In this document: positions 1 to 64,000 of the stretch, in pieces | How positions within the stretch are numbered: position 1 is the stretch's first letter | How the letters are laid out: each line of letters opens with the position of its first letter | DNA from: Squalus acanthias | Lineage: Eukaryota | Direction: 5' to 3' | Length of the DNA stretch: 64,000 bases | Assembly (NCBI GenBank): GCA_030390025.1 | Contig: CM059432.1 | Coordinates: 32,118,001-32,182,000 of the forward strand | Made by a program: the position numbers and the translations under genes | The notes under the pieces: model-generated | Database searches by the model: none | Told to the model about the DNA's origin: nothing | Seen by the model: only the letters and a program-made list of their open reading frames with translations

Positions 1-38
1 TTCAATGGCGAGAACGAATACTGCAGATCAGGCATCAA
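1..38 (+). CDS. Penultimate exon (5' part outside window) of an unidentified host gene; frame from base 3 reads QWRERILQIRHQ
   Basis: Followed by a canonical donor CAA|gtgagt at 39. A phase-0 join to the exon at 995 gives a continuous protein-like frame. Confidence 0.6.
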
Positions 39-149
39 GTGAGTGTGGCGATTGCGTTTACCGGCAGCACTACTGGCACTTGTTAATGATCTGGTAGTTT
101 CATTTTCTCTTAAATATTTTTTAGCCTTGGCAACATTCTTCTTCCCCCC

Positions 150-345
150 CCCACTGTCACCACTACCATAACCATTAACATCACATTATTACCAGCTTCA
201 TCACCATGGTTATTGCCAGATTCATCACTATCATCATCACGATTATAATCACCACCACTTTCATCATCATCATTACCACCATCATCACCGTCACCACTAT
301 TACCAACACAATCATTACCACCATCATCATCACCATTATCATTCT
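150..345. repeat. Degenerate (CAT/CAC)n trinucleotide low-complexity tract
   Basis: Runs such as catcatcatcattaccaccatcatcacc. Explains the I/T-rich ORF 206-388. Confidence 0.9.
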
Positions 346-994
346 ACTATTATTCATTGGATCAATGAAGCACTTTGGGATGACTTGAGAAACACAACAA
401 CATGCTACATAAATAATCCACTAAACGTCCCACTCTGACAACATGTGAACCTCAATTGTTTTCTTTTGTGCATCTTCTAGCAGGTAAGAGCTTGTCAGAA
501 AGTTGATTAGTTTGTCCCATTGATTTAATTTCTTCACATTCCCCTCGCAACCAAGTATCCTGGTCCCAGGCCTTTGTGAGCACTGTCTTTGGGCCTGTCG
601 CGAGGGATCAGCTCTAGAACAGTTGCAGTGACAACCTTCACTGCAGTTATTACTCCATCTGCACCTGGTCGGAGCGCATACTGGAAATTTGAGCATGTGC
701 CACGCATAATTTAACAACCATTCAGTTAGAAAAACGTGAGCAGTGAGTGTCCAAATTTCCGTGGGCAGGGAAAAAATGATTCCTTTATTTTCTAGAGGAA
801 TAGCTCCCACTACGTACCTGTCCAGGACATTGATGTGAGATGTGGATGTGAGTCCTTCAAGACGGAAGCAAAAAGTTGCACAGAAACCATAAGGGCATTG
901 CATATAAATTAAGTGCCAATAATCACTAGGTATGAAGCAACTAGTATTTATATTTGTCAAAATAATTGCAGTGCTTCTCAACTTTTGTTTTCAG

Positions 995-1126
995 GGTGAC
1001 GTTTATTTTTGGGCTGTACAGAGAAAGATTTTGAAAGCTACATGCAACATGATGGTTAAAAAAATAATCAATCAAGAAGTAGCAGCCCTGAGAATGTTCA
1101 AGCTAAGCAGGAAGCAAGGCAACTGA
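995..1126 (+). CDS. Terminal coding exon of the same gene: GDVYFWAVQRKILKATCNMMVKKIINQEVAALRMFKLSRKQGN*
   Basis: Strong acceptor (acttttgttttcag, AG at 993-994), then 43 codons and TGA at 1124-1126. Non-repetitive sequence. The frame is inferred, not confirmed. Confidence 0.6.
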   Translation, partial: GDVYFWAVQRKILKATCNMMVKKIINQEVAALRMFKLSRKQGN

Positions 1127-1544
1127 AACAAGGTCTTAGTCACGTTAAAGTATACCTGCATGACAATAAGAGTGTCACTTACTCTCATGTGCGTTCAGGG
1201 TAGTTTTGCACCTTGCATCCTAGTCGAAGCTTCGAGAAGTGAGTCGCGTTCCTTCTTGGGCAGGATCTAGAGAAGGTGCTGGTGCTTATTCCGGGACGGT
1301 CAAAGTCCAGTGCCTTCAGTCCGTAGCTCATCCTGTGCTGGCCCAGCCTATTTTGCCTGGAGAGCAGGAAGCGACTCCCACAACGATCAAGCAGTTCAGC
1401 TTCTGTAAAGGGATCACGTCTGTGTAATGTGACACTGACGTGCAGGTCAGAAAGTGCAGCATGTTCTCAGTATTTTATCACCCACTTACCCATACTAAAA
1501 AAAATCTAAAGTCTATTCAACTTCACTGATGTGTCCTTTAACCA

Positions 1545-2313
1545 TTTGAGAACCGCAGTGGTATTTCAGTGATCATCTGCTGCACGCTCCACAACCTTGC
1601 CATTTTGTGGGAGCAACCCTTACCACCACCTGCCAGGTGACAAAATGATGAAGAGGAGCAAGAAGCGATGGGTGAGGAAGAGGAGGAGGAAGAGAGATAG
1701 CAACCCTGGCAGCCCCTTTCTGCCAGGGCTCTACGAGATCAGCTCATTGAGCAGTGCTTCCACTGACCTCAAATACACCTCCCCGTTCCCCATCACTGCC
1801 ACTCTCCTAACCTTTCCCATTTCCATTACCATCATGTCATCCTCTTTCTGTCAACACTTATTGTTATCTCCCTCACTTGACTGCAGACATAAAAAACAAC
1901 ACCAAATGCGCAACATGAGGCCTTCCTGCCCCCCTGCAAAGAGAGGATGTCCATCCTCCTCTCCACCTCCTGCATCAAGACTTCCAGTGCAGCATCAGAG
2001 AATTTTGGTGCCTGTTCTCTCCCAGCTTCAGACATTTCAACAGATAAACAACGATTCCCATCTCTTCTAGCAGCCACAATGCACCTCTCCTTTAAGAGGT
2101 GCAGGCTGCCTTTAAAGAGTGCGAGCCACTGCTCATATCAGGTCCACTCCTGATGCGTGCAGCCAATGAATGGCGCGGATAGTGCTGGCGGCACGCAGCA
2201 ATCATTAAAATCATGACTTTGAAATACTGCCTGAATCGCTGTGAATGGGCGAGGAGGGGTGGTCGCATACTGTGATCGTGCGCTCGTTTTCAGAGGTTAT
2301 CCAATTTAACCCC
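1545..2313. mobile_element. Degenerate, internally deleted PIF/Harbinger element: transposase C-terminus (+, ~1550-1770) facing Myb/SANT N-terminus (-, ~2077-1900)
   Basis: + strand reads ICCTLHNLAI..QPLPP, an E-rich tract, then ARALRDQLI. - strand reads REQAPKFSDAALEVLMQEVERRMDIL. Terminus reads GGGGTTAAATTG on - strand from 2313. Confidence 0.8.
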
Positions 2314-3694
2314 TTTGAGTGGTTGTTAGAGGGAAGAATATTGGCCAGGACATGGGGAGCCCTCTTTCTTTGTAGGTGGGTCTTGTACTTTTGTTTTACG
2401 GCAATTGTAATACAACCTTTGAGTGAGGTGGATAATTTGAGTTAAATTGTGGGTAGATTTGTGCTGAGTTCCCAGATTTTCCATGATCAAATTCTCAAAT
2501 ATCTGTTGGAGGCAGAAGATCATCCCTTGGGGTTGATTTTCTTCTCCCCTCCCCAATCCCTCTGGTTGCAAGTCAGGGTGGTTACAGGTCATTATCTTAG
2601 GCCCAACATTTCCCCCCTGTGCATACCCACCCCTTGGCAGGTGTCCAGGGAAGGAAAATCAGTCTCTGCAGCAGACCTCAGAGGATTGCAACAGCAGAAA
2701 TGGCCATCAGCTTCAGGGCCTTCTGGCTGCTATCCACACGCAGAGTCCCAGGGTAACCTCTGGAAGTCTGCGGGTAATGCAGAGGGGCCTCTGCTTTGTG
2801 CTCAGGAAATGAGATCTCCCTGAGTGAAAAGCAAAAAGAATTGGCCCTATTCCTGCTCTTTGTTTGCACCACATCCTGCCACTTGTGCAGCAGGCAATTT
2901 TTCTTTTAATTAAAAACCTTAACCTTTTCCATGTCCAATGCACTCAGCCACTTCTTGATGTCACGTAGTCAACTGAATTAGCTGGACACTAGCATCTATG
3001 ATGAGGGGACCTTGAAAGGAGGCCAAGTAGGATGGTCTACTTGTGACCTTTGGCTGAAGATGCCCGCAAACACTTTAGCCTTGTCTCTTGCATTCATGTG
3101 TCTTTTGGTTGCTTTTCTTAATGTTCCTTCTAACCTTACTAATTGTGGTTTAGGTATGGCTGTGTTTTTTTCCAAATGGAACCTTCTTTCCTTATTCTGT
3201 ATAATAGCCATAAATACATACTCAGTTCTATTTTTAAATTTACTTTCCCAATTAGCATTGCCTAAGTTTCCTATAGTCCCAAAATGTCCTTTTCTAAATT
3301 CTTGCAACACCAAATTGTTGTTTTTGGCCTCAGTTTTGACAACATCACATCTAATGCTCACTGAATCTCAGGTGCTCACTAGCACTACCCCCAGGTTACT
3401 GACCAGCTCTGGTGAATCACAACATCACATCCAAAACATCAGATCCAAAACAGCTCTTCTCTAATAGCATGGCCCACGTGATGTACAAGGAAACCATCCT
3501 GACTGACAGTGAATTTGTTTGTATTCTCGACCCTTCCTTCAGGTTGTGCTGATCTGTCCACTGAACCCGTGGGATGTTGAAATTCCCAATGTTCCACAGC
3601 CCTGCCCAGACTGCTCCCCATCTGTCTGTTCACTGTGACCAGCTGGTCTATAGCAGTTACCAATTAATAATTTGCCACTCTTATCTTTGCTCAG

Positions 3695-4116
3695 ATAGTG
3701 TAGTGGTTATATTACTGGACTAGTAATACAGAGAACATGAGTTCCAACATAACAACTCGCTTCTCTCCCCCTGGTTCTTTTGCCAATTATCTTAAATCTG
3801 TGTCCTCTGGTTATCAACCTTCCTGCCAGTGGAAACAGTTTCTCCCTATCTATTCCCTATCAAAACCCTTCATACTATATCAATAAATGTGACCATGAAG
3901 CTGTCTTGTTTTGTCGTAAACCCCAGCTAGTTACACTGATGTCCTTTAGGGAAGGAAATTTCTGTCCTTCTGCGGTCTGCCCTATATGTGACTCTTAACT
4001 GCCTTCTGAACTGGCCTAGCAAACCATTCAGTTGTAAAGAAGAATTGCAATTATAGATGGGCAAAAATGCCAGCCTTGCCAGTAACACCCACATTCTCAG
4101 AATGAATTTTTAAAAA
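3695..4116 (+). mobile_element. tRNA-derived SINE with a LINE-derived 3' tail, interrupted by a CR1 fragment (~3750-3880, -)
   Basis: tRNA-like head (gtagtggtta...ggactagtaa). Tail caattatagatgggcaaaaatgccagccttgccagtaacacccacattc resembles the LINE 3' end at ~39118-39178. Confidence 0.6.
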
Positions 4117-5579
4117 TCCATATTGTTTCAACCTTATCCTTTCTGTTGCTATATCCACCCTGTCTAGCGCTGCCACATTTACCTTATCAACAAAAGCACT
4201 CCTCCTCCTCACCTGGGCGGTCCACACTTCTGTCACTGCAATACTGGATTACCAGCGTAACCAGGTCTCTGAACATTAGAACGGTTGGGACTGAGGAAAT
4301 TGCAGGCATGCAAGTTCCCTCCCCCGCTCAGCCCAGCACCCTCTGATGTTTGGGGTCATGTTTGGGCCCAGTGAAAGTTCTGTCCCAACCAGGCTCCTGC
4401 GTGAATTTCCAGCAGGCAGGATTCTGAGTGAAGACCCAGGGTAGATTTTCACATTCGCTGCCTGGGTGGTAATTTGGTGAGCAGATTTCCAGCCCTGCCA
4501 GATTACCACCCAGGGGTGATTGAAAATCGAGCGAGTTATACAATGGGTGGGCGATCTGCTCCAGCAGATTACCTCCCATGTAGTGAAGATGAAAAATTAA
4601 CCGCCATTGTCAGCAGCTCCTATCAGTTAATCCCACCCCATCTGTCGTCCTGTGCCAGACATCCACCCCAGAAGCACTAAGGCCACTCAGTATCAGCAGG
4701 TTACTGTCCATGGATCACAGCCGAGTCCAATTCAGTCTTCACTGACTAATAGGGGTCAGCCTTAGTTTAGTGGTAACACTCTCATCTCTGAGTTAAAAGG
4801 TTGTGTGTTCAAGTCCCACTCCAGCGACATTGAGCATAAAATCTAGGCAGATGTTCCAGTGCTGTACTGAGGGAGCACTGCACTGTCGGAGGTGCTGTCT
4901 TTTGGATGAGACGCTAAACCGACACTGGAGCTGTAGTGTGAACGCACCCTAAATAAAGTGACAACCCACCTCAGGTGCAAAGTCAAACCCCGCAGCAGAA
5001 CATAATCATGGGCCCTTTCCCACACACATTGGCCGGAATTTTCTGGGTTCCGTGCAGACGCGATCGGAGGAGGGTCGGGTGGGAAATCTGAAAAAACTCG
5101 GAGCGGGTCGGGAACCCGCCGTCATCCCACACCCACACGCCTTTCCCTCGGGCACGTTTGCCGGTGCGGCAGCAACCCGAATGGCAGAGGCAGGTGACCT
5201 AATTGAAATCATTATCAGCTTGTTGTCAGACACTTAAGTGCCTTTATCGTCCTACCTTTCAAATTTTCCTGCATGCCCACGGGATTCACGCAGCTCAGGA
5301 ACCATGTCTGTCAACCTGAGGCGGGAGTTGAGTGGCCATTGATCCAGCTGATTACTTGACAACATCAAATGTACTATAAAAGCTCCGGCCTCACAGCTGA
5401 TCACGTTCCTCAGGCAGAAGCTGTTGCTGACTACATTGCCAGCACAGATTTAGCTTTCTGCAGGCTGCAGGTGTTTCCAGCAAAGTCTCCATCCAGTGTC
5501 ACCTCATTGGAAGAACCTCTCTCACCATTGACAGATTGCTTCTGTCAACTCTACTTGACCTGCCTTCTATTCCATCAGC

Positions 5580-5791
5580 ATAGGTGCCATTTATACTGTC
5601 TCACCTTGGTCCTCAAAATCTGACCACGATGAGCCCCAACACCAGCAGCACCAGGCACATCAGCAGCACCAACAACACTACCAACCTGCTCCGCAGCCAC
5701 CTGATGCTGCACAGGACAGAGGGCATCAGCACCCCAGCACATTGCTGGCCGGGAGGCCAGGGATGGCCTCATCATGGCCAGATTTAGTTAA
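5580..5791 (+). pseudogene. Harbinger transposase remnant: N-terminus fused out of frame to the extreme C-terminus
   Basis: ATA(ex-ATG?)-GGT-GCC start matches the MGA start of the copy at 13255. A Q/H-rich stretch is followed by IAGREARDGLIMARFS* (5741-5791), similar to RAVHNRLIRLRFE*. No DDE motifs present. Confidence 0.65.
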
Positions 5792-6066
5792 CTTTATGCT
5801 GTACACCCATATGGATGCCATTCCACAGCAACACCATAAACCATCCCCACAATGACCAAGCCATTCCTTTCACACTGATCACCATTGGTGGAGGTACTGT
5901 TATGTCTCACCATTTACTGAAACTCACTAAGCCACTTCCAAAAGTGCACACAAATTTCTCCAAGACTGGAAAGTGGTGAAAATAAAGATTTTTATGGTTG
6001 AGATCACATTAACGGAAACTTGACATTAACATTGAAAAAAACACCCAAGTGGCTACCCTTGTGAAT

Positions 6067-8209
6067 CTACTTGTGTGTCATCTTTCTCTTCCGCGTGCTT
6101 CTATGAGGTGCTACCCCTGTGGATTCAGCAGAGGTAGAGGCAGCCTGCTCATTTCGCTGCTGCGACTGCTTAGACACTCTTGGCGGACGTCCTCTGGGTT
6201 TTGGAGCCTCTGGTGGCCCCACCAAAGTCTGCTCCTCCTGCGACTGTGCAGGGGCAGACTCGGCTATCTCTGTCCGAGGAGGCTTCTGGGGCTCTGACTG
6301 AGGGGGTGGCAACGGGGGAGAAGTGTAAGCGCTTTGAGAGGAGCCCACACTTCCATATCTATCAGCCTCTGCCATGTATTCTCCATCGATAGCATATGCT
6401 CATGTGAGTGGCACATCAGCTGCTCCATGCAGGTGGCCATCCCTTCAATGGAAGAGCCTACTGTCACCATCGCCTGCAACATGGTGGAGCTCATGTTGGA
6501 GATGGACTCCTCCATTCCCTGAACATTTGCAGACATCGCGCTCGCAAAACCTGTCACAGCCTCCTTCACTTCTTCCTGCATCTCTAGGATCGCCCTCTTT
6601 CTGGATGGCCCCCGAGGCTCAGCGTTTGCATGCAGCTGAGCAGAGCTAGGAGCATCTTGCGCCCTCCGGCGAGGACTCGCCACTGCTGTCTCTGTCTCCA
6701 CCATCTGCTCTTGCTCACTTGTGAGTTGTGAGACACCAGGTGACAACACTACTCTATGTCACATGGCACCCACCCAGGTGTGCGTATCTGCGCTGGTGCT
6801 GGGTCCGCTTATGTCTGGTGACGGTGCGCCCTCAGAGGCTGGAGGCTCTCCTGAGGAGTCGTCTTCCTCTTGGTCCTGTACAGTGGGGGTGTGTGGCGGG
6901 GGGGTGGGGGGGTGTGCGGGGGCCGCCTGGTGGACCTGTGGGAGAATAAAGAGATGAGTTTGATATGTCATATGAAGAATGGGTACGGATACCATTAATA
7001 TAAATTGCTTGATATGTAATTCTGTCACCAGGTTGCTGAGATGTCCCCCTCTCTCTGTCTCCCACCTCCAGCTGCTCGGCAAATCCCAATACTTCTAACA
7101 CAGCCTCCTCTTCTGTTGTGAGGGTGGCAAATGATGGTGTTCCACCTCCAGTTCTGTCCCTCTCCCTCTTATTGTGGGCTCTCTTTTCCTGCAAGGGGGG
7201 AAAGAAGAGGAGAGTGAGTGAGAGTGACGGAATGAGTGTAACAAATGGATGGGCTAGATCTTTAGAGGGAGACTATGATGGAGTGGGGTGTCAATGCCAA
7301 ATGGCCTCCTTGTGTGATGTTAGTTGGTATGATTGCACTAGGATGAGGCTGAGTGTGAGGGGTGGTTAGTCAGATGGGAATGTGATAATGTAGATAGCGA
7401 GAGAGGGATGGGTGGATGTGCAAGGTATGTTGCTGTGAGTAATGATGTACAGGAGTAGGGTTGGGAAGGCAGAGTGATGGGGATGTGATGACAGGCAGAG
7501 CAGGATGAAGTTGAGTGTGGTTTTGTACTCACATAGAAACATAGAAACATAGAATCTAGGAGCAGGAGTAGGCCATTCGGCCCGTCGAGCCTGCTCCGCC
7601 ATTCAATACGATCATGGCTGATCATCCAAATCCAGTACCCTGTCCCTGCTTTAATCCCCACAGTACACATATCCCACCCTACCCCCGTAACCCCACGTAT
7701 TTAATTCCCCCTAACATATCCCATCCTATCCCCATAACCCCACATATTTAATCCCCCCTAACACTAAGGGTCAATTTTATCATAGCCAAATCAACCTAAC
7801 CCACACATTTTTGGACTGTGGGAGGAAACCGGAGCACCCGGAGGAAACCCACGCAGACACGGGGAGAATGTGCAAACTCCACACAGACAGTCACCCGAGG
7901 TCAGATTCGAACCCGGGTCTCTGGCGCTGTGAGGCACCAGTGCTAACCACTATGCCACCGTGTTGCCACCTTTCCTGATCTAATGAGATCATTGAAACAT
8001 TTCTGGCATTGCACCCAGGCCCTCCTGACCACATCCCTGCTGTTGACCTCCTCTGCAATTTGGAGCCAGGCTGTTTTTGTCTCCTGGGGAGGTCCCTTCT
8101 GCCCATCAGAGGGGAAGAGGACCTCCCTGTATGCTCTGACTCCCTCCACAAGCATATGGAAGGAGTCATCGGAGAACCTGGGTCCTGCTCTCTGCCTCTG
8201 TGCAGTCAT
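6067..8209 (-). pseudogene. Harbinger Myb/SANT-like DNA-binding protein gene, 3 exons (8209-7970, 7188-7029, 6935-6067)
   Basis: PRFSD..LVEGV..REVLFP..W.QIAEEVN..R.WVQCQKCFNDL|EKRAHNKRERDRTGGG matches the Myb/SANT-like (MSANTD/trihelix) pattern, with GT-AG introns. Exon 3 has a frameshift in the poly-C tract (~6900), an in-frame TGA (6761-6759) and a second frameshift (~6370). Confidence 0.85.
7533..7967 (-). mobile_element. HE1-like V-SINE (tRNA head, V domain, CR1/HER1 tail)
   Basis: A box tggcatagtggt, B box ggttcgaatc, core tgtgtggagtttgcacattctccccgtgtctgcgtggg, (TTCTATGT)n tail. Near-identical to 48147-48572. Confidence 0.9.
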
Positions 8210-9287
8210 GTCTCCAAATGTTTGGAACAATCAAAAGCTCCAGTGCAGTGACTGCAGACTCCTGGATGAACCTTCAAATGCAATGTGGCATTTGTGCAAT
8301 GCAAATGCTCCATTAAATCGGCCGGCTGAAAGCACGTCATCAGACCCGCACCATTTAATTGGGCCGGGTAACGTGCTGGGCGGGCTTAATAGGACTCATT
8401 AGCGCAAAGTCGATTTTTGGAGCGGGATGGAAGCAGCAACGGGGTCGCGACCCGCCACGCCGACCGCCCGCGCCCGATCCGCCCAGGTAAAGAAAATTCC
8501 GGCCACAGAAACACCACCCATGGAAAACAGAGTTCATACAAACCAGTTACTTTATTAGTAAAGCATTTTAACAGAATGATGGCAGTAATTGTGGAGTCAG
8601 AAAGAATTCCTGCAGTAAAAATGGTCAACAGATAGCTTTTTTTCCCGACTGATTTAAGCAGCGTAAAATGTACAGATGTGTATAAGCCCTGCCCCACTAA
8701 CCGCAGGTATCCCACATGTGTGACTGCAACATCAGTTGGACTTAAACTAATCCCTGGAGCATGGCTGTGTAATTGTTGGCCAAACTGCACAGATGTAGTC
8801 TGTAAATGGTCGTCAATCTAGGCTGACAAGTCTTTATGCTGTTTGAAATAAAAATCCGGAGAGTTACAGGAATGGGTGGCAGACGCATGAATTCATGGTC
8901 ACTGATTATCGCTGTCTGAATAAGTCAGATTCTGTTTTTATTATGGGGAACTGCGGGTTCTTTTAGTGATTTGAGGAATTGCATTCCACAATTCCATCTA
9001 CTTATCCATGAAAGGGGGAAACCAGTGACCTTGTCTTGCCACTGGTTTCAGGGAACTAAGTTCTATTTTCATTACATAGGATTTTTACCAGTGTTTTGAG
9101 GATTGCATTTCGTGATTCCATCTGTTTTCCATGAGTGGAAAAGAGCCCTTAATGAGCGCGATAATTCTATAGCTTAAAATTGGAAAATACCCTCTTGGTT
9201 GGTTACACAGAGTACTGCACTGGTAATGTATGTTTGCAAGGTTGGACTATTCTTGATTACTTCCCAAATCAGTGGCAATGAACAAAC

Positions 9288-10015
9288 GAAAGAACTTGAA
9301 TTGTACCTTTCAGGACATCCCAAAGCGCTTCACAGTCAATAAAGTACTTTCAAAGTGTTGACCCTGTTGTAATGTAGGAAAATGCAGCAGCCAATTTGCA
9401 AACAGCAAGGTCCTACAAAACAACATTGAGATGAATGACAGAAAGTCTGTTTTTAGTGATGTTGGTTGTGAGGAAAATGTTGGCCAGGACACCAGGAGAA
9501 CACCCTTGCTGTTCTTCGAAACAGTGCCATGGGGTAGAATGTCCGGAATGATATCAGGGCTTAAAGGTTTAAATTATGAGGTCAGGTGGCCTTGTATTCC
9601 CTTGAGTTTGAAAGGTTGCGGGGTGATCTAATTGAGGTGTTTAATATGATAAAGAGATTTGATAGGGTAGATACAGAGAAACTATTTCCTCTGTTTGGGA
9701 ATCCAGAACAAGGGGGCACAATCTTAAAATCAGAGCAAGGAAAGTTAGGAATGAAATCAAGAAGCACTTTTTCAAGGGTGGTGAAAATCTGAAACTTGCT
9801 CTCCCAAAAGGCTGTGGATGCTGGGTCAATTGAAATTTTGAAGATGGAGATAGATAGATCTTTGTTAGGTACGGGTATCAAGGGATATGGAGCAAAGGCG
9901 GGTAAATGGAGTTGAGCTACAGATCAGCCATGACGTAACTGAATGGAGGAACAAGCTCAAGGAGCTGACTGGCTAATTTCCATTCATATGTCCACCTGAG
10001 AGGGCAGATGAGGCA
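9288..10015. mobile_element. Deu-type SINE (-) interrupted by a CR1 3' fragment (+, ~9535-9989)
   Basis: SINE sequence stops at cagtgccatggg and resumes at tgtccacctgagagggcag. The insert encodes LYSLEFERLRGDLIEVF. Confidence 0.8.
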
Positions 10016-10596
10016 TTCCCAATTAAAATCAATGGAGCCACTGTGCAACACTTCCCCATCCGTGATATGACTCCATGGGCCTAGAATAAAGGAGACCCAA
10101 AATACCAGGATTCCATTGTGGCAGAAAATTGGATGTTTGTTTTAAAAACAAGTAACAGATACTTTTAGAATTGTAGTTTGTTTTCATGAGACATTGTGAG
10201 AGTACATTGAACAGAAAGTGTTTCTCCGCTCTCCATCCATTTAAAGTAGAGCGAGGCACTACTCAAATCTTGGGTGGTGGACAAATGGATGCGTGCTGAC
10301 CACTAGACCATACTAGATTTGACCGATATCAGTTAATAATTTGCCATTGTTATCACTGCTCAGTTTCTATCCATATTTTTTCAACCTTATACCTTCTGTT
10401 GCTATATTCACCCTCTCTAGAGGCTGAAAATGCTCGACCCTGTTCTGCCGATGGGTTCAGAAGAGTGAGATGTGGTTTAGGCCAGAGGAGAGAGAAGAGT
10501 AATTTATCGGACAACATGCTTTATTTGTCTTCAAGTCCCGAATGAGATAGGAGCAGTGGGATGAAGAGAGTGGAGTAATGTAATGAAAGGAAACAA

Positions 10597-11706
10597 GTGT
10601 CAACTGGGCTAAATTGGTAGCACTCTCACCTCTGAGCAAGAAAGCGGTGGGTTCAAGCCCCACTACCTGAGCACATAATCTAACCTTATTCTCCAGGGCA
10701 GTACTGAAGGAGTGCTGCATTGTCAGAGATGCTGTCTTTCAGTTGTCATGCTAAACTGAGGTCCCTTCTGCCTGCTCAGATGGATGTAAAAGATTTTATT
10801 GCATTATTCTTCCTTTACCAACATGACCAAAACAGATTGGCCCAAAAATTCGTGAGGAAGCCTTCATGCGAGGGTAAGGCCTCCCCGCGATCTCTCACTC
10901 CGCGTTGGCTTTTTCAGTTCCAGCTCGCACGAACTTGATGTTCTGGACAGCTGCTGTGCTGGGCTTGCGTATCCCACCGGCGTAGTTAATTTGTGCGAGC
11001 TGTGGGATCACGTGACTCAGTTAGAGCCAATGGCAGCACACCATCTTCCATTCATAACTTTCACATAAGTGCTGTGAAAGTTATGAATACTATAGCCCCC
11101 CAAAAGAACCGCTAAACCTCAATTAAATTTAAAAAAAACCATCACATTAATAAAATAAGTATAGTTAAATAAATTAACCATTTTAAATAAAAAATTAAAT
11201 TTTTGAAAAAATTTAAAATCTTTTAAAAAGTTATAAAAATAAACTTACCTGTCTTTAAAGTCTCTAAAAAAGATATACCTGTTAAAAAAAATTCAAAATA
11301 ATACTTAATTCACTACTTACCTTGTTAAAAGTGTGTCTTACTCCTCCTTTTTTTATGTGTAGAATCTTCCGTACTTACCTGCGCGTTGAAACCACTAAGT
11401 GCACAGCGTGCGCACAGCCTGTAGCGCGCACGCGGTTCACCTAGGACCCGCCCCCTTTTCCATTCACCAAGTGCCGGTTTTCAGCGCATGCGCAGTGCAT
11501 GCAGAAAACCAGCAATTGGAGACAGAATACGCGAGAGTACACAGTGCGTACTCTCGCGTAGCAAGACTAATTTTTGGGCCATTATCTGGTCATTATTGCA
11601 TGCAAATTGGTTGCTGCATTTACCTACACAACAGTTGAAAAATAATCCATTAGTTGTAAATTGCATTTGGACATCCTGGGGAATTAGATAAGATGCTAAA
11701 TAAATG
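10597..11706 (+). mobile_element. Deu-type SINE (SacSINE1/AmnSINE1-like) split by a MITE
   Basis: The SINE motif aacagattatctggtcatt is restored when 10839-11583 is removed. Confidence 0.8.
10839..11580. mobile_element. Harbinger-type MITE with AT-rich core
   Basis: Perfect 12-bp TIR GGCCCAAAAATT and ATT TSD (10836-10838 / 11581-11583). Homologous to 43886-44650. Confidence 0.9.
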
Positions 11707-11734
11707 CATATATTTTCTTTCTTCTATTCTCTGC

Positions 11735-13765
11735 TCCCACCACTGCCACTCCGCCATTGCCCTTGTCGCTGCCTGTCATCCAGCCAGCCCAGACTGCTGA
11801 GATGGTGCAGTCTACAGCCAGGCCTTCCAGGCCCAGAGCTGGTTGAGGGCGTCCTGCAAGGCCATCTGAAGTCTCCCTCACGGACACTCAGCAGCCTTTC
11901 ATCAGCCCTGCTGCAGCCATTGGGCCAACACTTCGTAGCAACACTAGAGTAGGCAAAGGCACAATAACTAGAGGCACTAAGGGATTGTACAAGGGTGAAC
12001 AGTTAATATTTTTGTTGTAAATATGTGTTCACAGCTTTATGCTGTGACAGGGATGGAATGATGGGGATGTTGTGAGCAACGGGGATCTGGAGTTTAATTC
12101 ATTCGAACCGCAGTCTGATGAGGCGGTTATGGACCGCCCTTCTGGAAGGCTGATTGAGTGGATGCCTCCTCCCTCGCTCCTGTTCCTCCTCCTCCTTGTC
12201 CTCCTCCTCTCCCACTTCCTCCTCCTGAGGTGGTCCCGCAATCCCTGGTGGCAAGGGCTGGACCCTCATGATGGCTAAGTTGTGGAGCATGCAGCAGACC
12301 ACCAGAAAATGGGGCACCCGCTCAGCCGAGTACCGGAGGGCTCCTCCTGAGTGGTTAAGGCAGTGGACCGTTGCTTGAGCACTCCGATGGTCTGCTCGAT
12401 GATGTTCCTGATGGCAGCATAGCTCTCCTTATGTGAGTGCTGGGCAGGAGTGTTGGGGTTATGGAGAGGAGTCATGAGCCAGGTGGAGAGCGGATAGCTC
12501 TTGTCTCTGAGCAGCCAGCCGTGAGCTTGATGTGGTGGCTGGAAGAGTGCTAGCACACCGGTCTGGCGCAGGATGAAGGCATCGTGGCTGCTACCAGGAT
12601 AGCGGGCATTGACATTGAAGATTAGCTGTCTGTGGTCGCACACCAACTGCACATTAAGTGAGTGGTAGCCTTTGCGGTTACGGAAAATCTCAGGATTGTT
12701 ATCCAATGCCCGCAAAGCCACGTGGGTGCAATCAATGGCGCCCTGCACCATGGGGAATCCCGCTATCCTGGAAAAGCTGCATGCATGCTCGTCCTGCTTC
12801 TGGTGATGGGGAAGGAAATATAATCCCTTCTCCTACTGTAGAGAGCCTCTGTGGCCTCCCGGATGCAGCGATGGATGGCGAACTGGAGATGTTAGCTATG
12901 TCTCCTGTTGCAGACTGGAAGGATCCGCTGGCGAAAAAATTGAGGGCGACGGTGACCTTGACTGCCACTGGAGGAGCCATGGCTGCCTTGATCTGAGGCT
13001 GGAGGTCTAGTGCAGGAGGTGGCAGAGTTCTGTGACCACCTCCTTGGTGAAGCGGAGCCTTCTAATACACTGCTCCTCGCTTAATTGGAGTTAGGAGAAG
13101 TGCTCTCGGAATACCCTCAGGGGGTAAGGCTTCCTGTTGAGAGCCCTGATGGCCCTCCTCCTCCCTCTGGGCACATGTTCCAGTCTTTCTCGCTGCCTCC
13201 GCTCCCTCCGCTGTAAATCCTGGAGGGCGAGGTTGACTGCTAGTACAGCCCCCATTAATGTAACCAAGTGTAGCAGTTTGATTTTTTAAAGAATAAATGT
13301 AGCTACTTTTTAGTTGCCACAACACTCCTGATACTAAATAACCTTGAAATTATGGAATGAGACTGTTGAACTATGTGAACCTGACAAGAAAGCACTGAAA
13401 CTCCACTAACCTACAGCTGTGACTCATTACTGATGATCCCTTTAAATAACGTCCCTGGAGCTGGCTTCCTGCTGCTTCATGCCAGCTCTCACTGTTGCTG
13501 TTTCCTCCAGGCGCTAAGGTAAGTGCGACAATCAATTTTGCAGATCAGGCGGCCAGTGAGCGTTGCACACTCACTGACGTCACGATCCACCTGGCTTTGA
13601 GGCTCCCGGCGATACCTGTTCATGGCGGCACTGCGGGGAGAGGGGGGAGGCAGGTGTTGGTGTGCGCCGTTGGATTCGCCTCACCCCGGCAATACTGCTC
13701 TAGTGCCCTGTTAGCGCCATCTGCTGGCGTTAATAGGAGGCACTAAGGTCCTGAATTTTTCGCCC
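11735..13765 (-). mobile_element. Decayed, formerly autonomous PIF/Harbinger element, truncated on the Myb side
   Basis: Terminus GGGCGAAAAATTCAG on - strand from 13765. Transposase on - strand. Convergent Myb-gene C-terminus on + strand (~11740-12000: GRPARPS..TLRSNTRVGKG). Confidence 0.88.
12099..13255 (-). pseudogene. HARBI1-like Harbinger DDE transposase, disrupted by stops and frameshifts
   Basis: MGAV..RLRFTKEVVTELCHLL; VAVKVTVALNFFASGSFQ; VQGAIDCTHV; NRKGYHSLNVQLVCD; YPGSSHDAFIL; WLLRDKSYPL; IIEQTIGVLKQR; CCMLHNLAI, spread over several frames. Confidence 0.93.
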
Positions 13766-14834
13766 ATTGTGCCAAAATGGAGTTAGTCTCTGAAATGGGT
13801 TGGGCCTTTTGGGCCTAATAGCCTTTTTCTATTCCAAACAATCCTTCAGTTCTTACTGGGGTTAAATTTCCCTTTAACCGAAAGAACTTCACTTCATCTG
13901 GCAGAGATTAACCTCTCTGGTGACCCCAGAGACAGGCATTGTTATGTAGATGTTTGTGCTGTAACTCAATGTGAAGGATTCTTGGCTGTTCCTGTCCTAC
14001 GCCCACCTAAGTCACAGATGTAACACACTTCCATCAAAGGCACTGGTGGATTTCCTATTCATCAAACGCTAAGCATCAATAGCATTGTGAAATCACAGCA
14101 GCTTTGCATTCAATAATATACACATAAGTACAGGAAGAAAAAGCAAATTAGTCCCTGTAGGTGTATCAATGTGCATTCATGGTGCGCAGACCTAGAAAGC
14201 ACTCAAGTCTGGGACTAGGCGATGTGGTAGGTTCGAGCATATTGGAGCTTCCCTGAAGTTTCATGATTGTATGCATTGTGGGGCATTGTACTATGCCAAG
14301 AAGGCCCCGAGTTCAAGACCTATGCTGAGTTAGCTCATCACGACCTGGGTGGCGTTTGGGGTGTTAAAAGTGGCATCAACAGCTCGGAGATAGTGAGGGA
14401 AAGAATCAGCTAGAGTTATGTCCAGTGATTTCTGCTGGAAATTGGTTTGTAAGGCCAGATGAGGACCTTCCATGTAAAATAGCCTGCCAACAATTATAAT
14501 CTAGGTTCAGACTCATCCGTGCGTCAGCTTGATTTGGTAAGACTCCTGCCTCAAGAGTCAGAAGGTTGTGGTGCAAGCCGCACTCCAGCAGATAGAGGGT
14601 AGTTTTCTGACTTTATGTTCCATGCAGAGAGCCTTGCCAGATGGGAAAGCATAACTTGTCCATGCAGTGCACACGGTGTCGGACTATTTCAAATGGTGGA
14701 ACATCGTGCGCCAGGTGTGCCTGAATTTATGATATGTGGTTGGTGAGGCTTCCTGTCAAGGGTATGAAGTTAAAAAATTAGCCCTGTATTTTAGGCAACA
14801 CTCCAGTGCAGTACTGTGGGACCAACTTCAAGCA

Positions 14835-15170
14835 GAAAAATAGAAATAAGGAGAAACTGTTTCCAGTGGCAGTAGGGTCACCAACCAGAGGACACAGATT
14901 TAGGTAATTGGCAAAAAAAAACAGAAGCAATATGAAGGGAAAAAAATTTGCACAGCGAGTTGTTATAATCTGGAATGCACTGCCTGAAAGGATGGTGGAA
15001 GCAGATTCAATAATAAATTTCAAAAAGGAATTAGCTAATTACTTGAAAAGGAAAAATTTGCAGGGCTATGGGGAAAGAGCAGGGGAGTGGGACTAATTGG
15101 ATCGCTCTTTCAAAGAGCCGGCACAGGCACAATGGGCCAAATGGCCTCCTTCTGTGCTCTATCATTCTAG
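14835..15170 (+). mobile_element. CR1 3' fragment
   Basis: FAQRVVIIWNALPERMVEADSIINFKKEL, followed by the CR1 3' UTR (gggccaaatggcctccttctgtgc). Confidence 0.85.
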
Positions 15171-15789
15171 AGTTGGAGGTGCCATTCTTTGGATGAGACC
15201 TTAAACCAAGGCCCTACCTGTCTGTTCAGATGGAACAGTAAAGGTCCTATAGCACTATTCAAAGAAGACCAAGCCTGGTCTCTCTGTATCCTGGCCGACA
15301 TTCCTCCTTCAACCAACATCACCAAAGACAGATTATCTGGTCAATCGATAAATTACATATCGAGAGTGCTGCTCACATGCAGAAGGACGTCTCAGAGCAT
15401 TTTACATTACTATGATCATAAAAGAATGGACACTAAGCATGAACATTAGAGAAAAGGAAAGTATTGGGGGCAGGGTGAAAGCATGGTTGAAGGAAAGTGT
15501 CTTTAGGGGCCTTTAAAAGCAGAGAATCAATTGACAAAGCAGAGGCGTTGAGTGCTGAACTTCCAGAGCAGGGGACACGAAGGCTGAAGGTGCCACTGCC
15601 AATGATGGAATGGAGAATGCAGGGTACAATGTGCTGGAGAAGCGCAGTATGCAAGGAGGGACATGTGGCTGGAGGAGATCACTGGGATAGGGTGGGACAA
15701 GTCCATGGAAAGATTTGAAGGGCAGATAAGGATCTTGAAGTCAATTCAGCGGCGCACAGGGAGCCAGCTAAGTTTGGCAAGGATAAAAA

Positions 15790-16242
15790 AAGAACTTGCA
15801 TTTACGACCTTTCACAACCTCAGTATGTCCCAAAGCATTTTACAGGCAATTATGTGCTTTCGAAGTGTAATCACTGTTGTAATGTATGGTAATGCGGCAG
15901 CCAACATGCACGCAGCAAGCTCCCACAAACAGCAATGAGATAATGCTCAGATAATCTGTTTTAGTGATGTTGATTAAGGGATAAATATTGGCCAGGACAT
16001 AGAGAACTCCCCCACTCTTCCTCAAATAGTGCCATGGGATTTTTTATGTCCACCTGAAAGGGCAAACAGGTTCTCGGCTTAACATCACATCTGAAAGACA
16101 GCACCTCCAACAGTGCAGCAACCCTCAAAAATGCACTGATGTGACAGCTTAGATTTTGCGCTGGAGTCTCCGGAGCAGGGCTTGAAACCACAACCTCCTG
16201 ACTCAGAGGTGAGAGTGCTACCACTGAGCCACGGCTGACACC
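15790..16242 (-). mobile_element. Near full-length Deu-type SINE
   Basis: Reverse complement aligns with the copy at 42889-43350. Confidence 0.85.
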
Positions 16243-16499
16243 TTTATTGTGCACTACTCTGGCTTGGCACGGCATAGTCCACCCCATTACAGCCACCCTG
16301 ACCAAAACTGTTCAGCTTACAGCACCAAGGAGAAAGATAATCGATATGAATGCATAAATGTTGGGGGAAATTTTAAACTTTGCTGCCAGGACAGATCACT
16401 CGCCCTTTATAGAACCTTTAATGGAACGAAGATCAAGTGGGTTCAACAACAGATGGCTGATCTGTTCTGCCAAACTGGCGAAAAAGAAAATGACCCTCA

Positions 16500-17460
16500 T
16501 TGTGTCGACTGCGCATTTTAGCCATTGCACGTCCAGTGTTACACTGATCTATATTCAAATTTCTTTATTACACTTGCATCCAATGGGAAAGGTCCCACGC
16601 AGGCCGCTCACCAGCTTTTCCATTGTAAATATCACACATGAGCAGAAATTTAAAGGGACCACACATTAAAAGAAACAGGCCGCGCAGAACAAAGCGCAGC
16701 TTACAGGGTTGCATCTGGTTGGCTCAAATTTCATGGCCTGGCGTTTCCGTTAGGTTGCGCTGCTATTTCCAGCACAATTCAGCCAAAATCGGCCGAACCA
16801 GCACAAATTACGTCCAGCACAAATCGAGTTTCTGCAATTTTCTGCGCTGCTTTACAAAATATCGCGCTGGAAGCCGGCCCCGCCCACAAATTTGGCCACA
16901 CCCCCAGATCGAACTAATCACCTTGGTGAGTCTCCGCTAAATGTGCCCGTTTGAGGGCCTTCGAAGACGCTCTTAATATTAAGCTTTTTTTTAGGCACTA
17001 GGGAAAAATAGGCACTTTTTAAAAGTATTTTACATTTTCTTTTAATTTACGAAGAAACTGACTACTGTACACCAATGTAACTAATAAATGGTTCTATATA
17101 GTTTTTTTTTAAGTCATTTTCAAGTTATTCAGAATTGGGTTACTCACAGGTGGTGGACAAGACACTGATTAAAAATGCTTTTTTTTTGTTATAATCTAAT
17201 TTTCAGCTGTATTAATAAAACTGCAGCAGGTTACCACTCTGAAATATATCAAGGAATATTTTTAACGCAAATTTTTTTTTAAATCACGTTCTAAAACGCT
17301 GCCCGATTCCGCTGGTTCATGGAAGATTTTATGTTCCGCGAAATGCATATGAGTTTGAGCGGAAATTTGAGCAAAAAAAACACTTCTGAAAACGAACGAA
17401 ATTTTGAACGCAATTTGCACCTGGATCGCCGATTGCACCCAAAGTGGATACTCTTAGCCC
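16500..17460. mobile_element. Harbinger-like non-autonomous element, inverted relative to 27365-28075
   Basis: End ggatcgccgattgcacccaaagtggatactcttagccc is the reverse complement of the start at 27365, and the AT-rich interior is shared. Left boundary uncertain. Confidence 0.7.
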
Positions 17461-20076
17461 ATATTTATAAAAACCGTAACAAATTACTACTGAATCAGCA
17501 AATGGCAAACAGGAATAAAGCCAGCATTAACTTGCAATAAAGCAAGAAGGCAAACCAATCAAATCACTCAAAAAAATGTTAAAAATCTTTTTGCCTGCCA
17601 TCTTGGGTTCGGCACTATTCTGAAGACATACGACAGCAAATAAAATTGTAATATAATAAAGAAATAAAAAATGACCAGATTTATAAGAAAATTGATTTAA
17701 ATTCACCAGAATGCCTATATGTAGCAATTTCTATGTTTGAACTGCCTGTAACAGTATTTTCCATTGGAAAGCCTTTACCTCCATAACAAGCCTCAGCCTG
17801 CAGTTCATGGGGCTCCCAGAGCCACCATTCTTAGCTGAGAGATGTGCCAATTTGTAGGATGTGTCTGTCTGAGAATTTTTTTATATTTGAATAATTAAAA
17901 GACTATGGCAATTCACAGAGCATGCCAGGACTTGTTGTTTGCAAGCCTGCCCTCTCCTGCACTGATCTTTATCAAAGGAAAGTTACTGCAGATAAAACTG
18001 CCCAGAGAATTCATTATTAGAAACAGTAACGCCAATTTGAATTAATTTTGAATGCAAAGCAAAACCGTGCTATGGTATGAACTGTTCAGCTTTTTCTGAG
18101 GTAATCTTGATAGTGAAACCAGTGTCTACTATACACTAGCTGATCTGCTGCAAATACATTCAGCAAGTTTGGTAAGTAAGCTCAATGCAAATGCAGCTGA
18201 GAGGTAAACTAGCAAGTCAGGCAGGAGTAGGTCTTTATATTTTATAATACATTCTAAATGGTTACAGCATCCATCTTTATTTTATTTATATTTACATTGA
18301 GAACTTGAAAACGATCACTGTTCATATCTACAGTAGCATGTTCTGAAAGGACTCTAACATTTTTCAAGTTCGGAAGGAGGCTCTGAATAAAAGTTCTAAT
18401 TTAAACATGTATATTTCAGTAGACTACTTTGGTGACACTGTTGCAGAGATATTTGGTAAAGAAGGAAAGATGCAAATTACTTTAATATTTGTTTTCTCTG
18501 CATTCCCAAAGCCTTTCTATCACCCACAAGGCACAAGTCAGGAGTATCTGTGTAAGCCTTGGTCTCTCTTTTGGTGGAAGGAATCCTGCTGAGAGCCCGC
18601 CACGCATATTGAATAACCTCCAGCCGAGGGCAACGGGTTGTGGTTGGGGCAGAGTCAGAGGGGTAGGCAGAAGTCCTGCTTCACTGCTACTCCACCCTGA
18701 AGAGGAGAATCCAACCCTAGGTATCGCACACTGTTCTGACACAAAGGCCTAGAAATTCGAGCGTGCTTGAATGGTGAAGCCTGAGGCGCACCCTATATTG
18801 GGCCTCAGGCCTCAGGATGATCGAGCCTGCGAGCTGCAGATAACTAATAAGCGTCCCAAGCCAGCTCACCAGCGATGTGGAATAGTGGCTGGCTGCAAGA
18901 CGGAAAGCAAAGAGTAGGGGTAAAAGGTAGCTATTCAGAGTGGCAGAAGGTGGAAAGTGGGGTCCCACAAGGATCAGTGCAGGGATCACTGTTGCTCACA
19001 ATTTAATTTAACGATTTAGACTTTGGAATCAAAAATACAATTTCTAAATTTGCGGATGACACCAAATTGGAGGGGGTTTGTCAATACTGAGGAGGACTGC
19101 AACAAATTACAAGAAGACATTAATAAACTTGCAGAATGGGCATATAATTGGCAAATGAATGTCAACACAGATAAGTGTGAGGGATTAAATTTAGATAAGA
19201 AAAATAAGGAGGTCACATATTACTTGGAAAATAAGAATCTAAATGGGGTAGAGGAGCAAAGGGATCTGGGAGTACAAATACACAAATCACTAAAAGTAGC
19301 GACACAGGTTAATAAGGTCATAAAAAAGCAAACCAAACATTAGGGTTTATTTCTAGAGGGATAGAATCGTAAAGTAGAGAGGTTATGCTAAACCTATATT
19401 GAACTTTGGCGTATTGTGTACAATTCTGGTCACCATATTATAAAAAGGATATAGAGGCACTGGAGAGGGTGCAAAAAAGATTTACAAGGATGATACCAGA
19501 AATGCGAGGGTATACCTATCAGGAAAGGATAAACAGGTTGGGGGGGGGGGACGAAATTCGGTTGATTTGTGCCTCCCATTAGCACCCTAAGAGGGCGCTA
19601 ACAGGGCACAAAGCAACTAGCGCCCAGGCGCGGCGCTGCTAACGCCTCCCACGAAATTCAGTGGAAGGTTATCAGCAGCGGTAACCGTTAGCGCCCCACA
19701 GTACAGCGCCTCCGACGATGATGTCATCGGTGTGCGCAGCGCCCCGCTCGCGCCCCAGCTGCAATCTTCGGTAGCGCACCCTGACTTACCACCGGACACT
19801 ATGTCCGACAGGGTAAGGGGGGCCTACCTGCAGCTGGGGCGGCGCAAATTAAAGGGTAGGTGCCGGGTGGCCATTTTTGTTGCTGGCCGCCTGCCAGCAC
19901 ATGCCCCCGTTGCTGTCCCCGGCCTCCTGTAAAGCCCCCCCCGGCGGGGTGCCGGCTGCGCTACATGAGCCCGGCATTCCTCTTGAGTGCCGGCCTCTTT
20001 TGCCGGCTCTCCAATCCCTGGTGGCTCAGCTGGGCCCCGGGTCTAGGCCCCTCCCCTATAATAGGGGAGGAAGGCC

Positions 20077-22271
20077 TGAAGGGATAATTACTAGTCCTAG
20101 CACTTTTCAGGCTACCCCGGATCAGGCGTATTCCCCAGACGTTCACCTTCAACTAAAGTTAGAGATAGCCGAATCCTATAAGACGCTTAATTGGGTCTAA
20201 AGGTCCAGACTATCTCTCCCTAAAGGAAAGGAATGACTTGAAGATGTTACCGTCCTCCTCATAGCACTTTTAATAAGTTTAACTAGACTGTAACCTTCCG
20301 GATATTATGAGGGTCCAGAAAACTCCCCCAGAATTCTGCAACTCCTCACCAAAGAGTGTACAGAGATTGAGTTTGCGAGTTTGATACAGAAGTACTGTGT
20401 GAGACAATTCTAAAAATATATAGATTTATTAAAGAACCGACATGTAGTTAACAGTTGGTGATTCAATCGCAACTTTAACAGTTCTAAAAACAAATAGCTT
20501 ACAATTCTTATTCTCTGAGATCCTTATTCTCAAATCTTAACTTTGTTACATTTTTACCTTTCTACTTATTCTTAATCCAGAATATCCACCAAAATCAAAT
20601 ACCTTTGATTACCCGAGACTCAAAAGAGTTGAAAACTTACAGAGCTTGCCTCTGAAGTTGAGAATCGCTTGCCCCTTCCAGCGAATTCTGACTTCCTATC
20701 TGAAAGCTCTATATTTTATACCCTTTCTCAGTGGTATATTCTTTGAAGTTTTCTGCAGATGTAAGCTAATTATCTCTAGTCATATTTCTGTTGACTTCTT
20801 TCTATTCTTACTTTCAATTCAGCTGCTGCATGCAGAATTATGTCTGCAGTGTAGGTGTTCAAAACTTGTCATAAAAAATGGTTATAACAGATGTATCTAC
20901 TTGATGCCATTTTTACGAAGGTCTTCTATTGAATTCTTAAATCACCTCAGCTGGTTGTAAGCCAGACTTCGGGTCTCCTAACTGTTCCAAGTTCAATACA
21001 AAAACCATGTGATTGCTTGGTGCATCTATTGATGTCATATTTATGAAGTCATATGTTTCTATCTTTTACAACATGTAAATTTAAACCCATTTCAACCGAG
21101 TACATGATTGTCTTCCTAGCTACTTCAATTGGTTGTACCAAGAATTATGTCTCCTGTCTTTCATTTGATGTCATATTTATGAAGGCATATGGTTCTTTAA
21201 TGTTCTGTGTTTCTGTTTGAAGTGTTAGGGGGAAAAATTCAGCTGCTTGCGCCTCCCGTTAGCGCCTTAAGAGGGCGCTAATGGGGCGTAAAGCAGCTAA
21301 CGCCCGGGCGCAGCGCCGCCCACGCCTCCCGAAAAATTTAGTGGGAGGTTAGCGGCGGCGGCAGCCGGTAGCGCCCTGTGGCGCTGCGCCGCCGGCGATG
21401 ACGTCATCGCCGTGCGCAGCACCCCGCTCGCGCCCCGGCCGTGATCTTCAGTCGCACCCCCTGATTTACCGCCAGACGCTATGTCCGACGGGTTCAGGGA
21501 GGCGTACGTGCGGCCGGGGCGGCGATATTTAAAGCGGAGGTGGCAGGCGGCCATTTTTGTTGCTGGCCGCCTGCCAGCACCTGTCCCCGGCCCCCGTGAA
21601 GTGCCGGCTGCGCTCCAAGAGCCCGGCACTTCTCTTGAGTGCCGGGCTCTTTTGCCGGCACTCCCGATCCCTGGGGGCCCAGCTGGGCCCCGGTTCGCGC
21701 TGCGCAGGGTCCCTCCCCTTTAAGAAGGGGAGGAAGGCCTGCAATACCGCGGCGCGACGTGCTGCAGCGCGTGGCGCTGTGGCACGTAGCGCCAGGATAT
21801 TCACTCGCAGCGCCCCAAGAGGGATGCGGGGTGCTTCCAGTTGCGCCCCGCTTCCCTCTTGGGGCGCAACCACTGAAGTTCCGGCGCGGGGCCGCTAATT
21901 TTTTCGGGGCGCTAAAAGTCGCGCCCCGGCGAGGTTAGCGCCCCAAATGGGGCGCGACTCAATTTTTACCCCTTAGTTTATAACACTTTAAGCTGGGTAT
22001 AACTATTGTGTTCTTTCCAAACTGCAGACTTCTTGGAAACTCCAACCCTTTGCTTCAATAGGGTCATTGTCTCAGTGTCAACAACCAATTCCCATTTCAA
22101 AGCTTGAATGGTGTTTACAGCTTTGTGACTCATCTTATCTCAGAAGCCTATATTTACAGCTTTGTGTCGTTGAGGTTTTTAGATTTTAAAATCCAGTTTG
22201 TCATATTTTAATAAGGCTAGAATTCTGTTCATAGGATGGTATATTTTTCTGAATATGGCTATTCCTTTACA
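20077..22271 (-). mobile_element. Solo LTR (~1.45 kb after removing the nested MITE) of an ERV or Gypsy-type element
   Basis: TG...CA ends with imperfect terminal IR and 4-bp TSD GGCC (20073-20076 / 22272-22275). On - strand: TATAAAA 20720-20714, GTAAGT 20640-20635, AATAAA 20430-20425. Confidence 0.82.
21228..21972. mobile_element. Young CpG-rich Harbinger MITE
   Basis: TIR GGGGGAAAAATTCAG / GGGGTAAAAATTGAG and TTA TSD (21225-21227 / 21973-21975). Confidence 0.93.
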
Positions 22272-23129
22272 GGCCTACAGTACCGCCGTGTGGCTTTACT
22301 CCCTCTTGGGGTGCTACCAGTGAATTTTGGGGGTGGGGTCGCTAACTCTGGGGCACTAAAAGTAGCGAAGTTAGCACCCCAGAGGGGACGCAACCCAATT
22401 TTGCCCCCCGTCTCTTTTCTCTTGAAAAGAGAAAGCTGAAGGGTGGCCTAATAGAGGTCTTTAAAATCATGAAAAGTTAGATACAGAGAGAGTGTTTCCA
22501 CTTGTGGGGAGGAGCAAAACTAGAGGCCATCATTAAAAGAAGATAGTCACAAAGAAATCAAATAGGGAATTCTGGAGAATTCACCCAAAGAGTGGTGAGA
22601 ATGTGGAGCTCGCTACCACAGGGAGTAGTTGAGGCGAATAGTATAGCTGCATTTAAGGGGAGGCTAGATAAGCATATGAGGGAGAAGGGAATAGAGGGTT
22701 ATGCTGATAGATTTAGATGAGGAAGGATGGGAAGTGGCACGACTGGAGCATAAACTCCGGCATGGATTGGTTGGACCGAATGGCCCGTTTCTGTGCCGTA
22801 TATTCTTCGTAATTCTATGTAATTCTGGGTTGCTGAAGCAATACGTTGTAATCAAACTGAACAAAGGTAAGGAGATCTAAAACAAGAAAGACTGCAGAGT
22901 GGAGCAATAAACACTCTTAAAAACAAACATACTGTCCACCGGAGAACCCCTGATATGCAATTTCTTAAACAGATTGTCTCAGTTCCTGTAGATGTCAGAT
23001 CTGATATGGAATACTGCCAAGGTTTGCAAACAGCTGCACAGGCACCCTGCCAAACAGTGGGAGCGTCACCCAAATAACATAACTCCTCCTCGTGACTGTC
23101 TCTGACACTTATTGCAATGGCAGAATCGT

Positions 23130-23590
23130 TAAGGCAGGGAGAAAGAGGAGGCAAAGAGAAAGAGGGAGGGAATAATAGGGAGAGGGGAAGAAAGAATATC
23201 GGGGAGGGATGGAGGATGAAAGGGAGAGGGAGAATGTGAGATAGGGAGACAGGGTATAAGCATGGAGAATGAGAGTGTGAGAGAGAAAATGAGAGGTGAA
23301 CGAGAAATGGGGAATGAGAATGAGAGAGAGGGATGAAGGAGAATAAGGAAGTGGAAATGAAGAAGAGCGAAAATGAAGGAGGGAGAATGAAAGAAGGGCA
23401 AAGAAGGGAGAATGAGAATTATAGAGAGGATAAAATAGTTATGTAGAGGGAAAATGTGAGTGAGAGAAAAAGAGAATACCAGAGGAATGCAGGTAGCAAA
23501 TGAGAGAGGGAGAGAATGCGAGTGGGGTACAGGGAAAAGGTGTATAAATGAGGTGGAGAAAGGGAGAATGAAAAAGGAGAAAAGAAACAG
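23130..23590. repeat. GA-rich low-complexity tract
   Basis: Almost purely purine on + strand. Confidence 0.9.
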
Positions 23591-23802
23591 AATTCATGTT
23601 CTGACAATAACACTGTTAGAGGTGTTTTTCTACCAATGGAATGGAAGTGAAATGTCCCATCTTAGGGATGGGAATCGATGGGTAAAGAGAAACTGACAGT
23701 GCTGAGCACATACCACTTGAATATCACAGAACTACACAGGTAGCAATCACAGAGATATCTGTGGCAAACATCAATCCTCCTTCGCAACCAATTGAACCTT
23801 TA

Positions 23803-24455
23803 GGGGGAGACTTTCGGTTGGTTAGCGCCTCCCATTAGCGCCTGGGGAGGTGCTAATGGGGCGCCAAGGGGTTAGTGACCAGGTGCGGCGAATGCAGCGA
23901 CACCCGCGAACTTCAGTGCCGGTCTAACTCTTACCGCCTGGTTCTCTAGCACCTCACAGATCGTGACGTCATAAAGTGCGCAGTGGCCCGTTATCACCCC
24001 GGATGTGAAATTGCCTCCCGCTCCCTGCTGTATCGCCGGGCGTGAACAACAGCAGGATGAGGAGGTGTTGTCAACTCAGCTGGCCGCTTGGGGAGCGCTA
24101 ATTAAAGGGAATGGTTTTCAGGTAGGCCAACCTTTATTATTTGCACCAGTCTGGTGCCTGCTCAAAGTTTTTGATGTTTCATTGCTGCAAGATGTCCAAG
24201 CCCTCCATTTTGTGAGAGTGTTTGGGGCTGTAATGGCTGTCGCACAGGTCGCCTTGCAATGCAGAACTGCCGACAAGTAGGTTGTGCACCATCATTGGCC
24301 CTTCCCTTTAAGCGAGGGAAGCAGCCTCTGATGCCGTTAGCAATGCGCTCCAAATTGTTCAGCGCTCTGCCGCTACCACCCCGCTCTCGGACTTTAGCGA
24401 TCCTAAGAGAAGTGGTTAGGGCTTGATTTAGCGCTCCACTTCCCTCTTCTAGCCC
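23803..24455. mobile_element. Truncated Harbinger MITE related to 46365-47107 (opposite orientation)
   Basis: tta|gggggagactttcggttggttagcgcctcccattagcgcc start. gatttagcgctccac motif matches the reverse complement of sequence at ~46487-46500. Confidence 0.75.
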
Positions 24456-25799
24456 ATGAAGTTTAGAGTGAAAGAGGAAAAATACTTCTTTTAAAAGAAT
24501 AATATTTGGTTAGGAATTGGATTGAAGGTTATAAAACAAATAGGTCAGAGATAGTCCGCAGAGCATAGAGGTTCCTGTACTTCTGCATCCAAGGAAATAG
24601 TCACTTGTGGAAAGCAGTCGCTCGGGTTGAATAGTGGAGATGTGGAGATAGATACATATTCTGGACTTTCACTTGACACCTTAGTGGTTGAGGAGAAATT
24701 TTGCAGCACTTTCCCTCAGGAGAATAAATAAATGGGGTAGATAGTGTATGGTCTGGAAGAAGTTTGATGGGCCAAAAGGGTGTTTCTTGTTTTATGGTTT
24801 CTTTAAGGTAATCAAATGTTATGGGGATATTGGAAAGGCCTTTGACTGTAAGTCAAAATAAATTACTCTAACCTTATCCACCTCACCAGTGAAGTCACAT
24901 TTGGAATATTGCATGCTACCTTCAAAGTGCATTGGCGTGGGTGTACCGTGAAGAAAGACAAGGATGACCCCAGGACATAGGGTCTAAACTATGAGCAGAG
25001 ACTCATAAAGTTGAACTTGTTCTCATTGAAGAAAGGAAGTTTGAAGAGGAACATGAACCAGCTGAGAGGTATCAATGATGTGAGCCACTTCGTTGAGTTA
25101 GACCATAAGCACAGAACTAGAGGAGGCAGGTATAAAATTAACAAACCAAACCAGAGTATAGATTAGAGGATACACTCAGCAAGTAGGTAGCCCTGGTGCA
25201 TAGCCTTGCTAGATTGAAGTGTGTGTTGTATCATCAGCCCTATAGTGTTAGAGCACTATGTCCAACCCATCTAGAGAGGCTCCATGCCAGGACCAGATCC
25301 TTGCTGAATTTACACTCACAAGGGTTTATTTTTCCTCTGCAGAGTAGTGGTTGTGTGGAAGACTCCGAATAAAAGGAATTGAGATGGAGATAATTAACTC
25401 TTTTTAAAAGGAACTGGGTAAATACGTGGTTGGGTGTTATTGGAGGCTATAAGGATATATATATATATAATTAAGTACTCCAGGGATCAATGGTTCTTGG
25501 CTGCCAGGATGACATAAAAATATAGGAAAATTAGGAACAGGAGTAGGCCATTTAGTCCCTCAAGCCTGCGCCGTCTTCAATTAGGTCATGGCTTGTCTGT
25601 GGAAGACAATAGGCTAGCATTGTGTAGTGGAGGATAGAAGAGTATTCTGGGGTTTATCTTCAGAGATCAGGGAATATTTGTACAGAAGTTTCCTTTCAAG
25701 TGTATTACGGGTAGAGTTCACGATGGTAGATTTATACAGAAGCTATGAAGGCAGTGGTTTTGATGGTCTGAATGGCTCTTCTCATTCCAGTTTCTTATG

Positions 25800-26340
25800 G
25801 ACAGGAAGGAGGAGGTGAGGAGATGGCAGAAGCAGTCAAATGGATGCTCTCGATCTTTGAGACAAAGAAATTCATAAGCACCTGCATTGGTATTTTGCGT
25901 TAATACAGAGGGAGCAGAGGAAGGGGCCGAAGGAGAAGATTTGTTGTGAAGGAAAGCCTGGGGTTGTCCTTACCCTCTCGAATAATTCTGGAGTAGTGGA
26001 GGATTTGGATGAGGAAAGGGAGAGACAATATTGCTTTAGTTGATCCAGCCAGGCAGTGCATGATAAGGCCAATCATACCTTGGGTGTGTTCCAGTCCGCT
26101 GTCTTCAACTTTACGGGCAATGGGGTTGTGAAATAGTGTGGAACATGAAGAGGGCAAGAGCATTGAATGCAGAAGCAAAGGACCTGTTAAGCAGATCCAT
26201 CAAGACAGGTGGAGGGTTTTGGAAAGGAAGCTTTTTTCCAGGGGTGGAGGGTGATTGTAGAGGCATTTGGAGCAGGCTGACTAATATGATTGTTAAAGGA
26301 AAGGAGGAAGTGATCAGAGAAGGCTTTGTCAAAGAGCGAT
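25800..26340 (-). mobile_element. Old L2-type LINE ORF2 remnant
   Basis: HYSRIIREGKDNPRLSF..LLRPL peptide resembles the L2 endonuclease-RT linker. Confidence 0.65.
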
Positions 26341-27364
26341 CGTAGAAAATTCCACTGTCTGCCATGTAATGAAGGCATTAAAGGGATTCCATATGAACTT
26401 ATTAAACGTTCCTCTATGATTTTGCACAGCTTGATTTCATACGATTATAGATGTTTACCTGAATTACAAATAATAAAGTATATCAAGGTGATCAACTTAC
26501 TAATGATTGACAGACGGACCTCTTCTAAAATTCAATTCAAAAGAATTGAATACATGGAGCACTGTAGCTTTAAGTTGAAATGTAACATGCTTAAAGATGT
26601 AGTTCATAGATAATTGAAATGTGCAATGAATTTAAATACACACAATCCTACGTAATCCTAAATCCCAGAAGTGAAGTCACTCCTTTCATTACACTACCCA
26701 TGCTCCACTCTCCTAAATGTTTTACAGCTGTTTTATATTTCTCTCTTCAGAGCAGTCTTACGGACACTTATTTAGGCCACCTGGGTTGCCATGACATCTT
26801 TCTCCCCTGCTGAGAATTATGGCTAAAAGATGTTAGCAAGGACACTGAGTTCCTGTGTAAGTCGCACCATTCCTTGTTGAAGTATTGAGGCTGTTGCCAT
26901 GGGGATGGGAGAGTTCCTGATTCCTTTGTTTTGTTTTCCAACTTTCTCCCCTTTTGGTTCCTCCTCCCCTGTAGGAGCTTGGCTTGGTTGCTACTGGGCT
27001 TTGGTTCCAAACAAATTGGCACCCCTCCACTAATTTGCTCAAATAGCCATTGTTCTTGTGTCAGTGAGCACCATCAAGCTATTCAATTCTGGAGGGCATC
27101 ACCATGGCGCCTGATCCTATCTTCACCCAATCATCAGAGGCATGCTTCCAACACTGCATGGGTATCAGGGAGTGGAAGCCTGGCACATGTTTTGGTCACT
27201 AGCCCAGGTCAGTTTTTTCTTCTGTCAAAGGACAGTTGGCAATCATTCTGAGAACAAACTGCATGCATTAGTAATAATATTAAGAAGAGTCACAGTCCAA
27301 GTGTATGTATAAAAGTGCTATGGACATTACACAATCCTCTGTGGAACCTCTAAATAAAAATACA

Positions 27365-28075
27365 GGGGTAGAGTTTCCGCTTTGGGCGCAATCGGCGATC
27401 CGGCGCAAATTGTGCTCAAAATTGCGTCGGTTTTGAGAAGTGTTCTTTTTTCTTGAGTTACCGCTCAAACTCATTTGCATATCGCCAAACACAAAATCTG
27501 TTATGAACCAGCGCAATCGGGCAGCGTTTTAATACTTTGTTTTAAAATTTGCTTCACAAAATATTCCTTGATATATTTCAGAGTGGTAACTCGGTGCAGT
27601 TTGATTAACACAGCTGAAAATGGGTTTAATCACAAAAAAATAAGCATTTTTAATCACAGTGTCAATCTGTGAGTAACCTGATTTTAAATGACTGATAATT
27701 GACTTTTAAAAATTATAGAGAACCATTTGCTAGTTACATTGGAGCACAGTAGTCAGTTTCTTAGTAAATGAAAATAAAATTGCATTCAAAAGTTTTTAAA
27801 ATGTGCCTATTAGTGTCCTTGCACCCAAAAGATCCAGCTTAATTTTTAGAGCCTCCTAACTCCCAATGTGATTAATTTATCCTGGGGATGTGGCCAGTTT
27901 TGTTGGCGGGGCTGGCTTCTAGCACTTCCAGCACCATGTTTTATAGACTAGTGCAATAGATCGCGGAAACTCGATTTGCACTGAACATAATTTGCGCTTA
28001 AAACTCTGTGATCTTTTGCATGGTCTACACCGATCTCTCCACAAAAAACCAGCGCAACTCTACTCCAAAGTATTT
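27365..28075. mobile_element. Harbinger-like non-autonomous element
   Basis: Start GGGGTAGAGTTTCCGCTTTGGGCGCAATCGGCGATCC. Collinear with the reverse complement of ~17460-16750. Confidence 0.7.
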
Positions 28076-29302
28076 GGAAAATTTGCATAAGAAAAATTTA
28101 CAGACCTGGTCTAAGGGTAAGGGAGGAACCAAGTGAGGAACGCCTGTTAACTCATTAAGCCCATTCCTTCACAGCCCATGTGCAATCTACCCTGTCAAGT
28201 ACTCTACCCAACCATTTAATCTCCGTAGGAATAACTCTGCATAAATATTCTCTGAGCCCCAAAGGTTATCAAAAATACTCAGCAAATCTCACATGTTGAC
28301 TATTCAGACCATGATCCATGGGACATTGTGGTCTAGGTTTGCTCTTTGGTCGGGAGTCTCCCAGAATGGGCGATTGGTCTCCCAAGCACTGCTGGTGGCA
28401 ACCCGGGAGAAACGGTTCCTGTATGCGCACATCGCGGATGCGCAGCGCCCTGGCTGTCGTGGCTTGCAGCCAATCCGTATTGCCTGGCCCCGGCTGGTCA
28501 CCTGGGGGCCTGAAACGCGGCACTTCCAGTGAAGTTACGTTAGTGGTGGAAGGGAGACACGGTGGAGTGCAGAGTGTTCAAGGGGCAAGTTAATATGGTG
28601 GAGGTTAAATCTATAAATTAGTTTACTGTGTAAAACTTCAATGCACATGATATGAACTGAGTATTGCACAAAGACACAGCAGGAAAGTAATAACCTGATT
28701 AAGTGACCCTTATTAACAGATACAATGAAAAGGAGAAATTCTAGAAAATTTAGCAGCAAAGGAGACTTTCTGGAAAAATGTAATTTTGTTTGTGATTTGA
28801 GTTCAAGTGAAGGAACTGTGAGTTTGTGGGGCAGGATTTAAATTCAAAACAATAATTGTGCCACATGACATTAGCAAGGATTAAATGTTATTAAATACAA
28901 GAATTCCTGCTCTAAATAAATTCAGTTAGCATGTTCGTGAGGCAGCTGTAGACTCAACTTTATTTTTTGCCAACTCAACTTTCACCAAACTTGACAATTT
29001 GATCCTTCCACTAGGATTGCCAACCCTTTCGGATTTTCTGGGAGTCTCCCGGAATTGAAGGTTGCTCTCCTGGGCACTGCTGCTAGCAACCTGGGAGAAA
29101 AGTATGTTACATCCGCAGATCACGGGACTTCTTCCAGTGTACCTCATCTTGCAATTCTGGTACTATCTCGACACAGCGCAAGGGTTGAACCTCGAACACA
29201 TGATCTGTACGGCTAAGCACTATATTAGTTGCCGTATTTACCTACTAGGTCATTGGGTTAGGGGATGGGACGTTGAAGTGTTGAGCTGGTTCTTCAAAAA
29301 GA

Positions 29303-29709
29303 AAAGAAAGAATTGCATTTATATAGCACCTTTCACGATCTCAGAATGTCCCAAAGCACTTTACAGCCAATGAAGTACTTTTGAAGTGTTGAAATATAGG
29401 AAACGCAGCAGCCAATTTGCACACTGCAAGGTCCCACAAACAGCAATGAAATAATGATCAGATCATCTGTTTTGATGATGTTGGTTGAGGGATAAATATT
29501 GGCAAGGACACTGGGGATAGCTCCCCTGCTCTTCGAAATAGTTCCATGTGATCTTTTACAGATGGCACCTATGACAGTGCAGCACTCCCTCAGTATTGCA
29601 CTGAAGAGCCAGCCTGGATTATCTGCTCAAGTTTCTGAAGTGGGACTTGAGCCCACAACCTTCTGACTCAAAGGTAAGAGTGCTACCAACTGAGCCACGG
29701 CTGACACCT
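29303..29709 (-). mobile_element. Deu-type SINE
   Basis: Same family as 15790-16242. Confidence 0.85.
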
Positions 29710-32700
29710 AAGCACACTTTAATTGTGCGGCAGGCATCGCATGAGCTAAACATGGTCATAGGTTGTCCTCCTTTACTATAATCTAATCTCAAGAGTTCAG
29801 ATGGTGGCTATAAACCAATTGAACTTCGCTCTCAAGGTTTATGAATTGCTCTCGCACTCTGCCTCCAGTTTCTATTGCTGTGTAATTACAACCAAGAAGC
29901 TATTGTTCTCAGTAAATAAGAAACCCTGGACGTTCCTGCCTGAGTTACTACCTTTTGTCTCTCTGAGGCTTCCATTGGTCTGTGATATAATGACAGTAAT
30001 AAACTCCTTCTTTATTGGTTAGCTCGTTCCTCTGTGAGGTGCATGTTAGGGAGAGGAGGTAACACTGGCTAATTCATAATACATTACCCTTTAAATTTAC
30101 GCCATGCAAAGGTTAACATGCAACTGCATTCATATTAAACTCCTTACTCTGCTATTTTAACAGTCATTAATCAATTTATTTTAAGTTTCTACTGAAACAG
30201 TGGACCAGGTAATTAATAATCTTTGTACAGCTGAATTTCAAGAGCAGTGTTTTTATCCAATTTTAAATTGTACAGTCACAGGGAAGCAGTGAGTCTGATC
30301 AAATAAAAAAAACATGTAATTAAAAAGTAGAACAGGAAGAAAAACTCGTACCTCCTATTTGAACGGAGACCTGGGCTGGCTCCTTTGCAATTTACCCTAG
30401 GATTGATCCTTTTGCCCAGTTCGCACTGGAAAGCCAACACAAACCAATTTCTGGGCCACTGTAATTCTATGAGGTGATGAAAGCGTTGATGAGGGTTTTC
30501 CAAAGATGGCGGAGGTGATGTCGTGTTGGCAGTTGATGTTCCAGCAGTGGGAAGTGAGTGGTCATGGCAATGGAGTAGATGTGGGGCTGAATGCTCAGCT
30601 CAGGGTTGAACAGGACCCAAAGGTTCTGAGTTCAGACTGAGCAAACAGTCAGATGGAGATGGAATCAGAAAAATTTCTGGTGGGATCCGAAAAGGATAGC
30701 TTCAGTCTCACCATTGTTGAGCTGAAGAAATTTCTGGTGTCAGACAGATAGTCGGATCGCACGGTTACGCAATGCGGGGTGCTGGTAGGGAAATAGAGCA
30801 GAGAGTCAGTGGATACACATAAAAGTGCTTTGCCAAGGGATAGCATATGAAGGGATGGAGAGATGACGCCTTGACGGCACGCAAGAGGTGACCATGAAAA
30901 CAAGGGCGGAGAAGCTACTGGAGGAAATGAACTGACAGCATTGGGAAAGGTTGCAGTGGAACTAAGAGCAGCTCCTGAGATCAGAGAATGGCACAGAGCC
31001 AGTGGAGGAGGGTGGAATGGTCAACTGTATCGATGGTCACTAAGAGATTGAGAAAGACAATCATCAATTCATAATTCAACCCCACCTACCCGCCATCTAA
31101 GCGCATCCCTCAATCCCTTCTCTCTCCAAAATGCACTGATTTGTCTCTTGAATCCACTAATGCTGAACAATTCAACAGTTTGCCCTGATAACTTGTTTCA
31201 CAACCCTATTTCCATTTAAGCTGAAAATGTTTCATCCAACATGCCCTCTTGCTCCTAACTGTCAAATTTTTAACTTGTGTCGCCCCAGCATGTGAGCCCT
31301 TCCGCTATCGCTGAACTGCATTCCCTGTAAACTCTTTTGCTTTCTGTAATGGGTTGGGGGCAGAGGGGGTGGGGGGGGGCAGGAACTGTGGGACAAGACA
31401 CTTTGTATGTGGTGATGTTCAGCAAACTTCCCCCACCCCACCTGCTCTGGGAAAAGTCTGATCACTGCAGGAATAATTATAACCTCACTGCATTCCCCTT
31501 TGATAGTGTAATGTTAACTTAATGATTCAATCTGACTTGCTGCATTCCTTTCACTATAAAGAAAGCCTTAAATGGACTGCACTCCACATTATCACACTTC
31601 ACTTTCTTGAAAAAAATCCTTGACAAGGGCAACAGATTTAAAAAATGCCCTTTCTGACCGGACAGTGATCAGGACAATCCCCACCTTCAGTGAAGACGTG
31701 AATCTTTGAGTATTAATGTTGTGACTGGCTACTTTCTTACTGAAATACATGTAGCTGTTCTTAATGATTTTAAACACAAGAGGGCGGTAGAGTAACAGGT
31801 TGCTCAGATTTGTATCACAGAGTCTATATAGATATATATATATTGCACAATTCCTTCTGAAAGGCAGCATTGTATTAAATATAGCACCTCATCATATCTC
31901 CAAGCATCTCAAAGCAGTTTGCGCACGATGAATTACTTGGAGTCACTATTATGCCAGCAAACGTCGAGGGGAAGCAGTCTGTAGGGGGCAAATTTGAGAG
32001 CAACACAAGAACAACTGCGCACGAGCAAAATTGCGCAGATGCAATCACTTAAAAATCACCATTGTTATTTTAATTATCAGACAGCGCAGGCAAACAGTGT
32101 GAAAGTGCTGTGATGTGAATGCACTATCACACGATGTTAAAGGAACGTTGAAGGGAAAAAGGAAAGGAATTACCTAGTATTTACAGCACAGAAACAGGCC
32201 ATTTGGCCCAACAGGTCCATGCATTTATATTTTTTTACATATTCATTTATGGGATGTGGGCGTCACTGGCAAGACCAGCATTTATTGCCCATCCCTAATT
32301 GCCCTTGAGAAGGTGGTGGTGAGCCGCCTTCTTGAACCGCTGCAGTCCGTGTGGTGATGGTACTCCCACAGTGCTGTTAGGGAGGGAGTTCCAGGATTTT
32401 GACCCAGCGATGATGAAGGATCGGCGATATATTTCCAAGTGAGGATGGTGTGTGACTTGGAGGGGAACTTGGAGGTGATGGTGTTCCCATGCGCCTGCTG
32501 CCCTTGATCCTTCTAGGTGGTAGAGGTCGCAGGTTTGGGAGGTGCTGGTGGATGGGGTGCCAATCAAGCAGGCTGCTTTGTCCTAGATGGAGTCATGCTT
32601 CTTGAGTGTTGTTGGAGCTGCACTCATCCAGGAAAATGGAGAGTATTCCATCACACTCCTGTCTTGTGACTTGTAGATGGTAGAAAGGCTTTGGGGAGCC

Positions 32701-33418
32701 AGGAGGTGAGACACTTGCCACAGAATACCCAGCCTCTGACCTGCTCTTGTTGCCACAGTATTTATGTGGCTGGTCCAGTTAAGTTTCTGATCAATGGTGA
32801 CCCCCCCCCAGGATGTTGATGGTGGGGGATTCGGCGATGGTAATGCTGTTGAATGTCAAGGGGAGGTGGTTAGACTCTCACTTGTTGGAGATAGTCATTG
32901 CCTGGCACTTGTGTGGCACGAATGTTACTTGCCACTTATCAGCCCAAGCCTGAACATCGTCCAGGTCTTGCTGCATGCGGGCATGGACTGCTTCATTATC
33001 TGAGGAGTTGCGCATGGAACTGAACACTGTGCAATCATCAGCGAACAACCCCAGTGCTAACCTTATGATGGAGGAAAGGTCATTGATGAAGCAGCTGAAG
33101 TTGGTTGGGCCTAGGACACTGCCCTGAGGAACTCCTGCAGCAATGTCCTGGGGCTGAGATGATTGACCTTCAACAACCATAACCATCTTCCTTTGTGCGA
33201 GGTATGACTCCAGCCAGTGGAGAGTTTTCCCCCTGATTCCCATTGACTTCAGTTTTACTAGCGCTCCTTGATGCCACACATGGTCAAATGCTGCCTTGAT
33301 GTCAAGGGCAGTCACTCTCACCTCACCTCTGGAATTCAGCTCTTTTGTCCATGCTTGGACCAAGGCTGTAATGAGGTCTGGAGCCGAGTGGTCCTGGTGG
33401 AACTCAAACTGAGCATCA

Positions 33419-35086
33419 GTGAGCAAGACTGTCACTGACCTCATCTCCTCTGGAGATCTTCCCCCCACGGCCGCCAACCTCATAGTTCCCCAACCCCGCA
33501 CAGCCCGCTTCTACCTCCTTCCCAAGATCCACAAACAGGACTGCCCCGGTAGACCCATCGTTTCAGCCTGTTCTTGCCCCACGGAACTTATCTCTTCCTA
33601 TCTCGACTCTATTTTTTCTCCCCTTGTCCAGTCTCTTCCCACCTACATCCGCGACTCTTCCGATGCCCTCCGCCATTTTAACAGTTTCCAGTTTCCCGGC
33701 CCCAACCGTCTCCTCTTCACTATGGACGTACAATCCCTCTACACCTCCATTCCCCACCAGGATGGCCTGAGGGCGCTCCGCTTCTTCCTTGAACAGAGGC
33801 CCAACCAGTCCCCATCCACCACCACCCTCCTCCGCCTGGCTGAACTTGTTCTCACATTGAACAACTTCTCCTTTGACTCTACCCATTTCCTCCAAATTAA
33901 AGGTGTTGCTATGGGTACCCACATGGGTCCTAGCTATGCCTGCCTTTTCGTGGGATATGTGGAACACTCTTTGTTCCAGTCCTACTCGGGTCCCCTCCCT
34001 CACCTCTTTTTCCGGTACATTGATGACTGTATCGGTGCCGTCTCCTGCTCTCGCCCTGAACTAGAACATTTCATTCACTATGCTTCCAATTTCCACCCTT
34101 CCCTCACCTTCACATGGTCCATCTCCGACTCTTCCCTTCCCTTCCTCGACTTCTCCATCTCCATCTCTGGGGATAGGTTATTGACTAACATTCACTACAA
34201 GCCCACCGACTCCCACAGCTACCTGGACTACACTTCCTCCCACCCCGCCTCCTGTAAGGACTCTATTCCATTCTCCCAGTTTCTCCATCTCCGCCGCATC
34301 TGCTCTGATGATGCCACCTTCCATACCAGTGCTTCCGACATGTCTTCCTTTTTCCTCAACCGAGGATTCCCCTCTACCGTGGTCGACACGGCCCTCGACC
34401 GTGTCCGTTCTATCTCCCGCACATCTGCCCTCACCCCTGCCCCTCCCTCCCGGAACCACGATAGGGTTCCCCTTGTCCTCACCTTTCACCCCACCAGCCT
34501 CCACATTCAACGGATCATCCTCCGCCATTTCCGCCACCTCCAGCGTGATCCCACCACCAAACACATCTTCCCCTCACCTCCCCTTTCAGCATTCCGCAGG
34601 GACCGCTCCCTCCGCGACACCCTAGTCCACTCCTCTACCACCCCCAGCACCCCTTCCCCTTCGCCCGGCACCTTCCCGTGCACGCGCAGGAGATGCAACA
34701 CATGCCCTTATACCTCCCCTCTTCCCACTGTCCAGGGCCCCAAACACCCCTTCCAGGTGAAACAGCGATTTACTTGTACTTCCTGCAATTTAGTATACTG
34801 TATTCGCTGCTCACGATGTGGACTCCTCTACATTGGGGAGACCAAACGCAGATTGGGTGACCGCTTTGCGGAACACCTCCGTTCAGTCCGTAAGGGGGAC
34901 CCCGAGCTCCCGGTGGCCTGTCACTTTAATTCACCGCTTCACTCCCACTCTGACCTCACCGTCCTCGGCCTATTACACTGTTCCACGGAAGCTCAGCGTA
35001 AGCTCGAGGAACAGCACCTCATCTTTCGTTTAGGCACGCTACAGCCCTCTGGACTCAATATCGAGTTCAACAATTTTAGATCATAA
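33419..35086 (+). CDS. Penelope reverse transcriptase + GIY-YIG endonuclease; uninterrupted 555-codon frame lacking its native start
   Basis: FYLLPKIHK, GRPIVS, MDVQSLYTSI, GVAMG, FRYIDD, YKPTD; Cys-rich linker CTRRRCNTC; NLVYCIRC..CGLLYIGET..RFAEH..GLN. Confidence 0.95.
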   Translation: MSKTVTDLISSGDLPPTAANLIVPQPRTARFYLLPKIHKQDCPGRPIVSACSCPTELISSYLDSIFSPLVQSLPTYIRDSSDALRHFNSFQFPGPNRLLFTMDVQSLYTSIPHQDGLRALRFFLEQRPNQSPSTTTLLRLAELVLTLNNFSFDSTHFLQIKGVAMGTHMGPSYACLFVGYVEHSLFQSYSGPLPHLFFRYIDDCIGAVSCSRPELEHFIHYASNFHPSLTFTWSISDSSLPFLDFSISISGDRLLTNIHYKPTDSHSYLDYTSSHPASCKDSIPFSQFLHLRRICSDDATFHTSASDMSSFFLNRGFPSTVVDTALDRVRSISRTSALTPAPPSRNHDRVPLVLTFHPTSLHIQRIILRHFRHLQRDPTTKHIFPSPPLSAFRRDRSLRDTLVHSSTTPSTPSPSPGTFPCTRRRCNTCPYTSPLPTVQGPKHPFQVKQRFTCTSCNLVYCIRCSRCGLLYIGETKRRLGDRFAEHLRSVRKGDPELPVACHFNSPLHSHSDLTVLGLLHCSTEAQRKLEEQHLIFRLGTLQPSGLNIEFNNFRS

Positions 35087-35462
35087 CCTCAGCTCCAATC
35101 ACATTTATATTTTATTTTATCCACCCTTTTATTTGTCCCCCCCACCTTTTTTTTCCTCCTAGAAGCTGGCAGCTGTCCTTCATTCTGCCAGTGGATTTCA
35201 CACTTCATTCAGCCTTAATCTGTCACATTAACACCACCTCTAGCCTTGCATATCTCTTAATGTCTCTTAATGTCTCTTCATCTCCTCCTTTGTTCCTTTA
35301 TCCCCTCCCCCTTTTCCCAGCTTTACCCTGGCCTTAAATCTATTTGATTTCCAGCTCTTCCCAGTTCTGATGAAAGGTCATCGACCTGAAACGTCAACTC
35401 TCTTTCTCTCTCCACGGATGCTGCCTGGCCTGCTGAGTTTTTCCAGCGTTTTCTGTTGTTAT
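33426..35462 (+). mobile_element. Penelope-like retroelement, family 1 (Neptune-type), 5' truncated
   Basis: 11-bp TSD ATCAGTGAGCA (33415-33425 / 35463-35473), RT + GIY-YIG ORF, and 3' UTR with a hammerhead. Confidence 0.95.
35363..35399 (+). ncRNA. Minimal type-I hammerhead ribozyme in the Penelope 3' UTR
   Basis: AGTT-CTGATGA-a-AGGTC-atc-GACCT-GAAA-C-GTC-AACT: full catalytic core, stem I AGTT/AACT, stem II AGGTC/GACCT, palindromic ACGT stem III. Predicted cut after 35395. Confidence 0.85.
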
Positions 35463-37204
35463 ATCAGTGAGCAGGTTATTGGTGAGTAAGTGCCACTTGA
35501 TAGCACTGTCGATGACACCTTCCATCACTTTGCTGATGATTGAGAGTAGACTGATGGAGCGGTAATTGGCCGGATTGGATTTGTCCTGCATTTTGTGGAC
35601 AGGACATACCTGGGCAGTTTTCCACATTGTCAGATAGATGCCAGTGTTGCAGCTGTACTGGAACAGCTTGGCTAGAGGTGCGGCTAGTTCTGGAGCACAA
35701 GTCTTCAGCACGATAGCTGGGATGTTGTCGGGGCCCATAGCCTTTGCTGTATCCAGTGCGCTCAGCCGTTTCTTGATAACACGTGGAGTGAATCGAATTG
35801 GCTGAAGACTGGCTTCTGTGATGGTGGGGACCTCAGGAGGAGGCCGATATGAATCATCCACTCGGCACTTCTGGCTGAAGATGGTTGCAAACGCTTCAGC
35901 CTTGTCTCTTGCACTCATGTGCTGGGCTCCACCATCATTGAGGATGGGGATATTCATGGAGCCTCCTCCTCCCGTTAGTTGTTACATTGTTCGCCACCAT
36001 TCGCAACTGGATGTGGCAGGACTGCACAGCTATGATCTGATCTGTTGATTGTGGGATCGCTTAGCCCTGTCTATAGCATGCTGCTTCCGCTGTTTAGCGT
36101 GCATGCAGTCCTGTGTAGCGCTTTTCACAACCTCAGGATGTTCCAAAGCGTATTTACAGCCAATGAAGTATGCTTTTGAAGTGTTGTCACTGCTGTAATG
36201 TAGGATCACACTGTACATGGAAAACCAGCCCTGACAGGTTTAGGCCCTGGAAATCGATGGGCTGCAATCCTGGCAGTTGGAGCAATGGAGTTGGCAGGGT
36301 TAATGGGAGACCACCTGATTAGCATGCTTCCAGAAAACTGGCATCTGCCCATCATCAGGGGTGGGGAGGGGAACTGGTCAGGCTGGCTGAACCCTCAATG
36401 AAATTTGTGGCCTTAGCATTTAGTGCAAAGCAGGCTCAACTTGTGCAGTTTTAACCCCCAGCCTGACTCCAGAATGAAGTGGAGACTCCCTCCTCCAGGG
36501 AGTCTCTCTCCGCTTCGCCCCTGCATCAGGTTGTGTGCTGCCTCTGGATTCAGGACGCATTATGCACTTTAATTATTGCCTCAGTGCTATATAAATGCAA
36601 GTTGCTGTGGTACTCTTCTAGTGTAAAGAGGGTTACACTATAGAATGGTGCATAATATTAAGGAGGGAAATGTGAACAATGCAGGTTATTCGGAGACTAT
36701 TACAGCGTTCAGAATTAACCGTGTTCCGCAAGAGTCTTTGAATTTAACTCATATTTATACGACTCTGCATGAAGGCAATGGAACAAAGTTGTTCTCATTT
36801 TTGCTTAGCGTAACCTAAAACAGGAAGTGATGGCTTAAAGACTGTGGGGAATTAGTGAGGTCACTGGAACTCTAAAAGCCACATTCTCAGACCCCGAGAA
36901 TTGATTGCTCTGCTCTTTCCGTGATTGCCTACGCACAGGGGAGCCACACCTTATTGTTCTTCATCACTGAAGCCTCTGTCAGTGAAACTGACACCATGTC
37001 GTTCTCTCCAAGCTGTTACCTGCTGTAACAGTGGAATTCACGTGGAAATGTAGGAACAATTTGTTTCCTATTCCCATTTTCTCCGCTCCTCCTCCTCCTC
37101 CTTCTCCCCATCGTCCCAAACACACTGACTCATCCCGGGGTCTGGTCCCACTTGCTCTGGCAATCCCTTTGCTACCTCCCCTCTGAAAACACATCTCCAG
37201 CAAC

Positions 37205-37482
37205 AAAAATTGTATTTATATAGCGCCTTTAACATAGAAAAGCGTCCCAAGGCACTTCACAGTAGCGTAATCAGACAAAAATGGACACTGAGCCAAAAAA
37301 GGAGATATTAAGGAAGAGTGATTGAAAGCTTGGTCAAAGAGGTGGATATTTAGGAGGGTCTTAAAGAAAGAGAGAGAGAGGTGGGGCAGTATAGAGAGGG
37401 AATTCCAGAGCATGGGGCTTAGGTGGTTGAAGGCACTGCCTCAGATGGTATGGCGTAGAGACGGGAGGATGCAGAAGAAGTC
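37205..37482 (-). mobile_element. L2-type LINE 3' end
   Basis: aaagcttggtcaaagaggtgg and tatttatatagcgcc motifs, shared with 57465-57970. Confidence 0.75.
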
Positions 37483-39188
37483 AGATTAAAGCTCTGCAGT
37501 CCTGCCACATCCAGTCATGAATGGTGGTGGACAATTAAACAACTAACGGGAGGAGTAGGCTCCATGAATATCCCCATCCTCAATGACGATGGAACCCTGC
37601 ATGTGAGTGCAAAAGACAAGGCTGAATCATTCACAACCATCTTCAGCCAGAAGTTCCAAGTGGATGATTCATCTCCACCTCCTCCTGAGGTCCTCAACAT
37701 CACAGAAGCCAGTCTTCAACCAATTCGATTCACTCCACGTGATATCAAGAAACGGCTGAGCGCACTGGATACAGCAAAAGCTATGGGCCCCGACAACATC
37801 CCGGCAGTCGTGCTGAAGACTTGTGCTGCATAACTAGCCGCGCCTCTAGCCAAGCTGTTCCAGTACAGCTACAACACTGGCATGTACCTGACATTGTGGA
37901 AAATTGCCCAGGTATGTCCTGTCCACAAAAAGCAGGACAAATCCAATCCAGTCAATTACCACCCCATCAGTCTACTCTCAATCATCAGCAAAGTGATGGA
38001 AGGTGTCATCGACAGTGCTATCAAGCGGTGAGGTGAGAGTGCCTGCTCTTGACATCAAGGCAGCATTTGACCGAGTGTGGCATCAAGGAGCCCGAGTAAA
38101 ATGTAAGTCAATGGGAATCAGGGGGAAACCTCTCCATTGGCTGGAGTCATATCTATCACAAAGGAAGATGGTTGTCGTTGTTGGAGGCCAATCATCTCAT
38201 CTCCAGGACATCGCTGCAGGAGTTTCTCAGGGCAGTGTCCTAGGCCTAACCATCTTCAGCTGCTTCATCATTGACCTTCCCTCCATCAGAAGGTCAGAAG
38301 TGGGGATGTTCGCTGATGATTTCACAGTGTTCAGTTCCATTCACAACTCCTCAGATAATAAAACAGTCTGTGGCGGCATGCAGCAAGACCTGGATGACAT
38401 TCAGGCTTGGGCTGAGAAGTGGTAAGTAACATTCGTGCCACACAAGTGCCAGGCAATGACCATCTCCAACAAGAGTGAGTCTAACCACTGCCCCTTGACA
38501 TTCAACAGCATTACCATTGCCGAATCCCCCACCATATCCTGGGGGTCACCAATGATCAGAAACGTACCTGGACCAGCCACATAAATACTGTGGCTACAAG
38601 AGCAGGTCAGAGGCTGGGTATTCTGCAGTGAGTGTCTCACCTCCTGACTCCCCAAAGCCTTTCCACCATCTACAAGGCACAAGTCAGGAGTGTGATGGAC
38701 TAATCTCCACTTGCCTGGATGAGTGCAGCTCCAACATCACTCAACAAAGCTCGACACCATCCAGGACAAAGCCACCACCTTAAACATTCACTCCCTCCAC
38801 CACAGATGCAACGTGGCTCCAGTGTATACCATCTACAAGATGCACTGCAGCAACTCGCCAAGGCTTCTTTGACAGCACCTCCCAAAGGCGCGACCTCTAC
38901 CACCTAGAAGGACAAGGACAGCAGGCGCATGGGAACACCACCACCTCCAAGTTCCCCACCAAGTCACACACCATCCTGACTTGGAAATATTTCACCGATC
39001 CTTCATCGTCGCTGGGTCAAAGTCCTGGAACTCCCTCTCTAACAGCACTGTGGGAGTACCTTCACCACACGGACTGCAGCGATTCAAGAAGGCGGCTTAC
39101 CACCACCTTCTCAAGGGCAATTAGGGATGGGGAATTAATGCTGGCCTTGTCAGCGACGCCCACATCCCATGGATGAATTAAAAAAAAG
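37483..39188 (+). mobile_element. 5'-truncated CR1/L2-group LINE, same family as 32232-36118, with an internal deletion near 38027
   Basis: Same ORF2 motifs, but SAIKR is joined directly to GEVRV. Intact 3' UTR with A-rich tail. Confidence 0.92.
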
Positions 39189-39189
39189 A

Positions 39190-39860
39190 AAGTTGGAGAT
39201 ACAGAGAGGTATAAGGGGCTGTAAATCTGGAGGAGGTTAGAGAGATAGGGATGGACAAGACCATGAAGGCATTTAAGCATAAGGATGATAAATTTAAATT
39301 GAATGCATTGGGGGACTGGGAGCCAATGCAGGTCAGCAAGCACGGGTTGATGGATGAACTTGGTGTGGGATATAAATTGGGCAGCAGAGATTTGGATGAA
39401 CTGAAGTTTACAGAGGGTGGATGTTGGGAGGCCATTCAGGAGAGAAATGGAATAGTTGAGTCTGGAGGTGACAAAGGCATGGATGAGAGTTTCAGCAGCA
39501 GATGGGCTGAAGCAGGGACAAAGACAGGAGATGGTAGAGAGATGGAAATAGGTGGTCTTTGTGATGGAGAGAATATGGGTTCAGAAGCTCAGTTCAGGGT
39601 TGAAACCGAGTTTACAAACAGTCTGGTTCAGCCAGGGAGGAAGATTGAATCGGTGGTAAGGGTATGGAGTTTGGGCAGGAATCGGTAGGCTTTGGCTTTC
39701 CCAATGTTTAACCACAGTAAATTGCGGCTCATCCAAGCCTGAATGTCAGACAAGCAGTCTGACAGCACAGACGCAGTGGAGGGTGTCAAGAGGGGTTGGG
39801 GAGAGGTAGAGTTGCGTGTTGTCAGCGTACATGTGCAACGTGCTCCCATGTCTACGGATC
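39190..39860 (-). mobile_element. L2-type LINE fragment
   Basis: YADNTQLY, LSDIQAWMSRNLL.LN and LHWLPVPQ.IQFK motifs. Confidence 0.8.
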
Positions 39861-40194
39861 ATGCCCTTGATGCATTCCTGATGGATAAAATCAGTAATTA
39901 CCCAGTGTGTGTCATGCACAGTGATCAAGGCCCGATATGCTAAGAGGCACAGTGGGTCAACAAACCGACTGGGCACATCCTGCACTAACAAATACCTGGT
40001 GACTTGTGCTGAGGTGAAAGCAGGTTATTGGCAGCTGCAAGAGAGTAATTACAGAGATGAATAACAACCCTCTTTATCTCTCGCAAATTGTTCATTGATT
40101 TCACCCCTGCCATTCTAGCTTCCCTTCAAATCCTTCCTACTGATTACTACGTTTCACTCACCCTCCAACAGTTTCCTGACCTCCTATGGCCCAT

Positions 40195-40702
40195 TCATAG
40201 AATCATACAGCACAGAATGAAGCCATTTGGCCCATTGTGCCTGTGCCAGCTCTTTGAAAGAGGTATTCAATTAGTCCCACTCCCCTGCTCTTTCCCCATA
40301 GCCCTGTAAATATTTCCTTTTCAATTATATATACAATTCCCTTTTAAAAGTTACTATTTAATTTGCTTCCTCCACACTTTCAGGCAGCGCATTCCAGATA
40401 TAACAACACGTTATAAAAATTCTCTTTATCGCCCCCTGTTTCTTTTGCCAATTACCTTAAATCTGTGTCCTCTGGTTATTGATCCTCCTGCCAGTGGAAA
40501 AAATTTTGCCCTACCTACTCCATCAAAACCGTTCATAATTTTTGAACACCTTTATTAATTCTCCCCTCAACCTTCTCTGCCCTACAACGAACAATCCCAG
40601 CTTCTACAGACTCTCCAATAACCTCAACACCCTCTCCAAGGCCTTGTCGTCCTTCATAAAGTGTGGCGTCCAGAATTGGTCACAATATTCCAGCTGAGGC
40701 CT
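40195..40702 (-). mobile_element. CR1 3' fragment
   Basis: Reverse complement of the family seen at 14835-15170. Confidence 0.8.
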
Positions 40703-40728
40703 AACAAGTGGGTAAGCCTAGACTCTTT

Positions 40729-41540
40729 AGGCTGGATTTTCCAAGCCCCGAGGAGGCGGGCATGGAGGCGGGACAGCCGGTAAAATCGGAGAAAGTGGGG
40801 GCGGATGGCAAACCTGCCCCCATCCCGCCTCCGTGCCCTTTTGCCAGGAGGCGGGAAGATGTGCAGCTTCGGGTCCAGTCTCCTGGAGGCGGGAAAGGCA
40901 TTTAATCCTTTTAACTGCCTGTTAACAGGTAGTTAACAGGCAGAAAAAAGGATTAGTGCCATTTTACCTTCACAGGTGAAGGCTTCCCGACCTCGGAGAA
41001 CCCCGTCGGGTTGGAGGAGACATGGAGGAGGTCTGCGGCGGTCGGAGACACCTGGAAGTAAGGTGTAGAGGTGAGTGATGGGTGCAAGTGTGGAGTGGTA
41101 AGTTTTAAAAAGTGTGCACTTACCTTGTTTTCTTTCTACGGCCTTTAGCCGCACTGGATGGGGAGAGCTGATATTCTCCTTGTCAATTTCACAATCTCCG
41201 ATCTTACAGACATGTGAAATATACAAAGTTGAAAGCTTTGATGAGTCCTCACCACAAAGTCTCAGCAAACTAAAGAGAATGGCAGTGTTTGACAGCTTCA
41301 CAGAGCTGTCAAACACTGTCATTTCTTCTTTCAAGAAGTCTTGACAGATAGCACGTCTGATGTTGACGTGATCTGTCAGTGACTTCCTCCCTAATTGGCC
41401 TGCTAAGCCCGCAGGGCGGGTTTAACAAGCTCAATCAGGGGAAAATCCCTCTGATTGGTCAGGCGAGGATGGAGGCGGGACATTGACACGACAAGCAGCA
41501 GTCCCACCTCCAACTCGCCTCCATTCACAAAATCCAGCCC
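40729..41540. mobile_element. Degenerate Harbinger-type MITE
   Basis: TIR (A/G)GGCTGGATTTT at 40729-40740 and 41529-41540. TSD not preserved. Confidence 0.7.
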
Positions 41541-42239
41541 ATGGAACCCCAACTGAACAGCCACAAACTTGGCCTGAACCTGGAGGCTCCTGCATAGCCT
41601 TATGGGGCCAGAGCTTTTGCCCAGCCCCTCTCGCCCTACAAGGCCATCAACATAAGTGAGTTTGGGGCAGGGGTGAGAGCTCCCTAGGTCGCTTGCCACA
41701 GGCCTCAGTTGGGACCTGGCATATATCATTGAAACTAGTGGAAGTTAGGCCCACCTGCGGGTCCATACTGGGATTGGGAGCCCCAAAAAATGAGGAACAG
41801 CAACATTTTGTTTAAATTTTTTCATCACCTTTCTGGGAGTCGGGGTCCTTCCCTGATCCCGCAAACTTTGGCAGGGTCACTGGCGGAGTTCAACGGTGGG
41901 GTGCAATCCCAGCGTAGCTGGTGGGATCGCGCTCCCACGGATTTTTGGGTCAGTGAGTATTGGGAGGGTGGACGATGATGGAGGCCTTGCAGCTGAGCTT
42001 GATAATGTCCTCTTCATGCATGTACAGCAGGGGAATCACTAGATAGGGACCAGCAGCAGACACCCTATCTGATTTCTTACCAGAATCAGAGCAATGGAAT
42101 ATTCGGTGGGAGGGATATATAGAGCTGGAGGAGATCACAGAAATAGGGTAGGGCAAGGCCTTGGAGGGATTTAAAGGTGAGACCACAAATAAAGTGGTGA
42201 ATCATGATTATAATAATTCTGGTTGGTTTGTATTCCCTT

Positions 42240-42880
42240 AAATAAATTTAAAACAGAAATAGATAGTTTCCTAGAGGTAATGGGAATTAGGGGTTACGGT
42301 GAGCGGGCAGGAAATTGGACAAGAGGCTGAGTTCGGATCGGTCAGGGCCCTGTGGGTGGCAGAGCGGGCCCAGGGGCTGAGTGGCCGGGTCCTGCTCCTA
42401 CTTCTTGTGTTCTTTAGATTTGAGGTTAGGATCAGATCAGCCATGATCTTATTGAATGGCGGAGCAGGCTCGAGGGGCCGATTGGCCTACTCCTGCTCCT
42501 ATTTCTTATGTTCTTATGTTCTTATGTTGAGTTTAGAAAGCTGGGAGGTGATCTCATTGAAGTGTTTCAAATGATTTTTTTAAATTTGATAGGGTAGATA
42601 CAGAGAAATTATTTCCACTGGAAATCCAGAACAATAGAATAATCTTAAGCTCGGCCATTCAGGAGTGAAATAAAGAAGCATTTTTCCACACAAAGGGTAG
42701 TGGTAATTTGGAAATGGTCGTGGATGCCGGATCAATGAAAGACTAAGATTGGTAGATCAGGTTTTGTTGGGTAAGGCTACCAAGGAATATGGATCAAAGG
42801 CAAGTAAAAAGAGTTGAGCTACAAATCAGCCCTGATCTAATAGAATTGTGAAACAGACTCATGAGGCTAAATAGCCTACA
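42240..42880 (+). mobile_element. Two adjacent CR1/HER1 3' fragments
   Basis: gatcagccatgatcttattgaatggcggagcaggctcgagggg motif with (TTCTTATG)n tail at ~42503-42526, then a second, older copy. Confidence 0.8.
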
Positions 42881-42888
42881 AGTTGTAA

Positions 42889-43350
42889 GACTTGGCTCAG
42901 TGGTAGCACTCTCATCTCTGAGTCAGACGGTTGTGGGTTCACGTCCTACTCCAGAAACTTGAGCACATAATGTAGGCTGACACTTCAGTGCACTACTTTT
43001 GGAATGCTGCACTGTCAGAGGTGCCGTCTTTCGGATGAGATGTGAAACTGAGGCCCCCATCTACCTTCTCAGCTAGATGTAAAAGATCCCATGGCACTAT
43101 TCGAAGAAGAGCAGGGAAGTTCTCCTGGTGTCTCCTGGCCAATGTTTAGCCCTCAACCAACATCACTAAAACAGATTATTTGGTCATTATCTCATTGCTG
43201 TTTGTGAGATCTTGCTGTGCGGAAATTGGCTGCCACATTATCCTACAGTACAACAGTGACAATGCTTCAAAAATATTTCACTGGCTGTGAAGCGCGTTGG
43301 AAAGTCCTGAGGTTATGAAAGACCCTATCGAAATGCAAGTCCTTTCTTTC
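42889..43350 (+). mobile_element. Near full-length Deu-type SINE
   Basis: tRNA head (tggctcagtggtagcac..gggttcacgtcc), core aaaagatcccatggcactattcgaagaagagcaggg, tail aaatgcaagtcctttctttc. Confidence 0.88.
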
Positions 43351-43885
43351 TTCTTTACTCATGTTCCTATGTTTCCTATGTCCTGTGATGTCCCTGAGGT
43401 CCAGGTGCTGTACTACACTGCGGTACGGATTGAGTAACACTAGAGCACCGAGCAACTCTGCACGTGCAAGCTTGTGCAGGATCAATAGTTTTGTAGTCTT
43501 GATTTGGTACTTTATTTATGGTCTCGCCTTTAAATCCCTCTTTGACCTTGCCCCCACTGTATCTCTGCAATCTCCTCCATTCCCTAGCGCTAACATCCCA
43601 CAACTTGAAGAGCAAAAGGAAAACTTTGTAATAGCTGTTAAGTGTATGACACCCTGGATGAGCAAGAGCAATTAGACTGTGTTACAGTGTTACACTTATG
43701 AACACATCATAAATCTTGAAAATACAAGACATAAATAATTGATATGTAAAATATTTATAATGAGCCCTCAGCTCCTGCACTTATGGCAATCAAGTTTCTC
43801 GACCTATTGAAGCCCATCAATAATGGGTAGTCAGGTGTGAACTGTGTTGATGGCAGGAAATCACAGGCTGGACTCCAGTACAATT

Positions 43886-44650
43886 GGGCCAGAAATTCGG
43901 CTCTCCGGCTTCCTGCGGGTGCAAGCATCGCACGCGTACTTGCCTACCGCGCCTGCCGTTGTGCTTTGGGCCCACGAGAATTTCGGGTCCTGGGCCTCCT
44001 GCAGCTGCCGGCGCGCAGTGCTTGCGTATCCCAGGGGCGCAGTTAGTTCGAAGCGTCCCCTGGGATCACTTGGGCCATGGAGAGCCAATCCTAGCAGGGA
44101 ATTTTCATTCATAGATTTGACAGGAAGACCTGTCAAATCTATGAATAGAGATCGGCCCCAAAACCACACAAAAACTTCAAATAAATTTTAAAAAAAACAT
44201 TACATTTTTTAAATAACTATAAATTACATAAATTAACTACCTTAAACAAATATTTAAATTTTTGAAAAAATTAATTAAACTTTTTAACGGTGCTAAAAAT
44301 AAACTTACCTTTCTTTAAAGTATGTAAAAAAGATAAACCTGTTGAAAAAATGTTTAAATTGTAATTAATTAACCACTTACCTTGTTAAAAACAGGCCTTG
44401 CGCCTCCTTTTTAAATGTGCAGCTTCTCCATACTTACCCTGACGGAGAAACCTGAAAAAAAAAACAAAGTTCACTGCGTGCGCGCAGCCTCTCCCACGCA
44501 CGCGTTCGACTTCTGAACCCCTTCCTTCAGGGGAACGGAAGTTCCGGTTTCCCGTGCATGCACAGTGCATGCAGGAAACCGGCACTTCAGGTGGCCTTAC
44601 GGGTGAGTACACAGCGCGTACTCACCCGACAAGAGCTGAATTTCTGGACC
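43886..44650. mobile_element. Harbinger-type MITE with AT-rich core (family of 10839-11580)
   Basis: TIR GGGCCAGAAATTCGGCTCT / GGTCCAGAAATTCAGCTCT and collinear interior. Flanks att/tat do not match exactly. Confidence 0.85.
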
Positions 44651-46221
44651 TATATTTTTTATTTTTTTATTCATTCTCAGGATGTGGCCATCACCGGCAA
44701 GGCTGGCATTTATTGCCCATCCTCAGATGCCCTTAACACTGTGGTGGTGGGCCTCCTTCTCGAACTGCTGCAGTCCGTGTGGTGAAGGTACTCCACAATG
44801 CGGTTAGGTAGGGAGTTCCAGGATTTTGACCCAGCGACAATGAGGGAACACCGATATATGTCCAAGTCATTATGGTGGGTAATTTGGAGGGGAACTTGAG
44901 GTGATGCTGTTCTCACGCACCTGCTGCCCTTGTCCTTCTTGTATTATAGTGCCAATAGCCTAACTGTGATGGGTCTTTCACCAATGAGGGGCCATATTTA
45001 GGATCTATGTTGCCAGTTGGAACTAAAAATCACCTCAAAATCCAGGGTTTCTTCTTGCAATCTACCAACTCTCTTTCATCTTCAATTCTCTCTCTCCCCT
45101 CTTCTGAGGGATGCTGACTCACTGGGGTACAGGTTCAAAGGCTGCAACCGTCCTCCTGTATCTTGTCCCAAAAGTAGGAAGTTAGAGAAATAATGAAGGG
45201 TTGGGGTAGAGATTTGAGGGGACAAAATATCCAAGAGGAGAGAAATCAAACGAGGCATGACTGGGTAACAGGAAGGGGAGGAGACAGGAATGAAGGTCCC
45301 AAGAGGGGTAATAAAAAGAGAATGAAAAAGGGAGATAGAAGTAATAGGCTCAGGTCTGGAGCAGCAGCCAAATGGATACAGAGGAAATTCAGGTTTCATA
45401 GGCATAGCAAAGATTAGGATAGTTATACACTGGCTGTAAACGGAGATTAGGGAGGAGACTATAAGAGAGAATCCAAAGTTAAAGTCAGAGGTCCCGTGGA
45501 GGGATGAAGTTAACTTGTAGATAACTTGGAGCACCAACAAACTAATGTCCAGGTTCAGAGATAGGCGTGGAGGGATAGTGAGTGCAGGAGCTGTTTGAGG
45601 AGCAGAGTATCAGTGGACACACTGCTAGAGGTTTTCCTGTGGAAAATGGAGAGGCAAGGTGGTGTGTAGAATCAACCATGAGCCAGCATAGGTTGATCAA
45701 GGGGTCCAGCCAAGGTGAGTAGTAGCCTCGGTGATTAGTAGTGCACACCAGCGGACCCAGTAGACCAGCGGAGGGATAAGTGGAGTCAGCGACAATAGGA
45801 AACAGGCGGAAAGCGCTGAGCAGTGGAGCAGAATCCAGACAAGGATGGGAAGCAGCAGAAGCAGGTCAGAGCTAGCTCAGCGTCGAGTGAAAAATTCCCA
45901 GCATTGGAGAAGGCAGCAGCAGGCCAGATATTAGAACTGAGATGAATCAAAGAAAAAAAAGAAAGACCCAGCAGAGAATACAGTCTTGGTACAAAACGGC
46001 GGTGACATTGGAGGTTTAGAAGCAGCGAAGAAAAGTAATTCGGCCCAGGAGAAAGTGGATTTCTGTCCAGAGTCCACACAGCAGCAAAATGAAGCTGGAA
46101 AACCAGCAGGGAAGCCCTGAGGCCATGAAAGTCGCTACATCAATGCAAATTTAGAGGAGACTTAAGAATAATACCCATTAGGGTTCAGAAAAAAAATTGA
46201 TCTTGTCATTTAGACCTGTGT

Positions 46222-47286
46222 ATACAGGAGTCTAGAACTAGGGGGCATAGTCTGAGGATAAGGGGTCGGCCATTTAAGACCGAGATGAGGAGGAATTTCT
46301 TTACTCAGAGGGTTGTGAATCTTTGGAATTCACTGCCCCAGAGGGCTGTGGATGCTGAGTCTTTGGGGGAAAAATTAGGTCGCGCCCCGTTTGGGGCGCA
46401 AATATCGTCTGGACGCAAATATTAGCGCCTGGCGCTAATTATCGCCACTGACTGGAAACTTCACTTTTACCGCCCCGGGAGGTGAGTGGAGCGCTAAATC
46501 AGGCGCTGCACACCTGTCTTAAGGCGCAAAGGCCGAGCAGTGAGGCGCTAACTCAGCGCGCGAGCGCAGCGCAGCTGCTGCCAGTTAGCGAGGGAACACA
46601 GACACACTGGCGCCGGCCAGTTCTTAAAGCGGGGGGGGGGGCAAACTGTTAGGATCAGTAGGCAAAACTACCTCACAAAGCGTTGAGTCAATGCAGAAGT
46701 CTCTCTTTCTCTCTCTCCGAATCTCTCTCTCTCTCTCAGAACGAGTGGTGCAAAAATGTCAACCACAGAAAAAGACAGGAAGAGGCCCCCTTTAAATAGC
46801 GCCCCCCCCAGCCCCACAGCGATTGATGGCGTTCCAGTCTTCCGGTCGTTGGATACGCCAGGCGGTAAGGCAGGGGGCGCCACTCAATTTCCGCTCCGGG
46901 GCGCCACAAGGGCGTTGCACCATGGAATGACGTCACAATCTGCGCGCGCAGGTGGTCGCAGCGGTAAAGTTTAGCGCCGCCGCACAATGTCTAGTTAAGT
47001 TCCGGAGCGGCGCAAACATCGCTGCGCCCGGGCGTTAGCGGCTTTGCGCCCCATTAGCGCCCTCTTAAGGCGCTAATGGGAGGCGCAACCAACTGAATTT
47101 TTACCCCTTTGAGTATATTCAAGGCTGAGATGGATAGATTTTTGGACTTTAGTGAAATCAAGGGATATGGGGATCGGGCGGGAAAGTGGAGATGAGGTCG
47201 AAGATCAGCCATGATCTTATTGAATGGCTGAGCAGGCTCGAGGGGCCGAATGGCCTACTCCTGTTCCTAATTCTTATGTTCTTATG
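46222..47286 (+). mobile_element. Young CR1/HER1 3' fragment, split by a MITE
   Basis: gatgctgagtcttt|gagtatattcaaggctgag is restored on removing the insert. (TTCTTATG)n tail. Confidence 0.88.
46365..47107. mobile_element. Young CpG-rich Harbinger MITE
   Basis: TIR GGGGGAAAAATT / GGGGTAAAAATT and 3-bp TSD TTT (46362-46364 / 47108-47110). Confidence 0.92.
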
Positions 47287-47883
47287 AGTCACTCAGACCA
47301 GTTTAACTTTCCTCCAGGAGATCACGTGGTTTTGGCCGGGGTGGAGAGTGTATATATTGTGATACACAAGGTGTCACAATTATGTGGGACAGGCTGGATG
47401 GATCAGAAGGTCTTAACCTGTCCATCCTTGTTTGTATGTTTGTATGTCTCGGCACCTATCTCTCTACTCCCCAGCACTAATGGAACCGGTGGGGAAATCA
47501 ATGGTGATGCACAGCGATGGAAAATTCAAGATCGGACCGGATTGATATTTCTAATAAAAAGGGTGAGGGGCATGACAGAGAGAGCAGTGCAGGATATTTT
47601 CCAAATTTCATGAGTAGCCAACTAGGCCTTGTCCAGCCCTGTCCAGTCCTATGTTTTCATGTGACTATATTCCAGCTTCCAGGACAGACATTGGGAGGGG
47701 GCGGGGGGGGGGGTCGATTTTCAACTTGACGCTAGGCGTAAGATTAGCATTCCGAATTGGCTGCCCATAATAGAAACCGCCTCATTTTCATTTCCATTAA
47801 GGGGAAAAAAAGCAAGAAAATGATATCAGTTTGAACTGTGTGTGTCCAAATCCAAATCCAAATCCAAATTAAACAGAAGCCAT

Positions 47884-48083
47884 CTAAGCGAGTTCACTTG
47901 ATGTTACATTTCTCTCCTGGCTCAGCGCCCATCCCTTCAACAGTTGGACTCCATGATCTGGCCAAGGTCTCACACTTTCATGTAAAATGAACTTATCTGC
48001 ACAGCTGGTCGTGCACTGGAGTTTCCGTGCAGCGCTGCTGAATGTTATGTCATTGTTGGAACGCATGTTAGCCAGCTCACACT
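47884..48083 (-). CDS. Probable terminal coding exon of an unidentified - strand gene: (E)CELANMRSNNDITFSSAARKLQCTTSCADKFILHESV...SSELA*
   Basis: Strong acceptor (tgttgtttgtttttcttttag). Phase 1 matches the micro-exon. Open to TAG at 47886-47884. Confidence 0.75.
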
Positions 48084-48146
48084 CTAAAAGAAAAACAAAC
48101 AACAGAAATATAGTACCTGAGAAAGCAAGACAATAATATTTCAACT

Positions 48147-48572
48147 GGGCAACACGGTGGCATAGTGGTTAGCACTGGTGCCTCACAGCGCCAGGGACCC
48201 GGGTTTGAATCTGACCTCGGGTAACTGTCTGTGTGGAGTTTGCACATTCTCCCCGTGTCTGCGTGGGTTTGCTCCGGTTTCCTCCCACAGTCCAAAAATG
48301 TGCGGGTTAGGTTGATTTGGCTATGATAAATTGACCCTTAGTGTTAGGGGGGGATTAAATATGTGGGGTTATGGGGATAGGATGGGATATGTTAGGGGAA
48401 ATTAAATACGTGGGGTTACGGGGGTAGGGTGGGATATGTGTACTGTGGGGATTAAAGCAGGAACAGGGTACTGGACTTGGATGATCAGCCATGATCGTAT
48501 TGAATGGTGGAGCAGGCTCGACGGGCCGAATGGCCTACTCCTGCTCCTAGATTCTATGTTTCTATGTTTCTA
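48147..48572 (+). mobile_element. HE1-like V-SINE
   Basis: Near-identical to 7533-7967 in the opposite orientation. Confidence 0.9.
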
Positions 48573-48678
48573 AAAGAAAAAAATGAAGATGGCTCCCTCT
48601 CCTAGCATGTTTGGTAAATACAGCGGCAATGTGATACTGAGCTAATCTGACTGGGAAGGCCCCAAGTTCAGAGTCCTA

Positions 48679-49389
48679 GGGCTAAAAATTGAGTAGCACC
48701 CCATTTGGGGCGCTAACTTAGCCGGGGCACCCCTGAAAAATTAGCGTCCCCGCGCCGGAAATTGATTGGTTGCGCCCCAAGAGGGAAGCGGGGTGCTACT
48801 GGAAGCGCCCCGCATCCCTCTTGGGGCGCTGCAAGTCAGTATTGCGGCGCTATGTGCCGCGGTATTGCAGGCCTTCTTCCCCTTCTTAAAGGGGAGGGGC
48901 CTTGCGCAGCACGACCCGGGGCCCAGCTGTGCCCCCGGGGATCGGTAATGCTGGCTAAAGAGCCCGGCACTCAAGAGGAGTACCAGGCTCTTGGAGCGCA
49001 GCCGGCACTCCGCGAGGGGGGCCGTTTAGGAGGCCAGGGACGGGAGCGCAGGCAGGTGCTGGCAGGTGGCCAGCAACCAAAATAGCCATCCCGCACCTCG
49101 CCTTTAAATAGCGCCTCCCCGGCCGCAGGTAGGCTCCCCTGATCCCGTCGGACATAGCGTTCGGTGGTAAGTCAGGGGGCATTCCCGAAGATCGCGAGCG
49201 GGGTGCTGCGCATGGCGATGATGTCATCGGCGGTGGCGCAGCACCGTGGGGCGCTACCAGTTAGCACCGCCGCTAACCTCCCGCTGAATTTCGCGGGAGG
49301 CGCCTCACCTGGGCGCCAGTTGCTTTGCGCCCCGTCAGCGCCCTCTTATGGCGCTAACAGGAGGCGCAAAGCAACCCAATTTTTCCCCC
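48679..49389. mobile_element. CpG-rich Harbinger MITE, reverse orientation of 21228-21972
   Basis: TIR GGGCTAAAAATTG / GGGGGAAAAATTG and CTA TSD (48676-48678 / 49390-49392). Confidence 0.92.
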
Positions 49390-49936
49390 CTAGTCTATGC
49401 TGTCAGCTGGAGTGACAATAGACAATTGGGCCCATGAGGAGACAGGAAACTGAGTCTATGGTCAACGACGAATGGAGATGAGGTGTCACTGAGGAGGGTT
49501 GGCCTGCATTGTCTAAGACTGGAACACTAGTAATCTAAAAGGAAAAATTTGCAGGGTTATGGGTAAAGAGCAGGAGAGTGGGACTAATTGGATAGCTCTG
49601 TCAAAGAGCCAGCACAGGCAGGATGGGTTGAATAGCCTCTTTCTGTGCTGTAAGATTTTATGATCAAAAGGGAGTTCGTCAGTAACCAGAGGACACAGAT
49701 TTAAGATAATTGGCAAAAGAACCAGAGGGGCGATGAGGAGAATTTTTTTTTTACGCAGCGAGTTGTTGTGATCTGGAATGCACAGCCTGAAAGGGCGGTG
49801 GAAGCGGATTCAGTAATAACTTTCAAAAGGGAATTGGATAATTACTTGAAATGAAGAAATTTGCAGAGCAGGGGGAGTGGGACTCATTGGATAGCTCTTT
49901 CAAAGAGTCGGCACACAACCGGGCATTATGGGCTGA

Positions 49937-49966
49937 TTTCCAGCATCCGCAGTATTTTGCTATTGT
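49937..49966 (+). mobile_element. 30-bp Penelope family-1 3'-tail insertion inside a CR1 3' UTR
   Basis: tttccagcatccgcagtattttgctat matches 60032-60058. 12-bp TSD ATTATGGGCTGA (49925-49936 / 49967-49978). Confidence 0.8.
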
Positions 49967-50181
49967 ATTATGGGCTGAATGGCCTCCTTCTGTGCTGTAT
50001 GATTTTATGATTCCTAGATTTATTTGGTCACCCAGCGCTTTGAGCAGTTCTTTAAAGTGACAGTGAGAAGCGTTATCAAAGAGGTGAGCAGAACTGAGCG
50101 GCATTTTAAACAGATGATTAGTAAAGTATAAAGGCTGTCAGCTTCATCCACAGAGAATCACCTGCCATCCAGTATACTTAC

Positions 50182-50204
50182 CAGCTGAGTGATCAGCCAG
50201 GGGC
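50182..50204 (-). CDS. 23-nt coding micro-exon, (T)PLADHSA(E)
   Basis: ttaatcattttttt...cctggtttag|GCCCCTGGCTGATCACTCAGCTG|gtaagt. Phases 2 and 1 link the flanking exons in frame. Confidence 0.75.
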
Positions 50205-51059
50205 CTAAACCAGGAAAAATGAAAAAAATGATTAATAAAAATTATTTTTAAAAGTAGAGGCTGAGAGGAGAGGATGAGCAGCTAATTGAACAGTTACCTA
50301 ACCGGCCCATCAGCAGTACACATGGAAACATGACTGCATTGAAACCAAACATTTGAGCTACTGATTAAGTCGATCACTATGACCAGATTCCATTCTATCA
50401 GGAACCATAACATCAGAACACCTGAAGACTGGCCTCGCCTGCTTTAACAGAAGTAATCCACATGGGTCGTACAGGTGTGTGGCTGGAAAGAAAATGAAGC
50501 AGTTAGCTGAGAAAGATGTATCTAATTGTGCGTTATTTAAATTGGTGCAACTGACAAGAGAAGTCCAGTTGGAGCGTCGGAGCTATTAGCGGCTGTAGTT
50601 ACTGCACTCATTATGCCACAATTTCATTTCAAGTCAGCGCTTCTGACACTCAGAAACACCATCATCAAAGCTAGCAGATTTAAAAAAACACACACACACA
50701 GAAATGTGCCCGAAGCTTTAATCTCCTCACTCACTGGTGTGGTTTTTCATGCAGCTGGATGTCTGTGTCGATATATATATATATATATATACTACGCAAT
50801 GGGCCGTCCCTCCCAGAAGAGTGGAGAAATGCAGAGAGAAATGCAGAGAGAAACCCTTTATATCAGGAAACCCTTGTAGGCTCCAAGCCAACAGGCTCTC
50901 TGGAAAGATTCCACATCCGGTCAATATTTTTCAATCACTTCACTAATTTCTGGGATAAAAAAATGTTCTCACCCACTTCCTCCTCTAATTTTATCCTTTC
51001 TTCTAAGCACTGAGGCTTTCACTGGTGCATGGTTTCCTGGCCAACATTCACCCTCGGGT

Positions 51060-51462
51060 ACGCTTTACAACCAATTGAATACTTTTGAAGTGTAGTCTCT
51101 GTTGTAATGTAAGAAGTGCGGCAGCCAATTTGTGCACAGCAAGGTCCCACAAACAGCAATTTGATAATACCAGATAATCTGTTTTAGTGATGCTGGTTGA
51201 GGGATGAATATTGGCCAGGACTCCGGGGGAACACCATGCTCTTCTTCAAAATAGTGCCATGAGATCTTTTACATCCACCTGAGGGAGCAGACGGGGCCTC
51301 GGTTTAATGTCTCATCTGAAAGATGGCACTTTCGACAGTGCAGCACACCCTCAGTACTGCACTGGAGTGTCAGCCTAGATTATGTGTTCAGGTCTCTGGA
51401 GTGGGACTTGAACCCACAACCTTCTGACTCAAAGACGAGAATGCTGATGCAAGACTGACACC
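51060..51462 (-). mobile_element. Deu-type SINE
   Basis: Same family as 42889-43350. Confidence 0.85.
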
Positions 51463-52084
51463 TGCCTGTCCTACTTTCTCATATATTTGTGTGTTATTTT
51501 CTCATAAGCGCTATCTGCGTGTGAGGCTCCCATTGCAGCATCAGGACTTGCAAAATATACCCTTTGATGTAGTGTATTAATCTATTCCATATTTTGCATC
51601 AGCCCTTTGACATAGTGCAGAGATCCATTCCAAGTTATGTATCTGACACTAGCATAGGCACTTGCTCATCAGTTGTCAGAAGAGAGAGACCAGCAGGATC
51701 AGTTAACACAAGCAGTGCTAGGGTAGGTTATTTGAACTGGTTTGAGACTGTTCGGTACTACATGTCGTAGATTGTCAATTGGCCACTGGGCATAAAACAG
51801 GCATTGCGGATTGCGCACCTGTTAAAGAAACTGTCTGATTTTCATTTCAATCAGCAACACCGGTTTTATGCCCGGATGACATGTTTGGCATCGACCTCAA
51901 AAATGTCTCAAGTTTTAATTTGCTGCAATCTCTTAAAACAGCATTTAGTAAGATAAGAATATACAGGACCGGAAAAGACCAGGTCAATCCATCTGACAAG
52001 ATCTAGCTTTCATAAAGAGAACATCCAGTTCACTACCAATATCCCTCAATTGATAGTCTTGCCAAATATTTGTTTAACTCATAC

Positions 52085-52260
52085 GTCATCCTGACTTGGA
52101 CATGTTGCTGAGCTACAATTTGCCCTTGGGGTACAGGTGAAAATACTGCCAAGGTTCTCACTCCTGACTTGCTGTCTACAGTCCCATGTGAAGAATGGTT
52201 AATTGAGCAAGTTATTGGAGGACAGGTGGAACTAGTTTGTAGGCTATCATGAATCAGCAC
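52085..52260 (-). CDS. Internal coding exon of the - strand gene: VLIHDSLQTSS...QQHVQVRM(T)
   Basis: Long polypyrimidine tract ending gaag|, 176 nt open frame, donor AC|gtatga. Confidence 0.7.
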
Positions 52261-52929
52261 CTTCAGGAGAGGTGGGGAGAAAATCCAAGAGGGAAAAATT
52301 AGAGAAAAACGTACAAATTCTTTAGTTGGATTGTGGTTCCATTTCCCAAACCAATTAATTCTATGTATCGTTGAGGTGGGTCAAGTTTAATAGGGCATTA
52401 CTAAATAATCCGACTCTGTCTATAAACAAGTAGGCTCCTCCCATAACTGTGATAAAATTCTGCGTAACACCTCCGATGCACTGTTTCAATACCAGCCTTT
52501 CTCACTACCGGGGCTAATTAGTGATTACATTCTTGGTTATTTAAATACAAATCACACCCACCCTTATATTAAATAACATGCTGCAAGAAGAAGCTCATTA
52601 TATTAATTAGTATCTAATAAAACTAAGAAATGCTTATTTACCAAAGGTATTTTTAAAAGTTAATCTTATTACACCAAAAGGCTTGTTTTCTATAGCGTGC
52701 TGTCTAAGTATGCAGACAGGCAGATAACAAGTGAATAGAAGAAAGAGGAAGACAAATGACTACATACCGCCATTAATAGGCTGAGGAAGCGTTCTCAGTC
52801 TGGCACTGCACAGAGGAACACTCAATGGATTACAGGTGGTGCCTCCTCTGCCAGATGTATGAGCCTTAAGACCACTCACCTTCACTGGATGAACACAATT
52901 CACCTCAGAAAGCACAATACTGAACGTGC

Positions 52930-53250
52930 TCCCTCAATCCAGTAAGAGTGCATCCTCAGCCTATTGAGAGCATTCCTTCAGCCTGTGATAGTATTCCCAC
53001 CAACCATTGAGAGTGCTCGCTCAGTCATTTAAGTGTTCCCTCAGCTGATTGAGATAGTTCTCCTACAGGATGGAAAGTGTTTCCTCAGTCAAATGGGACT
53101 ATTCTGGGAGTCATTTGTAACTTCTCACAGTGCAACAGAATGCTCTCAGCCAAATGACCTCGAGAGCACTCAATGGGCTGAGGGAATACCTTGAGAATCT
53201 GAAGGAGCATGATATTAAGAGGGAATACTCACAATGAGTTGAGGGAGCTC
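52930..53250. repeat. Degenerate ~22-bp minisatellite (consensus ~CCTCAGCCNATTGAGAGTGTTC) that flips orientation near 53160
   Basis: About 8 forward units at 52932-53104 and 3-4 reverse units at ~53164-53250. Confidence 0.65.
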
Positions 53251-53576
53251 TGTTAGCCCAATGAATGTTTTACAAGGCATCTCAACCCAACCTCAAAGAG
53301 CGCTGCTCAGAATTCTGAACAACGTGTCCTCATGAAACTGGCCTAAAAATTACACTGTTTGAAGAAAATTAAAAGTCTATTACTTCATTTAAGTAATTAA
53401 ATAGAAGTGATACGCTGTACGTAATAGAGGAAAAAACTGCAAGGAATGAATGAACACTTCCCAGAATAGATATTTACCAGATCAACTGCTGTCAGTTTTC
53501 CATTTCCAGCAATCCTTGTGGTTCCTCTCAATTTAGTACCAATCTTGTGCTGTTGACCTATGCCCCCTAGAAACTA

Positions 53577-54270
53577 TGATGCGGAGATGCCGGTGTTGGA
53601 CTGGGGTGGACAAAAGTGAGAAGTCGCACAACACCAGGTTATAGTCCAACAGTTTTATTTGAAATCACAAGCTTTTGGAGCGGCTGCTCCTTCGTCAGGT
53701 GAAGTGAAGGAATACAAATCGACAAAGCATATATAGACAGAGAACAATGCAATGTCTTAGAGACACACGACAACGCAAAATCATCGAGCAGAAACTGATA
53801 GCCAAGTTCCGCACTCATGAGGACGGCCTCAACCGGGATCTTGGGTTCATGTCACGGTACATGACGTAGAGTCATCCAGACTCGAGTCGTCGTTGGCTTG
53901 TTCAGATGTGATTTCCAGTAAAAATAAGTAAAAATTTTAAAGTTTATCGTTTTCCATACCGACTGCAGCTTTTGACACATTAGACCCCCTGTAACCCCAC
54001 CTCATTGTCTCAGTTGTATCTTGCTATGTCTTTGATGTGGTGCCTTCCTGTCTGACCTGATTGTTTATCTGCCGAGGTGTGACAAAAGGCAGTCAGGAGG
54101 ATTGAATGTAGTCGTCTGCCATTGTCCGTTACACATGCATTGTTCTCTATCTATATATGCTTTGTCGATTTGTATTCCTTTACTTCACCTGACGAAGGAG
54201 CAGCCGCTCCAAAAGCTTGTGATTTCAAATAAAACTGTTGGACTATAACCTGGTGTTGTGCGACTTCTCA
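53577..54270. mobile_element. Penelope family-2 insertion with inverted pseudo-LTR arms
   Basis: 12-bp TSD CCCTAGAAACTA (53565-53576 / 54271-54282), arms 53617-53751 and 54136-54270, and GIY-YIG C-terminus RDTRQRKIIEQKLIAKFRTHEDGLNRDLGF. Confidence 0.9.
54185..54222 (+). ncRNA. Hammerhead motif with G12>A substitution (mirror copy on - strand at 53665-53702)
   Basis: TCAC-CTGACGA-a-GGAGC-agcc-GCTCC-AAAA-G-CTT-GTGA. Confidence 0.7.
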
Positions 54271-54291
54271 CCCTAGAAACTAGACTGAGCC

Positions 54292-54506
54292 AACGTATAT
54301 CCCTCAAACAACACCACTTAAACAGTTTATCTGGTCATTTATCTCATTGCTGTTTGCGGGACCTTGTTGTGCGCAAATTGGCTACCACATTTGCCTACAA
54401 AACAACAGTGACTACACTTCAAAAGTACTTAATTGACAGTAAAGTGCTTTTGGATGTCCTGAAGGTGCGAAAGGAGCTATATAAATGCAAGTTCTTTCTT
54501 CTTTCT
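54292..54506 (+). mobile_element. 3' half of a Deu-type SINE
   Basis: atctggtcatttatctcattgctgtttg...tataaatgcaagttctttc. Confidence 0.8.
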
Positions 54507-56499
54507 TTAGTGCAAAGTTTATGCTGTTGACCTATGTCCCCTTAGAAAGTGGACTGAGATACCCAAGGTCATTTTATATAAGATTCTTGCAACTAGAAGA
54601 GAGAGAGCAACTCATACAATCATTTTGAGATGGATTTGGACCCAGGTTACAAAGGTGATAACATGCTTACCTACTGTGCCATGCAATGGCTAAAAGTACC
54701 TTATCTGGATACATTCATTCAATGTATAGAAAGTCATTCAATGTGTACAATAATGGTGCTTTGTTAGAAATTCTAGATTTTTCGTGTCCCTCTCCTGAAG
54801 GGGGAGGGAATAAAAAGTTCCAGAATTTCAGATTATGGGTGTGAGGTGGAAAATAAATCCCTAAAGGAAAAAGTACAAGTGGTTAGATATGGTTGGCTCT
54901 TAATGCCCTCATAGCAACTAGGGATGGGCAATCTGCTGCCTTGACAGTGTCGCCCACTTCCCAAGAACAAATAATTTAAAAATAAATTTTAAAAGGGATG
55001 CAATGAGGAATGCTTGTTCATTCATCAAACCTGCTCCTTTCTACAGACCACAATGAGCAGACTTGATGGGCTGCATGGCCTTTTTTATTATTTTTTATGT
55101 TATTAATATACTTCCCTTTACAGAGTTCGTCCCTCCCCTGAAATACAACACACAAGCCTTTGTTTTTGGAAACAGCTTTTCACACTTGACTTCCACTAGC
55201 AGAGGAAGAGAATCCATTTACTTATCAGCTACCCGGTCTAATTGCCAGTTTAAGGGATTATGTTTCCGCAGGGATTGAGAAAGGGCCACTTAAACGTGAG
55301 CTGGCGCAGCACCAGCAGGATTAGGAAAGAATCGTCTCCAGCAGTTCATTGCTGCCTCCCGCAAATAGCACCTCAAACTAGCCGACCTTTCTACCTCAGC
55401 GGCGAAAGGTACAAAGCGTAGCATGCTTCCTACATATATATATATATATTAAAAGAATGGATAAAACAAGCATCCGAAAGTTAAACACAGTCCAGCCAGG
55501 GAATCAATCACAGGGAAGTGGCTCGTACAAAGCTAATCAGAATGGGCACTGTTGTGCAAAGCTGGCACGGGGAGAGACAGCTGTTGCCGGACAACGCAGT
55601 TGGCTTAAGAACGGGGAAAAAAGAGAGGGGAATAAATCAAAACGACTTCCAGGCTTGCATTATTTGTCATCAATGTATGAAATAGTAGCCATCTGGAAAC
55701 AATAAAAAAAAGTATAAGGAGGTTCATTGTCAATTCACGAGTGATTGAAGAGACAAGTCATTTATTCATCCGCACAGGACGGATTTAAAATGTATTAAAA
55801 GTCCAGCTACCGCCGCCTTCCCTTTTACATGTCCCAGCTTCTGAACGCACATTAACCCTTTAAAGGAGCAGCATGCACGTTATTTTTTGCTTAAAATTAA
55901 TTATGAGTGCGCAGTTTGCCCTTGTCTCCCTAAATGACATTGCAATGATTTTTTGGGGGAATAAATTCATTGTCAGCTGGTTAGAGAATGCACTCCCTAG
56001 TGTGGTACCGAGCTATACAGATGCTAGGTTCGATCCAAGGCCTGTCCTCGGTCAGATCAGCGGTAGAGTCGCCATCACTGGCTTAGGCACCTCAAGGATA
56101 ATCAGAATAGAATCAAAAAAAGTAAACGGAGGTTCATTGTCAACTCACTAGTGATTGAGAGACAAGTCACTTATTCATCCGCACAGGACGGATTTAAAAT
56201 ATATTAAAAGTCCAGCTATCGCACATCTAATTATACAGCACAGAAAGAGGCCATTCGGCCCATCGTGCCTGTGCTGGCTCTTTGAAAGAGTTTTCCAATT
56301 AGTCGCACTCCCCTGCAATTTCCCCATAGCCCCGCAATTTTTTCCTTTTCAAGTGTATATCCAATTCCCTTTTAAAATGTTACTATTGAATCTGCTTCCA
56401 CCATCCTTTCATGATGCGGAGATGCCGGCGTTGGACTGGGGTGGACAAAAATGAGAAGTCGCACAACACCAGGTTATAGTCCAACAGATTTATTTAAAA

Positions 56500-56538
56500 T
56501 TACAAGCTTTCGGAGCTATCGCCCCCTTCGTCAGGTAA
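56500..56538 (-). ncRNA. Minimal hammerhead ribozyme (left arm)
   Basis: TTAC-CTGACGA-agGGGGC-gata-GCTCC-GAAA-G-CTT-GTAA with intact core. Confidence 0.78.
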
Positions 56539-57203
56539 AGTTACAATGAGTGAATCTACAAGAGTTCACAGAATATAAACACAGAAACTGCAGAGATACA
56601 ATCTTTCAGGGAAGGTGTCCTTACATCAAAGACACACCAAGAGCACAGCCAAGACAATGAGATGTGTCCCAGGGGGTCCAACGTGTCAAATCCTGCTGTC
56701 TGCAGTGTTTTTTTTGGGGGGTTTGTTTTTTGGGTTTGTTTTTTAAAAACTGGAAAGACAGACAACGATGTCAAGTCACGTTCTGTAGCATGACATGAAC
56801 CCGATATCCCTATTGAGGCCATCCTCATGAGTGCGGAACTTGGCCAAGGCGGCCTTCGAGACACACGACAACGCAAAATCATCGAGCAGAAACTGATAGC
56901 CAAGTTCCGCACTCATGAGGATGGCCTCAATAGGGATATCGGGTTCATGTCACGCTACAGAACGTGACTTGACATCATTGTCTGTCTTTCCAGTTTTTAA
57001 AAAACAAACCCAAAAAACAAACCGGAAAAAAAAACACTGCAGACAGCAGGATTTGACATGTTGGACCCCCTGGGACACATCTCATTGTCTTGGCTGTGCT
57101 CTTGGTGTGTCTTTGATGTAAGGACACCTTCCCTGAAAGATTGTATCTCTGCAGTTTCTGTGTTTATATTCTGTGAACTCTTGTAGATTCACTCATTGTA
57201 ACT

Positions 57204-57241
57204 TTACCTGACGAAGGGGCAATAGCTCTGAAAGCTTGTAA
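57204..57241 (+). ncRNA. Minimal hammerhead ribozyme (right arm)
   Basis: TTAC-CTGACGA-aGGGGC-aata-GCTCT-GAAA-G-CTT-GTAA with intact core. Confidence 0.78.
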
Positions 57242-57464
57242 TTTTAAATAAATCTGTTGGACTATAACCTGGTGTTGTGCGACTTCTCATTTTTGACCAT
57301 CCTTTCAGGCAGTGCATTCCAGATCATCATAACTCGCTGCATAAAAAAAGCCTCTCCTCATCTTCCCCCGGTTCTTTTGCCAATTATCTTAAATCTGTGT
57401 CCTCTGGTTACCGACCCACCTGCCAGTAGAAACAGTTTCTCCTTATTTACTCTACTACAACAAC

Positions 57465-57970
57465 AACCATTTGCATTTATATAGCACCTTTAATGTCGTA
57501 AAATGTGCCGAGGTGCTTCACAGGAGCACTATCAAACAAAATTTGACAAGAAGCCACATAAGATATTAGGGCAGATGACCAAAAGCTTGGTCAAAGAGGT
57601 AGGATTTAAGGAGCATCTTAAAGGAGGAAAGAGAGGTAGAGAGGCGGAGAGGTTTAGGGAGGGAATTCCAGACCTTAGGGCCTCGGCAGCTGAAGGCGCG
57701 GCCGCCAATGGTGGAGCGATTAAAATCGGGGATGCTCAAGAGGCCAGAATTGAAGGAGCACAGATATCTCGGAGGGTTGTAGGGCTGGAGGAGGTTACAA
57801 AGAAAGGGAGGGGCGAGGCCATGGAGGGATTTGAAAATAAGGATGAGAATTTTTAAAATCGAGATGTTGCTTAACCAGGAGCCAATGAAGGTTAGCGAGC
57901 ACAGGGGTGATGGGTGAATGGGACTTGGTGCGAGATAGGACATGTAGCAGAGTTTTGGATGAGCTTAAGT
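57465..57970 (-). mobile_element. L2-type LINE 3' end
   Basis: LHWLLVKQ, GGRAFSCRGPKVWNSLP and FKMLLKSYLFDQAF motifs. Confidence 0.88.
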
Positions 57971-58395
57971 TTAACAAAACCCTTCATAAGGATAAAGATG
58001 GGGGGAAAAAACCTAGGCTCCTACTCCTATAAATTGATCCCAGATGGGAAGTGTACATGTGTGGACATGATCAGCAGTGTAGCCAGGTGCACTCAGTGCA
58101 CACAAAAACATATACTTCTTTTATCTCTGGGGCAGAGAATTCACCCTTTAACAGTTGATTTGCGGCCCATGGGGAATAACTGTGTTCCTTTGACTGATGT
58201 TCTTCCTGCTAGTCCCTGGTTGCAGCTTGTACCTGAAACTGCTGCTTTATTCTGTGCTGCAAGTGGGAAATCAAATGGGCATTCATCATCTGAACCATTT
58301 TTTTATGATCTTGTAATCTAGGTAGACCTCCAGCTATGTCTGCGTACGGTATAAGAGCTCTGGGACTGAACTCCCAGTGGTGTCATCATGTTATC

Positions 58396-58812
58396 TTGGC
58401 TCAGTTGGTAGCAATCGCACCTCTGAGTCAAGATGGTAGGTTCGAACCCCACTCCAGGACCTTAGCACATCGTCTAAACTGACACTCCTTGCAGAACTGA
58501 GGGAGTGCTATACTGTCGGAGGTGCCAACCTTCAAACGTGACAATAAACTGAGGCCCCACCTGCCCGTTCAGTTGGACAAAGAGTGAGGAATTTGTTGTC
58601 CTGGCTAGAATTCCTCCCTTAACTGATGCCATCAAACACCGGATTAGCTAATCATTCATTCCATTGCTATTTGTAAGATCTTGCTGTACGGAAAATTGCT
58701 GCTCGATTGTCTTACATAACAATAATTGCACTCTACAAGTAATTCTTGTGACGCACTTGCGGATATTTCTGAGAGGCGCTGTGGGCATTGTATAAATGCT
58801 AACATTTCTTTC
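58396..58812 (+). mobile_element. Degenerate Deu-type SINE
   Basis: tggctcagttggtagc..ggttcgaacccc head and tataaatgc tail. Confidence 0.75.
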
Positions 58813-58874
58813 TTGGTTAAATGTAACTTGCCCGCAACCTTCACAGTACTTTCGCCGGCTCCTTATAATACTAA

Positions 58875-60660
58875 TAATAACAACTTGCACTTATATAGCA
58901 CCTCTAACATAGAAAAATGTCCCAAGGCGCTTCAAGGAGGCATAATTAGATAAACATAGAGACCGAATCAAAGAAGGATCTATTAGGAGGGCTGACCAAA
59001 AGCTTGGTCAAAGAGGTGGATTTTAAGGAGGGTCTTTACGGAGGAGAGGGAGGTGTAGAGGCAGAGGGGTTCAGGGATGGTATTACAATGCATAGGGTCT
59101 AGACTGCTGAAGGCACGGCCGCTAATGAAGAGAAACGAGGGAGTGGCGAAGAGGCCAGAGTCAGAGGAACATAGAGTTCTGGGGTGGGGGGGGGGGAGTT
59201 TTGTAGCACTGGAGGAGGTTACAGAGATAGGGAAGGACAAGGCCATGAAGGGATTTCAACACAAGGATGAAAATTTTAAATTGGAGAGGTTAGGGTGACT
59301 GGGAGGCAATGGATGAGCGGGACCTGATAGGCTACGGGCAGCAGGGTTTTTGCCGAGCTGAGGTTTACGTAGCGTAGAGGATGGGTGGCCAGCTGGGAGA
59401 GCATTGGAATAGTCAGGTCTGGAAGTGATTAAGGCATGGATGAGAGTTTCATCATGTTTAGGGTTTGACCTCTTTGACCAAGTTTTTGGCCAGCCCTCCT
59501 AATATCTCCTTCTTTCTTTGTATGAGATGTAAAATGATTCCTTTATAAGCTGTTTAGGATGGTTCAGTTTGGAGATATGGGAAGTGTGGAAAAAATGTGA
59601 CGGCATATTCCTGGGTTCAATCAAATCTACTATCTCTGTGATTTTACCTATATTTTATTTGGTGGAGAGTTGAATTAACCTGCTTTACATTGCACCTTTA
59701 ATGTAACAAAATATACCAAGGTTCTTCATAGTTCATCGTTAGATGTGAACAGGAGTAGGAGGGGAATTAGAGGAGGTGTCCATAGGCACTGACAAAGAGA
59801 TAGGTTATAAGGAGGTTCTTGAAGGTGGGGAGAGATTTAGCATTGTGGAGGGATTTAGGGAGAGAATTCCAGTGATGGGGCAAGATTGCTGAAGGTACTG
59901 TAGAGTTGGGTGAGCAATCAATATAGAACTGGAGGAAAGGTCTTCGACCTGAAAAGTTAGCTCTGTTTCTCTCTCCACGGATGCTGCCTGGCCTGCTGAG
60001 TTTTTCCAGCGTTTTCTGTTGTTATTTCGGATTTCCAGCATCCGCAGTATTTTGCTATCGTAGAACTGGAGGACGTTGCAGAGGTCAAGAGGAGCTAGGC
60101 CGTGGAATACCTTGTAGATGAGGACAAATAGTTAGAAGTCAGCACATGAACGTGAGCAAGGATAGGGTAATAGGTAAGTGAGACTAAGTGTGGCGTCAGA
60201 TGCAGGCATCAGAGCTTTGGATGAGGTGGAGTTCATTTCAAGTGGAGTTTGGAGGCCAGTGAGGAGAGCTTTGGAGAAATTAAGCCTAGTGTGGACAAAA
60301 GCATGAATGAGGTCTTTGGAGGCAGTGAGTGTGAGGTAGGAACAGAAATGGGTGAAGTTTCGAAGTTGGAAGAAGGTAGTCTCGGTGAGGACTGGATCTG
60401 GGGTGTGAAGCAATGTTCAAGGGCAAGAATGGGCATCGTTAAGTTGTGATTGATCAGTATCCAGGATGGGAGATGGAATCTGAGGCTCGAGTCCAGAGTT
60501 TCTGGATGAGGGCCGAAAAGGATGGCTTTGATCTTACCAGTCTTAAGCTGCTGAAAATTCCACTTCACCCACGAACGTGATGTCATACAGACTGGCGGAC
60601 AGCATAGTGATTGACATGGAATCAAGGATGGTGGTGGAGAGGTAAAGCTGGGCATCGACA
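58875..60660 (-). mobile_element. L2-type LINE fragments (two or more copies)
   Basis: LLKIHLFDQAF and LIHAFVHTRLNF motifs. Confidence 0.7.
59937..60060 (+). mobile_element. Penelope family-1 3' fragment beginning inside the hammerhead and including the tail
   Basis: Aligns with 35374-35462 and extends ~35 nt further. 13-bp TSD TAGAACTGGAGGA (59924-59936 / 60061-60073). Confidence 0.88.
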
Positions 60661-61629
60661 GCTCAAAATAGCATGACCAGATATAGAGTAAGATATAGAC
60701 TACATTTCAAAAGTACTTCATTGGCTGCAAAGCGCTTTGGGACGTCCAGTGGTCGTGAAAGGCACTATATAAATGCAAGTCTTTCTTTTAAATCCTTCCC
60801 AACTCTACCCCCACAGTGTGCCTTTGTCCAAATCGCAGAAGAACACTCCTTATTGTGTGATTTTCCTTCTCCCATACCAGCCGTCCTTAAGCTCTCTGAA
60901 AAAAATTAGTGGGCATTAAGAATTAAATATATGGTTTGGACCAGTGCTATCTAGGACCTGGCTTGAAGCTGCCCAAGGTCATTGCACACAGATCCTGCAC
61001 AGCAGACAGGGAAAAGGAGGTTTTAATTCCCTTGGTATTAATTGGATTTAGATCCTGGTTCCAGGTGTGAATGACTACTTTAATGATCCATTGCTCTACC
61101 CTGTTCTTCTATGTGTCAATTTGACTATATTGTGAGCACTGTTTCCTCTGGGTTAGAGGGTTTAGAGTTTAGCTCCATACCAGGGATAGAGCTCATAACA
61201 TAGATTGACACTCCAGTACAACACCAAGGGAGTGCGGCATTGTTGGAGGTGCCGTCCTTTAGATGAGATATTTAAACCAAGTTCCTGTCTGTCTGTCCCA
61301 GTGGCTCGACTGGAGTTAACGATCCCGAGAAAGGAGTGAAATTTCTGGGCTGCAGTGTCCTATAATCATGTCCCTTTTAGTTCACAAGATGGAGCTATAT
61401 CATCTTAACTGCTGAAGGAAGTTCTCCACTACTGGGAGTATTTCTCTTGTGTCATATCTGGGTCTGTTGTAAACTAATTGATAGAGATTGATTGCTATGA
61501 TTAATCAGCAGCTCCATTATTGTTGTATCATGCAACTACCAGAATGGAAGAAGGCGAACTAGTTGGCCCATGATCTATTTTTGTATAGCAATTCCTATAT
61601 TCCTAGGAAACATATCTGTCCAACACCAT

Positions 61630-62380
61630 GGCCTAAAAATTTGATTGTGCCTGAAAACTGGCACGCAGGGGGCAGGGCACGCGCTGCATGCGCCTGTTCA
61701 CCTGGGAGCAGGGACCACGTGACTTTTGTGCGGCCAGCTCATTAAAACAAGTCAGGAGTGCAGCTAAACTTACTGCTTATTGGCTGCATGTCTGTTTGGT
61801 GGAGGTGCGGAAATCGAGCTTGACCGACGCCACTTAAAGGCAACCAGCACCTGTTAAAGGGGAGGTGCACTCTGGCTGCAGACAGCAGGGAAACGTCAGG
61901 CAAACATTGACAAGTGGTGACATGAATGCAAGAGATCCAGAGAGGGCATCCAGGTACTCGGATGCAGCATTGGAGGCCCAGGTCCAGGCGGTGCTCAGTA
62001 GGAGGAACATCCTGTTCCCCTCAGGGGGCCAGAAAACCCTCCAGATAACACCTTCGCCTCCAGTGAGAACGGGTCGATGAGTAGGTCAATGCCAGGAGCT
62101 TAGCTCCTTGGACATGACTGCAATGCAGAAAGAAGATCAATGACCTCGCCAGAGGTGTCAAGGTAAGAATCTTATCTTTCTCCTCACACCTGCAGCCTCA
62201 CTACTCACAATAGTCTCCTCCCACGTTTCCTTAACTCTCCCACAATGACTGCACCACACTTTGCAGCACTATTGCAACCTTCACCTCACATTTTCCATGC
62301 TACGTATGAACTATTCGACCTTGACAGCCACATTCTCGAAACACCTCACAAGGATGTCATAAAACGCACCCTTCTATCTT
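61630..62380 (+). mobile_element. Truncated Harbinger element with decayed Myb/SANT exon 1 (61922-62162)
   Basis: GGCCTAAAAATT start; ERASRYSDAALE..RRNILFP; LQCRKKINDL..VK|gtaaga. Confidence 0.8.
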
Positions 62381-62384
62381 AAAA

Positions 62385-64000
62385 TCATAGAATCGTACAG
62401 CATAGAAGGAGCCAATTCGGCCCTTCGTTCCTGTGCCGGCTCTTTGAAAGAGCTACCCAATTAGTCCCACTCCACTGCTCTTTCCCCATAGCCATGCAAT
62501 TTTTTCCTTTTCAAGTATATATCCAATTCCCTTTTGAAAGTTACTATTGAAGCTGCTTTCACCACCGCTTCAGGCAGTGCATTTGCGATCATGACTCGCT
62601 GCATTACCAAAAATTCTCCTCATCGCCTTTCTGGTTCTTTTTGCGATTATCTTTAATCTGTGTCCTCTGGTTACCGACCCTCCTGCCCGTGGAAACAGTC
62701 TTCTTATTTATCAAAACCCTTCATAATACACAAATCACTAAAATGAGCGACACAGGTTGTTAACAAGGCCATAAAAAAAGCAAACATAGCTCTGGGATTC
62801 CTTTCTAGAGGGATAGAATTGAAAAGCAGAGAAGGTATGCTAAACTTGTATAGAACCATGGTTCGACCACATTTGGAGTATTGTGCACAGTTCTGCTCTC
62901 CATATTTTAAAAAGGATATAGAGTAACTGGAGAAGGTACAAAAAAGATTTACAAGGATGATACCAGAACTGAGAGGTTATATCTATCAGGAAAGGTTGAA
63001 CAGATTGGGGCTTTTTTCTCCAGAAAAAGGGCTGAGAGGTGACCTGATAGAGGTCTTTAAGATTATGAAAGGGTTTGATAGGGCAGATGTAAGAAGATGT
63101 TTCCACTTGTAGGTGAGACCAAAACTAGCGGCCATAAATATAAGATAGTCACTAATAAATCCAATAGGGAATTCAAGAGAAACTTCTTTACCCAGAGAGT
63201 GGTTAGAATGTGGTACTCACTACCACAAGGAGTAGTTGAGGTGAATAGCATAGATGCATTTAAGGGGAAACTAGATAGACACATGAGGGAGAAAGGAATA
63301 GAAGATTATTCTGATAGATTTAGATGAAGAGGAGTGCAAAGAGCATAAACACAGGCATGAACTGGTTGGGCTGAATGGCTTTTTTCTGTGTTGTACATTC
63401 TTTGTAATTCTATGTAAATTTTAAACACCACTATTAAATCTCCCCTCAACCTTCTCTACTCCAAGGAGAACAACTCCACCTTCTCTACTCTCTCATTCCC
63501 ACATTACAACAGTAACTACACTCCAAAAGTACTTCATTGGCTGTAAAGCGCTTTGAGACGTCCGGTGGTTGTGAAAGGCACTATATAAATGCAAGTCTTT
63601 CTTTCTTTCTCCACATAATTGAAGTCCCTTATCCCTGGTACCATTCCAGTAAATCTCCTCTGCACCCTCTCCAAGGCCTTGACGTCCTTCCTAAAGTGTG
63701 ATGCCCAGCATTGGACACAATGCTCCAGCTGAGAATTAGCCAGTGACTTATGAGGCTTTAGCACAACTTCCTTGCTTTTGTACTCTATTTATAAAGCCAA
63801 GGATCCTGTATGCATTTTAACAGCCTTGTCCTGCCACCTTCAAAGATTTGTGTCTGTGAACCCCCCAGGTTTCTCTGTTCTTGCACCCTCTTTAAAATTG
63901 TAATAATTTAGTTTATATTGCATCTCCGAGTTTTTCATGCATCAAAATGCATCACTTTCCACTTAAATTTCATCTGCCATCTATCTGTTTATTTCACCAC
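62385..64000. mobile_element. Cluster of CR1 fragments (-: 62385-62727 and 63420-64000; +: 62728-63415) plus a SINE tail (~63495-63610)
   Basis: NFFTQRVVRMWYSLPQGVVE and LEHCVQCWA..RKDVKALERVQRRFT motifs. Confidence 0.85.

Follow-up and report, generated by a model that had tools for sequence, protein, structure and literature searches.

What kind of element left the isolated long terminal repeat (LTR) in this 64-kb window of shark DNA (the window being the whole stretch analyzed), and does its layout point to a foamy-like endogenous retrovirus (ERV)?

A solo LTR nested among copies of one MITE family

The element and the repeats around it are laid out as follows.

20077..22271, minus strand: solo LTR with TG..CA ends, its own 1,447 nt interrupted by a nested insertion of 748 nt
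20073..20076, no strand: target-site duplication GGCC, left copy (a single GGCC in two sister MITE copies)
22272..22275, no strand: target-site duplication GGCC, right copy (same sister-copy evidence)
19546..20076, no strand: left portion of the host MITE, sharing 76-78% identity with sister copies
22272..22408 (end approximate), no strand: host MITE, right part, from comparison with sister copies
21228..21972, no strand: younger GC-rich, presumably Harbinger-type MITE inside U3, with the TTA duplication at 21225-21227 and 21973-21975

The TG (20077-78) and CA (22270-71) termini are directly flanked by GGCC at 20073-76 and 22272-75. The host MITE has two sister copies within the window, the nested one and one at 48678-49390, and each carries a single GGCC at the corresponding site. 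Moreover, in the public sequencing run X10, three contigs pass from the left flank beyond 20078 into MITE sequence. The empty site is thus observed, both in the two sister MITEs and in the X10 contigs through the junction. The flanking letters also permit a duplication of 5 or 6 nt with ends other than TG..CA; the canonical reading, TG..CA with 4 nt, was adopted. The internal region is absent at the locus, the LTR is accompanied by no viral genes, and no second LTR copy was found within the 64-kb window. The element is a solo LTR, and of this we are virtually certain. The initial annotation had described an LTR of ~1.45 kb with TG..CA ends and a 4-bp target-site duplication, and all three hold: the 2195-nt span less the 748-nt insertion gives 1447 nt, GGCC lies on both sides, and empty sites exist in two sister MITEs.

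The nested MITE, younger than the host MITE, belongs to the same family, and its observed/expected CpG ratio is 1.03, compared with 0.73 in the left part of the host MITE. The Harbinger label is one that we presume from the TTA duplication and the G-run ends. In addition, a single X1 contig joins 21201 to 22006, which fits an LTR copy lacking the nested MITE. The host MITE thus came first, the LTR element second, and the nested MITE third: the parent element inserted into a GC-rich MITE with a 4-nt stagger, and another, younger member of that MITE family later entered its U3. LTR-LTR recombination would at some point have removed the internal region and left the solo LTR.

Further copies or ends of this MITE family lie in the window at 13695-13764, 23803-23918, 46365-46429, 47009-47106, and 48678-49390. 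The remnant of a DDE transposase of Harbinger type (Pfam DDE_Tnp_4, E 1.7e-25), together with nearby frames that are maybe its partner gene, occupies 12099-12832 and 6264-7272 on the minus strand; the remnant is a possible autonomous relative of the MITE. Other repeats were also seen. A 557-codon open frame at 33413-35086 (plus strand) has reverse transcriptase and GIY-YIG matches (Pfam), is Penelope-like, and is embedded in LINE fragments that recur in inverted orientation at 37481-39187 with 90-92% identity. The inverted repeats at 56523-57219 and 53616-54271, long and near-perfect (226 nt at 95%, 136 nt at 96%, and 136 nt at 99%), are probably young MITEs, and the inverted copies at 7534-7967 and 48148-48572, 97-98% identical and 40 kb apart, represent a young repeat.

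Promoter and RNA-processing motifs of the LTR

Read on the minus strand, the LTR contains the following features, listed from the U3 end to the U5 end.

21976..22271, minus strand: presumed upstream part of U3, A-rich on the sense strand, of low family depth
22114-22127 and 22153-22166, minus strand: two exact 14-nt direct repeats (100% identity), candidate enhancer repeats
20721..21227, minus strand: promoter-proximal part of U3, from family depth
21029-21060 and 21165-21196, minus strand: two 32-nt direct repeats, 94% identical
20714..20720, minus strand: TATA box TATAAAA, from motif position
20405..20690, minus strand: predicted R of ~285 nt, both ends predicted from the TATA and AATAAA positions
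20635..20640, minus strand: putative 5' splice site GTAAGT, 80 nt past the TATA box, with a weak exon side TCT
20425..20430, minus strand: poly(A) signal AATAAA, 210 nt past the donor and 354 nt from the LTR end, from motif position
20077..20404, minus strand: long U5 of ~330 nt, widely shared in the family, from family depth

U3 measures 803 nt to the TATA box. The U3-like direct repeats announced in the initial annotation were both located, and they exceed what shuffling yields: their longest exact cores of 20 and 14 nt were reached by 0/1000 and 1/1000 shuffles, respectively. The TATA box at 20720 and the AATAAA about 210 nt past the donor also lie where that annotation had placed them, and transcription is predicted to start near 20690. 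GTAAGT and AATAAA each occur only once across the two LTR pieces together, on the minus strand, and the plus strand contains none of TATAAAA, GTAAGT, and AATAAA. The "consensus donor GTAAGT" fared less well. The hexamer is indeed at 20640, but it follows the consensus on the intron side only, with TCT on the exon side. As TCT/GTAAGTTT, it scores 7/11 against the U1 consensus, which is below the 8/11 of a GTAAGA site in U3. In prototype foamy virus (PFV), the donor lies near +50.

To judge the layout, 5000 dinucleotide shuffles of 20077-21227 were scanned on both strands for the order TATA, donor, AATAAA. The strict layout, the spacing of which was picked post hoc after the data had been seen, appeared in 5/5000 shuffles, the loose layout in 160/5000, and the layout with wide spacing in 517/5000. 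The corresponding counts in actual 1151-nt tiles from elsewhere in the window were 0/52, 2/52, and 2/52. These numbers bear on the alternative that the element is a Gypsy (Metaviridae) solo LTR, autonomous or not, in which the donor-like hexamer would be a chance occurrence or the mark of an intron in the 5' UTR. TG..CA ends, TATA, and AATAAA are generic, and the loose layout arises in 160-517 of 5000 shuffles (3-10%), both of which suit a Gypsy origin, whereas the rarity of the strict layout does not. Fish Gypsy elements can make 4-nt duplications. A citable statement on the length of Gypsy duplications was not found in the literature consulted, including the available passages of PMC8672886 and PMC5753468. 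Furthermore, no LTR class is more common in zebrafish than Gypsy, which accounts for 830/968 elements bearing reverse transcriptase in the portion of that survey available (PMC8672886).

RNA folding of R/U5 was not exceptional relative to shuffles (z -1.4, -0.8, and -1.1). The PFV switch was not reproduced by folding; the donor was mostly paired in the form starting at +1 and somewhat more open when 13 nt of U3 were included. An Rfam search gave eight weak hits, none of them near a gathering score.

On the opposite strand, a stop-free frame of 139 codons at 20541-20960 (plus strand) runs across the TATA box and the start of R and is longer than those in 2977/3000 shuffles (23 reach it). It was not counted as a gene: it has no homologue, and it is interrupted by single-base indels in contigs of the family.

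Relatives in public sequencing runs

Part of 20077-21227 is present in 20 of the 21 listed runs, drawn from nine studies and carrying organism codes A-G, with one run unlabelled; the best run contains 0.56 of the words of this segment. The initial annotation had weighed a single-copy sequence against its reading; the sequence is instead multi-copy, occurring in other individuals or species. Four of the 21 runs (X1, X10, X16, and X21) were mapped onto 20020-22320 at 85% likeness in 30 bins. X16, X10, and X1 cover 30/30 bins, and X21 contributes only 14 partly fitting reads. Those X21 reads that touch the LTR lie almost solely at 20636-20866, around the TATA box and the start of R, and are too few to weigh.

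Summed depth over R/U5 relative to U3 is 15.9x in X1, 15.0x in X10, and 4.5x in X16, the sums being used only as ratios and not as copy numbers. Similarly, the TATA bin (20713-20789) reaches 13-14x the U3 depth in three runs. This pattern fits subfamilies with a common promoter core and R/U5 and differing U3 regions. Since the deep bins extend from the TATA box to 20077 and those upstream are shallow, the minus-strand orientation is supported independently of the motifs. It is very improbable, then, that the LTR is real with its orientation or R/U5 assignment wrong, or that the insertion is of another kind. The start and poly(A) sites are predicted, and a duplication of 5-6 nt is formally possible; against this, TATA, GTAAGT, and AATAAA occur on the minus strand only, and the depth runs as for a variable U3 joined to a shared R/U5.

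One bin departs from the deep region. In each of the three contig runs, bin 20636-20712, where the predicted start and the greater part of the donor lie, stands at 1.3-1.7x the U3 depth although both neighboring bins are deep, which counts against a functional donor; either most relatives do not share this bin at 85%, or it assembles poorly. Subfamilies may differ in this first stretch of R. Family depth also falls in the outermost bins. One 656-nt contig extends 515 nt past the U5 end, and no loose end at 22271 was found among the matches listed. None of the runs listed as containing the LTR is recorded as RNA; X16, which is RNA by guess only, showed no loose end at the donor among the six matches listed, a result of no weight either way.

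Comparison with known LTRs and the probable foamy-like assignment

Published LTRs were compared by eye from the available passages of the cited papers and supplements, with approximate positions and without alignment. In PFV, R is 193 nt long and contains the donor, with the poly(A) signal downstream of it at +168, a layout described in the source passages as unique among retroviruses; U1 binding at the R donor suppresses 5' polyadenylation (PMC3694450). The shark LTR resembles that of PFV in the candidate donor that precedes AATAAA inside the predicted R, in U3 length (777 nt in PFV and 803 nt to the TATA box here), and in the 4-nt duplication. It differs in its R of ~285 nt, its signal near +260, and its U5 of ~330 nt. 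Moreover, U3 showed no coding sequence resembling Bet. Its best frames are no more open than usual (p 0.12 and 0.22 for the best of three), neither of the two frames scanned matched Pfam (0/2), and no homologue was found for them. The protein P0003 (E 1.3e-9), the single representative hit, was rejected as a homologue of a U3 frame, since it is a protein of plectin repeats, and its score adds up matches of ~25 bits each to those repeats.

At 1,447 nt, the LTR falls inside the range of 950-1,700 nt given as typical of foamy LTRs, for which the source passages note one exception of 576 nt in stork (PMC6955096). Fish and newt foamy-like LTRs of 1,498, 1,634, and 960-974 nt are likewise flanked by 4-nt duplications (PMC5512871, PMC5210030). 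The duplication had been counted as a foamy trait in the initial annotation. It is present here as GGCC, but gammaretroviruses make 4-nt duplications too, as do the fish foamy-like elements, which also have mostly a Lys primer-binding site (PBS) and GGGTG at the PPT:LTR border (PMC5210030); the trait is thus not diagnostic. The PBS expectation, tRNA-Lys1,2, is not fixed either, with Lys, Asn, or Thr tRNAs used by published foamy-like elements of fishes and amphibians (PMC5512871, PMC5210030). The remaining foamy hallmarks, namely a Pol that groups with spumaretroviruses, a Gag lacking the Cys-His box, a pol frame of its own, accessory genes, and an internal promoter, belong to the internal region that is absent at this locus.

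By eye, ~225, 320, 485, and 455 nt follow AATAAA in four foamy-like LTRs, compared with 354 nt here and ~75 and 90 nt in two elephant-shark LTRs that are not foamy. In the coelacanth CoeEFV (PMC3386198), a TATA box is followed ~100 nt on by a donor, ~155 nt further by AATAAA, and after ~225 nt by the LTR end, as judged by eye; it differs from the shark LTR in its length of ~880 nt and its strong exon-side AG, and sequence likeness was not noticed by eye in the passage available. The newt NviFLERV-1 (PMC5512871) has the same order as here, with a donor-like site at ~396, AATAAA at ~638 (~240 nt on), the end at 960, and a long U5. The donor-like sites of the coelacanth and newt LTRs upstream of AATAAA are unmarked in the published supplement passages. 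The teleost AciFLERV and AliFLERV (PMC5512871) share the long LTRs, long U5, and 4-nt duplications; in contrast, they have no clear donor, by eye, between TATA and AATAAA in the passages available, and their donors lie in the leader after the PBS. These two LTRs, from a cichlid and a killifish, are the ones of 1,498 and 1,634 nt with ~485 and 455 nt after AATAAA (PMC5512871), and the cichlid reading is ambiguous because there are two TATA boxes.

Among elements of cartilaginous fishes, CmiERV lineages I (snakehead-like) and II (epsilon-like) of the elephant shark also have TG..CA LTRs (PMC4422223). In contrast to the 354 nt after AATAAA here, they have a short U5 (~75 and 90 nt), and their donor lies after the PBS; this reading is by eye from two examples. 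The existence of these lineages, together with the 4-nt duplications of gammaretroviruses, lends some plausibility to a solo LTR of another retrovirus lineage, whether epsilon-like, snakehead-retrovirus-like, or lokiretrovirus. However, the short distance from AATAAA to the end and the donor position in the two examples, as well as the length of only ~600 nt for the epsilon-like elephant-shark LTR, make such an origin improbable. No details of lokiretrovirus LTRs were found in the available part of PMC7947760. The catshark element ERV-Spuma.0-Sca (PMC10699275) is a shark element labelled spuma-like, as the present one may be, but its LTR is 866 nt, and its first ~590 nt, as far as given, look unlike the element here. 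Of three short motifs compared with the available supplements of PMC10699275, two had no match, and the third had one, inside a long internal-looking sequence. Available passages of PMC7947760, PMC10435555, PMC5753468, and PMC12789967 contain nothing decisive.

Exact-motif scans of viral contigs gave 0 matches. Such scans of metagenomes gave 0 and then one match, which was dismissed as chance because its 25 nt lie in a contig of bacterial origin with ordinary metabolic and ribosomal-protein genes. Neither these scans nor the matches listed for the mapped contigs linked internal sequence to the LTR.

In this by-eye set, the long U5 groups the element with 4/4 foamy-like LTRs and 0/2 others, and the candidate donor before AATAAA groups it with 2/4 foamy-like LTRs and 0/2 others. 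The geometry of a U3 of ~800 nt, a long R, and a U5 of ~330 nt matches the four foamy-like LTRs by eye, which speaks against a Gypsy origin within a comparison set made up of retroviral LTRs; we regard that origin as rather unlikely. We consider it reasonably probable that the solo LTR belongs to a foamy-like ERV family, the class being read from LTR features alone. Since a solo LTR carries no viral genes, the family is not provable from this copy. The initial annotation had suggested the trace of a possibly undescribed shark foamy-like ERV. Its foamy-like part agrees with the length, the long U5, and the order of donor and AATAAA, but "undescribed" applies at most to this one family, because CmiFLERV has already been published as a foamy-like ERV in cartilaginous fish (PMC5512871). 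The family itself may already be named.

In the parent provirus, transcription would start from ~20690, and cleavage would occur near 20405. By analogy with PFV, U1 snRNP on the donor ~50 nt into R would silence the 5' LTR's AATAAA, and use of the signal would fall to the 3' LTR. The present copy is probably inert. No host gene was recognized among the 22 window frames scanned with Pfam, and because no coding remnant was recognized in U3 either, no role is evident for this copy; the locus itself is an ordinary solo LTR among many.

It is possible, though doubtful, that the element belongs to a cartilaginous-fish foamy-like lineage that already has the donor-in-R, U1-dependent poly(A) switch of mammalian foamy viruses. 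No literature annotating R-region donors in non-mammalian foamy-like LTRs was found, and the main texts of PMC5512871, PMC5210030, and PMC7947760 do not contain the word "splice". If the switch does exist in this lineage, then, together with the coelacanth and newt LTRs, it would date to the early history of the foamy group, and two teleost lineages would have moved the donor behind the PBS. Should the family prove foamy-like and its donor be in use, the shark copies would show that the foamy-specific silencing of 5' polyadenylation is very old. A donor in R combined with a long U5 might then help to sort gene-less solo LTRs that are missed by protein-based scans.

Follow-up and report, generated by a model that had tools for sequence, protein, structure and literature searches.

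Based on the 5' ends of the genomic copies of two families of Penelope-like elements (PLEs) in Squalus acanthias, we propose that a hammerhead motif likely stands at the very start of a capped element RNA and that the RNAs that were copied back into the genome were mostly uncut. The copy at the centre of this analysis lies in a 64,000-nt stretch of DNA (the window). It is an intact minimal type-I hammerhead of the kind known from PLEs, for which self-cleavage is predicted, and it is carried by a young element. The motif itself is ordinary, as its class, its place in the element, the palindrome, the dimer model and the covariation were already reported by Cervera and De la Pena in 2014 (PMC4209133). 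The motif and its carrier comprise the following features:

33413 to 35086, plus strand: open frame of 557 amino acids, the C-terminal part of a PLE protein (Pfam RVT_1 and GIY-YIG; comparison with the full-length unit).
33415 to 33425, plus strand: left copy of an 11-bp target-site duplication, of which 2 nt are common with the element's 5' end.
33424 to 35462, plus strand: 5'-truncated Penelope-like element of 2,039 nt (comparison with the full-length unit L091).
35087 to 35462, plus strand: 3' UTR or pseudo-LTR, consisting of an upstream part, the hammerhead and 67 nt from the predicted cut to the short 3' end.
35363 to 35399, plus strand: minimal type-I hammerhead motif of family 1, GUC/AUG subfamily (sequence, descriptor and family matches genome-wide).
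35463 to 35473, plus strand: right-hand copy of the same 11-bp duplication.

The motif is built from a stem I of 4 bp (35363-35366 with 35396-35399, AGTT/AACT), the core CUGAUGA (35367-35373), a stem II of 5 bp with a 3-nt loop (35375-35379 with 35383-35387), GAAA (35388-35391) and a stem III that is a loopless palindrome, ACGU (35391-35394). C17 is found at 35395, with U-H at 35394-35395 and the predicted cut at 35395/35396. When the coordinates were re-derived, the core and stems of family 1 agreed with the original prediction, as did the loopless palindromic stem III of both families (ACGU in family 1 and AGCU in family 2), and an unpaired A (A35374) between A9 and stem II, which had been missed, was added. 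Pair 10.1-11.1 is A-U in this copy compared with the usual G-C of the minimal hammerheads (min-HHRs). A descriptor that demanded the core, U-H, a paired 15.2-16.2, a stem I of at least 3 bp and a stem II of at least 4 bp found three sites in the window, the one at 35363 and two of family 2, compared with none in each of 300 dinucleotide shuffles. The bare core pattern was found seven times in the window against a shuffle mean of 6.98, which is chance level; the signal is therefore carried by the stems. The search of Rfam returned no hammerhead: there were no matches in the whole window at the gathering score, and the four matches in 35200-35600 at an E-value of up to 10 were weak and unrelated. 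The curated, canonical hammerhead models of Rfam do not appear to cover the minimal form. The traits of the min-HHR descriptor (intact core, stems, loopless palindrome and a site in the pseudo-LTR) are all present at 35363, and H17 is not G.

The carrier is 99.7% identical (six mismatches) to the full-length genomic unit L091 and sits inside an older RT-bearing repeat of the minus strand (RVT_1 E 1.8e-28, 32881-33510 minus). This interrupted repeat (32232-33333 and 35493-36040) has an inverted second copy with about 90% identity at 37481-39187. The 557-aa frame, the opening few codons of which are host DNA, encodes an RT with YIDD, a CX4CxxC linker and a GIY-YIG endonuclease (EN); the Pfam matches (E 6.6e-6 for RVT_1 and 6e-4 for GIY-YIG) both score slightly below the curated cut-offs in this truncated protein. 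The hammerhead starts 277 nt downstream of its stop. L091, of family 1, has a hammerhead in both pseudo-LTRs, a hammerhead-to-hammerhead period of 3,199 bp and an open frame of 1,004 aa, and L093, of family 2, also has a hammerhead in both, with a period of 3,046 bp and a frame of 919 aa. Over 881 aligned columns, the proteins of the two families have an identity of 31.7%, and the CX4CxxC linker between RT and EN occurs in both. The features of EN+ PLEs were found, i.e., a single ORF with the DKG motif, the RT and, C-terminally, GIY-YIG, together with partial-tandem pseudo-LTRs, inverted 5'-truncated arms and a one-sided tail. This aligns with the Neptune and Nematis EN+ PLEs, in which a single ORF runs from the RT through a CX2-5CxxC linker to GIY-YIG, and in which partial tandems, inverted 5'-truncated arms and a 30-40-bp tail at one end were described (PMC8557442). 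In that work, a CX2-5CxxC linker between RT and EN marks the Neptune and Nematis clades. Both families thus appear to be Neptune/Nematis-type PLEs, a placement made by the linker alone. The Zn-finger linker makes them Penelope-like but places them outside the Penelope/Poseidon clade, and the label of two Penelope families that they had been given was dropped.

A non-LTR retrozyme, i.e., a non-coding tandem repeat with a hammerhead in each unit, was also considered and rejected because a single motif lies behind an RT-EN frame. The animal non-LTR retrozymes, which were reported in one chondrichthyan, likewise have type-I hammerheads that act as dimers and are related to those of the PLE pseudo-LTRs, but they are non-coding tandem repeats, whereas the motif that is described here sits within a coding PLE and on scattered stubs (bioRxiv 10.64898/2026.07.22.740005). 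Because the truncated element has no partner in cis, a dimer partner for the motif at 35363 would be needed in trans.

The window holds five further copies:

53665 to 53702, minus strand: inverted arm of the insertion at 54185, with the same G12 to A change, core broken.
54185 to 54222, plus strand: family-2 hammerhead with the TCAC/GTGA and GGAGC/GCTCC stems, G12 to A, core broken.
about 56500 to 56538, minus strand: family-2 hammerhead with an intact core and one extra G before stem II, on the inverted arm of the insertion at about 56409-57302.
57204 to 57241, plus strand: family-2 hammerhead with an intact core and two G-U pairs in stem II, on the forward arm of the same inverted insertion.
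59926 to 59962, plus strand: decayed family-1 hammerhead on a short stub, core broken, with 11 differences from the copy at 35363.

The two intact family-2 copies have a TTAC/GTAA stem I, with a GGGGC/GCTCT stem II in one and the extra G in the other, and no copy in the window unites GGAGC/GCTCC with an intact core. The family 2 of the original prediction was therefore a composite of two insertions, although paired stems and an intact core do occur together genome-wide (23,446 exact matches of the family-2 pattern, control 0). Both arms of the insertion at 53576-54270 share the G12 to A change, which means that the change is older than the insertion or arose during it. Both inverted insertions, 53576-54270 and 56409-57302, are flanked by short direct repeats and have a long tail on a single arm each. 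In family 2, an AATAAA (or AAATAAAT) follows the cut site by about 10 nt and precedes the short 3' end by 35-40 nt (57246-57253 in the window); it is a possible poly(A) signal, and none is found in family 1 on that strand.

Across the 3.71 Gb of the genome that were searched, the family-1 pattern had 26,617 exact matches (control 0), and a general core pattern that did not demand pairing had 145,096 matches compared with 1,973 for the control. Among the first 100 core matches listed, 97 belonged to the two families when counted by eye. A third large hammerhead family was sought and rejected: a pattern that excluded both families gave 3,422 matches against a control of 1,627, and those that were listed were mostly decayed copies of families 1 and 2 or chance matches. 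The A/T-palindrome pattern had 87 matches genome-wide compared with 245 for the control. Nonetheless, a small old set with an AUAU palindrome, decayed and with family-1-like flanks, was observed (L391, L398 and L406), which is a third palindrome type in the genome. Other observations included a 14-bp tandem repeat at G000:C1:60955085-60955125, whose unit holds both halves of the hammerhead core, and another repeat, ending in GGCC, that is inserted 4-6 nt past the family-1 cut site at two or more independent loci (L004, L100 and L167). The copy number in Squalus acanthias is far above the approximately 4,000 coelacanth motifs and 9,000 Xenopus motifs that Cervera and De la Pena found with a descriptor of their own, from which our search patterns differ (PMC4209133). 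The min-HHRs of that study share with those described here the type-I core, the loopless palindromic 15.2-16.2, the unpaired base after A9 and the short helix I, as well as the presence in both pseudo-LTRs, the many solo and opposite-strand copies and the covarying families. Palindromes of the CG, GC and AU types are all found in its figure S3, while its 40-species alignment holds no cartilaginous fish.

The pairing was analysed in copies that had been chosen by their downstream sequence, 97 of family 1 (75 parsed) and 100 of family 2 (86 parsed). In family 2, stem I pair 3 was C-G in 53 of the 86 copies and T-A in 24, and pair 10.1-11.1 was G-C in all 86. In family 1, this pair was A-U in 41 of 75 copies and G-U in 33, and rarer subfamilies had G-C (546 matches) or, at 10.2-11.2, an A-U for G-C double change (10 matches). 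Most family-1 copies thus differ from the min-HHRs of PMC4209133, in which G10.1-C11.1 is listed as a trait outside the descriptor and G-U exceptions are shown. The unpaired A after A9 was present in 74/75 and 85/86 copies of families 1 and 2, respectively, by a parse pattern that expects an A but allows mismatches. Because MAFFT placed the families one column out of register, pairs were counted after a structure-based parsing. Among 16 representatives (14 of the 15 motif types that were seen at three or more loci and two window copies), 158 of 160 stem cells were paired compared with a shuffle mean of 111.9, and none of 5,000 shuffles reached 158; since the representatives are related and were in part retrieved with patterns in which the stems are fixed, this reflects a handful of events and is not a probability. 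The claim of covariation is upheld in that pairing is kept across the subfamilies, but the comparison of the two families is a single evolutionary contrast whose weight had been overstated. Selection was also tested by a comparison of recurrent with rare pair variants, which gave no significant difference (p 0.64 and 0.20) and is confounded by truncated copies. The core was intact in 47 of the 75 parsed copies of family 1 and 77 of the 86 of family 2, which indicates that many genomic copies are decaying. H17 was U in 83, C in 15 and G in 2 of the first 100 family-1 matches listed (by eye), and among the parsed copies it was U in 70, C in 4 and G in 1 for family 1 and U in 74 and C in 12 for family 2, so that G was found in one of 161. 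A cut after GUC, as originally proposed for family 1, fits the subfamily of the copy at 35363 but not most family-1 copies, which have GUU.

Evidence on the role of the motif came from the points at which genomic copies begin. The 97 family-1 copies had 5' ends downstream of the cut (2), called at the cut (4), inside the motif (17), at its 5' edge (22; defined as -2 to +12 from C3), in the next 28 nt upstream (6) or further up (46); for the 100 family-2 copies, the corresponding numbers were 2, 1, 11, 26, 8 and 52. On inspection, one of the four family-1 ends called at the cut site was retained; the others were an internal deletion (L138) and two secondary insertions (L100 and L167). Over both families (197 copies), this leaves about two copies whose start coincides with the cut site, compared with 48 that start at the motif's 5' edge. 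The per-base rate of ends at the edge exceeded that of the next 28 nt upstream 4.8-fold in family 1 (p 1.5e-4) and 4.2-fold in family 2 (p 9e-5). The ends of family 1 peak 3-4 nt before the core, and in family 2 seven ends fall on one base, 7 nt before the core (p about 0.02 among 15 edge positions). The ends inside the motif (17/97 and 11/100) point to some drop-off or trimming. Two back-to-back hammerheads 2 nt apart were observed at L096 and L097 (G000:C1 near 10,883,535 and 12,650,765), where the fold-back coincides exactly with the 5' strand of stem I; this fits a cDNA that ended there and primed itself.

An additional base at these ends resembles a copied cap, as an untemplated G is accepted, for LINE-1 and SVA, as the mark of a cap that was copied (PMC4859970). 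In family 2, a non-native purine precedes the presumed +1 A in 4,434 copies genome-wide compared with 1,102 one base higher, and in the first 100 matches listed, which were scored by eye, its G:A ratio was 82:18 compared with 55:45 one base higher (Fisher p 6e-5). All 30 of the family-2 loci that were inspected were true junctions, 24 of them with G, and the extra G joined many different points of the arm. Twenty-two of these 24 are fold-backs, whose two arms are not independent events, and in many of them the inverted arm itself continues with a G, i.e., possible microhomology; the extra G is clearly untemplated, being absent from both arm and target, at some junctions only (e.g., L310, L315, L322, L326 and L335). 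The cap-G signal is weaker in family 1, in which the base before the start was G in 38, A in 30 and T in 32 of the 100 matches listed (by eye) and G in 13 of 26 true junctions (p 0.005 against 0.25). At and upstream of these ends, two promoter-like features were found in the window copy:

35334 to 35339, plus strand: TATA-like box TTAAAT, 29 nt before the putative start A35363, with a presumed promoter function.
35361 to 35367, plus strand: Initiator-like YYANWYY site, in which the putative start A35363 is base 1 of stem I (sequence and genomic 5' ends).

The presumed start bases of both families match the Initiator consensus; at 35361-35367, the same bases also read as a splice acceptor with a pyrimidine tract and CAG. 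A TATA-like box was found at -29 to -32 in 39 of the 51 family-1 copies that match the start-site pattern and at -30 to -33 in 33 of 43 in family 2, as scored with a loose A/T pattern that has no control and with truncated copies among the misses. The ends at the edge, the TATA-like box about 30 nt upstream and the extra G together suggest that the ribozyme likely begins a capped transcript. In the GUC subfamily, the core contains an AUG (A6 U7 G8; L091:3487-3496, window 35367-35376) that is in frame with the 1,004-aa frame and would sit 7 nt from the putative cap. Most subfamilies have ACG in its place, with further in-frame Met codons downstream.

The mechanism that we favour, and hold to be somewhat better than an even bet, is that the hammerhead starts a capped RNA as a predicted slow cutter that depends on a dimer or a protein, and that it was mostly uncut in those RNAs that became copies. 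RNA polymerase II would start about 30 nt past the TATA-like box. In family 1 this start would coincide with base 1 of stem I, and in the main subfamilies of family 2 it would lie 7 nt ahead of the core; the hammerhead would form the first 33-41 nt of the capped element RNA. The RT of the element would prime 65-105 nt downstream of the start, in the tail region, as in the Anolis element, and run off the cap, which may have produced the many stubs of 100-140 nt and the fold-back pairs, often with an extra G. Two motifs of the same family could meet via the ACGU or AGCU palindrome, e.g., the 5' and 3' copies of a read-through RNA, and cleavage of the dimer would strip off the capped leader and shorten the 3' end; with the 5' copy cut, the RNA would lose its cap along with 33 nt in family 1 or 36-41 nt in family 2. 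For every copy that holds both the motif and the tail, the copied RNA spanned the scissile bond without a break, having either stayed uncut or been ligated again. The catalytic bases are conserved, which argues for cleavage being of importance at some step, most simply in conditional trimming or turnover. The role of the motif is most likely the conditional processing or turnover of the element RNA rather than making the ends of the transposing template. Cleaved RNAs may be poor templates, and the genomic record is therefore silent on the fraction of RNA that is cut. Of 24 sequencing runs listed, the one with raw reads had none on the stretch; three contig sets, of what is guessed to be RNA, contain it and were not counted as evidence of expression, since contigs show neither ends nor strand.

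The folding predictions count against this mechanism in that the active fold was not favoured: ViennaRNA gave -5.9 kcal/mol for the active monomer compared with -9.5 for an alternative, and -9.9 for a double hammerhead compared with -23.7 for the best dimer. The predicted minimum-energy fold has a 5-bp helix (35368-35372 with 35392-35396) that pairs the core with the cleavage triplet. Among the GUC matches listed, 14 of 15 had U7 and one had C7; C7 with GUC would make this alternative helix fully Watson-Crick, although the U7 bias may reflect phylogeny only. The predicted duplex energies of the palindromes were -1.7 kcal/mol for ACGU with itself, -2.5 for AGCU with itself and +0.4 for ACGU with AGCU; each palindrome would pair with itself and not with the other, and dimers would thus be family-specific.

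Similar observations were made for the Poseidon element PAc of Anolis by Frangieh et al. (2024; PMC11167929), whose hammerhead cuts only with protein and is not needed for insertion in vitro, whose RT primes internally and for which no RNA-seq reads end at the cut site. These findings agree with the genomic record that is described here. The two systems also share a hammerhead at the junction of pseudo-LTR and ORF, an ORF start that overlaps the motif, two 3' ends about 35 nt apart and an uncut RNA as the dominant template. PAc differs in that it belongs to the Poseidon clade, which has no Zn-finger linker, and in that its evidence is biochemical with the transcription start unmapped, whereas ours is the genomic record. 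The main text of PMC4209133 has no passage on transcription starts or caps, and our searches of the open-access literature yielded no report of hammerheads in shark PLEs or of capped transcripts that start at a PLE hammerhead.

A stronger form of the mechanism, which we regard as possible although on balance doubtful, is that the motif is an off-switch: cleavage that is triggered by a dimer or a protein would decap the TATA-driven mRNA in a family-specific manner, and only uncut, capped RNA would be retrotransposed. If this were true, cleavage would also remove the in-frame AUG in one subfamily, the pseudo-LTR would have the layout of a retroviral U3-R-U5 in which the ribozyme takes the place of R, and, with approximately 140,000 cores, this genome would carry a larger ribozyme load than any that we found reported.

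Rather less probable is the obligate processing that was proposed by both the original prediction and the 2014 paper, in which the two hammerheads of a read-through RNA, 5' and 3', would form a dimer in cis and cut to yield a unit-length RNA that may circularise and template long and tandem copies. It would account for the identical motifs in both pseudo-LTRs of full units and for the core and stems that are kept in families with 31.7% protein identity; moreover, dimer and trimer constructs of the Schistosoma min-HHR do cleave, at a low but real level (PMC4209133). A ligated circle would rebuild the motif, which makes the copies that extend more than 40 nt past the core (46/97 and 52/100) compatible with it. 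However, starts at the cut site were found in about two of 197 copies, and the cap-like G of the short copies implies that at least the templates of these were linear, capped and uncut. In addition, core mutants had no effect on insertion of the Anolis element in vitro (PMC11167929), and the Naiad PLEs thrive with no hammerhead (PMC8557442). The function of the PLE hammerhead was called unclear in the latter work, which allowed parasites of the element as a possibility. Since copies rarely start at the cut and often at the 5' edge with a cap-like G, the idea that cleavage makes the template ends is weakened, although the proposed RNA-processing system retains the support of a motif that is kept in two such distant families.

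It is improbable, in our view, that the fold was kept as a structural signal, e.g., for protein binding, positioning of the RT or control of the start site or translation, with catalysis vestigial or incidental. The motif lies at the putative 5' end and adjoins the RT priming region, the active fold is not the predicted minimum, and GUU and CUU triplets, which are slower than GUC, predominate in these families. Furthermore, the protein-binding region spans the motif in the Anolis element, although the Anolis motif does cut, with a C3/G8 rescue (PMC11167929). The unpaired catalytic positions, H17 and the palindrome are also kept between the distant families, which would be needless for a mere binding site.

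The least probable reading is that the family-1 edge is an RT drop-off point, as the ends inside the motif would allow, or a splice acceptor as in the Penelope element of D. virilis, whose intron ends at helix I (PMC4209133): a pyrimidine tract and CAG precede the motif in all of the family-1 subfamilies seen, but the short copies have no common upstream exon and are flanked by host DNA or their own inverted arm, the acceptor position itself (+2) accounts for none of the 97 ends, which are most frequent at +3/+4, the 15 of 16 joints listed in three contig sets (of what is guessed to be RNA, with rare forms dropped) include no GT-AG joint into 35365, and family 2, which has no AG there, still has a one-base peak with an extra G. 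The missing common exon, acceptor ends and spliced joint thus disfavour the splice reading. The D. virilis element counts against the TATA-driven start that we propose: according to Schostak et al. (2008; PMC2377424), its promoter is internal and TATA-less, and an intron separates the start from the hammerhead, about 125 nt downstream (PMC2377424; PMC4209133 table S1). The dogfish families resemble it in having a promoter within the pseudo-LTR and a functional boundary at the 5' strand of helix I, with the difference that this boundary is the 3' end of an intron in D. virilis and a presumed TATA-driven start here (PMC2377424).

The capped start of an RNA that is mostly copied uncut, as read from the genomic 5' ends, is a modest new lead for these elements. 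Tens of thousands of insertions appear to record where the template RNA began, and they place it at the 5' edge of the ribozyme, with a cap-like G, and not at the cut site. If this start is confirmed, models in which the template's 5' end is made by cleavage would be disfavoured for these families, and the short stubs and fold-back pairs would gain a simple origin. A regulatory role of the hammerhead would then be directly testable in two families whose dimer palindromes would not pair with each other.
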